In this document: positions 1 through 64,000 of the stretch, in pieces
Position numbering within the stretch: position 1 is the stretch's first letter
How the letters are laid out: the number at the start of each line of letters is the position of its first letter
Assembly (NCBI GenBank): GCA_025677605.1
Contig: GCA_025677605.1_4110.1
Direction: 5' to 3' (one strand)
Length of the DNA: 64,000 nucleotides
DNA from: a phage
Position numbers and translations under genes: made by a program
Notes under the pieces: model-generated
What the model was told of the DNA's origin: nothing
The model's database searches: none
What the model saw: the letters and a program-made list of their open reading frames with translations, nothing else

Positions 1-161
1 CCATGTGAGTCAACAACAATTTTTTTAGGAATTGGTGTATCTTCTTCGCATCGTTCTAATAAGATTTCCTGGGTGATTATTGGTGACGCTTGAACTGGAA
101 CCTTATTAGAACACCCAGTGATAAACATAAAAGTAATCAAGAATGTTAATATGTATTTCAT
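1..161 (-). CDS. o-spanin-like outer-membrane lipoprotein (Rz1-type); C-terminus lies beyond window start
   Basis: Minus-strand ATG at 159-161, not in ORF track because truncated; translation MKYILTFLITFMFITGCSNK... has a signal peptide and lipobox ITGC; ATGA overlap with stop of the upstream ORF. Confidence 0.5.
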   Translation of the reverse strand, partial: MKYILTFLITFMFITGCSNKVPVQASPIITQEILLERCEEDTPIPKKIVVDSH

Positions 162-532
162 TTAAATTTCTCTCTAGCTGCAAGTGAATTTTGTTTTAGA
201 TCATTCAAAAGTTTTACCCCTTCTTCATCTAAACATACATTTCTATACACTTCACGCTCAATAATAACTGGTACTTTAGTTTCTATTACCTTTGCATTAT
301 TTTGCATTATCTGTTTAGTTTCTACATAGTTTTTAGTATTTTGGCTTTCAATTTTACTTAAAGCCGCATCTACTTTCTTCTCTATTTTTAATTCAATACT
401 TTCTTTATACCCAGTATAAAAAGTATTAGCCTTCCAGCCACCAAAAGTACATGATGCCATCAGGAGAACAAACGCAATTGGTTTCCAGAACGGTATCAGT
501 ACTTTTGAAACAATAATATCTAGTACACTCAT
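158..532 (-). CDS. i-spanin-like protein (Rz-type: N-terminal membrane anchor, helical periplasmic part)
   Basis: 124 aa; hydrophobic N-terminal segment, charged helical remainder; immediately followed by overlapping lipoprotein gene, the usual two-component spanin arrangement. Confidence 0.5.
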   Translation of the reverse strand: MSVLDIIVSKVLIPFWKPIAFVLLMASCTFGGWKANTFYTGYKESIELKIEKKVDAALSKIESQNTKNYVETKQIMQNNAKVIETKVPVIIEREVYRNVCLDEEGVKLLNDLKQNSLAAREKFK

Positions 533-577
533 AATAATATCTCCTATAGATGATGATATTATTTAGAGTGCTGAAAA

Positions 578-1003
578 TTATCGTTTATCGATCATTGTTT
601 GTACATGTGCTACGAGATGTACGATTCTGGTATCACCTGATTCATACTTATCTTCGATCTCAACCTTAAATTCATCTTCAAGTTCCATGATCATTTCTAC
701 CCAGTCCAGTGAATCAAATTTGAATTTTTCTTCAATTTCTAAGGAGGTTAAATGTAAATTCATCAGTACATCTTTCTCTGATACATCACTATAACGACCA
801 GAAATGAATTTTGCAATTGCTTTTTCAACGTCAGATGGTTCACGTGTACGGTATTCTGGTTCAAGGAACCATTCACCCTTATTGATAGCTTCTAATTCTA
901 GTTTAATTTCATGCATTACTTTATAACGATCAGTACTTTTATGGATGCGACTAACTTCGCGATTCAGTACACGTAGTGCGTCTTTGATTTGTTCGTTTAG
1001 CAT
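578..1003 (-). CDS. acyl-carrier-protein-like domain protein
   Basis: C-terminal FDSLDWVEMIMELEDEFKVEIED matches the ACP phosphopantetheine-attachment motif (DSLD..VEL.M.LEEEF); likely ATG at 1003 with AAGGTG RBS (track start at 1012 is GTG). Confidence 0.55.
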   Translation of the reverse strand: MLNEQIKDALRVLNREVSRIHKSTDRYKVMHEIKLELEAINKGEWFLEPEYRTREPSDVEKAIAKFISGRYSDVSEKDVLMNLHLTSLEIEEKFKFDSLDWVEMIMELEDEFKVEIEDKYESGDTRIVHLVAHVQTMIDKR

Positions 1004-1017
1004 TTTTTTCACCTTAT

Positions 1018-1047
1018 AAAAAAAGAGAACCTCTCATGAAGTTCTCT
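1018..1047 (-). terminator. rho-independent terminator-like hairpin
   Basis: 7-bp stem agagaac/gttctct (1024-1047) followed on minus strand by U7 (plus-strand A-run 1018-1024). Confidence 0.5.
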
Positions 1048-1078
1048 TAGTTTATATCACTGTTTGTTGGTTGTCAAC

Positions 1079-3862
1079 TTATAATTCACTATAACGATTG
1101 TGTGAGTTCAGTCTGTACATTGAGTACAAACCAAGACCACGCATGATTTCACCAGCCCAAAATCCAAAGAACATCCCATTGTCTGAATCTTCTCGAACTG
1201 CTGGACTCCATGAGCCGTTCATCGGTGAACCTGGTTTTGTTATTACATAGTTATTTTGCAATTCATCAACCAATCTGTCAACCATTTCTGGTAAGCGTTC
1301 AATCTTGCACCCAGCTAAGCCACATGCACTACCACCTGCCAACCACAATCCACACATATGTCCTGTGAAATCCCATGCTGGGCCTTCAACTGTTCCATCT
1401 TTATTAAAGATTGTTGGTGAACGACCTTCATTTTCATCCTGGAATTGAATTAAAAAGTTAATCCAGTTCTCACAGAACTCAACCAATTCAACTGGTGGTT
1501 CTTCACCACGCTCTGCTAATTCTTGCCAGCAACGAGCCGCCCCAAAGAATGCACGTGGTTCATATCCACTCCATGCTTCATCACCCCAGTGTAACATTGT
1601 AAACGTATCAGGTTCACCATATTTGAGGTTGTCCCAGCGGTTCCATACATATGCCTGTGCACAAGGACCAACTGTACCGAATTGGTTTGTAAACCATTCT
1701 TGTGAATCTTTCATAAAATCCAACATATTACCCATTCTTGTATGGTCTACTGGTTCGTCTTTAAAGCAGTAAATTACTGGGTATTGGTATCCAGGATATG
1801 GTAGTCCACGCCACCCACCGTACTGATTTGCATATGGGTCAGTAATATTTGAAAATGGAATAGTACCAGGAGTGTAACGTAACGAATTTAATTCATAATC
1901 TTTAATTACACAATCCCCCAAATACGCCGAATATGCTGCTGTTCCAGAAACAGTAATAGAGAATGTCATTGTATAGTCATCGCCATTTTCGGATGTATAT
2001 AGTGGTGGAATATCATTTATACAATACCATTGGATTTTAGCAGTCCCATTGATTGGTGTTGTATCGGGTAATAGAGTGAAATCTTCCAATTCACTATATA
2101 CTGGGGCTTCTGGGTCAGGATCATCGCTGTGATTTGGCTGATACCCAGAAAGATGTAAATCCTCTGGTTTCAATTCTATTGTGGTCCATTCGCCATGTGT
2201 AGCAGGAATCATCCACCACCAACGCCATCCATTATCATCTTCGATTCTGATATTAAAATCATCATCATATGAACGATATGTAAAAGAATTAATAGGTGCT
2301 TTTTCTGAATCCAGTAGCCAGAATCCAACAACTATACCACCATCTTCACCAGTACTGATATCGCATATAGTATCAACTCTGGAACCAAGAATATCAGTAC
2401 TATATTCCATTTTATATATAGCCCCACCATAATCCACTACTGAACGACTGTCAGCCATAATATAAGAGCTACCATCATCTTTCTTCTCACGGACAAAAAC
2501 ACTTAATGGAGTTTCAGAGTGTTTAATTTCAGTACTGGTACTCAGTGGTAAACCACAACGGTATCTTATAGCATCATTATCACTTTTTGTTTTTGATAAG
2601 TCAAGTACTGGCTTAAATGTTAATGGAGAACCATCATCACATATTCCACCATAATCAACAACCAATTTCGAATCAGAATTTAGTCTGAACCATATTGCTT
2701 GCTGTTCAAGAGTACTTTGTGCACTTTGTTCCTGGCGTATTCTGATATAACCATCAACGTTGCGGGAATATGTAGCAATCGCATCACTTGGATAAAAATA
2801 ATCATATGAAATACCATCAGTAAATGGCGTAGATACTTTAGTACTTTGTCTGAAGAATTTATCAAATGCATCAATGTCACCATATGCATAACAAGTAAGT
2901 AAAGAACATTTCCATCCAAGATAATGTTTTCTTTCCTTTGTTATTTTATATAACAAGTAAGAAGCATCACTGAACCATAATTCAGCATCAGATGCGTTAT
3001 CAGCAAAGTCAAGCGTAATAGGAACATGTAATGGACGGTTGTGTTGCATCTGATTACGTGCGATGTACGTACCACCAAATTCAACAGGTTGTCTATTAGC
3101 GAAGTTTAATTTATAAACACCATTTAATGTTCTGTCTTTTACCTGTACTGTTCCTTTTTCTGACTCATAGTGTCCAGTACTGATAATATCCCCATTATAA
3201 TCTACTTTACGTCCTAAGTAATCAATTACCCAATCAACATCATATTGTTCACCAGGGTTATCCCAGTCAGTACTACCATCTGGTAATATTGCCTGTACTG
3301 ACGCGTTAATCTGATTCCATGCAAGTGCACCTTTGAATGCAAAAGTAACTTTATCAAGGAATTGACCATAATACGGCTCATCATGTGGAATACGACATTG
3401 ACCATCTATGAAATTAAATTCTACGCCTTTGAATCCACCGTGAGTAGGCCAATCATCATCTGACAAAGGCCAGTTAGCAAGTATTGGTTCTTTAGCATTC
3501 ACAATCCAGTTACATTGTAATGGACGTGGTGGATCTGGAAACTGTCTATTAGCATAAAAATATTTGTGATATGCGTCCCAATAATACTTAGCTTTATCCA
3601 AAAACATTTCATCATTAGTTGCAAGATAAGCATAGATATAACCAATGATCAAAAGACTTTGACCCTCAGTTGTCCCGTCACCATTTGGTTGACCTTCCAT
3701 TGCACTGAAATTAATAAAATGACGGTTATTTGCTAATACACCTTGATCGTTTATTACGTAATGCTGTTTTGTTGGATCTACTGTATCACCTGTATTTCTT
3801 TCTAAAAATCTATGATGACCATAAAGTAATTGTATAACGTTATCTATGTTATATTTTGTCAT
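1079..3862 (-). CDS. large hypothetical protein, possibly virion-associated (glycan-hydrolase-like or fibre-associated); function unverified
   Basis: ~927 aa ORF, Trp/Tyr/Gly-rich; probable ATG at 3862 (MTKYNIDN) overlapping stop of upstream gene; located in the fibre module. Confidence 0.45.
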   Translation of the reverse strand: MTKYNIDNVIQLLYGHHRFLERNTGDTVDPTKQHYVINDQGVLANNRHFINFSAMEGQPNGDGTTEGQSLLIIGYIYAYLATNDEMFLDKAKYYWDAYHKYFYANRQFPDPPRPLQCNWIVNAKEPILANWPLSDDDWPTHGGFKGVEFNFIDGQCRIPHDEPYYGQFLDKVTFAFKGALAWNQINASVQAILPDGSTDWDNPGEQYDVDWVIDYLGRKVDYNGDIISTGHYESEKGTVQVKDRTLNGVYKLNFANRQPVEFGGTYIARNQMQHNRPLHVPITLDFADNASDAELWFSDASYLLYKITKERKHYLGWKCSLLTCYAYGDIDAFDKFFRQSTKVSTPFTDGISYDYFYPSDAIATYSRNVDGYIRIRQEQSAQSTLEQQAIWFRLNSDSKLVVDYGGICDDGSPLTFKPVLDLSKTKSDNDAIRYRCGLPLSTSTEIKHSETPLSVFVREKKDDGSSYIMADSRSVVDYGGAIYKMEYSTDILGSRVDTICDISTGEDGGIVVGFWLLDSEKAPINSFTYRSYDDDFNIRIEDDNGWRWWWMIPATHGEWTTIELKPEDLHLSGYQPNHSDDPDPEAPVYSELEDFTLLPDTTPINGTAKIQWYCINDIPPLYTSENGDDYTMTFSITVSGTAAYSAYLGDCVIKDYELNSLRYTPGTIPFSNITDPYANQYGGWRGLPYPGYQYPVIYCFKDEPVDHTRMGNMLDFMKDSQEWFTNQFGTVGPCAQAYVWNRWDNLKYGEPDTFTMLHWGDEAWSGYEPRAFFGAARCWQELAERGEEPPVELVEFCENWINFLIQFQDENEGRSPTIFNKDGTVEGPAWDFTGHMCGLWLAGGSACGLAGCKIERLPEMVDRLVDELQNNYVITKPGSPMNGSWSPAVREDSDNGMFFGFWAGEIMRGLGLYSMYRLNSHNRYSEL

Positions 3863-3863
3863 T

Positions 3864-4493
3864 TTATACCCCTGCTCGAATAAGAGCACCGTACCATGTA
3901 ATACCACCATCATAGGTTTCTAGGGAAATTATATCTTTTTGGGATTGTTCATATGAAAGAAGAACTTGACGATTGAATGACCATTTCACATTAGAACTCC
4001 AGCTTACAAGATTTGAACCTGTGCCTTGTTCTATGATAACAGTGCAATCATATACTTGAGTTTTAGCATTAGGAAGGATATTAATTGTAGTGTTTGGTTT
4101 GTTTAGAGTTAAATTAAAAACTTTATTACCAGTACTGGTATCTATATCGTAACTATCAGCTTGTGGTAATACTGTCACAGTACTGTTGGAGCTATCATAT
4201 AATGTAACCCATTCAGTACTGTTTGTGTCATTTGTTGTGCGTGCTTGTATTTTAACACCGTTATTAGTCTCTGTCATCCCAGCCCACGCAGCAATCTGTA
4301 ACGATTGGTTGCTATCTGTTCCTAGTGTTGTAATCACTGAATTACTTAAATGATTATCTGCACCAGAAATTTCGTGTGTTCTGATAATATTAAAAGACGA
4401 TGTATCAAATGTTAATATTGGTTTTTTAAATTCAGCTTTCGAGAATTTAACAACACCAGTAACTTCCATTGTGGTGTAAAAGGAAATAGCCAT
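3864..4493 (-). CDS. hypothetical structural (fibre-like) protein
   Basis: 209 aa, Ser/Thr/Asn-rich beta-like composition typical of fibre or baseplate proteins; tightly coupled to downstream large gene. Confidence 0.45.
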   Translation of the reverse strand: MAISFYTTMEVTGVVKFSKAEFKKPILTFDTSSFNIIRTHEISGADNHLSNSVITTLGTDSNQSLQIAAWAGMTETNNGVKIQARTTNDTNSTEWVTLYDSSNSTVTVLPQADSYDIDTSTGNKVFNLTLNKPNTTINILPNAKTQVYDCTVIIEQGTGSNLVSWSSNVKWSFNRQVLLSYEQSQKDIISLETYDGGITWYGALIRAGV

Positions 4494-4577
4494 AATCCAT
4501 CCTTAAATTAGTTATTATTGGGTATTTATTGGTCTAAGTGGATTTTTTAGACCCATTTAGACCAATATTCAATAATA

Positions 4578-5819
4578 CTATTTCTTACCGTACCACTGCA
4601 TTTCTCGAATATCGATTAGAACTTTTGCAGCTAGTTGAATGTTTGGTTTCTTTGGTAGAACTGACTTAGGATACACCACATTGCGGATATAGTCAACCTT
4701 TTCATTGAAATAATCCATGACTTCTTCATACTTCCATTTACCGTTGCGGATATCCATTAGCATATCAGCATCAGGACGTTTAACAAGGATAATACCGCTT
4801 TGTAATGCTTCTTCGGCACTATTTAGCAGCCTGATCGTATGCATAGCATGTTTTAGATCGAAGCCGTGCTGTGATTCCATAAGAGCACGTTTAGCATTAC
4901 GATTCTCTTTCCATTTGTGATAACTTTTACGGTTCTCACTGTTCTCACTGTATTCTTTTTCATTGAATTTGACAATGAGTTCAGGTCGTACTTTCAATTC
5001 TTCAGTACTGCGTTCTTTGTTGAAATAACGTAAAGAACCATCAGCGTTAATTGTACTTTCATTAGGATTGATAATAACACCAAAGATATTTTCACCGTAA
5101 TGAATTAATTCGTACCCATTGTTATAATCCAATAAGTTGAAATCACGGTCTAGTACTTTATCAGTACTGTAATTATGTACTAAACGTACAAAATGATACT
5201 GTTTCAACGGATGAGTTGAAACTAACTGCAATGAAGTATCACGCATGTATTTTTCAAAATCTATTTTCTTAGCATTAAATGGATGTAGTTTAGAAGTATC
5301 TAAACGTTCTACCAAATAGTGTGGGAAGTTTTCATACATCCATGCTAAAGTTTCATCTACTGGAAAATCTTCTAAGATTTCATTTAGACGTTTTTCAGCA
5401 ATACGCTCTTTATCCATCCACCCGTGGTGATTGGACATACGCTTAACCTGATTATATGCATAACCGGTATAAGAGAATGCAATCTTAGAACTAAGTAATT
5501 GTTGATTGAATGTACGTAGATAATCATAGATTTCAGTACTTTCTACGATGTGTTCAGGATCAACCCATAGTGATTCAAGGATATTTGGGTTAGCCTCTGT
5601 GTATAGTCTTAAGTACTGATTTAGTTCATAGAATTTAGTATCTTCTTCTCTTGAATCAGAAACTTCTTTTACATTATAAAAAGGTGTCAGAATGAACTCT
5701 TTGTTAGCAAGAAAAATACCACGATAATCCGTATCACTTTCAGGTGTACTGGTTCCATACGCTTGTGAACCTGCTAAGTGCTTCACAATTGTTTGTTCAA
5801 GAAATTTGTTATTATTCAT
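4578..5819 (-). CDS. Pol-beta-superfamily nucleotidyltransferase domain protein
   Basis: N-terminal GSQAYGTSTPESDTDYRGIF fits the GS-x(9-13)-DxD nucleotidyltransferase signature; 413 aa. Confidence 0.55.
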   Translation of the reverse strand: MNNNKFLEQTIVKHLAGSQAYGTSTPESDTDYRGIFLANKEFILTPFYNVKEVSDSREEDTKFYELNQYLRLYTEANPNILESLWVDPEHIVESTEIYDYLRTFNQQLLSSKIAFSYTGYAYNQVKRMSNHHGWMDKERIAEKRLNEILEDFPVDETLAWMYENFPHYLVERLDTSKLHPFNAKKIDFEKYMRDTSLQLVSTHPLKQYHFVRLVHNYSTDKVLDRDFNLLDYNNGYELIHYGENIFGVIINPNESTINADGSLRYFNKERSTEELKVRPELIVKFNEKEYSENSENRKSYHKWKENRNAKRALMESQHGFDLKHAMHTIRLLNSAEEALQSGIILVKRPDADMLMDIRNGKWKYEEVMDYFNEKVDYIRNVVYPKSVLPKKPNIQLAAKVLIDIREMQWYGKK

Positions 5820-6217
5820 AGATGTAATGTTAGCTCCTTAAGAAACCCATTATAGTACTTCATGAAATCTTTATGAAGAACTTTGTATTCTGATAAACTA
5901 AAACCTAGATTGATTATAGTATCTTCTTGAAAGAACTTTTCTTCTTCGGATAAATCCAGAGAAATAGATTGTTTGCCACCATTTAATATTTTAGTAAAGT
6001 GTAAACCATCATTATTGATTTCAACGTACATGAAGTTATTTTCACGGTCACGAGGGCAAACAATATTAATGGAACTTTCACCAGTATCATCGTATTCGAA
6101 TGATATTACATCATACTCCCCGATTCCATAAAATTGTTTATCACTCTTGTAACCACTATATACTTTTTTATACGAATCCATCTGTCTTATGGTGCTATAC
6201 ACATCATCAAGATCCAT
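5816..6217 (-). CDS. hypothetical protein
   Basis: 133 aa ORF, 4-nt overlap with downstream gene. Confidence 0.5.
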   Translation of the reverse strand: MDLDDVYSTIRQMDSYKKVYSGYKSDKQFYGIGEYDVISFEYDDTGESSINIVCPRDRENNFMYVEINNDGLHFTKILNGGKQSISLDLSEEEKFFQEDTIINLGFSLSEYKVLHKDFMKYYNGFLKELTLHL

Positions 6218-6220
6218 ATA

Positions 6221-6724
6221 TTAACTCCTGTAATATTGTAAGTATTCGTTCTTTGCATCATCCAATTCTTTTTGTTCCTGAATTTTATTGTCGATATCTT
6301 TCACGTTAGTAATACTGTTATATAGTGCGTGAAGTACAAGAAAATCAGATACAGAAGTTGAAAAATCCTTCCACCCAACCGATATTTTAATACGCACACG
6401 TATATCACGTCCGTCCATCCAGAACATGAACCCTCGATTCCCACGTAAATCATTAATCATATACACTTTAAAACAAGAATCTCGTGTGCTGCTTTCTAGT
6501 CTTTCAAAATCTACATGAATACTGAACAAGTTTTTTGAACAGTACTTACAAAATGCATAGATAACAGGATCACATTTTGAAAGAAGATATTTGTTTTGGA
6601 TAATTTCTCTGCGATCTTTGTCTGATTTAATATTAGGTACTAATAAAGTACTTTTGTTTAAAATCAACGCAACTAAGTACTGAATAATATCATTATCTTT
6701 TACTTTATGTTTACCGAAGATCAT
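6221..6724 (-). CDS. fibre-module paralogue 3 (possible fibre chaperone or adhesin accessory)
   Basis: 167 aa; shares a K..L..K...D..R..I..K motif with the 166-aa and 186-aa neighbours. Confidence 0.5.
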   Translation of the reverse strand: MIFGKHKVKDNDIIQYLVALILNKSTLLVPNIKSDKDRREIIQNKYLLSKCDPVIYAFCKYCSKNLFSIHVDFERLESSTRDSCFKVYMINDLRGNRGFMFWMDGRDIRVRIKISVGWKDFSTSVSDFLVLHALYNSITNVKDIDNKIQEQKELDDAKNEYLQYYRS

Positions 6725-7224
6725 TAGTATAATCCTTTTAGTTTATTAAATTCATTAAGTTTATGCTGCTCGTATTCTAACTTCTTGTACTTTGTTTCAA
6801 GCTCACGAAGTGCAACGAGTAAATGAAACAAAAACATTTGTTCATGTTTAGGTAGAATATTCGCATCTCCGTTAATATAAACAAATGTATGTTTTTCATC
6901 ATAATCTTTAGATGAATATGTTACTGCATTAAAATCAACCTTAGTTTCGGTATCAAACAATTTTACACGGTTGATATGATTACCATATATGAATACTGGT
7001 TCATATAACCAACGTTCACCGTATGGTTCTTTAACTAGGTCTGTGATTAGTTTCATTAGAGAATGAGAACTTAACATTTCTTTAATTTTAAGTATAGTTC
7101 TACGATCTTCATCAGTACGGATAATTTCTTTTAAAGAATAGCTTTTCATCAGTACTGGAAGAATTAATGTACACCACTCTACATTTTCTCTTTTGTGATC
7201 ATTATTTTTCTTTTTGAAAAACAT
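6724..7224 (-). CDS. fibre-module paralogue 2
   Basis: 166 aa; TLILPVLMKSYSLKEIIRTDEDRRTILKIK aligns with TLVVRLLCKSVTLKDFVKTDNERKSLIELK of the upstream paralogue. Confidence 0.5.
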   Translation of the reverse strand: MFFKKKNNDHKRENVEWCTLILPVLMKSYSLKEIIRTDEDRRTILKIKEMLSSHSLMKLITDLVKEPYGERWLYEPVFIYGNHINRVKLFDTETKVDFNAVTYSSKDYDEKHTFVYINGDANILPKHEQMFLFHLLVALRELETKYKKLEYEQHKLNEFNKLKGLY

Positions 7225-7233
7225 AGTAACCTC

Positions 7234-7794
7234 TTAATATAAATCAGTTATTCTCTTTTGGATTTTGAATTTACGCTGTTCTTCTTCAATTTGTGATAAC
7301 TTTTCTTTAATATCTTCAGCACCAATAATCACATGGAACAGGATCATTAACTCATCGTCATCAAGCATATCATAATGAACACCGAAGTTTGAAGAAACAA
7401 CACATGATAAATCTCTTGATTGAATGATAGTTTCTTCGGTTCTGTGTTCAATCCCTGCTGGTGTATAATCGACCTTAAACATGATTGCATTTTTTAAATC
7501 ACGTAGTGTGAATTCTTCATCACCACCCCACAGTTTTTTTTGAACCATAGACCAACGATCACTGAATGGATTTTGGGTGTATTCTGCCAGTAATCCATAT
7601 AGTTTATGCTTACTTAACTTGTACTTAAGTTCGATAAGTGATTTACGTTCATTATCGGTTTTCACAAAATCTTTAAGAGTTACACTTTTGCATAGCAAAC
7701 GAACTACTAGGGTATTCTGAAAGTGCTGCTCTTTTTCTTTTAAACGTTGTAACTGTGCTGGTGACAGCGGTGGTCTAAAACGTGATTGTACCAT
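7234..7794 (-). CDS. fibre-module paralogue 1
   Basis: 186 aa; ATG at 7794 with strong AGGAGG RBS; first of three tandem paralogues downstream of the fibre genes. Confidence 0.55.
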   Translation of the reverse strand: MVQSRFRPPLSPAQLQRLKEKEQHFQNTLVVRLLCKSVTLKDFVKTDNERKSLIELKYKLSKHKLYGLLAEYTQNPFSDRWSMVQKKLWGGDEEFTLRDLKNAIMFKVDYTPAGIEHRTEETIIQSRDLSCVVSSNFGVHYDMLDDDELMILFHVIIGAEDIKEKLSQIEEEQRKFKIQKRITDLY

Positions 7795-7835
7795 AGTTTC
7801 CTCCTAGTTTTTTAGCATTATACGGATAAAAGAAA

Positions 7836-7856
7836 AGCCTGTCAATAGACAGGCTT
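7836..7856. terminator. hairpin terminator (bidirectional context)
   Basis: 8-bp stem agcctgtc/gacaggct with loop aata, flanked by A-rich and T-rich runs; just downstream of fibre gene. Confidence 0.5.
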
Positions 7857-7863
7857 AATTTTT

Positions 7864-10605
7864 TTAACTCCAACGAGTACCAGATTGTGATGGTAACCCA
7901 GAACTAGCTGGGATAGCAGAACCACGATTGTAGGTACTTGGGCGGTATAGCAAGAATCTGGACACTTTTTCAGACTCGATTGATGCAATACCATTAGCAT
8001 CAGTTACTATCTTACCAATGTAGGTTGATGTCATAGTTTCTGATAATTGATATAGTGATATCTGATACGAAGCTGTAGATGTACCTCTATCCATAACCGC
8101 ATATATGTAGAATGTTGAATTATCTGGTGTAGTACTTATGGTAGATAAGTCTATCATAGTCGGTGGTATCTTTGCAAACTTTCCACCCAAGAAAACTGGT
8201 ACTTCTTGTGAAAAGTACACGTTGAACCCTTGTGCCACATCCTGTGAAGCAACAACTAAGTACTGTGATATCGTTTCATTACCAGATATTAGTTTATCCA
8301 TATCTGCTTCAGTAGTACCACATACAGCAAAAACTGATTTAGTTTGATAATCGTTTTTGTTCATTTGGTAATATCCAAACCCAATCCCTGGAATTGTACC
8401 TATATCAAATTGTGCGTTTGAAATATAAGTTGTTTCCATATATCGTTGACTTGAAATAATACCATTTTTCACTTTAGCAATCATGTTAGGATAACGAGTC
8501 CAACCTGGGGTATCAATGCCATATAAAATGTTCACACCTAAGTAGTTAAAACCACTAAACTTAGCAACAGTCATACCAGCCCAACGTTTGATCATTTCAT
8601 TTGGTGAAATTTGGAATGTATTCGTGATTGATGTATATCTTGCTGTATCAACACTAATACCACGTAAAATTATAGTACCACTTGTACCCAGTGCACTACA
8701 TGATATTTCGGAAAAAATAATATAACACACGTTGGTAGTACCGTTTAGTGCAGAAGTGACTGCAATAGATTTAGAATATGTAGTATCAGGTACATAATAA
8801 AAAACAGTTTTATGTTCAGTTATTCCAGTCAATCCGGCTTTAGCAACGGCATTATAACCTATACCTGATAATGTAGTTCCTGAAATTTCATATCTATCAC
8901 TGTTAAAGTCCATTGTAACAGGGTCGAATTTTCCATAAGCTGGTTTATCGATACCTTCTATTAAAGAAGATCCATAAGTGCTGACATTTCCATTGGCATC
9001 AACCAATGTTACCATACCTGCATATTTGTAATCAGTACTTAAATAGTGTCTATTACCTGATGGTGCAAAACCATTCATTGTGGTATTTTGTTCCAAGTTT
9101 TTATAACTATAAGTTGGATTCTCACCTATTTCAGTAAAAACTGTACTATCATAACCATAAGAAATTCCATCAGCAGTACCAGAACATGCAACAAGTATCT
9201 TACGTTTATCTACGAAACGAACACCTATTAAGTTTTCACCGACAGGGGAGCCATAAACTGGCATTACTTCTACACGTTTTAAATTACTACCAGTACGTGT
9301 TTTAGCAACCCAACTATCATAAGGTGTACCAGAAACTTTGTATGTTTGTACTGCATAGGTCGGCATGGATGACCATCTTGCTTTGGTAGTGAAAACAAAA
9401 CCATCAGAAGTTTGACAGATTGAACCATAGTTACCAAGTGCACCATCATAAAACCCTGTAAAGTTTTCCATATTGATTGAAAACGGGTTACTCACTGTTA
9501 TACTACCAGTTGATGTATTAGCTGATACTCTGATTGGACCACGTTCAGAACCGTCAAGTGTCATTGTTTTAGTACTGATATCATATGTAAAGCTGATACC
9601 AAGTGCATATACACCAGATGTTTTTGTTGCGGTAAAGACACGAAACCCTGGATATATCGCTACTCTTATTTTTGTACCATCAGGACTGATAACTGCTTGT
9701 GTATTAAATGCGTTATTTTCCCAATAATCTATTCTGGAAACACCATTATCATATGCTATTAGTGCATCACCACCTGAACCCAACACTGAATAACTATCAT
9801 AAACACGAATATTATTAGATGCAGTGTATGTTACATTTCTTATAGTTCTTCCTGAATAACCACTAATCTGTGTTACTGTCGAAACTGAACCAGTATTAAA
9901 TGCAGTTAAAGGTACTGTGTATATGATAAATGCACACCCGCGAACACTACTCAATACACTTGAATCCATACACCATATATAAACTGAATCATTTACGATG
10001 TGTGCATAGATTGGTTTATTTGTTATTGCTGTTTTTGGAATTCTGCAATGTTTGTGTGCTGATTCATTTAATGTTTCATTTGTTAATGTAAGGTAGTATG
10101 ATGCTCTATCAGTTGATTCCCAAAATAGTAATTCATATGCATTTGACCCATAAAATTCATAAATGTAATCAGTGCTTGGTAGCACAGAAGGTCTATACAT
10201 CGTGTTGGTTGTAATTATATTATCTTGAGTTAGTGTTTCTATATCTCTTATATTTTTAATATAAGCATAATAGTAACCATACGAACTTCCATTTGTACCT
10301 GCACGTAAAATTACACCAGTACCATCATTTTCAATGATACAAGGTTGCATTATTTTTGCAAATGAAAAGGAAGAAGCACCTTCAAATGTACCGTTAATAC
10401 TCATCGGTAGGTAATCTTGATCACCTACCCTTGAAACTGGAAGCATATCAAACATCTGATCTACTTCCGCTTTGTCATAATATTGGTAAGTGATTTTACC
10501 AGCAGAATCAGCAGGGAATCCATTAAAGGAACGTAATGCATACTTTCCATTAATTTTCAAATTCCCTAGTATTTCTGCGTTTCCTATAATTCGTCTCGAA
10601 GCCAT
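7864..10605 (-). CDS. tail fibre protein
   Basis: ~913 aa, Gly/Ser/Thr/Asn/Tyr-rich; C-terminal ~120 aa shared with the two upstream fibre ORFs; ATG at 10605 with AAGGA RBS (track start 10632 is upstream alternative). Confidence 0.7.
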   Translation of the reverse strand: MASRRIIGNAEILGNLKINGKYALRSFNGFPADSAGKITYQYYDKAEVDQMFDMLPVSRVGDQDYLPMSINGTFEGASSFSFAKIMQPCIIENDGTGVILRAGTNGSSYGYYYAYIKNIRDIETLTQDNIITTNTMYRPSVLPSTDYIYEFYGSNAYELLFWESTDRASYYLTLTNETLNESAHKHCRIPKTAITNKPIYAHIVNDSVYIWCMDSSVLSSVRGCAFIIYTVPLTAFNTGSVSTVTQISGYSGRTIRNVTYTASNNIRVYDSYSVLGSGGDALIAYDNGVSRIDYWENNAFNTQAVISPDGTKIRVAIYPGFRVFTATKTSGVYALGISFTYDISTKTMTLDGSERGPIRVSANTSTGSITVSNPFSINMENFTGFYDGALGNYGSICQTSDGFVFTTKARWSSMPTYAVQTYKVSGTPYDSWVAKTRTGSNLKRVEVMPVYGSPVGENLIGVRFVDKRKILVACSGTADGISYGYDSTVFTEIGENPTYSYKNLEQNTTMNGFAPSGNRHYLSTDYKYAGMVTLVDANGNVSTYGSSLIEGIDKPAYGKFDPVTMDFNSDRYEISGTTLSGIGYNAVAKAGLTGITEHKTVFYYVPDTTYSKSIAVTSALNGTTNVCYIIFSEISCSALGTSGTIILRGISVDTARYTSITNTFQISPNEMIKRWAGMTVAKFSGFNYLGVNILYGIDTPGWTRYPNMIAKVKNGIISSQRYMETTYISNAQFDIGTIPGIGFGYYQMNKNDYQTKSVFAVCGTTEADMDKLISGNETISQYLVVASQDVAQGFNVYFSQEVPVFLGGKFAKIPPTMIDLSTISTTPDNSTFYIYAVMDRGTSTASYQISLYQLSETMTSTYIGKIVTDANGIASIESEKVSRFLLYRPSTYNRGSAIPASSGLPSQSGTRWS

Positions 10606-10615
10606 ATATATTCCT

Positions 10616-11206
10616 TTACCATTCTGTCCCACTATTCACATCTGGTGTACCAGAACTGATAGGGATAGCTGAACCAATTTTTGTAGCACTTACTCTGAAG
10701 TCGTCAAATCTTGACACTTTATTTATACTGACCCCTGTAATGCCATCTGGGAAAACTGTCAGTTGTCCTATGTACATATTAACACTACTTTCAGGGCGTT
10801 GAGTTTTAGAAATGAGGTAGTCAGCTACCCCAACATCTAATATAACATATACATAATGTGTTTCAATATTAGTACCAGTAACTCCTGGGTCCGTTATTGT
10901 TTTAGCAGGGAGGGTATAAACCGCTCCCGCCATGAACAATGGTAATTCTTTACTGAAAGTCAATTTGAATCCAGCGGCAGTAATACCTAATGGTTCATTA
11001 CTGTAAAGTGAACCAAATTGTGATAACGGAAAGGAACTGGTAATGTAATTCACATCATCTGTACTCATGAGTGGTACATCAACATTCCCATTAGCATCAG
11101 CTTGATACACATTACCAGAACGATCAGTTATCGTGGTCCCAGTATTTTTTCCTTGTGATTTAACGGAAGCATACGCTTCCACATCAGATCTAAATTTATA
11201 AGCCAT
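10616..11206 (-). CDS. small tail-fibre-related protein
   Basis: 196 aa; C-terminus (...KVSRFDDFRVSATKIGSAIPISSGTPDVNSGTEW) is homologous to the C-termini of the flanking large fibre proteins. Confidence 0.6.
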   Translation of the reverse strand: MAYKFRSDVEAYASVKSQGKNTGTTITDRSGNVYQADANGNVDVPLMSTDDVNYITSSFPLSQFGSLYSNEPLGITAAGFKLTFSKELPLFMAGAVYTLPAKTITDPGVTGTNIETHYVYVILDVGVADYLISKTQRPESSVNMYIGQLTVFPDGITGVSINKVSRFDDFRVSATKIGSAIPISSGTPDVNSGTEW

Positions 11207-11216
11207 ATTATCTCCA

Positions 11217-13901
11217 TTACCAATTCACATTACCAGAACTTGAAGGGAACCCAGAACTAACTGGGAAGGAACTTCCGGCAGCGTCGAATGATGAACCAAA
11301 CAGGTCTAAACGCGAACGTTTTGCTATATTAATTTCGGTTATTTGTAAATTATCAGTTTTCACTGTACCAATCCAGAATATTGAATGAGTTTCAGCTAAT
11401 TCAGTTGTTGATATATGATAGTTTGCAATACCCTGTACTAATTTAATATACACATAAAATGTAGTATTGGCAGGATTTGCTTTCACAGTTGTTAAATCTA
11501 TATTTGATATTGGTAATGTATAGTGTTTACCGGATATCAGTACTGGTGTCTCTTCGGTGAAGTATATAATAAAACCTTGAGCAACATCTTGGGAAACAAG
11601 ACATATAAATGGATTTCCTTTATCAGTCCATGCATTATAATCCGCTAATGTTGTACCATATGTTCTAAAAATTGTTTTGTTATTATTATCTATACTTTGA
11701 AGAATACCAAACCCAATGTTAGGTAAAGCGAATGGTTGACCATCTAATGCATAGATCGGACGTGCACCAGCTATATGGAAATTATTAAATTGGGCTGTCG
11801 CTTTATCCACTGTAGCACGGAAAAATGGAGAGTTTGTATTACCAACTGTATTAAAGAAACCAGGAATACCACCACCAATGAAGTAGAAAGAACCCGCATC
11901 ATATATAGTAATACCAATACTTCCACTATCAAGATGATATGCGGTATCTGTTTTGTAATCCCCAGCTTGAACACTTTCATGTACTAAACGTTTGAACGAC
12001 CATGTTGTAATATCACCAGTTCTTGTATTGACATTCAATTCAACAACTCGAATATATAGACCACGGGCTGTAGTAGATGCTGCAAGAACACCAAAAACAG
12101 GAATATCAGTTTGTTGTGGAACAAATACAGATAATGTTTTTATTGATGCTGGTGATATATTCCATGAACTAGCAACTTTAGCAAATTCGGAATTTCTAAT
12201 GGAATTCATTATATCTTGTGACATACTGATTGTACCATTATTCAGTACATTACCTTTATAATCAAAACTAATTGGCGTTGATGTTCTATTATCAGCCACC
12301 AAAACACCACCATTAGTCGTTACCGTTGAACCAGAAATTGAACTTATAAAAATTCTAGATTCTGGTGTAGTTATAAACGCTCGGTCTGGTGTTGGTTCAT
12401 AGCCAAGAACATTACCATAGTCTAGAGACTTAAATGTAAAGTTCGGGGTAGCTTTATGTACAGCATAGGATGGATAAAAACGACCATCACCTGAACGTCT
12501 TGAATATTGCTTAGTACTGTTATTTGGTAATAACTCCACACCCACTTGGAATGAACCAACTGCTGAACCAAATCTTGGTGATACGACACCATTAATAAAA
12601 TCAGTTGCCGATACACTTCTAACATCCATTAAATCAAATAATGATTTGGGTGGGTATTTTGCATATGATATATTCAATGCTTCTGCAAGGTTTGGTGAAA
12701 ATGAGCAAAACGCATCCCCAGTTGATGGAACATAGCAATAATTACTGAAAATGTTACGTCCACCTGCGTGAAGATAAAACGGGTCAGTTGTTAAACATGG
12801 ACCAGATTCATTCATGCTTGTACCATTATCATAAACAGCAACTGGTGTAGTAGTTGTCATATTATCCAATGCACATTGCTTAGTAGCAATATCAAAAGTC
12901 ATACTAAAACTGTGTTGTGGTCGTATATCATATCTGCCGTTAGTCATCCACATATCGCCACATAATCTAAATTTAAATGTAGTTGTACCTGATTTCTGTG
13001 CAACATATAAATCTGGATCTGTCATATAAATACCAAACCCAATAATACCACTTGGAATTAAAACGTATGGATTATCATTGGTATTTGTTGAATTTATTTT
13101 CATAGTTGGAACAATATTGTCATCATATACCATTGCATTATAAAAAGTTCTTGTGGCCCAACCAGTAATTCTAGTAACACTATAAGTACCACCACCTGGG
13201 TTATTACTTGGACTAAAAGTAACTTTAACCACTGATATTTTAAGAGTATTGCTTGGTGTATCTAAACTGAAAAAGTATAATGCACCATCTTCTGCACGAA
13301 TAACAAATTGTACTTCACCAATTGGCCTAACTGAAGCATAGTCATCAATTAAAATTCCGGTATGCATTGCATCGTTCATTGTGCCATTATTAACGGATAC
13401 AAAAAGTTTATTAATTGAACCATTACTTGCCATACCACATGTAATATCATCACTACATGAATATAAATGGTATGCATAATAATCACCAAAATAATTTGGT
13501 TTATATGCACGAGTAGTATTAACCATACGACTTGTATTTGTTGTACCAACCGCCTGGGTCATATAACTATAATAAACCCCTTGTGTACTCCCATTTGTAC
13601 CAGGACGTAGCATTACTAAAGTGTTATCATCTTCCAAAAATAATTTTGTATTTCTGGATTTAGTATTTTCTGAAGAACCAACTGTTGTACCATTGACACC
13701 AGCAGGTAGATAGTTTTGTGTACCATAACGAGAAATGGGTAACATACCAACCATTTCCAGCATATCATCTTGTGTATATGCATCTATTGTGAGATTGCCA
13801 TTTTCATCAAATACGTTATCATTGATGCTCTGAACACTTCTCTTACCTTTGACTGTTACATTATGTGTAACATCAATGCCACCATATATTTTCTTTGCCA
13901 T
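11217..13901 (-). CDS. tail fibre protein
   Basis: 894 aa; fibre-like composition; C-terminal module QDVAQGF..YF..E.PV...GK...P......T homologous to the 913-aa fibre; ATG 13901 with AAGGGA RBS. Confidence 0.7.
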   Translation of the reverse strand: MAKKIYGGIDVTHNVTVKGKRSVQSINDNVFDENGNLTIDAYTQDDMLEMVGMLPISRYGTQNYLPAGVNGTTVGSSENTKSRNTKLFLEDDNTLVMLRPGTNGSTQGVYYSYMTQAVGTTNTSRMVNTTRAYKPNYFGDYYAYHLYSCSDDITCGMASNGSINKLFVSVNNGTMNDAMHTGILIDDYASVRPIGEVQFVIRAEDGALYFFSLDTPSNTLKISVVKVTFSPSNNPGGGTYSVTRITGWATRTFYNAMVYDDNIVPTMKINSTNTNDNPYVLIPSGIIGFGIYMTDPDLYVAQKSGTTTFKFRLCGDMWMTNGRYDIRPQHSFSMTFDIATKQCALDNMTTTTPVAVYDNGTSMNESGPCLTTDPFYLHAGGRNIFSNYCYVPSTGDAFCSFSPNLAEALNISYAKYPPKSLFDLMDVRSVSATDFINGVVSPRFGSAVGSFQVGVELLPNNSTKQYSRRSGDGRFYPSYAVHKATPNFTFKSLDYGNVLGYEPTPDRAFITTPESRIFISSISGSTVTTNGGVLVADNRTSTPISFDYKGNVLNNGTISMSQDIMNSIRNSEFAKVASSWNISPASIKTLSVFVPQQTDIPVFGVLAASTTARGLYIRVVELNVNTRTGDITTWSFKRLVHESVQAGDYKTDTAYHLDSGSIGITIYDAGSFYFIGGGIPGFFNTVGNTNSPFFRATVDKATAQFNNFHIAGARPIYALDGQPFALPNIGFGILQSIDNNNKTIFRTYGTTLADYNAWTDKGNPFICLVSQDVAQGFIIYFTEETPVLISGKHYTLPISNIDLTTVKANPANTTFYVYIKLVQGIANYHISTTELAETHSIFWIGTVKTDNLQITEINIAKRSRLDLFGSSFDAAGSSFPVSSGFPSSSGNVNW

Positions 13902-13932
13902 ATATATCCCTTTTATCTAGATATCCATAGTG

Positions 13933-13940
13933 TATTTATA
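13933..13940 (-). promoter_or_regulatory. T4-type late promoter motif TATAAATA
   Basis: plus-strand tatttata (minus strand TATAAATA) about 32 nt upstream of the fibre gene ATG. Confidence 0.45.
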
Positions 13941-13946
13941 ATAGTA

Positions 13947-13969
13947 TAAAAAAAGCACCCAAAGGGTGC
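13947..13969 (-). terminator. rho-independent terminator
   Basis: stem gcaccc/gggtgc with loop aaa followed on minus strand by U-run (plus A-run 13947-13954). Confidence 0.5.
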
Positions 13970-13978
13970 TTCTTCATA

Positions 13979-14137
13979 TTAACCGCCGTGTTTAGAAAAT
14001 TCAACTGCTCTTAATTGTTTAAGTGCTTCTTTTCTGGTTGGGTGACGACCGAGAACTTTCTTCCCTGTGTGGTCAGTAACAACCCACTCATTTCCACGTT
14101 TCTGTATCTTTTCAGAAATAATATCAAGATAACGCAT
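13979..14137 (-). CDS. small hypothetical protein (52 aa, below ORF-track cutoff)
   Basis: ATG 14137 preceded by AAAGGAG RBS; translation MRYLDIISEKIQKRGNEWVVTDHTGKKVLGRHPTRKEALKQLRAVEFSKHGG; overlaps nrdG stop by 14 nt. Confidence 0.4.
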   Translation of the reverse strand: MRYLDIISEKIQKRGNEWVVTDHTGKKVLGRHPTRKEALKQLRAVEFSKHGG

Positions 14138-14603
14138 AATCTACTCCTTTACGAAGAATACGTTGATTATTAGAGCCTCTAAATGGTAATTCTAAATTCT
14201 TTTCTTCAAGAATAAATTTACCATCAACTAATACATCAATGTACTCTAGTATTGCGGAGGCATGATTATTTATTATTTCCTCTAAAGTATAACCACTCCA
14301 GCACCAAATATCTTTATTTGGATATTTTTCTTTTACTACTTTACATAACTCAATAACAGTACTGATATTCTTTGGCATCAATGGATCACCACCTAAAAGG
14401 GATAATCCTTGTACATATGGCTTGTTAAGTTCATTCAGGATGATTTCAACTGTTTCAGTACTGAATACTTCCCCACTGCGATAATCCCATGCTTTTTCGT
14501 TGAAGCATTCTTCACATCCGTGGCTACACCCTGAAACAAAAAGGGAGCATCTAACTCCCTCCCCATTAACTAAATCATCCTTGATTATCGTTTGGTAATT
14601 CAT
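14124..14603 (-). CDS. nrdG: anaerobic ribonucleotide reductase activating protein (radical SAM)
   Basis: 159 aa with CSHGCEEC (C-x3-C-x2-C) iron-sulfur motif; adjacent to nrdD. Confidence 0.85.
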   Translation of the reverse strand: MNYQTIIKDDLVNGEGVRCSLFVSGCSHGCEECFNEKAWDYRSGEVFSTETVEIILNELNKPYVQGLSLLGGDPLMPKNISTVIELCKVVKEKYPNKDIWCWSGYTLEEIINNHASAILEYIDVLVDGKFILEEKNLELPFRGSNNQRILRKGVDYALS

Positions 14604-14910
14604 CTAATATTGCACTCACTATTTCCACAAGAACATCACCATGACATGATTTTGGCTTACAAAAGCACCCAAGACGCTTCCCAGCCAATTCAAGTAGTTC
14701 TTCGATAGTAACCTCACCATTTTCAATTCTTTGGATAAGATACTCTCTGAACTTCTCAATCGACTCTTCTCGTGTCGGAACTATAAACTCTGCCTTTGTT
14801 TGTTTGTCATTAATGTGGGTAAATGGATTTCCCCATTTGGACCCACGACCAATATACACATCATATGGTTCTTTATATTTGTTAACTACAATTGGTTTTA
14901 AGTCCATCAT
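14575..14910 (-). CDS. conserved hypothetical protein (GNPF motif)
   Basis: 111 aa, [12 protein letters not shown] motif, Cys pair [11 protein letters not shown]; family assignment not verified. Confidence 0.45.
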
Positions 14911-15269
14911 AGACCTTTAGTAAAAGTACGATTGATTACATCATCTTGTTGTTCTTTTGTTAGTGAATTGAAACGAACTGCATAACCACTAACACGAATT
15001 GTAAGTTGCGGATACTTTTCTGGATTATTTTGTGCATCAATGAGTTGTTCTTTAGATAGAACATTTACATTCAAGTGCTGACCACCTTCAATATTCGGTG
15101 CGTGTTGAATTTCCACATCACGCAGTACCTCGCCATCAAAAGTACTCAAAAGTACTTCATCATCTTCGGAAAAGGTCTTTGATACAATAATACGTGCAAT
15201 ATCATTTTCTATTAGCATGATAGTTCCACGGTGCTCACCTGACATGACTTGTTTACCTTGAATTGACAT
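14907..15269 (-). CDS. autonomous glycyl-radical cofactor (GrcA/YfiD-like; T4 Y06I-like)
   Basis: 120 aa; C-terminal [11 protein letters not shown]....[32 protein letters not shown] matches the GrcA glycyl-radical domain. Confidence 0.8.
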
Positions 15270-15278
15270 AATATCTCC

Positions 15279-17084
15279 TTACATGTGTTGTATACGTTGA
15301 ATAACTTCAGCTTGTTTACCTTTATTGAACGGGCGACTATTTGGTGCACTAAGATATCCTGATACTCTGCGAATAACCGACATTGTACGTTCATTGCGGT
15401 TGTCACATACCGGACAATGGAAACCATTTTTATCTACACTAAATTCACCCTCAAAATCACATTCAAAACACTTATCGACCTTCTGATTAATACCAAAATA
15501 TGGAATTTTAGTATAAGCAAAATTTATTAATGTTTCAAGTGCTTGTATATTATTAGCTAGATTTGGTGTTTCGACATAGCTAATATTACCACCATTGCTT
15601 AGATAAGCAAAGTTTTCCTCATAATCCCATTTAGCAAAAGGTGTACTTTCAACCCATACTGGTTGATGGAATGAGTTAGTGATAAAGTCACGTTTCAGTA
15701 CTGAAGGATGTTTTGCCTCAATACAACGTGCAAATTTATAACATAGTGATTCTGCTGGTGTACCGTAAAGACTAAATGCAATGTTACTCTCTTTTTTGAA
15801 TTCATCACATTTTGCTTTCATGTAGTTCAAAATACTCATACAGAACTCTTTACTAATTGAACCAGTGAGGATCTCTGAGCACTCAGATAACCCAACATAA
15901 CCAATACTGATACTAGCATAACCATTATAAAATAAATGGTCAATAGTGTCTTCAGGATCAAGACGTGCAATCGCACCTTCAGCGAAAAGTATAGGGTTTT
16001 GTTTTGCCTTTGTACCTTTTAAACGTTCTACACGGTTCATCTGTGCTCTGTAAGCAATATTCATGTGCTCGTCAATCTTATCAAAGAAATCACCATCAGA
16101 CTCACTCTCAAGAGCAATTAGTGGTAAGTTGATAGACACAACGCCAAGGTTGAATCTACCATTGTATTTTTCTTCTCCTTGTATATTTTCCCATTTCCCT
16201 AAGAAACTTCTGCATCCCATAGGAGTAACAGGAATAGTTGTGCTTCCAGTAACTTTTTGATTCAAAGGTACTGATACAAAATCAGGATAGATGCGTTTAG
16301 CTGCACAACGCATAGCTAATTGTTTTAAGTCATAATTACAATCAGTACTGTTCATATTAATTCCATCCTGAAGAAAGAATATTACTTTAGGGAATACTGG
16401 AGTAATCTTATCTTTACCTAGTCCATTTTCATGTACTTTCAAATATTGTTCAGTGATTAGTTTTTCAAATTTAGATGTACCTAATCCTAAACTCAAAGAA
16501 ATGAACGCAGCCTGACCATTAGTACTGATCATTGAGTTTGTTTGATATAGAATTGTTTGACAACCGTCATAAACTTCCTTACGCAACTCATCTTCGATGA
16601 ATTCAGTACTAAGATTGTATTTCTTTTGTTTTTCTAGAAGTTTATCCCATGACTTTTGTACATATGGTGCAAGGCCAGTGTCAATGTGAGCCAACGACTG
16701 ACCACCGTACTGTGAACTTGCCACAGCCTGAACAATCTGTGTTAGTACTGTACAAGCTACCCCAAAGCTTTTTGGTTCTTCAATCTTGGCACAACCAATC
16801 ATGAAGCCATTAGCAAGCATATCAGGATAATTAACTAAACAACAGTTTGTTAATGGGCTAATGTAATAGTCTAAATCATGAATATGACCGTAACCTTCAT
16901 TATGCCACTTCATCAATTCATCAGGAATCACATCTTGGGAATAATGTTTAGAAAGAATACCTGCCAATAAATCACGATGTGTATTAACACATTTAGCGTC
17001 TTTATTTGCATTTTCGTTTGTTAAATCAGCGTTACTCTGGTTGAGGAAGTTAGTTACGTCCGTATATAATTTATCTATTTGCAT
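15279..17084 (-). CDS. nrdD: anaerobic ribonucleoside-triphosphate reductase
   Basis: 601 aa; C-terminal Zn-ribbon cysteines (CFECDF...CPVCDN) and glycyl-radical motif RRVSGYL; co-located with nrdG. Confidence 0.9.
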   Translation of the reverse strand: MQIDKLYTDVTNFLNQSNADLTNENANKDAKCVNTHRDLLAGILSKHYSQDVIPDELMKWHNEGYGHIHDLDYYISPLTNCCLVNYPDMLANGFMIGCAKIEEPKSFGVACTVLTQIVQAVASSQYGGQSLAHIDTGLAPYVQKSWDKLLEKQKKYNLSTEFIEDELRKEVYDGCQTILYQTNSMISTNGQAAFISLSLGLGTSKFEKLITEQYLKVHENGLGKDKITPVFPKVIFFLQDGINMNSTDCNYDLKQLAMRCAAKRIYPDFVSVPLNQKVTGSTTIPVTPMGCRSFLGKWENIQGEEKYNGRFNLGVVSINLPLIALESESDGDFFDKIDEHMNIAYRAQMNRVERLKGTKAKQNPILFAEGAIARLDPEDTIDHLFYNGYASISIGYVGLSECSEILTGSISKEFCMSILNYMKAKCDEFKKESNIAFSLYGTPAESLCYKFARCIEAKHPSVLKRDFITNSFHQPVWVESTPFAKWDYEENFAYLSNGGNISYVETPNLANNIQALETLINFAYTKIPYFGINQKVDKCFECDFEGEFSVDKNGFHCPVCDNRNERTMSVIRRVSGYLSAPNSRPFNKGKQAEVIQRIQHM

Positions 17085-17222
17085 TTCACATTCCTTGTAT
17101 GTTATTCGTTTGGGTGAATTTATTTAACTTCAACAAAGAGCATTATAGCCTCATATTGGCCTTTTTCTCTTGACCTAAATCAAGGAAAAGTGCAATTGAT
17201 TAAGTACTGTACAAACACAAAA

Positions 17223-17239
17223 AGCACCACTTGGGTGCT
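17223..17239. terminator. hairpin terminator with A-run and T-run flanks
   Basis: stem agcacc/ggtgct with loop acttg, flanked by acacaaaa and ttta; downstream of nrdD operon start region. Confidence 0.4.
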
Positions 17240-17318
17240 TTTATAGAATAGACAAAATAACAACTGACCAGATTAGCATAACATATAAATTGCAATTGCA
17301 CTGCAACCAATGAATAGT

Positions 17319-17504
17319 TTAATTAGTCTCATCTGGACTCCATGTAATAGTTACAGTAAATGTACCTTCCTGGAATCCATACTCATCTTGTGGAATTTGA
17401 GCAACTAATGGATTGAATCTGGAATTAAACGCTTCATGTACATCACGTTGGATATCACAGATACTTTCACCATCATATTCTTTTTTAAAAATTTCAATCT
17501 GCAT
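17319..17504 (-). CDS. hypothetical protein
   Basis: 61 aa ORF. Confidence 0.4.
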   Translation of the reverse strand: MQIEIFKKEYDGESICDIQRDVHEAFNSRFNPLVAQIPQDEYGFQEGTFTVTITWSPDETN

Positions 17505-17904
17505 TTAAACGTAATGACCCTCGTATTGTCTCTGGATAACTGTCTAATAGATCGATTAGCCTATTAAACGCATGAGTACTGATGAATGGATGTTTCTTCG
17601 CGAGTTCGATGCGTTTCTCAAAATCCATTAATGTAATCTCGGTTCTATTGAAACTACCTTTACGTCTGTACGTTAGTAAACGCTCTTTGTGTCCATTAAG
17701 CTGGAAATCAAAATATGTTGTTGCAGTATAATCACTATCATCACTGATAGGCTTTGAAATATCCAGATTATACGTAGATCCAAATGCGAAAAAGAAACCA
17801 CCATCTTCCAATGGGATATCTTTATCGCTTAGATTGAAATCTGTTTCATCACCTAGTATATCAAATATCTTTCTACTTAATTTTAGAAACTCATCTTCTA
17901 ACAT
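17494..17904 (-). CDS. hypothetical protein
   Basis: 136 aa ORF. Confidence 0.5.
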   Translation of the reverse strand: MLEDEFLKLSRKIFDILGDETDFNLSDKDIPLEDGGFFFAFGSTYNLDISKPISDDSDYTATTYFDFQLNGHKERLLTYRRKGSFNRTEITLMDFEKRIELAKKHPFISTHAFNRLIDLLDSYPETIRGSLRLNAD

Positions 17905-17906
17905 AG

Positions 17907-18128
17907 TTATTCCTCGTTTTCATTTGGAATACAATATACAAATACTAAATGCTTAAAGTGATCAGTACTGGAATATAATGCCAATTCATGTAATGGGAAA
18001 TTGGTATCTTTAAATTTACCATTTTCGTATATAGTTATTTGTAACGAATGTTTTGGCTCAAAAATATAATAGTACATTATTGATTCACCAAACAGTACAG
18101 TATGGTGCTGATATCGTTCAATTTTCAT
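17907..18128 (-). CDS. hypothetical protein
   Basis: track ORF 17907-18176 trimmed to internal Met to avoid 52-nt overlap with upstream deaminase-like gene; start uncertain. Confidence 0.4.
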   Translation of the reverse strand: MKIERYQHHTVLFGESIMYYYIFEPKHSLQITIYENGKFKDTNFPLHELALYSSTDHFKHLVFVYCIPNENEE

Positions 18129-18493
18129 GTATGGATAATCTCTTTTACCCCGTACTCCTGAATTGCTAATGTACAAATCTCACAAGGTTTTGCTGAAACT
18201 GGAATTCCATCTTTACTTACACGAGCGATAAGAAGAGTATGTACTTCAGCACGAGCAGCAAGAAGACACGAAATTTCAGCGTGTAAAAATTCCCCTTGAG
18301 GGCGACCAGCACGAATTGCAAAGCCTTTCTGCTTAGGGTGAGTCTGTGTGTAAGAGTTGGTACGAGTAGCCAGTACTCGACCTTTCTTATCCAGTGCACG
18401 AGCAATTACTCTATACCGTTTGTAATTGCCAACTTGTTCAATCGGCGGCATCTCACGGAGTTCTTCTACCAGTTTAAGCAATTTCGGGTTCAT
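18125..18493 (-). CDS. CDA-fold zinc deaminase-like protein (second deaminase, distinct from cd)
   Basis: 122 aa with HAE...PCEIC zinc-binding signature of cytidine/deoxycytidylate deaminase superfamily. Confidence 0.55.
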   Translation of the reverse strand: MNPKLLKLVEELREMPPIEQVGNYKRYRVIARALDKKGRVLATRTNSYTQTHPKQKGFAIRAGRPQGEFLHAEISCLLAARAEVHTLLIARVSKDGIPVSAKPCEICTLAIQEYGVKEIIHT

Positions 18494-19107
18494 ATGTTGT
18501 AGTCTATGCCTTTTCTAAGTGATTCCTCAAGCACCCATAGTTTACATTCCTCGGATTGTAAATGTTTGTTTGCCTCTTCTTGTTCTTCTATTGTACAAGT
18601 TTTGAGGAATTCTTTCAAGGCTTTTATTGTACCTTTAATGTTTTCAATATCACCTGGAATATAATCAAGTTCAATTTCAGATAATTTTGAGTTCTCCCAT
18701 GTGTTACGAAGTTCTGCTGGTTGGAACATTGATGAAGGAAAAGCACTTTTCGTCACTACACGCTGATGTACAGCATCATACTTAGCTTCCGCTTCTTCTT
18801 GTGTGTAATCACCGTACTTTTCTAGGATCTTGGTGTATAAATTATCAATTGCTTCTTCATATGTATCACCACCACAATCCAACTCGTACTCATGTCCACG
18901 AACGAACTTCCCTTCGTCTTCATCGAAAAACGGAGTTAGCATTTCGATCCAGTACTGTGTTTTTGTATTCAGTGCCGGATAATCTTCAATACGATTGGTG
19001 ATAGGACATACATCGTGTGGCTCAACATCAATGCGAGCATCAACGTAGTCTTTATTGATAAATTCAGGGTGTCCCAAAATCCACCAGTACTTTTGTGATG
19101 TTGTCAT
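18490..19107 (-). CDS. hypothetical protein
   Basis: 205 aa ORF, coupled to neighbours. Confidence 0.5.
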   Translation of the reverse strand: MTTSQKYWWILGHPEFINKDYVDARIDVEPHDVCPITNRIEDYPALNTKTQYWIEMLTPFFDEDEGKFVRGHEYELDCGGDTYEEAIDNLYTKILEKYGDYTQEEAEAKYDAVHQRVVTKSAFPSSMFQPAELRNTWENSKLSEIELDYIPGDIENIKGTIKALKEFLKTCTIEEQEEANKHLQSEECKLWVLEESLRKGIDYNI

Positions 19108-19114
19108 GATATCC

Positions 19115-19474
19115 TCAAATGTAACGTTTCTTTTTATAATCGTACCCTATTGCTTTGTAAAAGTCAAATAACGAAGCATGTTCAAACGTAGGTAATAGAT
19201 CATATGGGTGCTGATAGTTTGCAATGCCAACAATTTTAAGCATTGATACCGCAGTTCTTGCATTCTCTTCATCCCATTCGTCTAAACGCCAAAGGGAACA
19301 AAGTACTGCTCGTTCATGTTGCTTACCGAGAAAGAATTCAGCTTCACGGTCACGGAATGCACCTACGCTGATAGTACTTTTGTACCAGTCTTTCTCACCA
19401 TAAGCTGGTAGACGAATGATGTGCTTTTCTTCAGCTTTACCAAAACGATGTAGGAATGCAACATAATCACTCAT
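19115..19474 (-). CDS. hypothetical protein
   Basis: 119 aa ORF. Confidence 0.5.
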   Translation of the reverse strand: MSDYVAFLHRFGKAEEKHIIRLPAYGEKDWYKSTISVGAFRDREAEFFLGKQHERAVLCSLWRLDEWDEENARTAVSMLKIVGIANYQHPYDLLPTFEHASLFDFYKAIGYDYKKKRYI

Positions 19475-19496
19475 AGTTTATATCCCATTACGTCTT

Positions 19497-19730
19497 TCAT
19501 TGAGCATCCTTTGGGACTGTTGTTAAGCGTTTGCGGTTAACAATTTTGCGACACATAAGATTTAGATCCTGTCCGTGACGCATCTCATGACAGGCATAGA
19601 GTGTGCCATTATGATTCAGTTTAGTTAAGTCCTTACGGATCATTTCTGCATCCATCTCGTTAACTTTAGGTGCACAGCCTACGAGTAAGGTTGCCCCAGC
19701 AACTAAACAAGAAATGATAATCTTTTTCAT
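19497..19730 (-). CDS. small lipoprotein
   Basis: 77 aa; signal peptide MKKIIISCLVAGATLLVGC with lipobox LVGC. Confidence 0.55.
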   Translation of the reverse strand: MKKIIISCLVAGATLLVGCAPKVNEMDAEMIRKDLTKLNHNGTLYACHEMRHGQDLNLMCRKIVNRKRLTTVPKDAQ

Positions 19731-19733
19731 GAA

Positions 19734-19919
19734 TTAATCCTCTTTGCAAATGTATTGTAATTTTGTTTCACCATTAATGACATACATCTGATTACTTTCT
19801 AGTAAACAGTTATCTGGTGCTTCTTCAAACACTGAATAGTATTGTGTACTGTATTTAAAGTCCATTAGTGAACAAGATGATATTAACATTAATACTAATA
19901 CATATGCAAGTCTTTTCAT
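19734..19919 (-). CDS. small lipoprotein
   Basis: 61 aa; MKRLAYVLVLMLISSCS signal peptide with lipobox-like ISSC. Confidence 0.5.
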   Translation of the reverse strand: MKRLAYVLVLMLISSCSLMDFKYSTQYYSVFEEAPDNCLLESNQMYVINGETKLQYICKED

Positions 19920-19937
19920 GATTATTTTCCAATGTTT

Positions 19938-20588
19938 TTAAGTTTTGGTCTTAGCTAATGCAATCTGGATTCGTGTAATGAACTCACGCTCAATTTCATC
20001 GGCATTTGTACCTTGGTATTGCGTCTTGAATAGTTCCATAGCTTTAAGTGCCATTTGTACTGAAATGTCAGCAATGCTCTCAGTACTGGAATTGTCAAAT
20101 ACACATTTGAGGCTTAGTTCACCGTCACTTACATCATCTACTAAAATTGGCGTTTTGTTCTGTTCATCAATGTAACGCAACGCTTTGAACTCTGCTTTGG
20201 TTAGATTTTCATACCAACGTGGATGGTTGAACAAATCATACATTGTAACTTTCGCTGATTCCATGAGAAGCAATAGCTCTTCATTTCTGCGAATATGTTT
20301 TTCTTCACCTTTGTGATTTTTGTAAGCATATGCACAACGCATAATGGCTAAACGAACTTCACCTGCTTTGGTGATAGTATATGAATGTGTTGCATTATCA
20401 TAATCACTTTCCCATTGCTGTCCAGCGTATTCATACCAAAGAACATTAGTTTCCCATTTCAGGAAATCAAATTCCAATAAATTATCAATCAACTTAGCCA
20501 TATGACCAACGTATTCTCGGCTAATAATATTGAAAGAACCGTTATGTTTAGCGTGATACAGAATCTTTTCTTGAGTTACATTTTTCAT
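19938..20588 (-). CDS. hypothetical protein
   Basis: 216 aa ORF. Confidence 0.5.
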   Translation of the reverse strand: MKNVTQEKILYHAKHNGSFNIISREYVGHMAKLIDNLLEFDFLKWETNVLWYEYAGQQWESDYDNATHSYTITKAGEVRLAIMRCAYAYKNHKGEEKHIRRNEELLLLMESAKVTMYDLFNHPRWYENLTKAEFKALRYIDEQNKTPILVDDVSDGELSLKCVFDNSSTESIADISVQMALKAMELFKTQYQGTNADEIEREFITRIQIALAKTKT

Positions 20589-20916
20589 TACATGTAATCC
20601 TTGATATATTTTAGAAGTTTAGATTTCTCTTCAGTACTTAATGATTTCTTGTTCATTAAATGTTTCATTTCTTGACGTTCAATTTCTTCGCGACGTTGTG
20701 ATTCTAACTGCAAACGGATATTGTATTCTTCATCCGTTTCTTCTCGTGTCCAAATTACATTGTATCCATCGAAACCGCCGTAACCACCGTCTGGTGAAAG
20801 ACTAATGTGTCCCTTGTACTCTGCACGGTACTTATTAAGAGTGTCAATCAATGTATCAATACAACACTGTTCAATTTCAATATAGCCAATAACTACATCA
20901 ACATCAACTTTGCTCA
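20588..20916 (-). CDS. hypothetical protein
   Basis: track ORF 20588-21079 trimmed to ATG at 20916 (MSKVDVDV...), because the upstream part runs through a terminator hairpin and the preceding gene. Confidence 0.45.
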
Positions 20917-20931
20917 TAACGTTTAACCTAT

Positions 20932-20955
20932 AAAAATAGGGAGCATTAGCTCCCT
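20932..20955 (-). terminator. rho-independent terminator
   Basis: stem gggagc/gctccc with loop atta (stop codon of upstream gene in loop) followed on minus strand by U5. Confidence 0.5.
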
Positions 20956-21503
20956 TTGTATTGTTTTTTACGCTTAGTACTGTATTTCCAGCCAGTACTG
21001 TGTCTTGTTCTAAAATCGTCCCAATATGTCGGTAGTGAACGCATCTTGCGTTTTCCACGAATATCAGGTTCACCATCATCCTTCAGTACTACACACGCCA
21101 TACGACGCTCTTGTTGGGTCTTAGGACGTTTGTAGCGAGAATGGTTATGCTTGTACATGTAAGAGCGTTTGTGTCGCCATTCGGTGTCACGGGCCTTACG
21201 TTTATGTTCCCAGTACTCATTATAGAGAACCATGTATTCACCCATAAGTAAATCAGGCGATACTAATAAACCTTTTTCAGTACAGAGATAATAACCGACA
21301 AACTTTTCAGGATACATTTCGTAATAGAAACGATTTTTCCAGAATGATTCACGATTCTTCTTGTTGAACTCGGATAAATCAAATTTCATTTTGCTGTGAA
21401 ATAGTTCAACCCCTTCGTGGTCAGCAATATATTGTAGAAGATTATCAACAATCTCTACTTTTCCAGAATCATGGTACAACGTAAATGTTTGGTCAAAGAA
21501 CAT
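20946..21503 (-). CDS. hypothetical basic protein
   Basis: 185 aa; Lys/Arg-rich C-terminal third suggests nucleic-acid binding. Confidence 0.5.
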   Translation of the reverse strand: MFFDQTFTLYHDSGKVEIVDNLLQYIADHEGVELFHSKMKFDLSEFNKKNRESFWKNRFYYEMYPEKFVGYYLCTEKGLLVSPDLLMGEYMVLYNEYWEHKRKARDTEWRHKRSYMYKHNHSRYKRPKTQQERRMACVVLKDDGEPDIRGKRKMRSLPTYWDDFRTRHSTGWKYSTKRKKQYKGS

Positions 21504-21511
21504 ATTATTTT

Positions 21512-21539
21512 CTCCATTAAGTTAAAGTTCCTTAATGGA
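21512..21539 (-). promoter_or_regulatory. stem-loop overlapping the ribosome-binding site of the 185-aa gene
   Basis: 9-bp stem tccattaag/cttaatgga; the GGAG Shine-Dalgarno (plus 21512-21515) lies at the base of the stem. Confidence 0.35.
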
Positions 21540-21566
21540 AAGTCATGCGACCTCTGAAAGTATCTT

Positions 21567-22313
21567 TCATACATCCTCCTTGGGGTATAATTTTCTAAAT
21601 TCAGTCATCAGTTTGTTACGAATCGGTTTCGCATAATCAATAACAGCTTGTGCTTTTACATGATAATCACCATATGTTTCATCATATATCTTATAGATGT
21701 TGTCGCGAATGTTCAGCATTTCAAGCACATCAAACTCTTGTTTCATTGACGCAATATTCATTTCATGTTCAGTATTGGATCTGTACAGATTGTAATAATG
21801 CGTAATGATATAGATGAAGTGAATGCTATGCCAGATGTTCTTCAGTCCTAACATCTTATCGTAATCTTCCAGTACTGTCAACTTCTTTTTTCCTTTATTA
21901 AAGGCTTTATCTGATGCAGTACTGCAAATTTTACGAATCTCACTGTTACGGCGTGTCATCATAACCGAACCGATATGACCAAGGTACATCAAAAGATGAT
22001 TTGCACATTTCGGTACAATAGTACCAAAACCGATGGTATAGTATTTAACATCACCACGCATTAATTCGACACGAAGATGATTGAGAGTCATACATTCAAT
22101 ATTGACAGGTATATCAATACAATCTAATTTTACAGAGAACTCACCTTCTTCAAACTCTTCTGGTACTATATTAATAACATCAATATCATTTGGTAATTTG
22201 TCATCATACTTATACAAACAAAAAGTATTCCACGAACCATAGATAAATGGGCATTTATAACCAATTTTGATTAGTTCGGTGATGATTGCTTCGGTTTGTT
22301 TTTCAAGATCCAT
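21567..22313 (-). CDS. hypothetical protein, possible minimal nucleotidyltransferase
   Basis: 248 aa; IYGSWNTFCLYKYDDKLPNDIDV loosely fits GS...DxD; weak. Confidence 0.45.
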   Translation of the reverse strand: MDLEKQTEAIITELIKIGYKCPFIYGSWNTFCLYKYDDKLPNDIDVINIVPEEFEEGEFSVKLDCIDIPVNIECMTLNHLRVELMRGDVKYYTIGFGTIVPKCANHLLMYLGHIGSVMMTRRNSEIRKICSTASDKAFNKGKKKLTVLEDYDKMLGLKNIWHSIHFIYIITHYYNLYRSNTEHEMNIASMKQEFDVLEMLNIRDNIYKIYDETYGDYHVKAQAVIDYAKPIRNKLMTEFRKLYPKEDV

Positions 22314-22325
22314 AGTTTACCACCA

Positions 22326-22353
22326 ATAAAAAATCCCTGCCAATTGACAGGGA
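22326..22353 (-). terminator. rho-independent terminator
   Basis: stem tccctg/caggga with 8-nt loop, followed on minus strand by U-run (plus A-run 22326-22333). Confidence 0.5.
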
Positions 22354-22457
22354 TGAAAAACTTACTGAAATAACACATGGAGTTCTTTTTAAATTCATAA
22401 AAAGTATTATTATTCTTATGAAAGTATTTATTAAGAACTCCAAAAAAACGCGTTAAA

Positions 22458-22646
22458 TCAAAAACCTTTTTGTGCAACCAGTTCACGATATTGTGCACGT
22501 GTTAGTACACCTTGCTTACGTAGAGACTGAAGCCCACTTAAAGTTTCAGCTTTACGTAGCTCATAAGTGCGTTGTTCTTTGGATTGAATAACTTTCACTT
22601 TTTTAACTTTAACTTCTGGTTCTTTTTTCTTAGGTTGTTTAGCCAT
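22458..22646 (-). CDS. small basic protein
   Basis: 62 aa, Lys-rich N-terminus (MAKQPKKKEPEVKVKKVK). Confidence 0.45.
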   Translation of the reverse strand: MAKQPKKKEPEVKVKKVKVIQSKEQRTYELRKAETLSGLQSLRKQGVLTRAQYRELVAQKGF

Positions 22647-22714
22647 GATTTACTTCCTTCTTCGATAATGGTGTGTTCATTATAGCAATGAACACATTTA
22701 ATGTCAATAATAGA

Positions 22715-24154
22715 TTACATATTTTCTTCTGCAAACTCTGCAAGTGCAGAACGTACAACACCTTCCAATTCAATGATACGACACCCTTCCCAATCTTTGA
22801 ATTTTTCAGTTACATATGTCAAACCACTATTAACTGGACTAATAAACTTACTATCAATCTGTGCTAAGTTACCCATAATGATAACCTTACAGTTTTGACC
22901 TGCACGGGTAAGAATAGTTTTTGCCTGTGCAGGGGTGATGTTCTGGAATTCATCAACAATTAGAATTGTATTAGTAAAAGAACGACCACGAATAAAGTTC
23001 AATGCTTTAAACTGCATTACGTTACGTTTGAGAATCTCTTCAATGCTACCTTGTGGGTTAGCATCATCTTTGTGTAGATACTCTAGAGCATCGATTGCAG
23101 CCCCACAGAATGGGATGACCTTTTCAGCTTCAGAACCGGGTAAGAAACCAATTTCTTCAAATTGTGAATCTTGTGTTTTGGAGAAGATGATACGATCGTA
23201 TTTACGCTTCTCTAGTACTAATTCGAGTGAAGTAGCAACAGTAATCAATGTTTTACCAGTACCTGCTGAACCAAGTAGTACTGTCAAATGTACATCAGGG
23301 TCAAGAATACTGTTAATTGCTAGTGCCTGTTGAATATTCTTTGCTTTAATATCCCAAACTTTAGCACGAAGAGCGATACTTTGACCAATATCCTGGAATA
23401 CCAAAATATCTTCAGGTGTTAGTGAACCGTCTTCTTCTTCGATAGCAGATTGACCTTCGTATACGAATAGTACATCAGCATTATCATATAGATAATCACC
23501 AATACATAGATTATCTGGAAGAACATCTTGAATCAATGCGGTTGGAATATAGTGATATAGACGGCGACCTTCTTGTTGGGATTTAATTTCAGCATTGTTA
23601 ACTTCACTGAATGTTTTCCAGAAATCAATATCAAGGTGGTGCTGCCCAATATGAATCAACTCACTATCTTCGATTGCAACGTCATGACGGTAATCTTGTA
23701 CCTCAACACCGTAGCTCATTGCTTTGATACGCATGTTAATGTCGCGAGTTACCAGTACTGATTGTGATGCCAAAGCCACTAGAATGATTTTGTCATCTGG
23801 TACAGTACTTTTAAGTAGAGTTTCTACTTTATCTTCACTGCCGCCCATACGAATAAGTGCTTCAGCTTCTTCATTCGTCATAACGAATAGCTTACTGGAT
23901 GCATCCATATTTTTGTGGATATTGGCAATATTAACACCAGTACTGCTGATTTCTTCATGAGTAGCATCTTTCAAAATTGCATCGATGTTACGGATTGCGA
24001 AACGTGCATCACGTGATACGTCAACATTACGGCTCTTGATTGAATCAAGTTCTTCAAGAACAGTGAATGGTAGAATCACTGCTGCCCCATCAAATGCTAC
24101 GGTTGCATTTGGATCGGATAGTAGTACGTTTGTGTCAATTGTGTATTTTTTCAT
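22715..24154 (-). CDS. phoH: PhoH-family ATPase with N-terminal PIN domain (YlaK-like)
   Basis: Walker A GSAGTGKT; N-terminal PIN-like region; likely ATG at 24154 (MKKYTIDTN) with AGGA RBS. Confidence 0.75.
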   Translation of the reverse strand: MKKYTIDTNVLLSDPNATVAFDGAAVILPFTVLEELDSIKSRNVDVSRDARFAIRNIDAILKDATHEEISSTGVNIANIHKNMDASSKLFVMTNEEAEALIRMGGSEDKVETLLKSTVPDDKIILVALASQSVLVTRDINMRIKAMSYGVEVQDYRHDVAIEDSELIHIGQHHLDIDFWKTFSEVNNAEIKSQQEGRRLYHYIPTALIQDVLPDNLCIGDYLYDNADVLFVYEGQSAIEEEDGSLTPEDILVFQDIGQSIALRAKVWDIKAKNIQQALAINSILDPDVHLTVLLGSAGTGKTLITVATSLELVLEKRKYDRIIFSKTQDSQFEEIGFLPGSEAEKVIPFCGAAIDALEYLHKDDANPQGSIEEILKRNVMQFKALNFIRGRSFTNTILIVDEFQNITPAQAKTILTRAGQNCKVIIMGNLAQIDSKFISPVNSGLTYVTEKFKDWEGCRIIELEGVVRSALAEFAEENM

Positions 24155-24218
24155 AAAACATCCTTGAGTTATGAGCACATCCTTGTGCTCTACGGTAGAT
24201 TATAGACTCAGACACTTC

Positions 24219-24518
24219 TTATTGTGGCTCATAGTCAACGTAGCAGCGGTGACCGCGAGCCTTTTCTGTCCAGCATTCATTGTAAACAATTTGCCCAACT
24301 GAAACTGGTTTCCTTGATGCTCCATACTTAATAGACCCATCTTCAGTCTTATAAGTAAATGAACATGTATTTTCTTCACACTGCCCTATGTCAGTAACAA
24401 CAGCAGTACGGTAGTATATATCTCTGTGTTTGGTTTGATCTTGATGATAAAAGAACCAAAACCCAATAAGAAATATAATACTTGTGATTATAAAGCTTTG
24501 TATATGATGTTTTGTCAA
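24219..24518 (-). CDS. small membrane-anchored protein
   Basis: 99 aa with N-terminal hydrophobic segment IITSIIFLIGFWFFY and Cys-containing extracytoplasmic part. Confidence 0.5.
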   Translation of the reverse strand: MTKHHIQSFIITSIIFLIGFWFFYHQDQTKHRDIYYRTAVVTDIGQCEENTCSFTYKTEDGSIKYGASRKPVSVGQIVYNECWTEKARGHRCYVDYEPQ

Positions 24519-24847
24519 TTGTCCCCTCTCAAAAATCTAAAACCATTCTGTAAGTACGTGTCAATGTTGACCTTCCCTACAGGATTACTGCTATGGATGA
24601 TATAATCGAATTCAGTACTGATATTGTTTTCGACCATATAATCAATTAGAAATTTTGCAAATGAATACCCTGTCTTTTCATCCTCCCCAACATCACCTAA
24701 GTCATGATCGAAGCTAATAAATTGTGGTAAACCATGTTCATTTACATAAGCACATGCACTTTCATAATCACGACATAAAACCATGTTTTGATTTGGATAA
24801 TACTTTTCAGGATCACGAATATCATCCAGAAACATTGAGTAAGACAT
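24515..24847 (-). CDS. hypothetical protein
   Basis: 110 aa ORF, 4-nt overlap with downstream gene. Confidence 0.5.
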   Translation of the reverse strand: MSYSMFLDDIRDPEKYYPNQNMVLCRDYESACAYVNEHGLPQFISFDHDLGDVGEDEKTGYSFAKFLIDYMVENNISTEFDYIIHSSNPVGKVNIDTYLQNGFRFLRGDN

Positions 24848-24858
24848 TATAATTCACC

Positions 24859-25407
24859 TTATAAGTAACTAATCAGTAAATTCTCGGATTGAACAAGATG
24901 TTCTAATTCCATTTTAGCAGTTCCTATGAAGTTTTGTGTCATAAGATTATTATATCCTGCTTCTCGGTTTTGTCCCTTTGAATAACGAGAAATGTGACAT
25001 AAATTAACACCAGCCACTTCTGCACTTGCATGTTTAGCAGTACTGTATCCATCGCGAATCGCTTTCAATTCTTCGTAAGTAACTTCATAACTATAGCTAT
25101 GGGTATGTGCTCCTAGATATAGTTCGTAAGTTTTCAATGGTTTCAATTGTTCGATGAAAATATTATAATTCATCTCTTCCTGAATTTCACGGAATAGTGC
25201 ATCTTCTAAGGTGGCATCGGTATCTTCGACTGTTCCACCACAACCACCCAGTAAACCATCCCAACGAAGCTGGAGTAATACCAGATTCACAACAGGGATA
25301 TCATTTAATTCATAACCTTTATATGGGTTACAATTTCGAGCAAAGAAGTAACAGAATACAAAGTTTGCTCGTTTACCATACTCACCTAGAGGTACTTCTC
25401 GAATCAT
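24859..25407 (-). CDS. Nudix-like hydrolase (divergent Nudix box)
   Basis: GGCGGTVEDTDATLEDALFREIQEEMN resembles Nudix box G-x5-E-x7-REUxEExGU with a short insertion. Confidence 0.5.
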   Translation of the reverse strand: MIREVPLGEYGKRANFVFCYFFARNCNPYKGYELNDIPVVNLVLLQLRWDGLLGGCGGTVEDTDATLEDALFREIQEEMNYNIFIEQLKPLKTYELYLGAHTHSYSYEVTYEELKAIRDGYSTAKHASAEVAGVNLCHISRYSKGQNREAGYNNLMTQNFIGTAKMELEHLVQSENLLISYL

Positions 25408-26156
25408 TTCATTCTATCCTTAATGATAGTTTCCAGTACTGGAATCGCTTTTGTAGCTGGTTTTATAATTTTTTCATTGAACATGAAATCGTTATCATTT
25501 TTTCTGATGTTGATATTAATACTAAAGCATGGCAAACAAGCAACCAGATGTGACCATTTCAGTACTGTGTCACTGCTACCAATGACTACAACTGTATCAT
25601 CTTCTGTTAAGGATTGCAATACTAAATTACGCTCATCGTATATTGGGAGTTTTTCACCATCAACATAACGATAATATTCACCAATGAACACTACGTTTGG
25701 TTTCGCAAAGACACCTTCTTTCGGAATGTACGGTTCATAACCACAATCCACAATACTATAATCGTCACCACCAATTGTAAAATTCTCAATAACTTCTTTT
25801 AAATTACCATGTAACTTTAATTCATTGCCACCAATACGAGTATAGAGATCATCCATATTCGAAGTCATATGTAAAAAGTTATCACCGTATGTATCTTCTA
25901 GAGATTTGATATAATAATGCATATCATTAGGAACACAATCTTTCATTTTAACACGTAATGTGTTATAGAAAGTATGCACTAAATGGTACTTAGTACTAAG
26001 ACGTGCAATGTTACATACATCATTTATTTGAAATTGATCCCATAGGCCATCGTCCATGCGAAACGGTTCCATCCCACTTTCAACGGATAGACCTGCACCG
26101 GAAATAACCAATACACGTTTATTACCTTTATTTTTTATAAAAGAGTCAGAAATCAT
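25404..26156 (-). CDS. Sir2-family (sirtuin-like) NAD-dependent enzyme, no zinc-ribbon module
   Basis: GAGLSVESGMEPFR matches sirtuin NAD-binding motif GAG(I/L)S.ESGIP.FR; LHG catalytic-His motif; 4-nt stop/start overlap with Nudix gene. Confidence 0.75.
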   Translation of the reverse strand: MISDSFIKNKGNKRVLVISGAGLSVESGMEPFRMDDGLWDQFQINDVCNIARLSTKYHLVHTFYNTLRVKMKDCVPNDMHYYIKSLEDTYGDNFLHMTSNMDDLYTRIGGNELKLHGNLKEVIENFTIGGDDYSIVDCGYEPYIPKEGVFAKPNVVFIGEYYRYVDGEKLPIYDERNLVLQSLTEDDTVVVIGSSDTVLKWSHLVACLPCFSININIRKNDNDFMFNEKIIKPATKAIPVLETIIKDRMK

Positions 26157-26365
26157 AGCTTACCTACTGTACCTAATGAACTCAAATCGTATACAAATAA
26201 GATACACACAACCGAGATGACAATGTGATATATCATCCATCCATTGAATTTCTCTTTGTTTTTGATAATTTTATATATACATTTAATATTATTGTACGCT
26301 ACAACTGCTAGAAATACAACAACAAAATAAACAAAGCATAGTGAAAAGTAATTGATAGTTATCAT
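26153..26365 (-). CDS. small membrane protein (two predicted TM helices)
   Basis: 70 aa, two hydrophobic stretches. Confidence 0.45.
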   Translation of the reverse strand: MITINYFSLCFVYFVVVFLAVVAYNNIKCIYKIIKNKEKFNGWMIYHIVISVVCILFVYDLSSLGTVGKL

Positions 26366-26397
26366 AGTTATAATACTCTCCTTATTAAATTAATATA

Positions 26398-26422
26398 GGG
26401 GATTATAAGAATCCCCTTTTTT
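26398..26422. terminator. hairpin with T-run
   Basis: 7-bp stem ggggatt/aatcccc with loop ataag followed by T6 on the plus strand; A/T-rich on the other side. Confidence 0.35.
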
Positions 26423-26425
26423 GTA

Positions 26426-27028
26426 TTACAGCTTAGGATAGCTTAGTAAATCATACTCAGCACTAACGCTGGTAACATTATCACTTACAATTTTGAAGAT
26501 AGAATCGGTGCGATCAACCATCTTAACACCTGTTTCTTTTTGAACTTCAATATATGCTTGCATAGCTGCAATTGCATGATATGTACCACTACCAACAGAT
26601 GTAATTTGTGTCTTAGGTTGGAGTACTGAAAAATCCTCTTGAACTTCATAAATTGTATGATTATGAAGAATAATAAACTGTCCACCACCAACGTCTTGAG
26701 TTGTATCACGAGCACCCCATTCTTCTTTAAATAGTGTGCGAATACGTGGGATTACCTCAAGTACTAAGTACTGTGAGAATGTTTGGTTTGATTGCTGTTC
26801 AGGTAAATCAAGTTTATACGTCAGCAATTGTCCCATGCGGAAGCTCGACGTGTATCCCATTGCCATAACTTCTTTGGTGCGATTCAATCCACTTTCATCG
26901 ATTTTGATGAATTCTTTTTCAAACACTTTTGGTTCAGTTTGAATTGCTTTAGTGAAACCATTACTACCCAGTTTGTCACCCGCGATAAAAGATGTGTTAC
27001 CATCAGTGTAAGCAATAATACAAGTCAT
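26426..27028 (-). CDS. HslV/proteasome-beta-like Ntn-hydrolase
   Basis: N-terminus MTCIIAYTDGNTSFIAGD aligns with HslV TTIVSVRRNGHVVIAGD (Thr1 nucleophile); later SVGSGTYHAIAAMQA resembles the GSG...A motif. Confidence 0.6.
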   Translation of the reverse strand: MTCIIAYTDGNTSFIAGDKLGSNGFTKAIQTEPKVFEKEFIKIDESGLNRTKEVMAMGYTSSFRMGQLLTYKLDLPEQQSNQTFSQYLVLEVIPRIRTLFKEEWGARDTTQDVGGGQFIILHNHTIYEVQEDFSVLQPKTQITSVGSGTYHAIAAMQAYIEVQKETGVKMVDRTDSIFKIVSDNVTSVSAEYDLLSYPKL

Positions 27029-27039
27029 TGATATCTCCG

Positions 27040-27336
27040 TTATAAAAGATGCATTACATCTAAGATTGTGTACATGAAATACAATAGTAAACCCAAAATT
27101 ATGAGTAAAATTGTATACGAAATTTTAAAGAAATAATAAAAGTACTTTTCAGTTTTAGAAGAAAACTCACCATTTTCTTCAAGAAAACCACTCTTGAAAT
27201 CACTTGCCATAATCACTGATAAAAGAACAATGATTCCATATGTAACTATAGTAGCATAGAAGATGAACTCTGTCCAGCCTTGAAGATGTGATAATTCTGT
27301 CATTTTTTGTTTCCTTGGTTGATAATGTACAACCAT
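27040..27336 (-). CDS. small membrane protein
   Basis: 98 aa with several hydrophobic segments. Confidence 0.5.
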   Translation of the reverse strand: MVVHYQPRKQKMTELSHLQGWTEFIFYATIVTYGIIVLLSVIMASDFKSGFLEENGEFSSKTEKYFYYFFKISYTILLIILGLLLYFMYTILDVMHLL

Positions 27337-27430
27337 TATATCTTAAAATCGGGTGGCAGTACACCACCCTTAACCAAAATCATGAATTAGTATTAGGATT
27401 ATATCATTGCTTCATAAAAAATACAACTTT

Positions 27431-28036
27431 TTATTGAATGATTCCCCATTTAACGAGATCTGATCTTCGTAATACAACGATATCCTCACCATGTTTAGTA
27501 CTGATATCAATGAGTGTTTCAGCGGGGATACCGTTATGTGCGTACAGTGTAAAAAGATACCCAACTTTAGTTGAGACTTGATGTGTAAACTCCATCAACT
27601 GTCTAACTGAAACGAATGTCGTATCTGGATCTGCACCATTCGTAGATACTAGTGAGATGTTATGTAAACCCATCACTGCGGTATCACTCATATCCCTACG
27701 TTCAGATGATGCAGAGAAAAAAACCAGACTACAAGACGAATTACATTGCTTTGGGACATAAACAGTTAACTTTTTAGCAGCCACAAAAAATCCCAAATCT
27801 AATCCTGCATCAAAATCTCCACCAGGTGATGTTATTGTTATAATTTTAAATCTTGTTTCTTTCCACAACTTCTTCACTTCTTGTACAGTTTCATCATTTA
27901 GTTCACCATCAATTGACACAACATGTTCATTTAATAGAAAAACAGATGATTTTTTTGAAACTTCTGCCGCTGCCGGAAAGTTTAATGCAGCGATTAAAAC
28001 AACGGTTTGTACAATCTCTTTCAAGATTCGTTTCAT
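27431..28036 (-). CDS. secreted ClpP/S49-like serine-protease-fold protein
   Basis: N-terminal signal peptide ending AAAEV; ITSPGGDFDAGLDL resembles the ClpP INSPGG..AGLAIYD motif. Confidence 0.45.
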   Translation of the reverse strand: MKRILKEIVQTVVLIAALNFPAAAEVSKKSSVFLLNEHVVSIDGELNDETVQEVKKLWKETRFKIITITSPGGDFDAGLDLGFFVAAKKLTVYVPKQCNSSCSLVFFSASSERRDMSDTAVMGLHNISLVSTNGADPDTTFVSVRQLMEFTHQVSTKVGYLFTLYAHNGIPAETLIDISTKHGEDIVVLRRSDLVKWGIIQ

Positions 28037-28234
28037 TGATTACCTCGGATTTGAGTTAAGGAACATAAATAATAGTACAATAATTGATCAATTATGTCAA
28101 GTGCAAAACTGAACAATTATGACTGTAGTATCAAGTGTTTTTGTTAAGTTCATTGATTTACCAATTGACCATTTGAACTATGGTATCATATTGGGAGGCA
28201 GTTTACAATCCCATTTTTAAGGTAAGGAGATGTT
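28037..28234. promoter_or_regulatory. divergent intergenic control region
   Basis: 198-bp AT-rich gap between divergent genes; TTGACC and TATCAT hexamers, GTTTAC at 28201, duplicated CAATTATG and palindrome TTGATCAA; AAGGAG RBS before ATG 28235. Confidence 0.35.
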
Positions 28235-28750
28235 ATGAAACCAATAGCTGGCTTAGATCAATTTCCATTTGTTATAGGTGGATTGCAGGTTACTGCTGCA
28301 AAGATAGAAGGGCAAGTATTTGTTAAAGAATTGTATGTTATAAAACAAAGAACATTCGATTCATATGATTTAATATCTGAAAATTTCAAGATTTACAAAG
28401 ATATAAAAATCACAGGTAGAAATAAAGATAAATCAACATTGTTGTATGATGATGACGATGCTGAAATTGCTAAATCTTTAGCAAATAATACATTTTGCAT
28501 AAAAGAAGCTGATGCTATTAATAATAAGTATGGTTTTGGTATTCAATATCAAAGTAATAAAATAAAATTACATAATGGTGAAATAATTTTCAGAAGAACG
28601 AACGTGGAGCCAAATTCGTTGTCTAAAGTTATAATAAAGCCAGATGATTTTGTTCTTTATTCAAATGATAAAATGCAATTCACTGCTTACTTCTCTCCGA
28701 AAGATTGGCCTGACCAAACCAGATTTCCACCGTATGCTCGTTTCCAATAA
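28235..28750 (+). CDS. island paralogue A (shared N-terminal domain only)
   Basis: 171 aa; AAGGAG RBS; N-terminal ~130 aa homologous to N-termini of the two following plus-strand ORFs. Confidence 0.8.
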   Translation: MKPIAGLDQFPFVIGGLQVTAAKIEGQVFVKELYVIKQRTFDSYDLISENFKIYKDIKITGRNKDKSTLLYDDDDAEIAKSLANNTFCIKEADAINNKYGFGIQYQSNKIKLHNGEIIFRRTNVEPNSLSKVIIKPDDFVLYSNDKMQFTAYFSPKDWPDQTRFPPYARFQ

Positions 28751-28761
28751 CTTTATATTTT

Positions 28762-28788
28762 AAGGAGTCTTCGGACTCCTTTTTTTAA
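28762..28788 (+). terminator. rho-independent terminator
   Basis: stem ggagtc/gactcc with TTCG tetraloop (28764-28779) followed by T8. Confidence 0.7.
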
Positions 28789-28810
28789 TCCTAAAATACT
28801 TTTGGTATAA

Positions 28811-28818
28811 TATAAATA
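28811..28818 (+). promoter_or_regulatory. T4-type late promoter motif TATAAATA
   Basis: tataaata located 37 nt upstream of ATG 28855, after the terminator. Confidence 0.4.
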
Positions 28819-28854
28819 ATATAACACTACAATACAATTTATAAAGGAAAGTAT

Positions 28855-31023
28855 ATGAAAGCAATATCTAGTGAAGGTAAATTGCCTTTTGGTATTGGTG
28901 GTATTAAAGTTTCTGTCGCTAAAATCGATGGTAAGGTGTTAACCGAAACTTTATATATTAACCGTCAACGTTCCGGTAACGTGTATGATCTCATCAATGA
29001 TAATGGTGATATCTATTACAAAGTTTCCATGCGTTGGTATGATACTCGTGGTATCGACATTCCAAATTCTGTTGAACCAGCAGACGCAATTAATATGGTT
29101 CAAGACAATTCATTCATGATCTATGTTGATGATGGTATTAGCATGGGATATACTATGCTTTATATGGGTCGTGTTATTAAATTAAATAATGGTCGCATCG
29201 TAAAACGCGATTATGTTAATGCTGATATCCCCGTAACTGGTGTTGTAATTACACCCAAAGATGCATCTCTTAAAGTTGGTGCAACAAAACAACTATCAGC
29301 CCAAGTAGTTCCATCTAATGCAAAAGACAAGGCAGTAACCTACTCTTCATCTGCTCCTACAATCGTTGAAGTTGATGCTCAAACAGGTCTAGCAACTGCA
29401 CTTGCAAATGGCAATGCTGATGTAACCGTAACAACTCACGATGGTGATTTCACAGATGTGTGTTCTATCGTTGTCAGTACTGGTGTTACAGGTGTTACTG
29501 TTTCTCCTAAAACTGCAACGGTGAATGTTGGAGAAACTCAACAATTGTTAGCTGAAGTTTCTCCTGCATCTGCAACTGATAAGAAAGTTACATGGGCTTC
29601 ATCTGCTCCATCCGTTGCAACAGTTGATAAAGATTCTGGGTTGGTAACAGGTGTATCCAATGGTGATGTTACTATTACTGCAACAACTGAAGATGGTTCA
29701 TTGACTGATACTTCTTCTATTAAAGTTCAAACAGCAGTAACTGGTGTTACGTTAACACCTGAAACATATACATTCACTACTATTGGTGCAAATGAACCAT
29801 TAACAGCAACGGTACTACCAAGAACTGCATCAAATCAGGAAGTTCGTTATGAATCTTCTGCACCTACAGTAGCAGAAGTTGATGATGACGGTTTAGTAAC
29901 TTCTGTTAATAATGGTACTGCCACTATTACCGTAACAACTATTGATGGTGAAAAAACCGCACAATCAATTATTGATGTGACGATCCCAGTAACTGGTATT
30001 AACCTAACACCTGCAACCGCTTCATTAACTTCTGTTGGTGCAACACAGCAATTAACTGCAACTGTTCTACCAGCTAATGCTCGTAACAAAGCAGTAACAT
30101 ACGCAACTTCTGCTGCTGGTGTTGCAACCGTTAGTACAAGTGGTTTAATCACTGCGGTAGCGAATGGCACTGCTAATATCACGGCTACTACTGCTGATGG
30201 TGGCTTTAGTAAAGTTTGTGCAGTAACTGTAGCAATTCCAGTTCCAGTAACAACTATTAATGTTACTCCAGCAACTAAAACATTGACTGCTGTTAACGCA
30301 ACTCAAGCAATGGCTGCTGAAGTTCTTCCAGCTAACGCAACTAATAAAGCTGTAACATGGTCTTCTAGTGCACCTGCTGTAGCGAAAGTTGATGCTAGTA
30401 CTGGTGTTGTAACTGCGTTAACTAACGGTACTGCAAACATTATCGCAACTGCCGCTGATGGAAGTGGTAAAACAGGTCAAGGTGTCATTACTGTGTCAAT
30501 CCCAGTTCCTGTAGCTAGTGTTTCTGTTTCTCCAACAACAGCAACATTAACATCTGTTGGTGCAACTCAACAACTAACACCAACTGTACTACCAGCTAAT
30601 GCTACTAACAAAGCAGTAACTTATAGTACTTCTGCTGCTGGGGTCGCAACTGTTAGTGCAAGTGGTTTAATCACTGCTGTTGCAAACGGTACTGCTGATA
30701 TCACTGTAAAAACTACTGATGGTGCAAAAACTGCAAAATGTGCTGTAACTGTTAATATTCCAGTACCAGTATCCAGCGTTGGTTTAACACCTAAAGCCAC
30801 TGATCTTTCACTATCAGGTACTAAAACAGTTCAACTAGTTCCAGAAGTTCTTCCAGCTAACGCAACTAACAAATCAGTAACTTATAGTGCAGATGAACCT
30901 ACTAAAGTATCTATTAGTGATGATGGATTAGTAACTGCTCTAGAAGAAGGTACTGTAGTCATTACAGTGACTACTGTGAATGGCAATAAAACTGATACTG
31001 CAACTGTAACAATCAGTGCTTAA
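28855..31023 (+). CDS. island paralogue B: shared N-terminal domain fused to seven tandem Big_2 (bacterial Ig-like) domains
   Basis: 722 aa; N-terminal domain paralogous to A and C; then seven ~85-aa repeats of pattern VTGV.. P.tat..vG.tqqL.a.VLPanAtnK.VT..SS.p.vAtV...GlvTav.nGTa.ITa.T.DG. Confidence 0.85.
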   Translation: MKAISSEGKLPFGIGGIKVSVAKIDGKVLTETLYINRQRSGNVYDLINDNGDIYYKVSMRWYDTRGIDIPNSVEPADAINMVQDNSFMIYVDDGISMGYTMLYMGRVIKLNNGRIVKRDYVNADIPVTGVVITPKDASLKVGATKQLSAQVVPSNAKDKAVTYSSSAPTIVEVDAQTGLATALANGNADVTVTTHDGDFTDVCSIVVSTGVTGVTVSPKTATVNVGETQQLLAEVSPASATDKKVTWASSAPSVATVDKDSGLVTGVSNGDVTITATTEDGSLTDTSSIKVQTAVTGVTLTPETYTFTTIGANEPLTATVLPRTASNQEVRYESSAPTVAEVDDDGLVTSVNNGTATITVTTIDGEKTAQSIIDVTIPVTGINLTPATASLTSVGATQQLTATVLPANARNKAVTYATSAAGVATVSTSGLITAVANGTANITATTADGGFSKVCAVTVAIPVPVTTINVTPATKTLTAVNATQAMAAEVLPANATNKAVTWSSSAPAVAKVDASTGVVTALTNGTANIIATAADGSGKTGQGVITVSIPVPVASVSVSPTTATLTSVGATQQLTPTVLPANATNKAVTYSTSAAGVATVSASGLITAVANGTADITVKTTDGAKTAKCAVTVNIPVPVSSVGLTPKATDLSLSGTKTVQLVPEVLPANATNKSVTYSADEPTKVSISDDGLVTALEEGTVVITVTTVNGNKTDTATVTISA
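29236..31020 (+). repeat. tandem array of seven Big_2-coding repeats (~255 bp each)
   Basis: repeat units 4 and 6 (about 30010-30180 and 30550-30720) are roughly 85 percent identical at DNA level by eye. Confidence 0.7.
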
Positions 31024-31038
31024 TTTTTAATAATATAG

Positions 31039-31060
31039 TGCATGAAAATTATCATGCACT
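31039..31060 (+). promoter_or_regulatory. inverted repeat between island genes B and C
   Basis: gtgcatg-aaaattat-catgcac perfect 7-bp inverted repeat without a T-run. Confidence 0.3.
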
Positions 31061-31080
31061 TTACTTGGAGAAGTATAATA

Positions 31081-31455
31081 ATGGGTAAACCAATTGCATT
31101 AACCGGAAGACTTCCTTTTTCTATTAATGGTATCGAAATTACTGGTGCTAAAATTAATGGAGCAGCTATTCTTGGTAAACTATATATTTTAAAACAACGT
31201 TCAGCACATACTTATGATCTAATCGATGAAAGCGGTAAGGTTTATGAATATGTTCAGATGGTGTATAGAAATAAAGATTCATATATCATGAATTTCGAAG
31301 ATTCAGATGAAAGCCTTGTAGAAAGCCTAAGAGATAATACTTTCTTCATTAAATTGAAAGATGAAGAAGCAGGTATTGAAGGGTTTTGCACTATGTACAT
31401 GATTCACAAAATTAAATTACATAATGGACAATACATCCTACGTAAAAAAGCATAA
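31081..31455 (+). CDS. island paralogue C (shared N-terminal domain only)
   Basis: likely ATG 31081 (MGKPIALTG...) with GGAGAAG RBS; 124 aa homologous to N-termini of A and B. Confidence 0.75.
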   Translation: MGKPIALTGRLPFSINGIEITGAKINGAAILGKLYILKQRSAHTYDLIDESGKVYEYVQMVYRNKDSYIMNFEDSDESLVESLRDNTFFIKLKDEEAGIEGFCTMYMIHKIKLHNGQYILRKKA

Positions 31456-31482
31456 TAAAAAAGGAGCCATAGGCTCCTTTTC
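31456..31482. terminator. bidirectional rho-independent terminator
   Basis: stem ggagcc/ggctcc with loop ata, flanked by A7 upstream and T4 downstream; sits between convergent genes. Confidence 0.6.
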
Positions 31483-31743
31483 TCATTTATTTAACTTTTC
31501 AACAACATAATCAACATCAATTTGGTTATCATAGTAAATTGTAAAGCCAAATCTACCAGTTACTTTCATTTCACGACCAGTAGTGTGGCTAACATTCACA
31601 ATGTAGTACTTGTTATTATGCGGGGAAAAACGTACTTGATAATTCTTATTACCACGCATTGAATAATCAGTATCAACTAAACAATAGATAGCAAACAATA
31701 CAAATATAACAATACAACCTAGAAACAAATATACCATTGTCAT
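31483..31743 (-). CDS. small membrane protein
   Basis: 86 aa with N-terminal TM segment VYLFLGCIVIFVLFAIYCLV. Confidence 0.5.
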   Translation of the reverse strand: MTMVYLFLGCIVIFVLFAIYCLVDTDYSMRGNKNYQVRFSPHNNKYYIVNVSHTTGREMKVTGRFGFTIYYDNQIDVDYVVEKLNK

Positions 31744-32222
31744 TTATTGAGTCCATTATCATAGATACAATTTACAATAATCCCAGCATCTTCCAGTACT
31801 TTAATAGCTTCTGGTGGAGTGCGAGGATACGATTTTTCGTAAATTACACGAGAAATACCACTACCAGCGATTAACTTAGAACAAGTATAGCACGGTTGGA
31901 GTGTGGTGTAAAGTGTTGCACCCTGACGTTCTTGTGGTGAACTATATAGTAATGCATTCATTTCCGCATGGATCTCATGAATGTTGCTCCACTCGTGATG
32001 TAAGTGTTTTGCATCTTCATCAATCCAATCCTGAAACTGACCATTGTTTACGAGATGTTTATTAACATCACAACAGTTAGGTTGCTTTGATGGTGTACCG
32101 TTATATCCAGTACTCAATACTCGGTTATTCTTTACAATAACACAACCTACTTTCTGGGAAAGACACTTACTTTCCTCAGCAACGACACTGGCTATCTTCA
32201 ACCACGTTGTATGTTTCATCAT
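31740..32222 (-). CDS. cd: dCMP deaminase
   Basis: HAEMNAL and PCYTCSKLI zinc-binding motifs; overall collinear with T4 Cd. Confidence 0.85.
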   Translation of the reverse strand: MMKHTTWLKIASVVAEESKCLSQKVGCVIVKNNRVLSTGYNGTPSKQPNCCDVNKHLVNNGQFQDWIDEDAKHLHHEWSNIHEIHAEMNALLYSSPQERQGATLYTTLQPCYTCSKLIAGSGISRVIYEKSYPRTPPEAIKVLEDAGIIVNCIYDNGLNK

Positions 32223-32697
32223 ATGTCCCTAAATTGGTTAATAGTTCTTTACAGATCTGATGTGTACGTAAAATACGCATATAGTCTACTATATCTTTCT
32301 GTGTAATGTCAAATGGTTTTGAGCTATAAACATTCCAGCAACGAACGATTTCCAGAATGAAATCCACTTCCTTATTCATAATCTTATCAACTGCCACGAT
32401 AACATCTTTTTCGTTTTGTTCTAATGTACGACCAGTATCTGAAAAAATCCCACCTAATGTGAACATCGCCCCACTATACAACCCAATAAAAATATCAGAT
32501 GGTTTGTACATATTATACATAGTAAGTGCATAAATTTTCATGAAGATATTACGGTGAAAGTGTTTGTATGTTTTTTCTTTAGCTTCGTCTGATACACGGT
32601 CAGCTTCCGAAATACATTGTCGCACAAGTTCCAACGTATTGTTTACGTTCTTTAGCCAAATATCAGTATCTTCTTGTGATAATTGATTATAGTTCAT
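32176..32697 (-). CDS. hypothetical protein
   Basis: 173 aa ORF; 3-prime end overlaps cd start region, exact boundaries uncertain. Confidence 0.45.
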   Translation of the reverse strand: MNYNQLSQEDTDIWLKNVNNTLELVRQCISEADRVSDEAKEKTYKHFHRNIFMKIYALTMYNMYKPSDIFIGLYSGAMFTLGGIFSDTGRTLEQNEKDVIVAVDKIMNKEVDFILEIVRCWNVYSSKPFDITQKDIVDYMRILRTHQICKELLTNLGTYDETYNVVEDSQCRC

Positions 32698-32698
32698 A

Positions 32699-33208
32699 TC
32701 ACTCCTTTAATTTTAAAGATTCAACCATCTCTTCACACATTTTCATGTGATGATATTGTTTTTCATCTAAAGTATATGGGATATTACGACCTTGTAAATC
32801 CATACTAATATCATAATTTCTATACATAAATGACGAGTGCTTAATCATAAATGTTACAGCTTCCCAAACTTTACCCGATTCTTCATATATTTCCTTAGTA
32901 TTGATTGATGTTAATTTTCTAATTTTTTTAATATCCATACCAACAATTGTTGAATTGAAATCAAGTCCAATGTAATTAAAATTCATACAATTATATCTTA
33001 ATACTAGTCCATCTCCCTCAGTTATAGTAGTAAGAAACCACTGGTAATCATTAATTTTATGATACCATTTTCTTGTATTCAAATAATTATCGTACCATTT
33101 CTTGGTTATTTCTATTGCTTCAGTACTGATATTTTTTGCGTACTCATTTATTAAAAACATATTTTTTGAGAACTCAATACTGCTTTCTTTAGTGATTTTA
33201 AAGATCAT
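32699..33208 (-). CDS. hypothetical protein
   Basis: 169 aa ORF. Confidence 0.5.
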   Translation of the reverse strand: MIFKITKESSIEFSKNMFLINEYAKNISTEAIEITKKWYDNYLNTRKWYHKINDYQWFLTTITEGDGLVLRYNCMNFNYIGLDFNSTIVGMDIKKIRKLTSINTKEIYEESGKVWEAVTFMIKHSSFMYRNYDISMDLQGRNIPYTLDEKQYHHMKMCEEMVESLKLKE

Positions 33209-33561
33209 TAAAGTATTACCTCCTTCCTAGTGTTACTTGCGTCGCACCAATAAAAGACGTGCCAGTCAGGAAACTCCTTCTTTATTTGTACTGCACAAGC
33301 TTGACTTAATATATGTGATGCTTGTTGGATCATAAACATCCCAGGTGCTTCCACATTTATCATATCCGATGGTGACAGATATGAACTCCAATTGGATGCC
33401 TCCCAAATTTGCTGGTAAACATACAAGCTATGCATTAAACCTGCACTAAAAAGTTTTTTGTATCCATCAAGATCATCATTAATCCAATAGTCTCCTGTTT
33501 CAGAAGTCCATATAGGATCAGATGAATAATCCATATCAACAGAAATGTAAACTTTACTCAT
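33208..33561 (-). CDS. hypothetical protein
   Basis: 117 aa ORF. Confidence 0.5.
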   Translation of the reverse strand: MSKVYISVDMDYSSDPIWTSETGDYWINDDLDGYKKLFSAGLMHSLYVYQQIWEASNWSSYLSPSDMINVEAPGMFMIQQASHILSQACAVQIKKEFPDWHVFYWCDASNTRKEVIL

Positions 33562-33581
33562 ATAATTTACCTATGCGAAAA

Positions 33582-33599
33582 GGGAGTACAATGACTCCC
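33582..33599 (-). terminator. terminator-like hairpin
   Basis: stem gggagt/actccc with loop acaatg followed on minus strand by uuuucg. Confidence 0.4.
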
Positions 33600-33609
33600 A
33601 TTTATTTAA

Positions 33610-34056
33610 TCACTTTTCGGTCGGTGTATAGTTATATTGTTGACAATCTTCAACAGTTAATACACCTTCATCGTAGCCGTACTGAAGTACAATATCAAAT
33701 GCTTCATCTACCATAGTAACAACATCACGATAACGGACAATAGTATGTGCACGTTTTTCAACAGCTTTCATGATACCCATTAGCAGCCATTTACCTTCGT
33801 CGGTATGTAGTTTTGCAAAACGTGGTCGTTTAGTTGCTGCCATAATATCAGTCCAATCAGCCTTAAAGACTTCAGGACGTTTAGGTATATCAAACAATGT
33901 AGTTGGGAAGGTTACATTGTTTTTCTTCATTGCGTCAGCTTGTGCAGCACGATAGCCTTGACGGAAAATTGGATGCTGCATTTTAAGTTGTTCTGGTGAC
34001 AATACTAGTTTATTTTTAAACGCATCATAACCATCTTTGTATTGTTCATTAGCCAT
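33610..34056 (-). CDS. hypothetical protein
   Basis: track ORF trimmed to internal ATG (MANEQYKDGY) to remove overlap with upstream gene; start uncertain. Confidence 0.45.
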   Translation of the reverse strand: MANEQYKDGYDAFKNKLVLSPEQLKMQHPIFRQGYRAAQADAMKKNNVTFPTTLFDIPKRPEVFKADWTDIMAATKRPRFAKLHTDEGKWLLMGIMKAVEKRAHTIVRYRDVVTMVDEAFDIVLQYGYDEGVLTVEDCQQYNYTPTEK

Positions 34057-34060
34057 TGTA

Positions 34061-34354
34061 TTATTCCTTATCTTCTGTGCTGACAGCTTTTTTCTCGTTG
34101 AATGAACCGTGTTCGGCTCGCAAATTTGCAGCATATTGCACCGCATCAATTGGTTTAATATTGTTCTTCATAAGAACTTCTTGCATCAATTCAAGAATTT
34201 CAGCCATACCAACCAGTAGGTCTTCTGATTCTTTAATGTCTTTTAGTGCTAACGCTTGAGTACTGATCTGCTCTAGTGCAGTACTGATGAATTCCGAATC
34301 ATCAAGAATTTCAACTTCTTCAGTGCTAGAGTTTCGTACAAGTTTCTTTGACAT
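34061..34354 (-). CDS. small acidic protein immediately downstream of clpP
   Basis: 97 aa, Glu/Asp-rich, helical composition. Confidence 0.5.
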   Translation of the reverse strand: MSKKLVRNSSTEEVEILDDSEFISTALEQISTQALALKDIKESEDLLVGMAEILELMQEVLMKNNIKPIDAVQYAANLRAEHGSFNEKKAVSTEDKE

Positions 34355-34417
34355 TTTAACTCCTTAGAAAATGCCCCACAAAGTGAGGCATAATATATTT
34401 TAAGTTTTAGTACTGAA

Positions 34418-35113
34418 TTATACCCACTCTTCCACGCCACCGCGACGTTTAACTAGGTATTGACCTTTTTCATTACGTGGACCAAGGATAATACCATCGA
34501 TAAATCCAAGTTCACCATACTCAAGTGCTTCATCTGCACTCAACCACAAATCGCGGTCCGCATCTTCTAGTAGTTTTTCATGAGAAACACCTACAGCTTC
34601 AGCGATTTCTTTCGTCAGCAATGTGTTCAATGCATCAGAGTGTTTTAGTGCAATTTTCTGATCAGTGATCAGACCTTGTGTACCAGAACTTACTTGGTGA
34701 CACATAAAGTACGAGCGTTTACCACCAAGACGATAACCTTTAGTACCAACTACTGATTGTGTGTAGCAACCCATTGATGCTGCATAACCCATCACTACTG
34801 TGCGGATTGGTGATACACAAGATTTAGCAATATCAGAAATACCCAAACCTGCATGAACACTACCACCCGGCGAGGAAATATAAAGAGTAATTGGTTCAGA
34901 ACCTTGAGAATCCAACCACACCAATTGTTGCTTGATGATATGTGCCATCTGGTCGTTGAAATCAGTATCAAGGAAAATGATACGGTCTTGCATCATACGA
35001 GATGCTAGATCATAAGTACGTTCGTTGCCATTAACTTTTTCAACTACATATGGAATTGAAATGTTAGTTGTTTCACCATTCGCATAACCACCAAACATAA
35101 ATTGTTGAGTCAT
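34418..35113 (-). CDS. clpP: ATP-dependent Clp protease proteolytic subunit-like serine peptidase
   Basis: ISSPGGSVHAGLGI, catalytic GYAASMG, HQ and DRD motifs collinear with ClpP. Confidence 0.85.
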   Translation of the reverse strand: MTQQFMFGGYANGETTNISIPYVVEKVNGNERTYDLASRMMQDRIIFLDTDFNDQMAHIIKQQLVWLDSQGSEPITLYISSPGGSVHAGLGISDIAKSCVSPIRTVVMGYAASMGCYTQSVVGTKGYRLGGKRSYFMCHQVSSGTQGLITDQKIALKHSDALNTLLTKEIAEAVGVSHEKLLEDADRDLWLSADEALEYGELGFIDGIILGPRNEKGQYLVKRRGGVEEWV

Positions 35114-35145
35114 TGTATATTTTCCTCTATTGTTTCATTGATGTG

Positions 35146-35157
35146 AGTATTATATCA
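35146..35157 (-). promoter_or_regulatory. extended -10 promoter-like element upstream of clpP
   Basis: minus-strand TGATATAAT (TGnTATAAT) about 40 nt upstream of the clpP ATG. Confidence 0.3.
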
Positions 35158-35173
35158 CAGTGTTCGTATTTGT

Positions 35174-35557
35174 CTACAATTTTCTTGTAAAATCTAGTAA
35201 ACCGTAAATTGTTTCTTTGTTGTACAGAGTTGGGTCTATCTTCAGTAACCTAACCATACCTGTATCATACACAGAAGTGTTGGTAATGTCAAACAAAGAA
35301 TGCGTATAATATTGGTCAGTACTGACATAAATGAAGAATTCGTTCGATTTATCTAAATCTTCAAAGAAAACTGCATCATAGTATTCAGCACGACCATCAA
35401 TATACACTTCAACTGAATCATCATCCAGCCAGTAGTGAGAGATTTCAGTACTGTTCTGTTGTAACTTTGTTTCACCTCTAGTGTGGTGTAAGTTTGCATT
35501 TAACACGTACTTGATTTCGTTATTATATACAATTGTGTACACAGTAATAATTTTCAT
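35174..35557 (-). CDS. hypothetical protein
   Basis: 127 aa ORF. Confidence 0.5.
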   Translation of the reverse strand: MKIITVYTIVYNNEIKYVLNANLHHTRGETKLQQNSTEISHYWLDDDSVEVYIDGRAEYYDAVFFEDLDKSNEFFIYVSTDQYYTHSLFDITNTSVYDTGMVRLLKIDPTLYNKETIYGLLDFTRKL

Positions 35558-35952
35558 CAGTACTCCCTAATTGATACCAGTGCGTTAAGAAATTCTAAAC
35601 GAATTCCACATGGTATGGTATCAAAATCAACCTCAATCATTCTTAATGAATCAGGGATTTCATTTCTAAAGAACATATTACATGCAAAAGTACTGAAAGG
35701 TAACACATCACCTTTACTATCATCACAAACAACAACGTACACTTTACCACTAAAAGAATCCAAATCATCTGCTCTCTGGATATCACGACTATAGTGATAC
35801 CTATCTTTCAGTACTGAGTTGATTCCTTTCTTATCATCATAGAATTGAACTTTATCACAATATGTCACCAGACGCATACCATATCTTTGGAACATACGAG
35901 CACTTCCATTGATTACGATCATTTTGTCTTTTGTATGCAATGTATATATCAT
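35557..35952 (-). CDS. hypothetical protein
   Basis: 131 aa ORF. Confidence 0.5.
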   Translation of the reverse strand: MIYTLHTKDKMIVINGSARMFQRYGMRLVTYCDKVQFYDDKKGINSVLKDRYHYSRDIQRADDLDSFSGKVYVVVCDDSKGDVLPFSTFACNMFFRNEIPDSLRMIEVDFDTIPCGIRLEFLNALVSIREY

Positions 35953-35961
35953 AGTAATCCC

Positions 35962-36753
35962 TTAGATTTCGAATACCAATTTAGGATTGTAATCGAAATT
36001 CTCACAAGCTCCACTATAAGATTCGTAACCTCTTGGATTACAAATGATACGTGTCTTACCGATGTGGTAATCAAAGCTACTATGAACATGACCATGAATC
36101 CAAACATCAGCACCCAAATCTTCAATGTACTGATCCATGTCTGAACAGTAACAACCATTCAGTGAATCGTTTTTATATTTTGGTGAAACACTTTGAAAAC
36201 TCGGTGCGTGATGGGTAATCACGATGACCTTGAAATCATTATCCTGCATTAAGCGTACTGTGTCAACTGAATTTTTGATAAATTGTTTATCTTTGTGATG
36301 CATGAACTCAGTATCTTCTGGTGTCAGTTTCTTACGCCAAGGCTCGGATGTTGTTCCATGACGGATGTGTTTATAATCGTTCATCTTCTGACGAGCATCA
36401 AACTTCGTCATGGAATTACCTTTGTCAAAGTCTGTCCACAGAGTACTACCAACGAGCAAAACACCATCCAGCCATACAAATTTGTTTTGCAAAAAGATGA
36501 AATTAGGAAACTCATCTTGTATATCGGACAGTACTTGATGCGTTTTGTAAATGTTCGAACCGTAGTACTCGTGGTTGCCAGGAACCAGTACTACATTCTT
36601 GAACTGCTTACACAGTGATTCGATGCCAGTACGATAACGGCTGCGTTTAACTTCATCGAAATCCCCTGCAATGATCAGTACTGTGTCACTGTAATCACCA
36701 CTGTGGAGGTAATCAGTGCCACCGTGCACATCAGATGTTACGACAAATTTCAT
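35962..36753 (-). CDS. calcineurin-like metallophosphoesterase
   Basis: motifs SDVHGG, AGDF, PGNHEY, GHVH; probable ATG 36753 with GGAGG RBS (track start further upstream overlaps ligase gene). Confidence 0.7.
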   Translation of the reverse strand: MKFVVTSDVHGGTDYLHSGDYSDTVLIIAGDFDEVKRSRYRTGIESLCKQFKNVVLVPGNHEYYGSNIYKTHQVLSDIQDEFPNFIFLQNKFVWLDGVLLVGSTLWTDFDKGNSMTKFDARQKMNDYKHIRHGTTSEPWRKKLTPEDTEFMHHKDKQFIKNSVDTVRLMQDNDFKVIVITHHAPSFQSVSPKYKNDSLNGCYCSDMDQYIEDLGADVWIHGHVHSSFDYHIGKTRIICNPRGYESYSGACENFDYNPKLVFEI

Positions 36754-36772
36754 AATTACCTCCAATAAATGT

Positions 36773-38191
36773 TTAGCCAAGTGATTCAATAATACTGTTT
36801 GAGAAGACCTCAACTGCACTATCACGAATTTCTAAGATACGAGTATAATCGTCACAAGTGTTTTTGTCAAATCTAAATTCAATAAACACTGGTAAGAATA
36901 GTGATGGTTCACCAGTACGCTTATCATATACTACGTCATTGCACTCAATTGTAACAACTTTGCCAATGAGTTCTTGCATTCTTTCCCAAATGGTTTTAAA
37001 TGTCCATTCAGCATCTTTCTCTTTAATGCCTGTTCCTACGCTTACTTTTAGTGTACCACAAGCACTTTCCAGTTGTAAAGAACCAAGCATACCTTTACGC
37101 TTACCTTCACCTTCATTGAAACCAACAATACGCAAGTCCAGTTGCATTTTCAATTTCATTTTCAACTGCTTAGGAGAAGTATGAGATTTCCAGATACCAT
37201 CTTCACATTTCAGTACTGAACCTTCTTCACCTGAACTCATGAGTTCAGAGTTGTAAGCAAAGGCTTCTTTGAGATCCTTCACCTTACGATATCCAACCAT
37301 ACGCACGAATTCACTACCTAATGCATTGATTGCACCTTCAAGAATCTCGCGACGTTCCTTACGTTTCACATCCCAGATACCAGCACAATAAGCATCATAT
37401 GGCACTACATCCCAGAGAACGAATACAGTACGCATTGCTTCGTTTTGGGTGATAGTATCCTTACCAGCTTTCTGAATGATGCCGTTACCAGTTGTACGTG
37501 GAAGAATAGTTTCCCCATCAGTATCCAGTACTAAACCCTCGCCCATAAAGACTACACCACTACTGAAACGTTCATCTGTACTTTGAATATGATGAGCAAG
37601 TCCAGCCATTTCAGCATCACGACAACCGAGGAAGTCATAAATCTTACCATTACGGGAAGTGGATGTTAATGATGCATTGATAACAACGTGGTTCAAGTAC
37701 TGACCATCCATCTTAACTTCAGCAACGGCATAACCATAATCTTTGAAGTTGATGTTCTTAGCAGTTTTCTTGTCAATCAATGAACAACGCATATAAGGTT
37801 CATCTTTAATAAAGCCTTTACCGAATACATCATTACAGTTCTTTTCCTGAATACCACAATCAAGGTTCTTCGTGAGCATTTTACGGAGAACTTCCTGATC
37901 ATCTTCAGATACGGAACCCAGTACTGAAGCAATGAAATCACGCCCCGTATTACCCGTCACACCACGCTTATAGATGCATTCTAGCTTATCAATAGCTTCA
38001 TCTAACGTCATATGTTGATACACGTCAGCAGCGTCTGGTAGCTTCTTATAGCCACTTACGATAGTAGGGTCTAGCGTATATTTCAGTACTTTTTTGAGTG
38101 TTTCATTGTTTTTGTTTTCTTCAAGGATTGCTTTCTTACCAAGTGTACTTGAAGTCTTTTTGATTTGTTCCAGAATTGCTAAAATGCTCAT
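36773..38191 (-). CDS. ATP-dependent DNA ligase (T4 gp30-like)
   Basis: 472 aa; adenylation motif EVKMDGQ (KxDG); size close to T4 DNA ligase. Confidence 0.8.
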   Translation of the reverse strand: MSILAILEQIKKTSSTLGKKAILEENKNNETLKKVLKYTLDPTIVSGYKKLPDAADVYQHMTLDEAIDKLECIYKRGVTGNTGRDFIASVLGSVSEDDQEVLRKMLTKNLDCGIQEKNCNDVFGKGFIKDEPYMRCSLIDKKTAKNINFKDYGYAVAEVKMDGQYLNHVVINASLTSTSRNGKIYDFLGCRDAEMAGLAHHIQSTDERFSSGVVFMGEGLVLDTDGETILPRTTGNGIIQKAGKDTITQNEAMRTVFVLWDVVPYDAYCAGIWDVKRKERREILEGAINALGSEFVRMVGYRKVKDLKEAFAYNSELMSSGEEGSVLKCEDGIWKSHTSPKQLKMKLKMQLDLRIVGFNEGEGKRKGMLGSLQLESACGTLKVSVGTGIKEKDAEWTFKTIWERMQELIGKVVTIECNDVVYDKRTGEPSLFLPVFIEFRFDKNTCDDYTRILEIRDSAVEVFSNSIIESLG

Positions 38192-38200
38192 TATATTCCC

Positions 38201-39397
38201 TTATAGATAATAGGTTCCATAAAAAATAGGACAGTCAGTGCTAATATGAACCATAGTTTTTTTATTAGATTCTGATGAATTATTACTATATCGTTTGGTC
38301 GGTGGATAGAAAGGTGAATTATAACCACGCCATGTATTGAAAGATGTATGTTCATCGATATCAACATCCATTGACATTACACCATTCGCATCAACTTCTA
38401 CTGGGTATCCGCAGTATTTTTCAAAATCACCCTTGTACGCTATAGAATAATCATGGCGATAATATCCATAGGAATTTCTGCTGTTGTTATCTGAAATACC
38501 AAAGAATACACGATATTTTTGACCATTCTGTTCAGTCATGAATAATACGTTTTCATTGAAACGACCATTAACAAGAACGTCTTTAGTGATTTCAGTGTAT
38601 TTTACTTTCATATCAGTACTTTTAAATGATTTAGTACTGATCAGTACTGGCCTATTACATTCACCTAATGCGTTCTCAGTTCGCATTCGGTACGTATTGA
38701 AATATGCATTTGCTTTAACAATTTCAGCTTCCATTGTTGTTTTAACGTTATGGAGTGCTCTGGGTGTTAATTCGTATCGGTCAAGGCTTGCACATACACC
38801 ATATGTACCATCAGCGATACAATACACCATATGATAGAAAGAACTTTTGTTAGGTAAAGAGAATTCTTTAGTTTTCTTCAAACAAAGAGCATGAACGCGA
38901 CCACAATAGTAGTACTCTTTTTTGTTATAAAGGAATCCATCACCAACTTTCAACTCACCAACAACGCTTTTACGTTCTTCAGCTTTTTCTTGCTTCTCTT
39001 GCATCTTAGCAAATGTTTTTGTATTACCATTGATGAGTTCAAGATTATTATTAAAGAACATAGCATCTTGGAATACACCATTAACGATATCATTGTGTGT
39101 GATTAAGTCCAGCATATTGTTTGCAGTGATATTGAACTCAAATCCTTCTGGGTGACGACAAACAAAATAGGTATCACGCCCACTGTGAATCAATTTTTGA
39201 ACAATAGCAAAACCTTTTTTCGGTTCATTGTCGAGTATAAGTGACGGCATATTATTGGTTCTTGCCCAGTACTCAACACGTTCTTTCTTAGTTTCAAATG
39301 CTTTAGTGTGCATTTTAGTTGCGTCGATAATATATCCGTCAACCTGATCCCCACTAACAAAACGTCTTGCGACGAAAATCTTTTCAGGAAAATTCAT
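38201..39397 (-). CDS. hypothetical protein
   Basis: ~399 aa from internal ATG (MNFPEK...) giving a one-base overlap with upstream gene; track start 39460. Confidence 0.5.
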   Translation of the reverse strand: MNFPEKIFVARRFVSGDQVDGYIIDATKMHTKAFETKKERVEYWARTNNMPSLILDNEPKKGFAIVQKLIHSGRDTYFVCRHPEGFEFNITANNMLDLITHNDIVNGVFQDAMFFNNNLELINGNTKTFAKMQEKQEKAEERKSVVGELKVGDGFLYNKKEYYYCGRVHALCLKKTKEFSLPNKSSFYHMVYCIADGTYGVCASLDRYELTPRALHNVKTTMEAEIVKANAYFNTYRMRTENALGECNRPVLISTKSFKSTDMKVKYTEITKDVLVNGRFNENVLFMTEQNGQKYRVFFGISDNNSRNSYGYYRHDYSIAYKGDFEKYCGYPVEVDANGVMSMDVDIDEHTSFNTWRGYNSPFYPPTKRYSNNSSESNKKTMVHISTDCPIFYGTYYL

Positions 39398-39816
39398 CAA
39401 ATAGTCCTCATTGTACTCATAGCTTTTAGTGTTTCGTACATATGACCGTATTTGTGACATAGCTGTAAATCAGTCATTGGGTCGTTAGTACGCATCAGTG
39501 CCATGTCATCAATCATTTCTTCAGTGCATAGTACTGCTACACTAGTGAGGGTATCGTTCAAACCTGGTTCATTGAATTTAGCAAATGGAACCTTGCCCTG
39601 TTTGGATAGATTCTCGTAATGAGTGGTTAATTTATCTTGGTTGCCAGCATTGAGAATTACAATAGTTTCGTGCTCATTATACCATTTATCGATTAGAGTA
39701 CTGAATACTGAACCTTCATAATCTTTGACGAGTTTAATACCAGCATGAAATGCCTGAATGCCAGCCTGAACACCCTGACAGTACATGTTTGTTAAGCAAT
39801 ATAGTTTCACTTCCAT
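39397..39816 (-). CDS. hypothetical protein
   Basis: 139 aa ORF. Confidence 0.5.
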   Translation of the reverse strand: MEVKLYCLTNMYCQGVQAGIQAFHAGIKLVKDYEGSVFSTLIDKWYNEHETIVILNAGNQDKLTTHYENLSKQGKVPFAKFNEPGLNDTLTSVAVLCTEEMIDDMALMRTNDPMTDLQLCHKYGHMYETLKAMSTMRTI

Positions 39817-40034
39817 ACCTCTTGTTTTTCTACATATCCTTTACCATCACAATCTGGACATGCATAATATCGACGAAATTCTTCATCGGGAACTTGTTGT
39901 GTTCCGTTACATTTAGGACAAATGCGACGAACACCAGAAATAATACGTTCATGATGCTCAGCTTGTTTAGCTGAATCAAAAATGCGACCATCTTCAGTTT
40001 GATATTTTTCAACCTGAACATAAATTACTTTCAT
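39807..40034 (-). CDS. zinc-ribbon protein
   Basis: 75 aa with CPKCNG ... CPDCDG paired CxxC motifs. Confidence 0.5.
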   Translation of the reverse strand: MKVIYVQVEKYQTEDGRIFDSAKQAEHHERIISGVRRICPKCNGTQQVPDEEFRRYYACPDCDGKGYVEKQEVWK

Positions 40035-40321
40035 TTTATATCCTTATAAAAAGTTAAATCTTCAGTGCTTAATTGTACAAAACATTTGTTAGTTTCATTG
40101 TCAACCAGAATTTCAACATACACCTTCACTTCATGAATTGTTACAATTCTATGAATCACACCAATAGTAGTTCCATCTATATATGGTAGCTCAACCCAAC
40201 GACCAACCAATTTATCACTTAAATGGTCTTTCATTTGTTGGTTGGTATCATTGATTATTGCATCGAGTGATTTTTTAAAAAAGTTAAATTCGGTTAATGC
40301 ACTATCAATCATGTCATGCAT
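40031..40321 (-). CDS. small protein, member of dispersed ~90-aa paralogue family
   Basis: 96 aa; K.LVGRWVEL motif at the family-typical position. Confidence 0.45.
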   Translation of the reverse strand: MHDMIDSALTEFNFFKKSLDAIINDTNQQMKDHLSDKLVGRWVELPYIDGTTIGVIHRIVTIHEVKVYVEILVDNETNKCFVQLSTEDLTFYKDIK

Positions 40322-40326
40322 AATAA

Positions 40327-41070
40327 TTACCTTTTGAATCGACTAAATGAATATTCGTCTTTTTCTTTACGCAAATAACGCATCTTACCACCTTGTGGGG
40401 TAGCAATAGTCAAATCACCAGTAAGAAACTGACTGTCAATCCAGATACGGTTACCATAAATGAGGGGATCAAACACGGCAGTATGCCCACTAAGTACATA
40501 ATCTACGTTGGTAATACGTGATGCATTAAAGACGTTGTTGGCTTTACAGAAATCAAATGTCTTTCTGTCCCATAGGCATGACTCAATTGTATCACTGGAC
40601 ATTGATTTTGTCCCAGTAATGAACTTATTCCAGTCAGTGTGCTTAAGGTCTACACTTGCATGTACGAGGCCAATCTTGAGTCCTCTGTGATTGATTTGGA
40701 TAATCATAGGTAGCTGGTTCAAGTACTGACGGAAGAATTCCACTCCTGATACACCAACTTCTTCCAGGAACTTATCGCCCCCATTCTGTGTCCAGCAATG
40801 ATACCAGTCACGATGAGTTGCAGAATCAATACACATCGATTCATGATTGCCCATGATCATATATCGATTCTCAGCGAATAAAAACTCAAACAAAAGGTGA
40901 GCACTTTGCTCACCTCTGTCAATTAAATCGCCTAAACTGAATACATAATCTTCAGGAGTAATACCAAATTCTTTCTTGGTATGTTCCCATAGTTTTGCAT
41001 TACCGTGAATGTCTCCTACTATATACAAATCTTTTTCATCAGGAACTGTTACTTCTAAGAAATGTTTCAT
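40327..41070 (-). CDS. Ser/Thr protein phosphatase (PPP-family metallophosphatase, lambda-phosphatase-like)
   Basis: GDIHG, GDLIDRG and GNHE motifs in canonical order. Confidence 0.75.
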   Translation of the reverse strand: MKHFLEVTVPDEKDLYIVGDIHGNAKLWEHTKKEFGITPEDYVFSLGDLIDRGEQSAHLLFEFLFAENRYMIMGNHESMCIDSATHRDWYHCWTQNGGDKFLEEVGVSGVEFFRQYLNQLPMIIQINHRGLKIGLVHASVDLKHTDWNKFITGTKSMSSDTIESCLWDRKTFDFCKANNVFNASRITNVDYVLSGHTAVFDPLIYGNRIWIDSQFLTGDLTIATPQGGKMRYLRKEKDEYSFSRFKR

Positions 41071-41321
41071 TGTTCTTTAATCCATATAATTTTATCATAG
41101 GTGACAACTTGAGTATTGGCAATTTGGTCATTAACATAGCAATCTACGTAATATCGCACATCACCATAATATGTTCCCATATCTCTTATGCATATTTTTT
41201 GCCAACCTCTGGAGTGTTTAAGAAGAATTTCTTGACCAATATATTTGTGCTTAGCACGTTGGACAAAATCATCAGATAACGATTGTAACATCTTTAACTG
41301 TTCAATTTCCGTCTTTGTCAT
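41067..41321 (-). CDS. small paralogue-family protein
   Basis: 84 aa; HKYIGQEILL motif. Confidence 0.45.
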   Translation of the reverse strand: MTKTEIEQLKMLQSLSDDFVQRAKHKYIGQEILLKHSRGWQKICIRDMGTYYGDVRYYVDCYVNDQIANTQVVTYDKIIWIKEQ

Positions 41322-41544
41322 GTTTCTTCTTCTTGAATTTTGTTAGTGTATCGTAAAAATCTTTACAGATTGAAATGAAAAGATACACCAACGACACAGG
41401 CCACAGTACTGATAACATAGAGCAGGTACTAATATTAATCATTGTGGTAGGGGTATCTTTAAAAGAACCCCAATTGATGATAAGAAAAGTACTGATAAAT
41501 GTACTCAGTACTCCTACACCATACAAAGCAAAAAATAAAATCAT
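41302..41544 (-). CDS. small membrane protein
   Basis: 80 aa, two hydrophobic segments. Confidence 0.45.
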   Translation of the reverse strand: MILFFALYGVGVLSTFISTFLIINWGSFKDTPTTMINISTCSMLSVLWPVSLVYLFISICKDFYDTLTKFKKKKHDKDGN

Positions 41545-41889
41545 TTATTCCTCTTCTATTAGTTCTAAACGATCTAAACGGTAAGTGAATCCGTACCATT
41601 CAGAACTTTTTGGATTTTCATATTCAACATCAACATAGATTGATGAATTCTTTACTCGCAACAAAGTAATAAACATAACTGTATTTTCGTTGATATGAGA
41701 AGCTTCATCATCACAATAAATCCAGTCAGAATCTACTTCATCCTCCTTAGCCTTATTGATGTGGTCAATATACTCTTGAGTGAATTTTACTTTTTTGCCT
41801 ATTAATTTATTTTTTAAGGTACTAACGAATTCTGATTGAAGATCAAGGAGAGATTCGAAGTACCTTAGTTCAGATGATAACGGAACCAT
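41545..41889 (-). CDS. small paralogue-family protein
   Basis: 114 aa; NKLIGKKVKF motif. Confidence 0.45.
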   Translation of the reverse strand: MVPLSSELRYFESLLDLQSEFVSTLKNKLIGKKVKFTQEYIDHINKAKEDEVDSDWIYCDDEASHINENTVMFITLLRVKNSSIYVDVEYENPKSSEWYGFTYRLDRLELIEEE

Positions 41890-42506
41890 TAATCACAGCT
41901 TCCTGAACTTGAGCTTGAACTATCACAAGAGCCACTGTCATAAGAGGAAGATGAGTCGCTATAGGATGAAGTACTGATAATTGCGGCAGTTGTTGCTGCT
42001 GTCAGTAGAACAGTGCTTGTACCATCATCAGTACTGGTAGTACTGGAAGATGCTTCCTTATCAGTTTTAGTGCTTTTGCGAGTTGTACTGGTTTTTTTGG
42101 TATTTTTAGTGCTAGTCTTGCGACCTTTTGTTTTCTTAGAAGTTTTTGCTTTTGTTTTAGTTGTTGATGCTTTTGGTTGTGGTTCTTCTTTTACTGGAAC
42201 TTCTTCAACTTCTTCCTGAACTGATTTAACTTCTTCAGCCGCACCATCAATGTAAACGTCATCAACAGTTAAAGTTGGCGTATATCCTTCAAAAACTGGT
42301 ACATCATGTACTGCTTTATCACGATTATCGTCAATGACTGGTGTCATGTCACGGCGACCCATAATAATTAGTAAACCTAGTTCTAGTACTGGCGTAAAAA
42401 TAATACCAAATACTGTGTATGCCAGTGCATTACGGTTGTAAGATTTTGCCAAAAACCAACCAATAACCAGACCAAGTACGTATAGTACGTATAGTGCATA
42501 AATCAT
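41889..42506 (-). CDS. membrane-anchored low-complexity protein
   Basis: 205 aa: N-terminal TM helices, Lys/Thr-rich basic tract and Ser/Cys-rich acidic tail (SSSYDSGSCDSSSSSSGSCD). Confidence 0.5.
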   Translation of the reverse strand: MIYALYVLYVLGLVIGWFLAKSYNRNALAYTVFGIIFTPVLELGLLIIMGRRDMTPVIDDNRDKAVHDVPVFEGYTPTLTVDDVYIDGAAEEVKSVQEEVEEVPVKEEPQPKASTTKTKAKTSKKTKGRKTSTKNTKKTSTTRKSTKTDKEASSSTTSTDDGTSTVLLTAATTAAIISTSSYSDSSSSYDSGSCDSSSSSSGSCD

Positions 42507-42802
42507 AGTATGACTCCTTTAATTACAATTATTTTACCGATATCTTCGATATAATTAGAAAAGTGATAGTTGTCTTGGTATATCAACCACGCACCAAACC
42601 CATCTACTATTTCGATTATATTAATTTCTTCAATTGGATTATTTTTACATTCAGCAACTAACGGACAAAAATAATCATTTAAAATTTGAAGATATATTTT
42701 ACTTACCTCTAACCATTCAGTTCTATTATAGTATTTGTCAAAAGTAAAAGTTTCCCACAGAAGTTTATATGTTTCTTCTGCTTCATATAATATTTTAATC
42801 AT
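42503..42802 (-). CDS. hypothetical protein
   Basis: 99 aa ORF. Confidence 0.45.
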   Translation of the reverse strand: MIKILYEAEETYKLLWETFTFDKYYNRTEWLEVSKIYLQILNDYFCPLVAECKNNPIEEINIIEIVDGFGAWLIYQDNYHFSNYIEDIGKIIVIKGVIL

Positions 42803-43101
42803 ATACTAATAATTTCGTTAGTGGATACTACTCTTCCGTACATCAATGGGATTACGTACACATTTGGAACCGAAATCCCCACTGATTTAATTGTATCACA
42901 TAGCTCATTATTTGTCCTGGCATTTTTGAACTTTATTTCTCTACCTTCAAATGCATCAATAACAGATTGTGAATATGAATCCATTAACACCCTGAAGTTA
43001 ATCATCATAGTTGGGTAGTCTAGTATCCCCTCAAGTCGCATATCATGGCACGTTCTGAATAGCATAATGTATGTTTTATGACAAAGTAATAGTTCATTCA
43101 T
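42799..43101 (-). CDS. hypothetical protein
   Basis: 100 aa ORF. Confidence 0.45.
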   Translation of the reverse strand: MNELLLCHKTYIMLFRTCHDMRLEGILDYPTMMINFRVLMDSYSQSVIDAFEGREIKFKNARTNNELCDTIKSVGISVPNVYVIPLMYGRVVSTNEIISI

Positions 43102-43415
43102 ATGAAAATCTCATCCAGATACAATGTAGTACTGGGTCTGTCTGTATTAACATCAGTACTGCAATCAATCATCAGACCGTAGTCAGTACCCCATATTTGC
43201 TTGATATAAAGGTCATAATCACGACTGGTATTTGCTTCATATACTACATTATTATAAAAAAGATCAGTCAATTCGTAATAGAAATCTTTAACACGTTTAT
43301 TCACCTCTTTTCTGTACATATCCATCTCAACGTTATCAATGTACAATAACCATTTCAGACAATAATTAAAATGATTCTCGTACATTATTAATTTATTATA
43401 TTCTTCTTGTGTCAT
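43098..43415 (-). CDS. hypothetical protein
   Basis: 105 aa ORF. Confidence 0.45.
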   Translation of the reverse strand: MTQEEYNKLIMYENHFNYCLKWLLYIDNVEMDMYRKEVNKRVKDFYYELTDLFYNNVVYEANTSRDYDLYIKQIWGTDYGLMIDCSTDVNTDRPSTTLYLDEIFI

Positions 43416-43735
43416 AGTTCAATCTCTTCTATGTACATACTATTTTCTATGTACGGATCAAATGGGTGTATTTTATAATCAACGAATATTCCATATCCTG
43501 TACCAAAAACACCATGAATATATACAATATCATCTTCGCACTTAATAGTTCTGTACTTAAATCTCTTTTCCAATGATTCATATATTTCACTAATTATACA
43601 GTTAATATAGTTATATAACTGATGGTTTGATTTAGTGCATTGTTCTTCAAGAAGTATATTATATAGAATCAGAAAGTATCTGTTTATATAATTCAAATAA
43701 TCTAATTCACTTTTTGTTATTAACGTGTTGGTCAT
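43412..43735 (-). CDS. hypothetical protein
   Basis: 107 aa ORF. Confidence 0.45.
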   Translation of the reverse strand: MTNTLITKSELDYLNYINRYFLILYNILLEEQCTKSNHQLYNYINCIISEIYESLEKRFKYRTIKCEDDIVYIHGVFGTGYGIFVDYKIHPFDPYIENSMYIEEIEL

Positions 43736-44123
43736 ATATAATCTCTATCTCATTTGAATCGTAATATGCTTTATGGGTTCTTGTTTTATTTTGGTATTTT
43801 ATTTTGGTTTTGATAAAATATATAACCTTTTTCCATTCATAATACACGTACTCAATTTTACCATAGTCACCAGTACTAAGTAATACTTTTTTACCTTTGT
43901 ACAGTTCTTGTAATTGTGTTTTATAATCCTCAAGAAATCTACTTTCAAAAATTTTTACATCACTTTCCATCACAAGGTCGATAAGAATAGCAAGATGCCT
44001 ATCCAATAATAGTAAGTTCTCTTGATCGTATTGCATAATATCTTTGTCCATTATCAGATTTTGCCGTATACATGTATGCCCCATAAGAATATGATATGTT
44101 GGTAATTTCAACTTCTCTTCCAA
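43707..44123 (-). CDS. hypothetical protein (start uncertain)
   Basis: 138 aa track ORF overlapping upstream ORF by ~125 nt; true start probably an internal Met. Confidence 0.35.
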   Translation of the reverse strand: MEEKLKLPTYHILMGHTCIRQNLIMDKDIMQYDQENLLLLDRHLAILIDLVMESDVKIFESRFLEDYKTQLQELYKGKKVLLSTGDYGKIEYVYYEWKKVIYFIKTKIKYQNKTRTHKAYYDSNEIEIIYDQHVNNKK

Positions 44124-44370
44124 GATATATAGCTTTTGTTCCTACGTATTTTTTAAGCAGTGGTGTAGTTAGATCAAGGAGATAGGTTTCAAGGAAATCG
44201 GAAATATCATAACATGGGTCTACTAATTGAGTATGAAAGAAACGACGAGTATCTCTTATCAATTTCACTTGCCTGTCATACAATTCTAATCTCGTCATAT
44301 GTTGCATCCCATAAAAAACCTGCTCGTTCGCACCTGTACAAAATATTACCATTCCAGGTCGCCACTTCAA
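43999..44370 (-). CDS. small paralogue-family protein (start uncertain)
   Basis: KKYVGTKAIYL motif; track start is TTG, probable internal ATG. Confidence 0.35.
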   Translation of the reverse strand: MKWRPGMVIFCTGANEQVFYGMQHMTRLELYDRQVKLIRDTRRFFHTQLVDPCYDISDFLETYLLDLTTPLLKKYVGTKAIYLGREVEITNISYSYGAYMYTAKSDNGQRYYAIRSRELTIIG

Positions 44371-44557
44371 TAATTGTCCATGTTAAATCGGTATCATCTA
44401 GAACATTGACACCAAAAACCACTTTTGATAATTCGTTCTCGTAATTATCCATCAGTACTGATAATGATGTTAGTAATCTTTCATCGGATTCTGAAAAATA
44501 TAAACTACGTAAAATACGATAATGATAATAAAAAAACTTCAATGAATCATTATTCAT
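44276..44557 (-). CDS. hypothetical protein
   Basis: 93 aa, ATG 44557. Confidence 0.45.
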   Translation of the reverse strand: MNNDSLKFFYYHYRILRSLYFSESDERLLTSLSVLMDNYENELSKVVFGVNVLDDTDLTWTIIEVATWNGNILYRCERAGFLWDATYDEIRIV

Positions 44558-44859
44558 GAAAAAATAAACCTCGAATATATTCTTGAGCGAAATGTTATAT
44601 TACTTGGGATATATTTGCAACAAAGGTATGGATATCCGTAAGTGCTGGATTCGATTTTGGTAATAATAACATCACTACCTCGATATTTGCACTGAACATT
44701 TGAGTATTTTTTATTCAAAAAGTCAAGATATTCATCATGAAAATGAATGAGTTGTTCTTCAAACTTGTATTGTTTTTCATTATACATTGCAAGAGATTCT
44801 TCTTTAAGAAGATATAATGTTTTCAATAATGCTTGGAATTCATTCGTATTCATATCCAT
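44554..44859 (-). CDS. hypothetical protein
   Basis: 101 aa ORF. Confidence 0.45.
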   Translation of the reverse strand: MDMNTNEFQALLKTLYLLKEESLAMYNEKQYKFEEQLIHFHDEYLDFLNKKYSNVQCKYRGSDVIITKIESSTYGYPYLCCKYIPSNITFRSRIYSRFIFS

Positions 44860-45106
44860 CCACAGTAGTTATTGTTGCTCGCGTTGTGAATTGGTATCTA
44901 TGCCCATACATATCAACGCCAGATACAACTATATTATTGTTAGTATCAAGATATACTGAATCAATTTTAATAATGCGTTCCCAGTCACTTGTATCATAGA
45001 CACATTTAACATATGTATCTTTATATTTTTCTGATAGTTGCTTTACTAAATTTTTCAGTACTTGAATATGTGAATTAACAAATTGGAAATCTATATTAAT
45101 ATTCAT
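44840..45106 (-). CDS. hypothetical protein
   Basis: 88 aa ORF. Confidence 0.45.
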   Translation of the reverse strand: MNINIDFQFVNSHIQVLKNLVKQLSEKYKDTYVKCVYDTSDWERIIKIDSVYLDTNNNIVVSGVDMYGHRYQFTTRATITTVDGYEYE

Positions 45107-45108
45107 GT

Positions 45109-45369
45109 TTATTCATCCGTTATAGATAATTCAGAGATAATTTTTACCATATGTTCACCCAAGAAATTGTTAGATCCAGTTAGGAATATTTTAGCTTTTA
45201 TTTTAATTTCATCACTAAGTGGAGAATAATAAATCTCTACAATTTGTCCACGTCTCCCAGTTGATAAACATGTAGCAATTTTGCCTATGTACTTGATTCG
45301 CAACTCTTCCATTAGGGAGTGCAAAACCAACTGACATTGTTTGAAATGTACATCATAACTATTATCCAT
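45109..45369 (-). CDS. small paralogue-family protein
   Basis: 86 aa; IKYIGKIATC motif. Confidence 0.45.
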   Translation of the reverse strand: MDNSYDVHFKQCQLVLHSLMEELRIKYIGKIATCLSTGRRGQIVEIYYSPLSDEIKIKAKIFLTGSNNFLGEHMVKIISELSITDE

Positions 45370-45393
45370 TATATCACCTAAATTAAAAGAAAA

Positions 45394-45411
45394 GGGATCA
45401 GTACTGATCCC
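45394..45411 (-). terminator. palindromic terminator hairpin centred on CAGTACTG
   Basis: perfect 18-nt palindrome gggatcagtactgatccc flanked by A-rich run; minus-strand U-rich tail; downstream of pseT. Confidence 0.5.
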
Positions 45412-45421
45412 TTTGTAATAA

Positions 45422-46354
45422 TCAAAATAGTCCAGGTTCCACCTGAAATACTTTCAAGCCTAGTAGCTTACGCCACATGAATACAACGGCGGCCCTGTCA
45501 TCAAATACTTTCTTAACATCGTAATGATTAACAACGTTATTCATATACAACTCGAATTTGACAACATCATCAGGACGTTTATCATCGATAGCTCGCATTA
45601 ACAATACATCGTAGGGAATGCCCCAATTCTTAAGCCACTGTTCAGTATCAGCACGACACCCTTCAGTACGCCCACTCATGACGATTACCTTACGCTTATG
45701 GAAAACAGCCTCAGCAATGACAGACAGAATTACTTCTTCATCTGGTGTATCCTGAAGGACAGTACTTTCATCAAACGGGTTACGTCCCCACTTATGAGCA
45801 AGAGTACCGTCGATATCAACAATGATAGCAGCTTCACGTGCATTACCATAGTAACCAATGTGTAATGCCTTTCTATAATAGTACGTATCTGCCATTGTGT
45901 CAATGATATCATATTGAACTGAACGCTCACGCTGGAGGTTATATTTCTTACAAAGTTTTACGAACTCTTTAATCTTAAAGAATTCATGAACATCTGCACC
46001 ACGGTCTTCATTAGGCACAAAATCATCATAGAAGTTCTTTTCTTTGTAATCATAACCATTATCTTTAGCCCAACGTTTCCATTCATCACGAAAACCTTGT
46101 TTCAGGTTCGTATCGGACACAATAATATTCCATCCATTCGCTGCTGCGGCGTTTGCTGCACTGAACTGTTGATTAGTTACGTACTTCTCGTTCGCATCAG
46201 TGAATTTATAAGCATCATGTGACCCAGCCATAGACTCTCGAATATCATCACGGTTGATGTTGATAGTCTTGGACTTTGCTTTTTTAATTTCTTGCACTGC
46301 CCACGTGGTTTTACCACATCCTGGCAATCCAACTGTTAGTGTAATAGTTGGCAT
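45422..46354 (-). CDS. pseT: polynucleotide 5-prime kinase / 3-prime phosphatase
   Basis: N-terminal P-loop GLPGCGKTT and C-terminal HAD-phosphatase motif IVDIDGTLA; 310 aa, near T4 Pnk size. Confidence 0.85.
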   Translation of the reverse strand: MPTITLTVGLPGCGKTTWAVQEIKKAKSKTININRDDIRESMAGSHDAYKFTDANEKYVTNQQFSAANAAAANGWNIIVSDTNLKQGFRDEWKRWAKDNGYDYKEKNFYDDFVPNEDRGADVHEFFKIKEFVKLCKKYNLQRERSVQYDIIDTMADTYYYRKALHIGYYGNAREAAIIVDIDGTLAHKWGRNPFDESTVLQDTPDEEVILSVIAEAVFHKRKVIVMSGRTEGCRADTEQWLKNWGIPYDVLLMRAIDDKRPDDVVKFELYMNNVVNHYDVKKVFDDRAAVVFMWRKLLGLKVFQVEPGLF

Positions 46355-46666
46355 TTAATCCTCAATAAATTTCACATTCTTTAGATTGTACCACGAAAAA
46401 CGTTCATGTCGTGTGTTGTGTCCTATAGTTACTTCTACATAGCACTCGTCAGAAATGTGATGAGTAACTACATGAAATTTAACATTAACATCACTAATGA
46501 TAGTTTCGAACCATGTTTTAGTGTTGTAATCCCAGCATTCAACTTTCTTACCAATGAGTGATTTCTTGTATTGTGTAATCATATCATGAACAATTTCAGA
46601 AATAGTATTAGTTAATTCAATTTCTGCATTCATTAAATTATTAAGTTCTTTTAATGCTTTATTCAT
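46355..46666 (-). CDS. small paralogue-family protein
   Basis: 103 aa; KKSLIGKKVECW motif. Confidence 0.45.
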   Translation of the reverse strand: MNKALKELNNLMNAEIELTNTISEIVHDMITQYKKSLIGKKVECWDYNTKTWFETIISDVNVKFHVVTHHISDECYVEVTIGHNTRHERFSWYNLKNVKFIED

Positions 46667-46920
46667 TAGATTACCTCAATAATATCATCAATTGAGATAC
46701 CAATACAATTATCGACAGTGATATTCAATGTAAAATCATCATCTACATATACATTAGTGATTTTACCATAAACATTCATCCCATCATAAGATGATTTATA
46801 ACGTACTCTTTTGTTAATATATTTTGCACGTAGAGTATTACTCTCACGGTACAATATATCCGTCAAACATTCTGATAGTACTTTATAATATAACAAATCA
46901 CTTGAATGATTGTTTTTCAT
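46666..46920 (-). CDS. small paralogue-family protein
   Basis: likely ATG 46920 (MKNNHSS...; track start is TTG); AKYINKRVRY motif. Confidence 0.45.
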   Translation of the reverse strand: MKNNHSSDLLYYKVLSECLTDILYRESNTLRAKYINKRVRYKSSYDGMNVYGKITNVYVDDDFTLNITVDNCIGISIDDIIEVI

Positions 46921-47134
46921 TGTATTTCCCAACTCCAAATCGCTTGGAGATTTTTACAAGTACAGCTTCATCACAACGAATACTAGCAGTGTCATTGGAT
47001 GAACTGTACTTTAAGGGGGTCCACTGTAATTGAGATTCTTCAAGGAACTTGATACATCTGAAGTAATCTTTCAGAGAAAGAAACTTAACCACTGACATAT
47101 CCTGAACAATACTATGCTGAACTTCAACTTTCAT
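46898..47134 (-). CDS. hypothetical protein
   Basis: 78 aa ORF. Confidence 0.4.
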   Translation of the reverse strand: MKVEVQHSIVQDMSVVKFLSLKDYFRCIKFLEESQLQWTPLKYSSSNDTASIRCDEAVLVKISKRFGVGKYNEKQSFK

Positions 47135-47143
47135 ATGAACTCC

Positions 47144-47401
47144 TTATAGTGGATCGAATTTATTTTCACGTTTTGATGTATAGCGAGTTACATCATGTAT
47201 TCTCGGCTTAACATCCTTTGGTTTCCTTTTCTTCTTATATTCAGTACTACTACACCCAAAAGTATTCTCGATTCGCTTCTTACTAATCTTCACACCTTTC
47301 ATTGAGCGTTTGTGCTGTAAATCATCGATTTCTTGTTGTATTTTCCTGAACTCAGTAGGAGAAAGGGAACCATCATTTTTATACTTAGGTTTAGCCATCA
47401 C
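47144..47401 (-). CDS. small basic protein
   Basis: 85 aa, Lys/Arg-rich. Confidence 0.45.
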   Translation of the reverse strand: MMAKPKYKNDGSLSPTEFRKIQQEIDDLQHKRSMKGVKISKKRIENTFGCSSTEYKKKRKPKDVKPRIHDVTRYTSKRENKFDPL

Positions 47402-47427
47402 TTCTCCTTGTGCTGGGCTAGTTAGTA

Positions 47428-48573
47428 CTAAAAATCCTTTAGTACATCTTTGTAGTACTTTAGTAAAGTCTCTTTATAATCGACACTTTTGCCATTGTAC
47501 AACGCAAAGGCCAAGCCTTGTCGGTTCAATACATTAGGTAAATCTTGCTGAACCTTTTGAGCGAATTCCTTTCGCTCTAAGTGCTTGTATGCATGGACGA
47601 AGCTTTCTACCTCATCTTGTAAAGCATTATAGCACGAAAATACCAATTGTTCCATTCTTAATATCTTATCCATAGCATATGTATCAGTACTGAACAATTG
47701 TTTTAAGTCATCACTTGCACCAGTCAGTACAGCTTCATATAAATGGGAATCAATAAGAATGGAATCTTTTGTTAAATGCAAAGAGCAATACCAGTCAGTT
47801 TTGATTTTGCACATTGTACCATCTTTCATTATACACACAAAACCTTCAATGTCAAGCATAGAACGTACTTTATCGATTGACTCTTTAAATGTAGGCATAA
47901 TCGGGAATGTATGATGAATGTCATTACCTGTCATATTAGTACTGTACTGTGAAAGGCATGGAAACTTATCACGTAGTGCTTTACCGCATAACAACTCACC
48001 ACTAATACGATGACGAACGTTAAGAACAAATAACTGTTCCACCTGATATGGTAACACAATTCGATACTCTGGGCTTGTGTATTCCAGATTCACAGTATAG
48101 CCCAAACGGTCTGCTTCATCAATGTATTGATAGAGATTTTGGTTCTCGTTCAAAAGTCGAGTACTGTTAATAGCATGGTCAGAAGATAACGAAGTGTGTG
48201 ATTTGCAACGGATTTCACCATCATTATCACGGAATGTGCTGATGATAGATCCATCTAGCTTAGGCATTACAACCGCAATATCATCACAGGTAGTATCAGC
48301 ACTGAACATTGTGTACGGGTTTTCATATGCATTGAAGAACTTTTTCATTGTACGTGCTGCACAACGAATCATAATTCCGTTGGAATCAATTTCCCACATA
48401 GAACCACGAGTTTCTAGTGCATTTTTATTTGTGAAATCGGTATAAGATGCCAGACGATAGGTGAATACACGGTATAAACCACCACCAGGGCTTGTGTGAT
48501 CTATATAGAAAAATGCATCATTAGATTCACATAGTTCCATTAAATCATTGTATATTTCTCGTAAATTACTCAT
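47428..48573 (-). CDS. rnlA: RNA ligase 1
   Basis: 381 aa; adenylation motif VMPKLDGS (KxDG); size and context match T4 RnlA. Confidence 0.85.
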   Translation of the reverse strand: MSNLREIYNDLMELCESNDAFFYIDHTSPGGGLYRVFTYRLASYTDFTNKNALETRGSMWEIDSNGIMIRCAARTMKKFFNAYENPYTMFSADTTCDDIAVVMPKLDGSIISTFRDNDGEIRCKSHTSLSSDHAINSTRLLNENQNLYQYIDEADRLGYTVNLEYTSPEYRIVLPYQVEQLFVLNVRHRISGELLCGKALRDKFPCLSQYSTNMTGNDIHHTFPIMPTFKESIDKVRSMLDIEGFVCIMKDGTMCKIKTDWYCSLHLTKDSILIDSHLYEAVLTGASDDLKQLFSTDTYAMDKILRMEQLVFSCYNALQDEVESFVHAYKHLERKEFAQKVQQDLPNVLNRQGLAFALYNGKSVDYKETLLKYYKDVLKDF

Positions 48574-48833
48574 CTAATTACCTCTATATCTACATCTGTG
48601 CCATAGTAGGAAACGTAACCATTATCTGACTTACATTGAATTGATAACTCTGATTCATAGTATGTTACTTTGATCACTGTTAGAACTTTTTCTTCAATTT
48701 CTCCCGTTAAATAATCCATTTCACGAACACGAATGTTGGTTCCTTTTGGGAGTTCTTGTGCAATTTTATTAACAAGTTCAAAAGCAGCTTCTTCAAGTGT
48801 GTGCAACAATTGCAATCTATCTTGGATATTCAT
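48570..48833 (-). CDS. small paralogue-family protein
   Basis: likely ATG 48833 (MNIQDRL...) one base after stop of upstream gene; track start 48878. Confidence 0.45.
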   Translation of the reverse strand: MNIQDRLQLLHTLEEAAFELVNKIAQELPKGTNIRVREMDYLTGEIEEKVLTVIKVTYYESELSIQCKSDNGYVSYYGTDVDIEVIR

Positions 48834-48834
48834 A

Positions 48835-49524
48835 TTATTTCCACCAACTGGTATCACGTCCATTAGATAAAGACTCATTGTACTGATGCCTGAAATTTGT
48901 ATCAGGATTATTAATCATAGTACTAATAAAATCAAATTTAGTGTTCTCTTGGATATATTCAATAACACTATCTTTAAACTTGATAGTACTGAAATCTAAA
49001 TCCAAATGTTCATACGATACTGGATGACAAAACTCATGTGTACGCAATGATCTCATCGTATCCTTAATGTATTGTACGGTGTTAATCATTGCTTCATAGT
49101 CTGGCATTGCACGCATCATCATAAGCTGGAAGTGTTCTTCCTCTGTCATTGATTCATCTAAATCAATAACAACTTCTTCATTCTTAGAGTCATATACTTT
49201 AATCTTACTATTCGTAGGGTCAAGCATAGCCCAATCAGGGTACAGGCATGTTTTCCAGAAAGGATTATTACACTGAAACATACTGACCAGTACTTGATTT
49301 TTATCGAAGATTGCAAAACCAAGATCATTACTGGGCTGTACTTCACACACATATATATCATATGCAGAGTCTTCAGAGCAGAATGATCCAACTACATTTG
49401 ATATATGTGAATATGGAGTTTCTCTTGATTTTAATTCAAAGGCTCTCTCCATGCGGTTAATCTGTGGTTGTAAAGTAATTACACCCCTTAGTACATATAA
49501 AATTCTATCTAAATCTTTAATCAA
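48835..49524 (-). CDS. hypothetical protein
   Basis: 229 aa ORF. Confidence 0.5.
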   Translation of the reverse strand: MIKDLDRILYVLRGVITLQPQINRMERAFELKSRETPYSHISNVVGSFCSEDSAYDIYVCEVQPSNDLGFAIFDKNQVLVSMFQCNNPFWKTCLYPDWAMLDPTNSKIKVYDSKNEEVVIDLDESMTEEEHFQLMMMRAMPDYEAMINTVQYIKDTMRSLRTHEFCHPVSYEHLDLDFSTIKFKDSVIEYIQENTKFDFISTMINNPDTNFRHQYNESLSNGRDTSWWK

Positions 49525-50099
49525 AATTCTATCCCCGTGTCGGTTAATTTTGCCCCGTCCATGTACCTGACAGTTATTTCAATACGACTCTCGGCACTCA
49601 ATTTCTGAAGCTCACTGTAGTACAATTTAAATTCTTCAAAAAACTCAAACGGTGGAATATCGAATAGAGTACTCATCTGGAAGTGCTCAGGTAAGCCAAA
49701 ATCTAATATATTAATCTTAGGAATAAGACCATCTGATGCTGCACCTTCAGGTGTACTGCTGTCTGCTATATAAAACATAGAATCACCATGACGCTGAATG
49801 ACGAATATACAATCATCTTCAGTTACATAAATTATATTTCCTAGGTATGGATCATTATCACACCACTCATCATGGACGAGTTCTTCAACTTGAAGTAAAT
49901 CTTTTATAATTCCCTGACCACTATCATCAACTCGAATATGTAAACCAGAATCATCTTTACTCAACCAGCGGTATCTTGAATCACATCCTGATTCCATAAA
50001 TGGATATTTTGAAAAATCCATGTCAGTACCGTTATAATACCAATTGTACCACTCGTTACGCATAGTAATCAGCTTAGTACTTAATTCTACAATATTCAT
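49521..50099 (-). CDS. hypothetical protein
   Basis: 192 aa ORF. Confidence 0.5.
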   Translation of the reverse strand: MNIVELSTKLITMRNEWYNWYYNGTDMDFSKYPFMESGCDSRYRWLSKDDSGLHIRVDDSGQGIIKDLLQVEELVHDEWCDNDPYLGNIIYVTEDDCIFVIQRHGDSMFYIADSSTPEGAASDGLIPKINILDFGLPEHFQMSTLFDIPPFEFFEEFKLYYSELQKLSAESRIEITVRYMDGAKLTDTGIEF

Positions 50100-50395
50100 T
50101 TTAGTTTTAACCTTTTAGCAACATATTCTCTTAATTTTCCATCTGGAAGTTCTACTACAAAATATGGATGATATGTTAGTCTCAGAGTAACCCTTTTTAT
50201 TACACCTCGGTCATATGATATGGGAATTCCATAGGGATCATCAATTTCAACCTCCTTACCATATAACATTGCATTGCATGTATAGGTGTATTGCGTGAGT
50301 ATACCGAGCATAGTACTAACGGAACCACCACTGCTCCATCTGGCAACATCAGCAAGCATTGTTATAGTACTACTAACTAATTGTATTTTGTCCAT
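50096..50395 (-). CDS. hypothetical protein
   Basis: 99 aa ORF. Confidence 0.45.
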   Translation of the reverse strand: MDKIQLVSSTITMLADVARWSSGGSVSTMLGILTQYTYTCNAMLYGKEVEIDDPYGIPISYDRGVIKRVTLRLTYHPYFVVELPDGKLREYVAKRLKLK

Positions 50396-50406
50396 AATGT
50401 ACCTAC

Positions 50407-50432
50407 AAAAAAGACCAGCAATCCATGCTGGC
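50407..50432 (-). terminator. rho-independent terminator
   Basis: stem ccagca/tgctgg with 6-nt loop followed on minus strand by U6. Confidence 0.5.
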
Positions 50433-50438
50433 CTGTAC

Positions 50439-50717
50439 TTATTTTAATTCTTTATACGTGTATATACCAACAGTATCATTGGAGAAAATAATATAAAAAT
50501 ACACACCATGTGTATCAAAATCAATTTCATCAATGATACCTGATTTATTCATTGATTTATGTGTAACTTCTTTATTAGTATAAAGTGGAATAAACTCAGA
50601 AGAAAAATCATCTATCATAGCCCTTATATCGTCTATGTATGGTTTATTTTTAATATACATATCACCATAAAGTTCTAAAAGATATTCATATGTCCACACA
50701 TCTCTTTGTAAATTCAT
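50439..50717 (-). CDS. hypothetical protein
   Basis: 92 aa ORF. Confidence 0.45.
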   Translation of the reverse strand: MNLQRDVWTYEYLLELYGDMYIKNKPYIDDIRAMIDDFSSEFIPLYTNKEVTHKSMNKSGIIDEIDFDTHGVYFYIIFSNDTVGIYTYKELK

Positions 50718-50725
50718 AACTTACC

Positions 50726-51454
50726 TTAGAAGTAAATCATACCAAGTAATTCAGAATCGTCTGGTCTGTTATAATCTTGCTTCTTAACTTTGAAGTAGAA
50801 AGACTCATGTTCTTCTAAATTATATCTCTTTTTAAGGCAACGTGTGTAAGTCTGACAGTTCGGATGTACCCATTCATAAATGTGTACACCATTCTCATCA
50901 TAACCATTTACACTACAACGATTGCCTTCGTGCTTTTTGTAGTTTTTACTCTTTTCAGTAAATTCACGAGCACATGTGGTATGAGGCTTTTTATAATCAA
51001 AAGGTACTTCAGTTATACGGAAATAATAGAAAAATTCGTCTTCATCATATCCCAAGAGCACTGTGTTAGTTTCACGTACATTGTAATGATTCTTACTTTT
51101 TGCTTCATTTTCGTATATATCTTTCAGTACTTCATCAAATACTACATCACTTGCAGCATTCGGGTTTGACACACCTGATACACGGCGTTCAATAATAAAA
51201 TCGGTAAACTTACGTTCTTCTTCAATATCGCCGTTCATATACAGACTAACAAACTTATCCTTGTATGTTTTGACTGAATATTGTTTACCTTGCACTTCAC
51301 TGTATACATCAGCTAGTAAATTCTCTTGTCCGCATTGGACACCACTTACTGAATATGCAGTTGCATGTTCTGCCATTACGGATGTTAGCATTTGGAAATT
51401 TGCAATGTTTAATTGGTTTGCTAACTCGCTGGCAAATCTGATACGGTCAATCAC
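50726..51454 (-). CDS. hypothetical protein
   Basis: 242 aa ORF. Confidence 0.5.
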   Translation of the reverse strand: MIDRIRFASELANQLNIANFQMLTSVMAEHATAYSVSGVQCGQENLLADVYSEVQGKQYSVKTYKDKFVSLYMNGDIEEERKFTDFIIERRVSGVSNPNAASDVVFDEVLKDIYENEAKSKNHYNVRETNTVLLGYDEDEFFYYFRITEVPFDYKKPHTTCAREFTEKSKNYKKHEGNRCSVNGYDENGVHIYEWVHPNCQTYTRCLKKRYNLEEHESFYFKVKKQDYNRPDDSELLGMIYF

Positions 51455-51512
51455 TCTACACGCTCCTTGTGTTAGTTATTATTCCATACCAACAATTATA
51501 TCACTACTTATA

Positions 51513-51815
51513 CTACTGTCCCGCTTTATAACAATAAAGATTCTCTAATTTGAAGTCCGCAAGGTCACATTCAGAACGTACTCGGTTCTTGTTCCAGTAC
51601 AAAATACGAATCCTTTCATAATCACGATAAACACTAATAATGCTTTTGTGCTTGGATTTATAGTATTCCTGCACAGTCACAAGATACACGGTCCTCAATA
51701 AAGACTTAATGGGATAGGGCATATTCTGTGCTGTAGTAATACTATAAATCATCTTCATTGTTTCAGCAATAAGTACTTCATTTGTTTGATTTGTCATTGA
51801 AATCCTTACATACAC
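51513..51815 (-). CDS. hypothetical protein
   Basis: 100 aa ORF. Confidence 0.45.
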   Translation of the reverse strand: MYVRISMTNQTNEVLIAETMKMIYSITTAQNMPYPIKSLLRTVYLVTVQEYYKSKHKSIISVYRDYERIRILYWNKNRVRSECDLADFKLENLYCYKAGQ

Positions 51816-51960
51816 TATGTAAAGTAAATCCTAAACCTACACCGACAATTGGAAATAGTAAATTGATATACCATGTATTCATTGTTGAAAATGAATAAGC
51901 ACCTGCAACTGTCAGTACTGCAAGAGAAAAAAGACTCCAGATAAAAAATAATGTTCTCAT
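51778..51960 (-). CDS. small membrane protein
   Basis: 60 aa, two hydrophobic helices. Confidence 0.4.
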   Translation of the reverse strand: MRTLFFIWSLFSLAVLTVAGAYSFSTMNTWYINLLFPIVGVGLGFTLHSVCKDFNDKSNK

Positions 51961-52247
51961 AAAAAGGTTACCTCATCGAATGAAAAGTTTAAGTACGTTG
52001 GTGAATTTTGGTCTAAACTATGAATAGTAATATGACCATTGAAATAAAAAGAAACATCCTCTGCTTGAAGTTTTGGATATTTTCTAGTACTGAAATATCT
52101 TCCTACTACTAAGTCAGAAAACATATTTCTGTATTCTTGTGATACGTTTTTGTATAGGTTATGTAGAGCACTTTCTTGTGAATCGAAAGTAATGGAATAA
52201 TCTTTCACCAATATAGCATATGTTTTCTGTATTAAAATGATATTCAT
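51957..52247 (-). CDS. tandem-array paralogue
   Basis: 96 aa; DLVVGRYFS motif; last unit of the tandem array. Confidence 0.45.
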   Translation of the reverse strand: MNIILIQKTYAILVKDYSITFDSQESALHNLYKNVSQEYRNMFSDLVVGRYFSTRKYPKLQAEDVSFYFNGHITIHSLDQNSPTYLNFSFDEVTFL

Positions 52248-52507
52248 AAATCACCTAATACCTCAAAAATTATTGTTATTGGGTATACTGGGTTATCAGA
52301 TGAAGTAACACATACTATTAGTACGTTTTTTCCAGGTGCTACATCCTTTACAGTGAAATTAATATTATTAAGAATCAGTGATTTACCAATATAATGTTCT
52401 TTCAAAGATTCTATAAAATAGTCCAGTACTGGATTATCTACACTATAGGATAACTCAGTACTGGCTATCATTTTATATGTATGAACTATTAGTTCAGCTT
52501 TAGTCAT
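52244..52507 (-). CDS. tandem-array paralogue
   Basis: probable ATG 52507 (MTKAEL...); EHYIGKSLIL motif; track ORF extended to 52630. Confidence 0.4.
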   Translation of the reverse strand: MTKAELIVHTYKMIASTELSYSVDNPVLDYFIESLKEHYIGKSLILNNINFTVKDVAPGKNVLIVCVTSSDNPVYPITIIFEVLGDL

Positions 52508-52700
52508 GTACACGCTCACAATTAAGGCAATAAATGCACTCAATGTCTGGTCGCCATGATTTATCAAAATCTTTGTGCTGTTCTTCAGTGTATTCCGCAT
52601 CATCATTGATGGGAAAGAAATCCCCAGCACCAGTGGCCCAGTCTGAATCTAAGCGGAAACGAGCTAATTGAGTACTGTTACAGTATGGACATTTATTCAA
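52500..52700 (-). CDS. zinc-ribbon protein
   Basis: 66 aa with CPYCN ... CLNCERV Cys pairs. Confidence 0.45.
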   Translation of the reverse strand: MNKCPYCNSTQLARFRLDSDWATGAGDFFPINDDAEYTEEQHKDFDKSWRPDIECIYCLNCERVHD

Positions 52701-52980
52701 AATTTATTCCTTCTAACTGATATACGTTTAATGAAAATGACCCACTATTATTATCGCATCTGAAACACAGTGTTAAAGAACCATTAAAACTAACGACATC
52801 AGTACAGGTACATTTTTCACCATTGGATATGATAGATTTTCCTATATATAAATCTCTTACTATAGTACGGTAATGTTGCCATAAAAAATAATACACACTT
52901 TCATAGTACTCATCTGTTACATATGACAAGTATAAGAAGCTATAAAATACTTGTATTTCCTTTAAGTTGTTTTTCATCAT
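52693..52980 (-). CDS. tandem-array paralogue
   Basis: 95 aa; DLYIGKSIIS motif. Confidence 0.45.
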   Translation of the reverse strand: MMKNNLKEIQVFYSFLYLSYVTDEYYESVYYFLWQHYRTIVRDLYIGKSIISNGEKCTCTDVVSFNGSLTLCFRCDNNSGSFSLNVYQLEGINFE

Positions 52981-53240
52981 TTAAAATCCAGTAAATTTAT
53001 ACCAATGAAGTCCCCGTCTCTGCGGTAGAATTCTAAACGCAACCTACCTCTATGACTTACTACATCAGTACAACGATAGTTTTTATTATTTCTACGTATT
53101 GGAAGTCCTATAAAATGATGTTGTATCTCAGATAGATAATTTGACCATATTTTATTACGTACTTCATAGTAGAAACCTAATTCGTTATTCATATCATCAT
53201 ATAAAAGTTGATATGTGAATTGTAAATCATGATAGTTCAT
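52977..53240 (-). CDS. tandem-array paralogue
   Basis: 87 aa; starts MNYHDLQFTYQ; HHFIGLPIRR motif. Confidence 0.5.
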   Translation of the reverse strand: MNYHDLQFTYQLLYDDMNNELGFYYEVRNKIWSNYLSEIQHHFIGLPIRRNNKNYRCTDVVSHRGRLRLEFYRRDGDFIGINLLDFK

Positions 53241-53512
53241 AGGTACTCCAAATCAACAAATCCGCTTTTCGACTCTTCATTGTTATAGTAAATTCCAACA
53301 AGACTTCCATTATAACTTTTAATTCTGATAATACGTACAGTCATGTCGTCAATCATATATTCTTTATCAACAAAAATCTCGTTAATCATTGCCAAATATT
53401 CACACCACAATGTAAGAAAAAAATCTCGTTCATCGTAAGTTAATATTCCTTCACCACGTTCATATTGTTCATGAAGAATTTTGTACGTGAATTGTAAATC
53501 CTTATAATTCAT
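53237..53512 (-). CDS. tandem-array paralogue
   Basis: ATG 53512 gives MNYKDLQFTYK like its neighbours; track ORF starts further upstream. Confidence 0.5.
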   Translation of the reverse strand: MNYKDLQFTYKILHEQYERGEGILTYDERDFFLTLWCEYLAMINEIFVDKEYMIDDMTVRIIRIKSYNGSLVGIYYNNEESKSGFVDLEYL

Positions 53513-53768
53513 AGATATAAATCTCATGTAATCCATCACTAGAATCTCTACCCCTGAAGCATAGATCCCCGTTGTAACTATCAACTTGAAATATTTTTAC
53601 TGTTTTACCTTCGTATTGAATTATAGTACCTATAAAATGTTCACGTAAAGATTTTATATAATCACTCCACAAACGATGATAAAATGCATTATCCATGCAG
53701 TTGTTATCAGCGTAACGATACATATAAAATGTTAGTTTATAGGTGAAATGTAAATCCTTATAATTCAT
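53502..53768 (-). CDS. tandem-array paralogue
   Basis: 88 aa; MNYKDLHFTYK; EHFIGTIIQY motif. Confidence 0.5.
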   Translation of the reverse strand: MNYKDLHFTYKLTFYMYRYADNNCMDNAFYHRLWSDYIKSLREHFIGTIIQYEGKTVKIFQVDSYNGDLCFRGRDSSDGLHEIYIYEL

Positions 53769-54040
53769 TATAATATCTCTAAATTTATAGATTGTTGTCC
53801 AATAATAGAATCAGTATAGAATAACACAATTTCACCACCTATACTATCAACGCGTGTTAGCTTACGCATTTCACCATCTATAAAGATTTCGTTAGCGTAA
53901 AAGTAATTTTGAATCATTGTAAAATATTCATTCCATATAATATAAACTGGATTTTTATAAATGATAGGATTATGTACTTTACTTTCAATATATGTTTTGT
54001 ATAAAGCTTTATATGTTCTATTCAGTACTCGATAATCCAT
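53768..54040 (-). CDS. tandem-array paralogue
   Basis: 90 aa; MDYRVLNRTYK. Confidence 0.5.
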   Translation of the reverse strand: MDYRVLNRTYKALYKTYIESKVHNPIIYKNPVYIIWNEYFTMIQNYFYANEIFIDGEMRKLTRVDSIGGEIVLFYTDSIIGQQSINLEIL

Positions 54041-54058
54041 TTACTTTTCCTTAAAAAG

Positions 54059-54080
54059 ATGCCCGAACTAAGTCGGGCAT
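54059..54080 (-). terminator. rho-independent terminator
   Basis: 8-bp stem atgcccga/tcgggcat with loop actaag followed on minus strand by cuuuuu. Confidence 0.5.
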
Positions 54081-54085
54081 AATTA

Positions 54086-54700
54086 TTATTCATCGTCGTC
54101 ATCATCATCCAGTTCGATGTAGATTTCACCATCATCATCATCAAAGCTTTCAACGATAACACCTGGAATGTTTAGAGTACTGAATAATACGTCATATTTT
54201 TCATCTGAAGGAATTAAGACAAATTCTTCAATATCTTGAATATCTGGCATCTTATCTTCAGGGATACCCATCTGAAGAAGTGATTGAACCATCTTTGCTT
54301 TGAATTCTTCAAATTTCTCTTTAGATGCAAAATCCATGATAAGTTGTGCTACATATCCATCTTCATTACCAAAAGCAATTGCCATTTGTGGATCTGTACC
54401 TACTAAACACCATGTAGTTTTTGCTGTGTTAGTTTCAATAAATTTATGAATTTCTTTGATTACATCATGTCTTGAACTGTTTACGATGCAATCTAGATTC
54501 TCAATGCCGTCCATAATACCAGTACTGTCATTGGTTTCTTCAAACTCACCGAAGTCACCCAGAACATACTGTACACCATCATCATAAATGGAATATGCAT
54601 AATCTAAATCAGCAAGAGAATCACATTTACCTCGAATTGGACGAAGGGATAGCCCAAGGCGTAGATAACGAAAATAAGTATTACTGTTTGTATTTGTCAA
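54086..54700 (-). CDS. acidic hypothetical protein (poly-Asp C-terminus)
   Basis: track ORF uses TTG at 54742; possible TTG at 54700 preceded by AAGGAG; C-terminus IELDDDDDDE; start uncertain. Confidence 0.4.
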   Translation of the reverse strand: MTNTNSNTYFRYLRLGLSLRPIRGKCDSLADLDYAYSIYDDGVQYVLGDFGEFEETNDSTGIMDGIENLDCIVNSSRHDVIKEIHKFIETNTAKTTWCLVGTDPQMAIAFGNEDGYVAQLIMDFASKEKFEEFKAKMVQSLLQMGIPEDKMPDIQDIEEFVLIPSDEKYDVLFSTLNIPGVIVESFDDDDGEIYIELDDDDDDE

Positions 54701-54971
54701 AATAGTTCTCCTTGGTGAGATAGAATAAATGATCACTTCCAAGATAAATTATATATCCAGTATATGAAAGACTCGGTGATGACCTCACTGTACACAGTTT
54801 ACCTTCAGTACTGCACGAAGTCAAGAGTTTTTTGCATTCAGTACTGAAGCCATTGATACCACGGCATTTAATGTGCCATAGTTCTATACCGTCTAGTACT
54901 GAAAATGTTTCGTATGATCCTAAAATACACTCATCCAATATGATAGAAGTGATATCATTTATTTCAGACAT
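54681..54971 (-). CDS. hypothetical Cys-rich protein
   Basis: 96 aa ORF. Confidence 0.45.
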   Translation of the reverse strand: MSEINDITSIILDECILGSYETFSVLDGIELWHIKCRGINGFSTECKKLLTSCSTEGKLCTVRSSPSLSYTGYIIYLGSDHLFYLTKENYFDKYKQ

Positions 54972-55257
54972 GTAAATTGTCCAGTAAGTTGATTACATCA
55001 TCGTGTGTAAGATCAGTATCAGTACAAAGGAAGTTCATAATGAACTGCATTTGTGAATAAAGATTAGCGAGAAATTCAACTTCATCCAGACGATATGAAT
55101 AACCCATTGGAACCACTTGACATGTCCATTCACCTAGGGTTTTGTTCGCAACAACCGATACAATAGTGTTACCTTTGTATTCTACTTGGATATTACGATA
55201 TCCTGAACTTTCATTTTGTTCCCATAGTACTGGGTTAGTTTTGAAGAGTACTGTCAT
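54964..55257 (-). CDS. hypothetical protein
   Basis: 97 aa ORF. Confidence 0.45.
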   Translation of the reverse strand: MTVLFKTNPVLWEQNESSGYRNIQVEYKGNTIVSVVANKTLGEWTCQVVPMGYSYRLDEVEFLANLYSQMQFIMNFLCTDTDLTHDDVINLLDNLHV

Positions 55258-55793
55258 GGTTCTTTCCTCATGTATTTTATTACATCTTTAAAAAGTTTTA
55301 TTTTCAAGTCATTATCATCACCTGGTAGATAAGAACTGAAGCTTTCAAAATCATCACGCTTAGCAAAAGAACGCATTTCAGTTGAACTGTACTTGCTAAC
55401 GGTTCGGTCTATACCAGCTTGGATTGCTTTTATATTACGAAAATTATACAAGTTTCCATTGTATCTGTCAAGTACATTTTGAAAGTTTTCTATCCTGTCT
55501 GAACCACATATGAAAAGAACATCACTGTACTTACCATTCAATTCCTGCATAATATCAAAAAGATTATCTTCAGTACTGATGTTGTGTTGAATTCTTGGAT
55601 AGAAACCCTCAGTGTAATACATTTTCAATTCAGGTGGTAATGGATTCTTAATACAATCTTGTGTAGTACTAAGGTATATTTTTAAATCAGCATTGTATTG
55701 TTCTTTCATCGATACGGCTTTATCAAAAATTAACCCATGTCCCAAATGCACTGGATTTATACGTCCATACGTTACTATACAAGTGTCTTTCAT
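55254..55793 (-). CDS. HxGH-family nucleotidyltransferase, NMNAT-like (PPAT-like not excluded)
   Basis: TYGRINPVHLGH (T/HxGH motif) and C-terminal SKYSSTEMR (ISSTxxR-type motif). Confidence 0.6.
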   Translation of the reverse strand: MKDTCIVTYGRINPVHLGHGLIFDKAVSMKEQYNADLKIYLSTTQDCIKNPLPPELKMYYTEGFYPRIQHNISTEDNLFDIMQELNGKYSDVLFICGSDRIENFQNVLDRYNGNLYNFRNIKAIQAGIDRTVSKYSSTEMRSFAKRDDFESFSSYLPGDDNDLKIKLFKDVIKYMRKEP

Positions 55794-56311
55794 ATATTCT
55801 TCATCACCTGACCGATAGATTTAAGATGGTTGATTTTAGCTGGTGTTAAGTACTTATCCAGTACTATTAAACAGCTAGGGAATGGAGCACTATCAGTCTT
55901 TTTATCTGGTTCTTCAGGGATGCCAAATTTTAAACGTCCTTTAATAAAACAAATACAGTCACAAAGCTTAGATGCATATTCCTGAAATGCAATTGTATCA
56001 GTACGTGATGGAACAAGTATCAGTACTGTTGCACCATTATTATAAGCATCAACTGCCTTAGATAGCCAAGGTTTCAGGTCGCTGTATGGTGGGTTAAGAA
56101 AGACGATATTGTTTCCCCAATCCTGTGAAAGACTATCATCTTCCGGTGTAAAAAACTTGTCACATAATGCAGTTTCTTTAACACATGCTGCATCAAGTGT
56201 GAATCCCCAGACTTCATCCAAATCTTCAAAGAATTCCTTTGGAGTAGTCCAGTTATCTTTTCCAGTACTGAAGTGTACCGAATGTTTTTTCGAAGCATCC
56301 TTCTTCGACAT
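55790..56311 (-). CDS. DNA N6-adenine methyltransferase (small phage Dam-like family)
   Basis: 173 aa with catalytic NPPY motif (VFLNPPYS) and upstream FTLDAAC segment. Confidence 0.65.
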   Translation of the reverse strand: MSKKDASKKHSVHFSTGKDNWTTPKEFFEDLDEVWGFTLDAACVKETALCDKFFTPEDDSLSQDWGNNIVFLNPPYSDLKPWLSKAVDAYNNGATVLILVPSRTDTIAFQEYASKLCDCICFIKGRLKFGIPEEPDKKTDSAPFPSCLIVLDKYLTPAKINHLKSIGQVMKNI

Positions 56312-56327
56312 AATACTTTCTCCATTA

Positions 56328-56942
56328 TTAAATTTTACTTATTGTTTCTGTTATCAAACCATTATCTAAATCATATTGTAAAATATCTATTCTACGCTTT
56401 ATTCCATTAATAACTCTTAAATCGACAACAGAACTGTATTTTTCTATGATTTCATATAGATATTTTATTTTCTCCCTTTGCCATACTTGATGAGCTTCTT
56501 CAGGTGTGTGAAATAACCCAAAGTTTCGTATTTGTTTTCCAAATTTACATATTGCAGGTCTATATTTTTTGGAACACCTATCATCATTGAAATACGACAC
56601 ACCAATATAATTATTACCTCTATTTCCGTCAATTATACAACTGTTAATTAAACCAGGTATAAAGGCACACGTTTCAGGTGAGTAAATATCTTTATCTCCC
56701 CCAATTATATCTTTATCTAATTGATATCCCTCAATATAGTGAAGTTTAAACCATTTTTTGAAATTGGAATAATATTTCCATTCATCACAAACTGTTGTGT
56801 TTATGTATGATAAATTCTTATCAGTTCTTTTAAGACTATAGCAACGCCTAATTATTCCAGTCCATTTATCATATATATGATAATCCAAACTTGATGGTAT
56901 GGAGTCGCCAGGAATGTCATTAATACCAAAATTATATATCAC
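56328..56942 (-). CDS. hypothetical Cys-rich protein
   Basis: 204 aa ORF. Confidence 0.5.
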   Translation of the reverse strand: MIYNFGINDIPGDSIPSSLDYHIYDKWTGIIRRCYSLKRTDKNLSYINTTVCDEWKYYSNFKKWFKLHYIEGYQLDKDIIGGDKDIYSPETCAFIPGLINSCIIDGNRGNNYIGVSYFNDDRCSKKYRPAICKFGKQIRNFGLFHTPEEAHQVWQREKIKYLYEIIEKYSSVVDLRVINGIKRRIDILQYDLDNGLITETISKI

Positions 56943-56956
56943 TGATTTTCCTTTAA

Positions 56957-57499
56957 TTATAGACAGTTCTGTAAGATATTATCGAACAGTTTACTGTCCA
57001 GGTTGTACTCATATAAAAATTTAAATCTAGAACCGTACTTCATCATTATATTGAATGCTTCATCTTCTGCTAATACATAGAAGTTGAAGTCATCTACTGT
57101 ACCATTGAACCCAATAAAATCCATAATTTCAATAGTAACATCATGTCCTTGATGGAAGTACTTCACTGACAAAGGAAGTCCAAGAACACTATATTGTCTG
57201 GATTCCCCTTCTAATTTCCCATCTACAACATGGAATTTCCTTGATACTGTATTAGAATTATATCGCTCTTCTCCGTAATGTCCATAGCGAACAGAAAAAA
57301 TTACTGGGTTTTTTGTAGGTCTACAAGTGATTTTTGCTAGTTCTACACCTCCCATGTACTCAACAATATGATTGATAGTTCCTTTTTCTTTTACTATTTT
57401 ATATCCATCAAATGAATCTCTATCAAATTCTTCTAGTACTTCAAATTCTTTTGATTTATAAATGATCTCTGTTGTTTTGTTCTTTGAAAATACAGGCAT
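56957..57499 (-). CDS. hypothetical protein
   Basis: 180 aa ORF. Confidence 0.5.
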   Translation of the reverse strand: MPVFSKNKTTEIIYKSKEFEVLEEFDRDSFDGYKIVKEKGTINHIVEYMGGVELAKITCRPTKNPVIFSVRYGHYGEERYNSNTVSRKFHVVDGKLEGESRQYSVLGLPLSVKYFHQGHDVTIEIMDFIGFNGTVDDFNFYVLAEDEAFNIMMKYGSRFKFLYEYNLDSKLFDNILQNCL

Positions 57500-58192
57500 T
57501 ATTATTCCTTTTTAGGAAACATCAAATAATGTACTCGATGTTGATTTCGTTTGCACTCAATCAACATCAGTAGAATTAATTCATCGCTACGCTCTGAATA
57601 ATTCTAATAGTACTAAATGGTTTTAATTAATATTGACGAGGTTTGGAAGAGCATATTTCATCCCCCCACTGGGGGAAAGAATTAAAATTTGACGCTGGTG
57701 GTCTTCACATATTTCATATCACGAATTCTCTTAACGAGGCGAAAGCGGGTTGCTCTGTTTCTCTCTATCGCGGTTCTTGTAGCAACGGTCGTCGGTCTTA
57801 AACATCCCGACACATAATACGAGTACCATATGAACAGTACTGGTATTTGATTTCACCAAATTTTGGACGCAACTATCTTGTACAAATAGTTGACCGCAAT
57901 TTCTAATGAAATCTCCCTTAGCAAATCTGGTAAGGTGCGATCCTTATATGTCTATCTAGGAACTCTCTGTGTGCTTATCGGAGTTCTTTATACAGCCGCA
58001 TTGCCGTGAGGGGTTCATAATATGCCCACATCTGACGGGTTTCATCTGCTGTTCGTACTGAAAGGACTACTCATCTACCCTCTACATTTTCGAGTGGATT
58101 AGGCTCTTAATCATTTCCATATGGAACCTTTCAGGATTAAAAAAAAAGAGTGACAAAGATATATTGCCACTCATCATTATATCACCAAGAAT
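57500..58192. other. ORF-free, GC-richer intergenic region; candidate structured non-coding RNA or decayed element
   Basis: no ORF of 60 aa or more in any frame; visibly more G+C than flanking DNA; G/C hairpin cccccc-act-ggggg at about 57662-57675. Confidence 0.4.
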
Positions 58193-59032
58193 TTATTTGT
58201 CCTGGGTATTTTCAGTAAATTTCTTCCACAGTAGTAATGTATTTTGACGAATTATTTCAATATGTCTTGAACTAAATTGTCTTTCATTATCGTCCCATAG
58301 TGCATCTGAATTCAAAAATGCCAGAAATACAAATGCAACATCTTCTCGTGGGACATTGAATACTGTATTGTTCGTACATACACGATCCATTGGTACAGGC
58401 ATACCACCAGTACGATCACTGTACTGTAAGTCACGTGCCACCAGATTTACATCTTTGACGAATTTATGATTGATATAAGGCTTCAGAACGTTAAGGAAGT
58501 CATTATATCCATTATTGTGGTCAATTTCAAACATTACATGTTCAGTATTGTCCGCGTCTTCACAGTCGTTATTATTGCTATTTTTGAAATCAAAAAACCT
58601 TTCACTCATTCTACTGGAGTTTGAAGATGAACAATTACGTATACCACCAGAACGGCGTTTAATATTTTCTAAATCTTCATCAGTACTGGAATAATAAGTA
58701 AGATCATATGAATCATTACCAATCATAATACGCTTAGTATAATGGTTATAAACTATAAAGTCATAATCTTTAATACCAAGTAACATGAACTGGAATACTA
58801 ATTCATCCGGTACATCAACGAGTGCATGTTCAAAGTCTTCATATCTGGAACGGAATACAACATCCTTAAATCCACGGTAGATAATAAAATTACCAAAGTC
58901 GAAATAATTTTCATGCATATGGACATTTTCATTTCTGATGTATTCAGACGAAGCTGGTGCAACACGGTCATCTTCTGATGCGTAATGATCGGTTTCTTTA
59001 ACATTAAAGTTGATAATAAAATTTAATTTCAT
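58193..59032 (-). CDS. hypothetical protein
   Basis: 279 aa ORF. Confidence 0.5.
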   Translation of the reverse strand: MKLNFIINFNVKETDHYASEDDRVAPASSEYIRNENVHMHENYFDFGNFIIYRGFKDVVFRSRYEDFEHALVDVPDELVFQFMLLGIKDYDFIVYNHYTKRIMIGNDSYDLTYYSSTDEDLENIKRRSGGIRNCSSSNSSRMSERFFDFKNSNNNDCEDADNTEHVMFEIDHNNGYNDFLNVLKPYINHKFVKDVNLVARDLQYSDRTGGMPVPMDRVCTNNTVFNVPREDVAFVFLAFLNSDALWDDNERQFSSRHIEIIRQNTLLLWKKFTENTQDK

Positions 59033-59046
59033 AGTGCCTCATAGAC

Positions 59047-59078
59047 AAAAAGGCCGAGAATATTCCCGACCTTTTTTT
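59047..59078. terminator. imperfect hairpin flanked by A-run and T-run
   Basis: ggccgagaat/attcccgacc stem with two mismatches, A4 upstream and T7 downstream. Confidence 0.4.
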
Positions 59079-59086
59079 ATTATGTA

Positions 59087-59395
59087 TTAGTTTGAGGTTC
59101 CCCAGCAGTAGACTGGTTTCAAATTCTCAAGAGGATTAACTTCAGGTTTCAGTACTGTAACGCGAACTTCATAAGTACTTCCATCTGCACGAGTCATTGT
59201 TTCATAATGAATACTTTCAATGAACGTTTCATATTCTTCTTGTGAACGAGCACGAACTGCTGAAGAGTATTTCTTCTTAGTATCCGATTTTAAGGTAACA
59301 CTTACGAGTTCTGCTTCTTCGCCATTTTCAAGCTTGTTGAAATCAAACTCTGGTACACCTTCAAACATATCAAATTTCATTCCGTTGTCTTCCAT
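59087..59395 (-). CDS. hypothetical protein
   Basis: 102 aa ORF. Confidence 0.5.
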   Translation of the reverse strand: MEDNGMKFDMFEGVPEFDFNKLENGEEAELVSVTLKSDTKKKYSSAVRARSQEEYETFIESIHYETMTRADGSTYEVRVTVLKPEVNPLENLKPVYCWGTSN

Positions 59396-59448
59396 TTTAA
59401 ATTCCTTTTATATAATGTTTAATTAGTTTGTTTTAATAATCGGAGATA

Positions 59449-59835
59449 TTACAGTACTTCGTATTGTAGTGTTCCGTGACGGAACTTCTCTAGTTGTGAT
59501 AGTACTTCTTTACGTTCAACAATCTCTGGTACTTCTTCTTGAAGTTGATTACACACTTCAACAATGAAATCCCAATCTGAATCACAATTCTGACGAACAG
59601 CTTCAATTGTTTTCCAGTCAGTACTGATTTCACCTTCGTCATTGCGATAGTTAGGCCATGCACGACCGTAGTCACCTACTGTTTTATCATTCAAAACACG
59701 AATTGCATTGAAAATCTGACCAGTACCAAAGAATTTAGTTTGTTTCATATCTTCTAAACAACATAGTTTTGGTTCACCTTGTACCTCGATGAGAAGTACA
59801 CCACCAATTGCTTTTAGAATAGAACTTGTATTCAT
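59449..59835 (-). CDS. hypothetical protein
   Basis: 128 aa ORF. Confidence 0.5.
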   Translation of the reverse strand: MNTSSILKAIGGVLLIEVQGEPKLCCLEDMKQTKFFGTGQIFNAIRVLNDKTVGDYGRAWPNYRNDEGEISTDWKTIEAVRQNCDSDWDFIVEVCNQLQEEVPEIVERKEVLSQLEKFRHGTLQYEVL

Positions 59836-59901
59836 CTTTATCTCCGTTTATCAAAAAGATGCGAACATTATATCATTGAATTGTCATATGTCCAGATGAT
59901 T

Positions 59902-60204
59902 TTAGACAATATTTTCAATCCAATTTTCAAAGTCTTGAATTGCAAGGATGAACATATTCTCGTCTTGGAAGTCGAGGATGTGCTCGCTATATAGATAACT
60001 GATGTACTTACTGTCCTCTGTCTTTGTATTGTGCTTACAGTTCATGATAAGCATTTCAACAGCACGCTCATATGAACATGGATTCAAATACAATTTAGTA
60101 CCATCAGGGTGAACAACCTCTACTGCTCCTTCAGGAATAAAACGTTTCCCAGTATTAGGAGTATATGGTTGTGTCAAGAATTTAATTTCAAATTTAGTAT
60201 CCAT
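59902..60204 (-). CDS. hypothetical protein
   Basis: 100 aa ORF. Confidence 0.5.
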   Translation of the reverse strand: MDTKFEIKFLTQPYTPNTGKRFIPEGAVEVVHPDGTKLYLNPCSYERAVEMLIMNCKHNTKTEDSKYISYLYSEHILDFQDENMFILAIQDFENWIENIV

Positions 60205-60224
60205 ACTAAATCTATCTCCATGTA

Positions 60225-61061
60225 TTAACTTACTCTTTCAATATTTTCGAGAATAGTATTAACTATACTCATCTTACCACCTAACTGTTGGTAAGTTTTC
60301 AACTTATTAACTATGCCTTTACGTAAGATATCAAGAATCTCGTACTGCTTAGGGTTCAGTACTAACTCTGCTTGAAATGCTGCCAGCGGATCAAAAATAC
60401 CAAGTAATGATGCATCAGGTACATCCAGTTCTAATGTAAACGAATGTCGGTATCCAGAGGTTATAGTGGCGATTGTTTTATCACCTGTACGAGTGATATC
60501 CAAATCACACATCACTGGACGCCCATCTTCGGTGTTATATCTGAAAAAAGCAACACTACGCATAATAATCCCGTCTGATGACAAACGTTCTTGGAGTGTG
60601 ATGTTGCTTTCTTCTGTACCTTGTGTTAGACGGAAAGTTGTTTCAAATGATCGTACATTATTTTCGACAGTATATTTTGCAAATCTATCAGTACTACGAA
60701 CTGAAACTATACCACTGGCATTAATTCTACGATTAAAAACTATATCATTAATCGTGGTATCTCGGTAACGAATTGTATCTTCTGACTTGTAATAATGGAC
60801 TGATGGTGTGTTGAATATTTCAGACTTAAGATCTGAATCATATTCGTATGATAGTGAAGTTTCATAAGTCTCATTATTACGAATATTAATATCTAGTGTC
60901 GAAGGACGGATATTGTTTTTTACAGAAACAGTATGTCCTGTAATGTTATAAACATCATAAGATTCTCCATTTGCTGTTTTTACTGCACCAAATGTTTCAG
61001 GATTCTCAGATAGAATCTTGATATGATCAAGTACTGAATACTCTTTGAAGTTTAAGAACAT
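60225..61061 (-). CDS. hypothetical protein
   Basis: 278 aa ORF. Confidence 0.5.
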   Translation of the reverse strand: MFLNFKEYSVLDHIKILSENPETFGAVKTANGESYDVYNITGHTVSVKNNIRPSTLDINIRNNETYETSLSYEYDSDLKSEIFNTPSVHYYKSEDTIRYRDTTINDIVFNRRINASGIVSVRSTDRFAKYTVENNVRSFETTFRLTQGTEESNITLQERLSSDGIIMRSVAFFRYNTEDGRPVMCDLDITRTGDKTIATITSGYRHSFTLELDVPDASLLGIFDPLAAFQAELVLNPKQYEILDILRKGIVNKLKTYQQLGGKMSIVNTILENIERVS

Positions 61062-61069
61062 TTACATTT

Positions 61070-61106
61070 CCTCGGACAAAAAATTAGTCGAGATAAAATC
61101 TCGACT
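61070..61106 (-). terminator. rho-independent terminator
   Basis: 9-bp stem agtcgagat/atctcgact with loop aaa followed on minus strand by U-rich run. Confidence 0.5.
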
Positions 61107-61221
61107 GGTGTTTAATTTTTCCATTTTTTGCAGCTTTCTTGCGGTCCACGTGCACTTGAGCCTTATTAAACTCATTACAGTGCTTTGCAACAAAGTTGTT
61201 TACTTTAGATTTCTTAGCCAT
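61084..61221 (-). CDS. small basic protein (45 aa, below ORF-track cutoff)
   Basis: ATG 61221 with GGAG RBS; translation MAKKSKVNNFVAKHCNEFNKAQVHVDRKKAAKNGKIKHQSRFYLD. Confidence 0.4.
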   Translation of the reverse strand: MAKKSKVNNFVAKHCNEFNKAQVHVDRKKAAKNGKIKHQSRFYLD

Positions 61222-61223
61222 AA

Positions 61224-61697
61224 TTACTCCAGGTCTGGATCTTTCACTGTAAGGCTCTCGATATCACTTGCATATAGAACTACGTTGACTTGCTTCTCAG
61301 ATACTTTAAAGTCATGATAACTATCTTTGATTATGAAGTTGTCAAGTAGAAAACCCTTGGTAACGCACATCATAATTTTATCGTCTTTAATAGTATATGT
61401 ATTTTTCTTCTTATGCACTTCACTCTGTGGTGTGATAGAAGGATCATTACGAACAACACAATCAATATATTCTTCATTCGTATTCATTGGTATACCCATT
61501 ATAAATGAGTTTTCAGTACTGATAGTTAGTATAAAAATATTAGTACGTGGGCAATGGAAATGTTCATACATTGACTTGCTGCACAAGAAAAGGCATTGGA
61601 TAATGTCTCTTACGTTAAACATTATATCATGCACTTTGAAAGCGTCCAACTCTAAAATGTCATCAATCTTTCCGTTTTCAACAGTTTTAATCTCCAT
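61224..61697 (-). CDS. hypothetical protein
   Basis: 157 aa ORF. Confidence 0.5.
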   Translation of the reverse strand: MEIKTVENGKIDDILELDAFKVHDIMFNVRDIIQCLFLCSKSMYEHFHCPRTNIFILTISTENSFIMGIPMNTNEEYIDCVVRNDPSITPQSEVHKKKNTYTIKDDKIMMCVTKGFLLDNFIIKDSYHDFKVSEKQVNVVLYASDIESLTVKDPDLE

Positions 61698-61737
61698 GAT
61701 CTATCCTTGATCGTCATCGCACATCCATGTGCTGGTG

Positions 61738-62238
61738 TTACGACACAGCGTTTTCGTAATATTCTATTGCTTCCGAGATATTTTGAATTGCCTGTGCCTT
61801 TAATGATTTGTTATAGCGACCAGTAAATGAACCTAAATTCTTAATGAGATCAAGAAATAATGGAAGTACTTCAGATGTATCAGTAAAATCACACTGATAT
61901 AAAGTTCCCATCTGGAACAATTCACCGCCGTCTACGCACAACGTGTTAAAGTCTTTTTGTACTCCCTTTTCTTCATTGAAAATGAAATACGAAGTCCCCA
62001 TGTGGTGAAGATAAACACCATGTTCATCCTGAACGTGGCAGGGGGTAATACACATCGCCGTATTGTCAATATTATTTACTATCGTCAAACGGAGGCTATG
62101 TAATCCGAAAACTACAGTACTATTGAGTGTACTGCATTGTAAATGGTCATTGGTGATAGTAACTTTACTTGTCCTTTTGTCATCGAATGAACGCATAATC
62201 AAAGAAATGCAAAGTTTCATATCAGTTGTTAGTTTCAT
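61738..62238 (-). CDS. hypothetical protein
   Basis: 166 aa ORF. Confidence 0.5.
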   Translation of the reverse strand: MKLTTDMKLCISLIMRSFDDKRTSKVTITNDHLQCSTLNSTVVFGLHSLRLTIVNNIDNTAMCITPCHVQDEHGVYLHHMGTSYFIFNEEKGVQKDFNTLCVDGGELFQMGTLYQCDFTDTSEVLPLFLDLIKNLGSFTGRYNKSLKAQAIQNISEAIEYYENAVS

Positions 62239-62680
62239 CTAAAATACCCTTAATATGTTTGATTAAATTGACTAGTACTGATTTATCAAATGGATTATTT
62301 AGACCAATACACTCGTACTGGAATAAGTCACCATCAAGAATAACATCTAAATCAATATCTAACTTCTTATTGTTGGTATCAAACATAGTAACATTATCAG
62401 AAGAAACTGTCAACACTTTTTGTGAATTTTTAATCTTATTACTGATATAAACATCAATAAGTAATTTACTGTTCACTGTAACCGTTTCAAAGATGATTTG
62501 ACTAGTACCGTAAATGTATTTTACTGAATTATGTATTCGTGAATATTTTAATTTGTATAAATTAATACCATTGTACTTACATTTGGTATCAATTTTTAAT
62601 TTGCATGATAAGATAGCATTAACTAATTCATTTATATTAGTTAATCTTGTTTCGGCTATCGATAAAGTTGGTAAATTCAT
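62222..62680 (-). CDS. hypothetical protein
   Basis: 152 aa ORF. Confidence 0.5.
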   Translation of the reverse strand: MNLPTLSIAETRLTNINELVNAILSCKLKIDTKCKYNGINLYKLKYSRIHNSVKYIYGTSQIIFETVTVNSKLLIDVYISNKIKNSQKVLTVSSDNVTMFDTNNKKLDIDLDVILDGDLFQYECIGLNNPFDKSVLVNLIKHIKGILDETNN

Positions 62681-63101
62681 TATGTAATACCTTTAGGCAT
62701 TGTAATGTTTCTGACATGATATTTGAATCGAACTCAATACTATCAAATTTGATAAATGTACTTTGTGTGAAGAAGGTAGATTCCACATCGGTTGAATAAA
62801 ATGATTCATCAAAGAGATTAGTACTGAACATACCAGTTTTCTTTTTAAAGAACATCATGAATTTTGAATTATAACGAATGACGGCTTCATCTTTATTGAT
62901 GATGATACGAGAAATCTGTGTTCTCGTTTGTGTGAGAATATTGATTTGGAAAACATTTTTCTTAACTTCAACAATATCAACCATATAACCATCCCCACTA
63001 TAAAAGTTACTTCTAACTTGGATTGGCTTTGATGTGATATTGATAATTGCGTCTTGAATAAAAAAGTTTACCGTATCAATGTTTCCTAAAATGTCTAACA
63101 T
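62637..63101 (-). CDS. hypothetical protein
   Basis: 154 aa ORF; start may be internal because of 44-nt overlap. Confidence 0.45.
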   Translation of the reverse strand: MLDILGNIDTVNFFIQDAIINITSKPIQVRSNFYSGDGYMVDIVEVKKNVFQINILTQTRTQISRIIINKDEAVIRYNSKFMMFFKKKTGMFSTNLFDESFYSTDVESTFFTQSTFIKFDSIEFDSNIMSETLQCLKVLHNEFTNFIDSRNKIN

Positions 63102-63619
63102 AAATTCTCCTTAATAGCTGTCATATTTACGAGAAATTCTTCAAGTACTTCCTCTGTAATACGCTCTGTATACCAGAATATCACAATATCTTTTGAAAGA
63201 CGAACATTCATAAAAATATCTACTAACTCTCTGTAGTACTCTAGAGTTTCTATATCTTTTAGAATTAGTGAGTACTGAAACATAGATTCTTCAGTTAACT
63301 TAAATTCTGGATATAGTAATTCGTTAAATTCAATTGATTCAATCTGTACTTTTATTCCTTTGAAGTTATTGGTTATACAACCTGAATAATTATTTCGGTA
63401 CAACGCGGCATAATCCATGAATTTTGCTTTGTGATTAAAATCAAGAACAGTTTCACCTTTATATGACAATCGGTGGAACGCCGAGAACCTTGTAATTTCC
63501 CACGGTTGCTTAATATCTAGTTCTGTAATATCAATTTGATTGTGCATAAGATCTGTGAAAATCTCACCAATCTTCAATAGTAACTTAGTACGTACCAGTA
63601 CTGTCATTGAATCAGTCAT
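63095..63619 (-). CDS. hypothetical protein
   Basis: 174 aa ORF. Confidence 0.5.
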   Translation of the reverse strand: MTDSMTVLVRTKLLLKIGEIFTDLMHNQIDITELDIKQPWEITRFSAFHRLSYKGETVLDFNHKAKFMDYAALYRNNYSGCITNNFKGIKVQIESIEFNELLYPEFKLTEESMFQYSLILKDIETLEYYRELVDIFMNVRLSKDIVIFWYTERITEEVLEEFLVNMTAIKENLC

Positions 63620-63966
63620 TATACACCTTCATATTCATCAAGAAAATCTTCGATAATCATTTCAGCTTCATCCATATGCATAGCATCAACTTCAACAATA
63701 CGAACTTTAGATGTATCCCAAATCATATAACTAGGAACATTGTCCGGCTCGTATTCATTTTTGTACTGAACTGCATCGTAACCTTCAGTATCACAATACT
63801 CAATAAGTGATCGCCATTCGTCATCACTACCCATATCCTCACACAGAAGCACGTTATCAACGTCAACTTCTAAGGTATGCAAGTACACCGTGTCAGCATC
63901 AACAACGTTCAGTGGGCTTCTCAGCTTGCGTAACGCAGCCTCAAGAGCACTATGCTTCCCTCCCAT
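63619..63966 (-). CDS. acidic hypothetical protein
   Basis: 115 aa, Asp/Glu-rich. Confidence 0.5.
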   Translation of the reverse strand: MGGKHSALEAALRKLRSPLNVVDADTVYLHTLEVDVDNVLLCEDMGSDDEWRSLIEYCDTEGYDAVQYKNEYEPDNVPSYMIWDTSKVRIVEVDAMHMDEAEMIIEDFLDEYEGV

Positions 63967-64000
63967 ATGTAAACCACCATAAGGAATGTAGAAGTTGTCA

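What the first reader, a model, noticed from the sequence alone, without database searches (positions are those of the whole stretch)
57500..58192. About 690 bp without any ORF and with elevated G+C: candidate structured RNA or decayed element
In a genome where genes abut or overlap, this is by far the largest gap and its composition is visibly GC-richer (for example gaggcgaaagcgggttgctctgtttctctctatcgcggttcttgtagcaacggtcgtcggtc). It contains a strong G/C hairpin (cccccc-act-ggggg) and several imperfect inverted repeats. Non-coding DNA in AT-rich phages is normally more AT-rich than coding DNA, so this looks like a structured RNA (ribozyme, large sRNA, origin-associated transcript) or a recently acquired or decayed element.
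Basis: seen in the sequence. Interest (0 to 1): 0.65.

Follow-up and report, generated by a model that had tools for sequence, protein, structure and literature searches.

The report
New large structured phage RNA gene
The 690-bp "empty" gap is the gene for a roughly 550-nucleotide, intricately folded non-coding RNA of a previously undescribed family, present in four copies in this jumbo phage, in all its relatives, in other T4-like phages and in mobile islands of enterobacteria; what it does is still unknown.

Summary
In detail: 57500-58192 is by far the largest ORF-free stretch in the window, and its core is G+C-enriched (42% vs 34.8%).

It is not a decayed gene. It is an RNA gene on the minus strand:
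- It has a conserved sigma-70 promoter (extended -10 at 58184-58176).
- About 20 helices, including four pseudoknot helices, are supported by covariation: 93.7% of pair cells are canonical vs about 41% in slid controls, and 66 of 99 pairs show compensatory changes.
- The structure holds on 57 sequences not used to derive it.

The window is Escherichia phage A4 (121Q/RaK2-like jumbo phage). A4 has four divergent, co-oriented, dispersed paralogs, and all 62 related jumbo-phage records have 3-5.

Full-length homologs also lie between the integrase and a CI-like repressor in integrative elements of Enterobacteriaceae. A "type B" variant that shares only the 3' pseudoknotted core occurs in other T4-like phages.

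No Rfam 15 family matches, and no paper was found that describes it. No protein co-occurs with it.

Function is unproven. My best guess is a trans-acting folded RNA (ribozyme, RNP or self-assembling scaffold) that uses host partners. The main rival is an RNA-primed replication origin.

The parts
58176..58203 (-). Sigma-70-type promoter of the RNA: extended -10 TGATATAAT at 58184-58176, and a -35-like hexamer about 16-17 nt upstream.
   Evidence: The consensus scan finds AGGACA-16-TATAAT with an upstream TG. In all 104 distinct family members a -10 box (TGnTATAAT or TATACT) sits 17 nt downstream of a -35-like TGAAAC, although the flanking sequence is not conserved.
58139..58172 (-). Intrinsic-terminator-like hairpin plus U-run that follows the upstream gene (the 58193-59032 ORF). 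It lies between the RNA's -10 box and the RNA core. It is specific to the c1-type paralog.
   Evidence: Terminator scan. The same arrangement is seen in the GAP32, G17 and Yen9-04 orthologs, and it is annotated as a terminator in GAP32 and G17.
58055..58134 (-). 5' domain. Long-range helix H1 (58134-58127 : 58065-58058) encloses the variable hairpin H2 and hairpin H3, whose loop GAAAAUGUAG is conserved. Pseudoknot helix PKa is 58070-58068 : 58057-58055.
   Evidence: Covariation: all 8 pairs of H1 and 7 of 8 pairs of H3 show changes on both sides. PKa is 100% canonical, with UA14/AU12/CG10 at its middle pair.
57931..58052 (-). Central domain: H5 (58052-58048 : 57996-57992), H6 (58038-58032 : 58008-58004), hairpin H9 (57986-57960), hairpin H12 (57946-57931), and pseudoknot PKb (58001-57999 : 57950-57948). 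It contains the invariant blocks GAAACCCGU, CACGGCAAUGCGGC and GAUAGACAUAU.
   Evidence: H5 and H9 covary at 3 of 5 and 5 of 5 pairs. PKb is 100% canonical with GC24/AU12 and UA33/CG3.
57849..57930 (-). Invariant UAAGGGAG, followed by a variable arm closed by helix H13 (57913-57910 : 57852-57849). The arm carries the peripheral module GUACAAGAUAGUUGCGUCCAAAAUU.
   Evidence: All 4 pairs of H13 covary. In other copies the module is found at a different place, inside H22, and two copies have it in both places.
57715..57845 (-). 3' core domain, the most conserved part of the family. It comprises the long hairpin H15 (57845-57818), H16, H19 (57772-57768 : 57724-57720), H20 (57765-57741) and H22. 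It also has two pseudoknots: PKc, in which the H15 loop 57832-57828 pairs with 57719-57715, and PKd, in which GUUGC 57786-57782 pairs with GCAAC 57753-57749.
   Evidence: All 5 pairs of PKc covary at 100% canonical pairing. PKd is 100% canonical with CG24/UA11. PKc also covaries in the divergent type B subfamily. The invariant sequence GACCGU...AGAAAC...ACCCGCUU is shared by phage, bacterial and type B members.
57634..57714 (-).
   Evidence: These blocks are conserved in all members. The C-rich hairpin varies only by C/U changes opposite an invariant G-run, which keeps G-U pairing at the RNA level. About half of the other copies (50 of 101) have a hairpin plus U-run inserted upstream of the G-run; this copy does not.
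57571..57606 (-). Downstream hairpin UAGAAUUAUUCA-GAGCGUAGCGA-UGAAUUAAUUCUA with a CGUAG-containing loop. It may be the end of a longer transcript or a separate element.
   Evidence: A hairpin with an RAACGWAGUGA or CGWAG loop and a stem of at least 4 bp whose sequence differs between copies is found 25-100 nt after the core in 43 of 54 copies, including bacterial ones. The search pattern was permissive, so a few of these may be chance matches.

Best explanation
Shown: the gap holds an independently transcribed gene for a non-coding RNA of about 550 nt.
- It lies on the minus strand. The core is 58134-57634, and the promoter -10 box is at 58184-58176.
- It folds into a multi-domain structure of about 20 helices, four of them pseudoknot helices.
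- It belongs to a previously undescribed RNA family, and this copy is one of four ancient paralogs in phage A4.

Inferred (about 45% likely):
- Host RNA polymerase transcribes the RNA from its sigma-70-type promoter.
- The RNA acts in trans as a folded molecule, as a ribozyme, as the RNA part of a complex with a host protein, or as a self-assembling scaffold like the ornate phage RNAs ROOL and GOLLD.
- It does not act as a message or as a cis-regulatory leader.
- Because no phage or island protein co-occurs with it, any partner must be host-encoded, or the RNA works alone.
- The invariant unpaired nucleotides of the 3' pseudoknotted core would form the active or binding site.
For: Identity and conservation:
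- The window is Escherichia phage A4 (99.8% identity).
- Only the gap, not the flanking genes, is conserved at 85-88% DNA identity in 121Q-like phages and at 65-74% in GAP32, CBB, Serratia BF, Yersinia fHe-Yen9-04, Salmonella Munch and Erwinia phages. In all, 62 records match.

Strand:
- On the predicted pairs the minus strand gives 286 G-U against 78 A-C.
- Several pairs are almost always G-U (35/36, 29/36, 27/36).
- A conserved promoter sits on that strand in 104 of 104 members.

Structure:
- 93.7% of 3487 pair cells are canonical, against 40-43% when partners are slid.
- 66 of 99 pairs have changes on both sides, against 25-32 in slid controls.
- The covariation score is 0.481, against 0.06-0.10 in slid controls.
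- None of 500 shuffles reaches the observed values.
- The four pseudoknot helices are 100% canonical.

Independent test: in 35 new sequences less than 85% identical to any training sequence, 89% of cells pair (about 40% when shifted), and pseudoknot pairs are 99.3% canonical.

Points favouring a folded trans-acting RNA:
- Many unpaired nucleotides are invariant across phage, bacterial and type B members.
- A peripheral module occupies alternative positions.
- It has its own promoter, and half the copies have their own terminator-like element.
- In copy c2 and in the bacterial elements no co-directional downstream gene exists.
- No protein is shared between the islands and the phage, except DUF4326 in one island.
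Against: - There are no expression data for any member. Transcription, ends and abundance are all inferred.
- No catalytic or binding motif was recognised.
- Single-sequence folding energy is not exceptional (z = -1.8).
- Several features fit a cis-acting chromosomal role at least as well as a trans-acting one. These are 4-5 divergent paralogs kept at conserved, dispersed, co-oriented positions in 350-kb genomes, against a single copy found in each small-island locus examined.
- The conserved 3' tail lies downstream of a terminator-like insertion in half of the copies. This is awkward if the terminated RNA is the functional product.
Confidence: 0.45

Rival explanations
1. RNA-primed replication origin. 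Host RNA polymerase makes a structured transcript that, like ColE1 RNA II or the T4 oriF/oriG transcripts, forms a persistent RNA-DNA hybrid near its 3' end (the G6 run) and primes DNA synthesis. The jumbo phage would need several such origins, and an excised integrative element would need one.
For: - Copy number appears to scale with replicon size: 4-5 copies in genomes of about 350 kb, against a single copy found in each bacterial-island locus examined.
- Each paralog keeps its own syntenic position across genera. In A4 all four are on the same strand, even c2, which is antiparallel to its neighbouring genes.
- The size and the sigma-70 promoter resemble ColE1 RNA II (my own knowledge of that system).
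- An invariant G6 run lies near the 3' end, followed by AT-rich DNA and a conserved hairpin.
- In Serratia fonticola the RNA lies next to two ParB/RepB-like partition genes and a serine recombinase.
- No dedicated protein partner was found.
- GC skew rises slightly across all four copies.
Against: - Four pseudoknots, and unpaired nucleotides invariant across very distant members, are more than a primer RNA is known to need.
- Half of the copies carry an intrinsic-terminator-like hairpin plus U-run upstream of the G-run.
- The GC-skew shifts are within the random range: 0.036-0.087, against a random median of 0.037 and 90th percentile of 0.085.
- In most bacterial elements the RNA sits between the integrase and the repressor, not beside replication genes.
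- No similarity to ColE1 RNAI or to any other Rfam family was found.
Confidence: 0.3
2. Conflict factor. The RNA is an immunity, exclusion or anti-defence factor, for example an antitoxin-like or decoy RNA. An integrative element would express it in the lysogen. Jumbo phages would express it in multiple copies to neutralise a host or rival-element system.
For: - In Enterobacteriaceae the RNA sits in the lysogeny module (integrase, then RNA, then a convergent CI-like repressor) of small integrative elements, with interchangeable Ser or Tyr integrases.
- The E. coli island carries the candidate defence system PDC-M45 and a small serine recombinase.
- The position between the integrase and repressor genes is typical of accessory 'moron' genes in prophages (my own knowledge).
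Against: - Accessory anti-defence genes are usually patchy. This RNA is present in every relative, in 3-5 copies, at conserved positions.
- A type B variant sits next to the baseplate hub gene of other T4-like phages, which suggests an old core function.
- No toxin partner was identified.
Confidence: 0.12
3. Cis-regulatory leader (a giant riboswitch or attenuator) that controls the downstream gene, the ORF at 56957-57499.
For: - It is on the same strand as the downstream gene in copies c1, c3 and c4.
- A terminator-like element lies near the 3' end in half of the copies.
Against: - Copy c2 and the bacterial copies face the 3' end of the next gene or have no co-directional gene.
- The downstream genes of the paralogs are unrelated to one another.
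- At 550 nt with four pseudoknots it far exceeds known leaders.
- This copy lacks the terminator insertion.
Confidence: 0.05
4. Self-splicing intron (group I or II), an intron remnant, or a decayed protein gene.
For: - T4-like phages carry group I introns and homing endonucleases (my own knowledge).
- A gene related to an HNH endonuclease fragment lies nearby at 56331-56942.
- The central domain has a P3/P7-like pseudoknot topology.
Against: - No Rfam intron model matches, even at E up to 10, in this copy or in 11 divergent members.
- The flanking ORFs are complete and match separate families full-length.
- The element has its own promoter.
- In bacteria it lies between genes, not within one.
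- Six-frame translations give no protein-family match.
Confidence: 0.02

Closest known systems
ROOL and GOLLD RNAs (large 'ornate' non-coding RNAs, often encoded by phages and prophages; shown by cryo-EM to form RNA-only multimers, PMC12286853)
   Same: - The size class (over 500 nt) and the multi-domain fold with several pseudoknots.
- Many invariant unpaired nucleotides.
- Encoded by phages and integrated elements, with an own promoter and no associated protein.
- Function unknown.
   Different: - No sequence or structure similarity: the Rfam models do not match.
- Different hosts: Enterobacteriaceae and their T4-like or jumbo phages.
- 4-5 divergent paralogs per phage genome at conserved positions.
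- Oligomerisation has not been tested.
ColE1 RNA II and the T4 oriF/oriG origin transcripts (RNA-primed origins)
   Same: - A transcript of about 550 nt made by host RNA polymerase from a sigma-70 promoter.
- The RNA structure matters for function, and no dedicated initiator protein is needed.
- A G-rich element lies near the priming site.
- T4 uses several such origins.
   Different: - No detectable homology.
- No antisense RNA I-like partner is seen.
- It has a far more elaborate and more conserved tertiary structure.
- A terminator-like insertion lies before the G-run in half of the copies.
- Initiation at these loci has not been tested.
Group I introns of T4-like phages
   Same: - The size and the pseudoknotted core.
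- Occurrence in T4-related phages close to homing-endonuclease-like genes.
   Different: - No exons or splice-site context.
- It has its own promoter.
- It lies between complete genes.
- The Rfam Intron_gpI model does not match.
ncRNA001-004 of the related jumbo phage PA5oct (RNA-seq-defined, 236-619 nt; PMC7318152)
   Same: Large ORF-free transcribed regions in a jumbo phage of the same broad clade. Two of them make up 2-5% of phage reads.
   Different: The two that were tested, ncRNA002 and ncRNA004, show no homology to this family with nhmmer. No structure has been reported for them.

Membership tests
Any Rfam 15 family (4227 covariance models, including RNase P, tmRNA, 6S, group I and II introns, ROOL, GOLLD, OLE, HEARO, raiA, RNAI) | Score at or above the family's gathering threshold, or at least a consistent sub-threshold match across homologs. 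| tested here: not met
   - The whole window gives 0 hits at gathering score.
- The gap at E up to 10 gives only unrelated weak hits, such as snoRNA and miRNA families and a terminator-like sRNA71 match.
- In 11 divergent family members at E up to 1, no hit falls inside the RNA.
tRNA / tmRNA | Cloverleaf or tRNA-like domain detectable by ARAGORN. | tested here: not met
   ARAGORN finds no gene in the whole window.
Group I intron | Inserted within a gene, with flanking exons that form one reading frame. | tested here: not met
   The flanking ORFs match separate PHROG families over their full length: 1-262/263 and 14-189/191. The RNA has its own promoter. In bacteria it is intergenic.
Group I intron | Conserved P3-P9 core recognised by the Intron_gpI model. 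| tested here: not met
   No match even at E up to 10. The central pseudoknot has a similar topology, but that is generic.
Group II intron | Domain V/VI hairpins and the D1-D4 architecture (Rfam Intron_gpII and group-II-D1D4 models). | tested here: not met
   No match.
ColE1-type RNA II primer / R-loop origin | Transcript made by host RNA polymerase from a sigma-70 promoter about 0.5 kb upstream of the initiation site. | tested here: inconclusive
   The promoter and the length of about 550 nt fit. The initiation site is unknown.
ColE1-type RNA II primer / R-loop origin | Persistent RNA-DNA hybrid, RNase H processing, and DNA synthesis starting at the RNA's 3' end. | not testable with these tools
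   This needs DRIP or 2D-gel analysis, or marker-frequency data. GC skew at the four A4 copies is uninformative.
ColE1-type RNA II primer / R-loop origin | Antisense RNA I control element overlapping the 5' end. | tested here: not met
   No Rfam RNAI match. The promoter scan shows no conserved plus-strand promoter in the 5' region.
Ornate large RNAs (ROOL/GOLLD/OLE) as a functional kind | Large multi-pseudoknot fold supported by covariation. | tested here: met
   About 20 helices, 4 of them pseudoknot helices, with 66 of 99 pairs showing compensatory changes. Validated on independent sequences.
Ornate large RNAs (ROOL/GOLLD/OLE) as a functional kind | Homology to one of those families. | tested here: not met
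   The Rfam models do not match.
Ornate large RNAs (ROOL/GOLLD/OLE) as a functional kind | Formation of RNA-only homo-oligomers. | not testable with these tools
   This needs native gels, mass photometry or cryo-EM of the in vitro transcript.
Protein-coding or decayed gene | An open frame, or frame-shifted similarity to a protein family. | tested here: not met
   The longest ORF is 52 aa. Each frame has 9-18 stops. There is no credible Pfam or PHROG match. No search against a full protein database (BLASTX) was run.

The most novel reading that the evidence does not exclude
A new class of large catalytic or self-assembling RNA with these properties:
- It is shared by T4-like and jumbo phages and by enterobacterial integrative elements.
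- The 3' double-pseudoknot domain forms an active site or assembly interface.
- The four or five ancient paralogs of a jumbo phage work together, for example as a hetero-oligomeric RNA particle or as position-specific RNA-DNA organisers of a 350-kb chromosome.
- The integrative elements carry one copy either to exploit the same host pathway or to parasitise or interfere with the phages.
Probability: 0.2. Interest if true: 0.95.

Novelty: categorically new. Interest (0 to 1): 0.85.

Why it matters
Large RNAs with several covariation-supported pseudoknots and invariant unpaired nucleotides have almost always turned out to be ribozymes, ribonucleoprotein cores or, more recently, RNA-only assemblies. 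New classes are rare.

This one sits in cultivable E. coli phages (A4, 121Q, PBECO4, G17, phAPEC6) and in an E. coli chromosome, so it can be tested directly by genetics, RNA-seq and cryo-EM.

Two features bear on open questions. It is kept in 4-5 paralogs in every jumbo phage of the clade. It is also shared with small integrative elements that carry defence cargo. The open questions are how jumbo phages organise, replicate or protect very large genomes, and what RNA-based functions move between phages and other mobile elements.

If the origin reading is right instead, it would identify the still-unmapped replication origins of this phage group.

It also shows that several GenBank records annotate spurious 'hypothetical proteins' over an RNA gene.

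Tried and rejected
- tRNA or tmRNA: ARAGORN finds none.
- Known RNA families: Rfam finds none at gathering score or permissively, in this copy or in 11 divergent members.
- A second copy inside the window: none by blastn or by the profile.
- Decayed gene: six-frame Pfam and PHROG scans are negative.
- Homology to the RNA-seq-defined PA5oct lncRNAs, which would have given expression evidence: ncRNA002 and ncRNA004 are not homologous.
- A conserved protein partner: the flanking proteins have no Pfam domains and fall in PHROGs of unknown function. tblastn of island ORFs against A4 finds only DUF4326, from one island.
- Plasmids: no match.
- Isolated temperate phages carrying the bacterial-type copy, or isolated phages carrying type B: none. 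Only the same jumbo phages match.
- GC-skew test for origins: inconclusive.
- Thermodynamic stability as evidence: z-scores are unremarkable.
- Small conserved ORF after the G-run (AUGAAA...): the frame is not conserved among copies, by inspection of the alignment.
- The alifold long-range pairing of the 3' CUCGUC with GAC/GAG (columns 319-322 and 357-359): no covariation, so it was dropped.
- Literature: seven searches found no description. One possibly relevant 2026 preprint on mining non-coding elements could not be opened.
Full report
**1. Observation**

The window is the reverse complement of part of Escherichia phage A4 (ON286972.1; Asteriusvirus; a 355.5-kb jumbo phage of the 121Q/RaK2 type). 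A 2.2-kb stretch around the gap (56900-59100) is 99.8% identical to that record.

Positions 57500-58192 lie between two minus-strand genes:
- A4_404, whose ORF is at 56957-57499.
- A4_403, whose ORF is at 58193-59032.

The gap is the largest stretch of the window without any ORF of 60 aa or more: 693 bp, against 234 bp for the next largest.

G+C is 38.5% for the whole gap, the 89th percentile of same-size tiles. It is 42.0% for the conserved core 57623-58112, the 98.5th percentile. The window mean is 34.8%.

The CCCCCC-ACT-GGGGG hairpin is at 57662-57675.

**2. It is not a known RNA and not a decayed gene**

- ARAGORN finds no tRNA or tmRNA gene.
- Rfam 15 gives nothing at gathering score over the whole window.
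- A permissive Rfam scan of the gap gives only unrelated weak matches.
- A permissive Rfam scan of 11 divergent homologs gives nothing inside the RNA.
- The six reading frames contain 9-18 stops each and match no Pfam or PHROG family credibly.

**3. Conservation and copy number**

- With megablast, only the gap is conserved in 121Q-like phages (85-88% identity); the flanking genes are not.
- With blastn, 62 phage records match. All that were listed or inspected are jumbo phages of about 310-386 kb infecting Escherichia, Salmonella, Erwinia, Yersinia, Serratia, Cronobacter, Pectobacterium, Klebsiella and Xanthomonas.
- In the distant genera the core is 65-74% identical, and each record has 3-5 matching places.
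- I assembled the whole A4 record. It has exactly four copies, at record positions 65089-65650 (this one, c1), 125696-126310 (c4), 205561-206122 (c2) and 320954-321452 (c3).
- All four are on the same strand, and each sits in one of the rare large intergenic gaps.
- They are only 62-68% identical to one another.
- Copy c1 keeps its position next to a hypothetical gene, an N6-adenine methyltransferase and a cytidylyltransferase in GAP32, fHe-Yen9-04, XbC2 and G17.
- By inspection of the alignment, the paralog subtypes appear to recur across genera. They differ in the 5' terminator hairpin, the 3' terminator insertion and the position of a peripheral module. This would mean the duplication is old and every copy has been retained.

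**4. Strand and promoter**

- RNAalifold energies are similar on the two strands.
- On the predicted pairs, however, the minus strand shows 286 G-U against 78 A-C. Several pairs are nearly always G-U: 35/36, 29/36 and 27/36. These would be A-C mismatches on the plus strand.
- All 104 distinct family members with upstream sequence have a -35-like TGAAAC, a 17-nt spacer and a -10 box, on the minus-strand side. The -10 box is mostly the extended form TGnTATAAT; the bacterial copies have TATACT. The surrounding sequence is otherwise unconserved.
- In the window this -10 box is TGATATAAT at 58184-58176.
- In c1-type copies the intrinsic terminator of the upstream gene (58172-58139) lies between this -10 box and the RNA core, so a start near 58169 would fall inside the hairpin's 5' arm. 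I note this but cannot explain it.

**5. Structure**

I aligned 36 distinct sequences in the RNA sense: the A4 paralogs plus IMG/VR loci found with a motif scan. This is alignment A1.

The RNAalifold structure of 103 pairs already gave these figures:
- 91.6% canonical cells, against 35-45% when partners are slid.
- 56 pairs with changes on both sides, against 26-31.
- None of 500 shuffles reaching the observed values.

An all-against-all column scan on 54 sequences then revealed stacked helices outside the nested fold, all perfectly canonical and covarying.

The revised model has 99 pairs in 20 helices and gives these figures:
- 93.7% canonical cells, against 40-43% when slid.
- 66 pairs with changes on both sides, against 25-32.
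- 594 cells with such changes, against 64-134.
- A covariation score of 0.481, against 0.06-0.10.
- None of 500 shuffles reaching any of the five measures.

Four of the helices are pseudoknots, each 100% canonical:

| Pseudoknot | Window coordinates | Note |
|---|---|---|
| PKa | 58070-58068 : 58057-58055 | |
| PKb | 58001-57999 : 57950-57948 | |
| PKc | 57832-57828 : 57719-57715 | apical loop of a long hairpin pairs with a downstream strand; all five pairs covary |
| PKd | 57786-57782 : 57753-57749 | GUUGC:GCAAC, changing to GUCAU:AUGAC and other variants |

The structure was derived from these sequences, so I tested it on 57 further sequences from metagenomes, IMG/VR and bacterial genomes. 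Pairing there is 90%. In the 35 sequences less than 85% identical to any training sequence, pairing is 89% (about 40% when shifted) and the pseudoknot pairs are 99.3% canonical (20-50% when shifted).

Other features:
- A peripheral module, GUACAAUAUAGAUCCGUCyAAAAUU, occupies one of two alternative positions in different paralogs, and both positions in two of them. This behaviour is typical of tertiary-contact elements in complex RNAs.
- Single-sequence folding energy is unremarkable (z = -1.78 and -1.10). The case rests on comparative evidence.

**6. The 3' tail**

After the core come three elements:
- A small hairpin ending in CAGCGUCAA.
- The C/U-run:G6 hairpin. Its G-run is invariant, and the opposite strand varies only C/U, which preserves G-U pairing.
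- The motif CAAAyCyCGUCAR.

In 50 of 101 copies a hairpin plus a run of at least five U is inserted before the G-run. This copy does not have it.

Between 25 and 100 nt further on, 43 of 54 copies have a hairpin with an RAACGWAGUGA or CGWAG loop and a stem whose sequence differs between copies. In the window it is at 57571-57606. The search pattern for that hairpin was permissive, so a few of the 43 may be chance matches. Whether the tail belongs to the mature RNA is unknown.

**7. Distribution beyond jumbo phages**

*Bacterial genomes.* A scan of one genome per bacterial species, followed by a local profile search, found full-length homologs (E from 1e-83 to 1e-93) in these assemblies:
- The complete Serratia fonticola GTA-SR07 chromosome.
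- Contigs assigned to Enterobacter chinensis, Silvania hatchlandensis, Serratia sp. and Enterobacteriaceae bacterium RIT714.
- MAG contigs assigned to Buttiauxella, to an uncultured Enterobacteriaceae bacterium and to 'Clostridium' (a 2.8-kb contig).

*Context in bacteria.* The usual layout is integrase, then RNA, then a convergent CI-like repressor (HTH plus S24 peptidase). The integrase is either a large serine recombinase or a tyrosine integrase. In S. fonticola the layout is serine recombinase, two ParB/RepB-like genes, then the RNA, beside the chromosomal genes rof and tilS.

*E. coli.* Two of 5426 complete E. coli genomes carry the RNA. In strain LR-29-1 it lies in a 1.4-kb non-coding gap of a 10.8-kb island between ffs and ybaA. 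That island also holds integrase remnants, an IS3, a small serine recombinase and the candidate defence system PDC-M45.

*Elsewhere.* No plasmid has it. No isolated temperate phage has it.

*Metagenomes and type B.* A metagenome scan added 76 loci, 57 of them full-length. Seven loci define a 'type B' subfamily:
- The 5' half is different.
- The 3' pseudoknotted core is nearly identical (GACCGUUGC...GAGAAACAGGGCAACCCGCUUCCG, AAAGGGAG, GGGGGGAUGGAAA).
- ACGAAG motifs replace CGUCA.
- It has its own TGTTATAAT promoter.
- PKc covaries there as well.
- Its contexts are T4-like phages: next to a T4-type baseplate hub gene and near portal gp20, and near a Dda-like helicase. A4 copy c2 likewise lies next to a baseplate hub gene.

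*Protein partners.* No protein family is shared between the bacterial elements and A4, except DUF4326 in the E. coli island. The window neighbours have no Pfam domains.

**8. What it most likely is and does**

Shown:
- An RNA-level, strand-specific, multi-pseudoknot structure under strong purifying selection.
- A conserved sigma-70-type promoter.
- A wide but specific distribution.

Inferred:
- The RNA is made by host RNA polymerase and works as a folded molecule.

I consider a trans-acting role most likely (about 45%): a ribozyme, a complex with a host protein, or a self-assembling scaffold in the manner of ROOL and GOLLD (PMC12286853). Two things point that way. The invariant unpaired nucleotides, the four pseudoknots and the movable peripheral module are hallmarks of RNAs whose three-dimensional shape is the function. 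In addition, the RNA can stand without any co-directional downstream gene.

The main rival (about 30%) is a cis-acting, RNA-primed origin comparable to ColE1 RNA II or T4 oriF/oriG. In its favour:
- Copy number scaling with replicon size.
- Position-specific retention of each paralog.
- Co-orientation of the copies.
- The invariant G-run.
- The ParB/RepB neighbours in one element.

Against it:
- The degree of structural conservation.
- The terminator-like insertions.
- An uninformative GC-skew test.

Three readings are less likely, for the reasons given under the rivals:
- A conflict or immunity factor.
- A cis-regulatory leader.
- An intron or decayed gene.

**9. Novelty**

The family is absent from Rfam 15.

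Seven full-text searches found no description. The only ncRNAs reported for a related jumbo phage are those of PA5oct (PMC7318152), and the two tested are not homologous. One 2026 preprint on language-model mining of non-coding elements could not be opened, so prior description there cannot be excluded.

Several GenBank records annotate small hypothetical proteins over the RNA.

I therefore rate it as a new RNA class of unknown function. If it proves to be an origin transcript, it would instead be a new variant of a known kind.

Noticed in passing
window 56331-56942 (-): The ORF A4_405 matches only the C-terminal half of the HNH endonuclease family phrog_953 (profile positions 198-402 of 420). 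It looks like a truncated homing-endonuclease-like gene two genes downstream of the RNA. Two more 'putative HNH endonuclease' genes are annotated within 4 kb upstream.
   Followed up: partly
window 57537-57568: A 10-bp hairpin (GATGTTGATT...AATCAACATC) lies in the leader of the downstream gene. The equivalent hairpins in GAP32, fHe-Yen9-04 and XbC2 have different but still complementary stems (GGAACATC/GATGTTCC against GGAACTACC/GGTAGCTCC). It is therefore selected as a structure, but its role is unknown.
   Followed up: partly
window 58139-58184: In this paralog type, the intrinsic terminator of the upstream gene lies between the RNA's -10 box and the RNA core. Transcripts that start at the promoter would begin inside the 5' arm of the terminator hairpin. 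This may let them escape termination while upstream transcripts stop.
   Followed up: partly
L012 1500-1981 (Yersinia phage fHe-Yen9-04); A4 record 126001-126150 (A4_511); 121Q '416': Small 'hypothetical protein' CDSs are annotated on top of RNA copies in several GenBank records. They are probably mis-annotations.
   Followed up: no
L097, L101, L105, L108, L109 (about 40 nt upstream of the -10 box of the bacterial copies): A perfect palindrome, CTATAAATATC-GGTA-GATATTTATAG, is conserved just upstream of the RNA promoter in the integrative elements. It could be an operator, a recombination site or a terminator.
   Followed up: no
L110 15850-26650 (E. coli LR-29-1, island between ffs and ybaA): This 10.8-kb island holds integrase remnants, an IS3, the RNA, the candidate defence system PDC-M45 (DuOB + DUF488), DUF4326 and a small serine recombinase. 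DUF4326 is also encoded by phage A4 (A4_492, 42% identity).
   Followed up: partly
A4 record 4140-6137 (L002), outside the window: A 2-kb stretch has no annotated CDS. It lies in a region of many tiny tandem ORFs. The RNA profile does not match there.
   Followed up: no
A1 columns about 395-425 and 565-595 (window about 57905-57855 for this copy): The conserved module GUACAAUAUAGAUCCGUCyAAAAUU occupies one of two alternative positions in different paralogs, and both positions in A4 c4 and its 121Q ortholog.
   Followed up: partly
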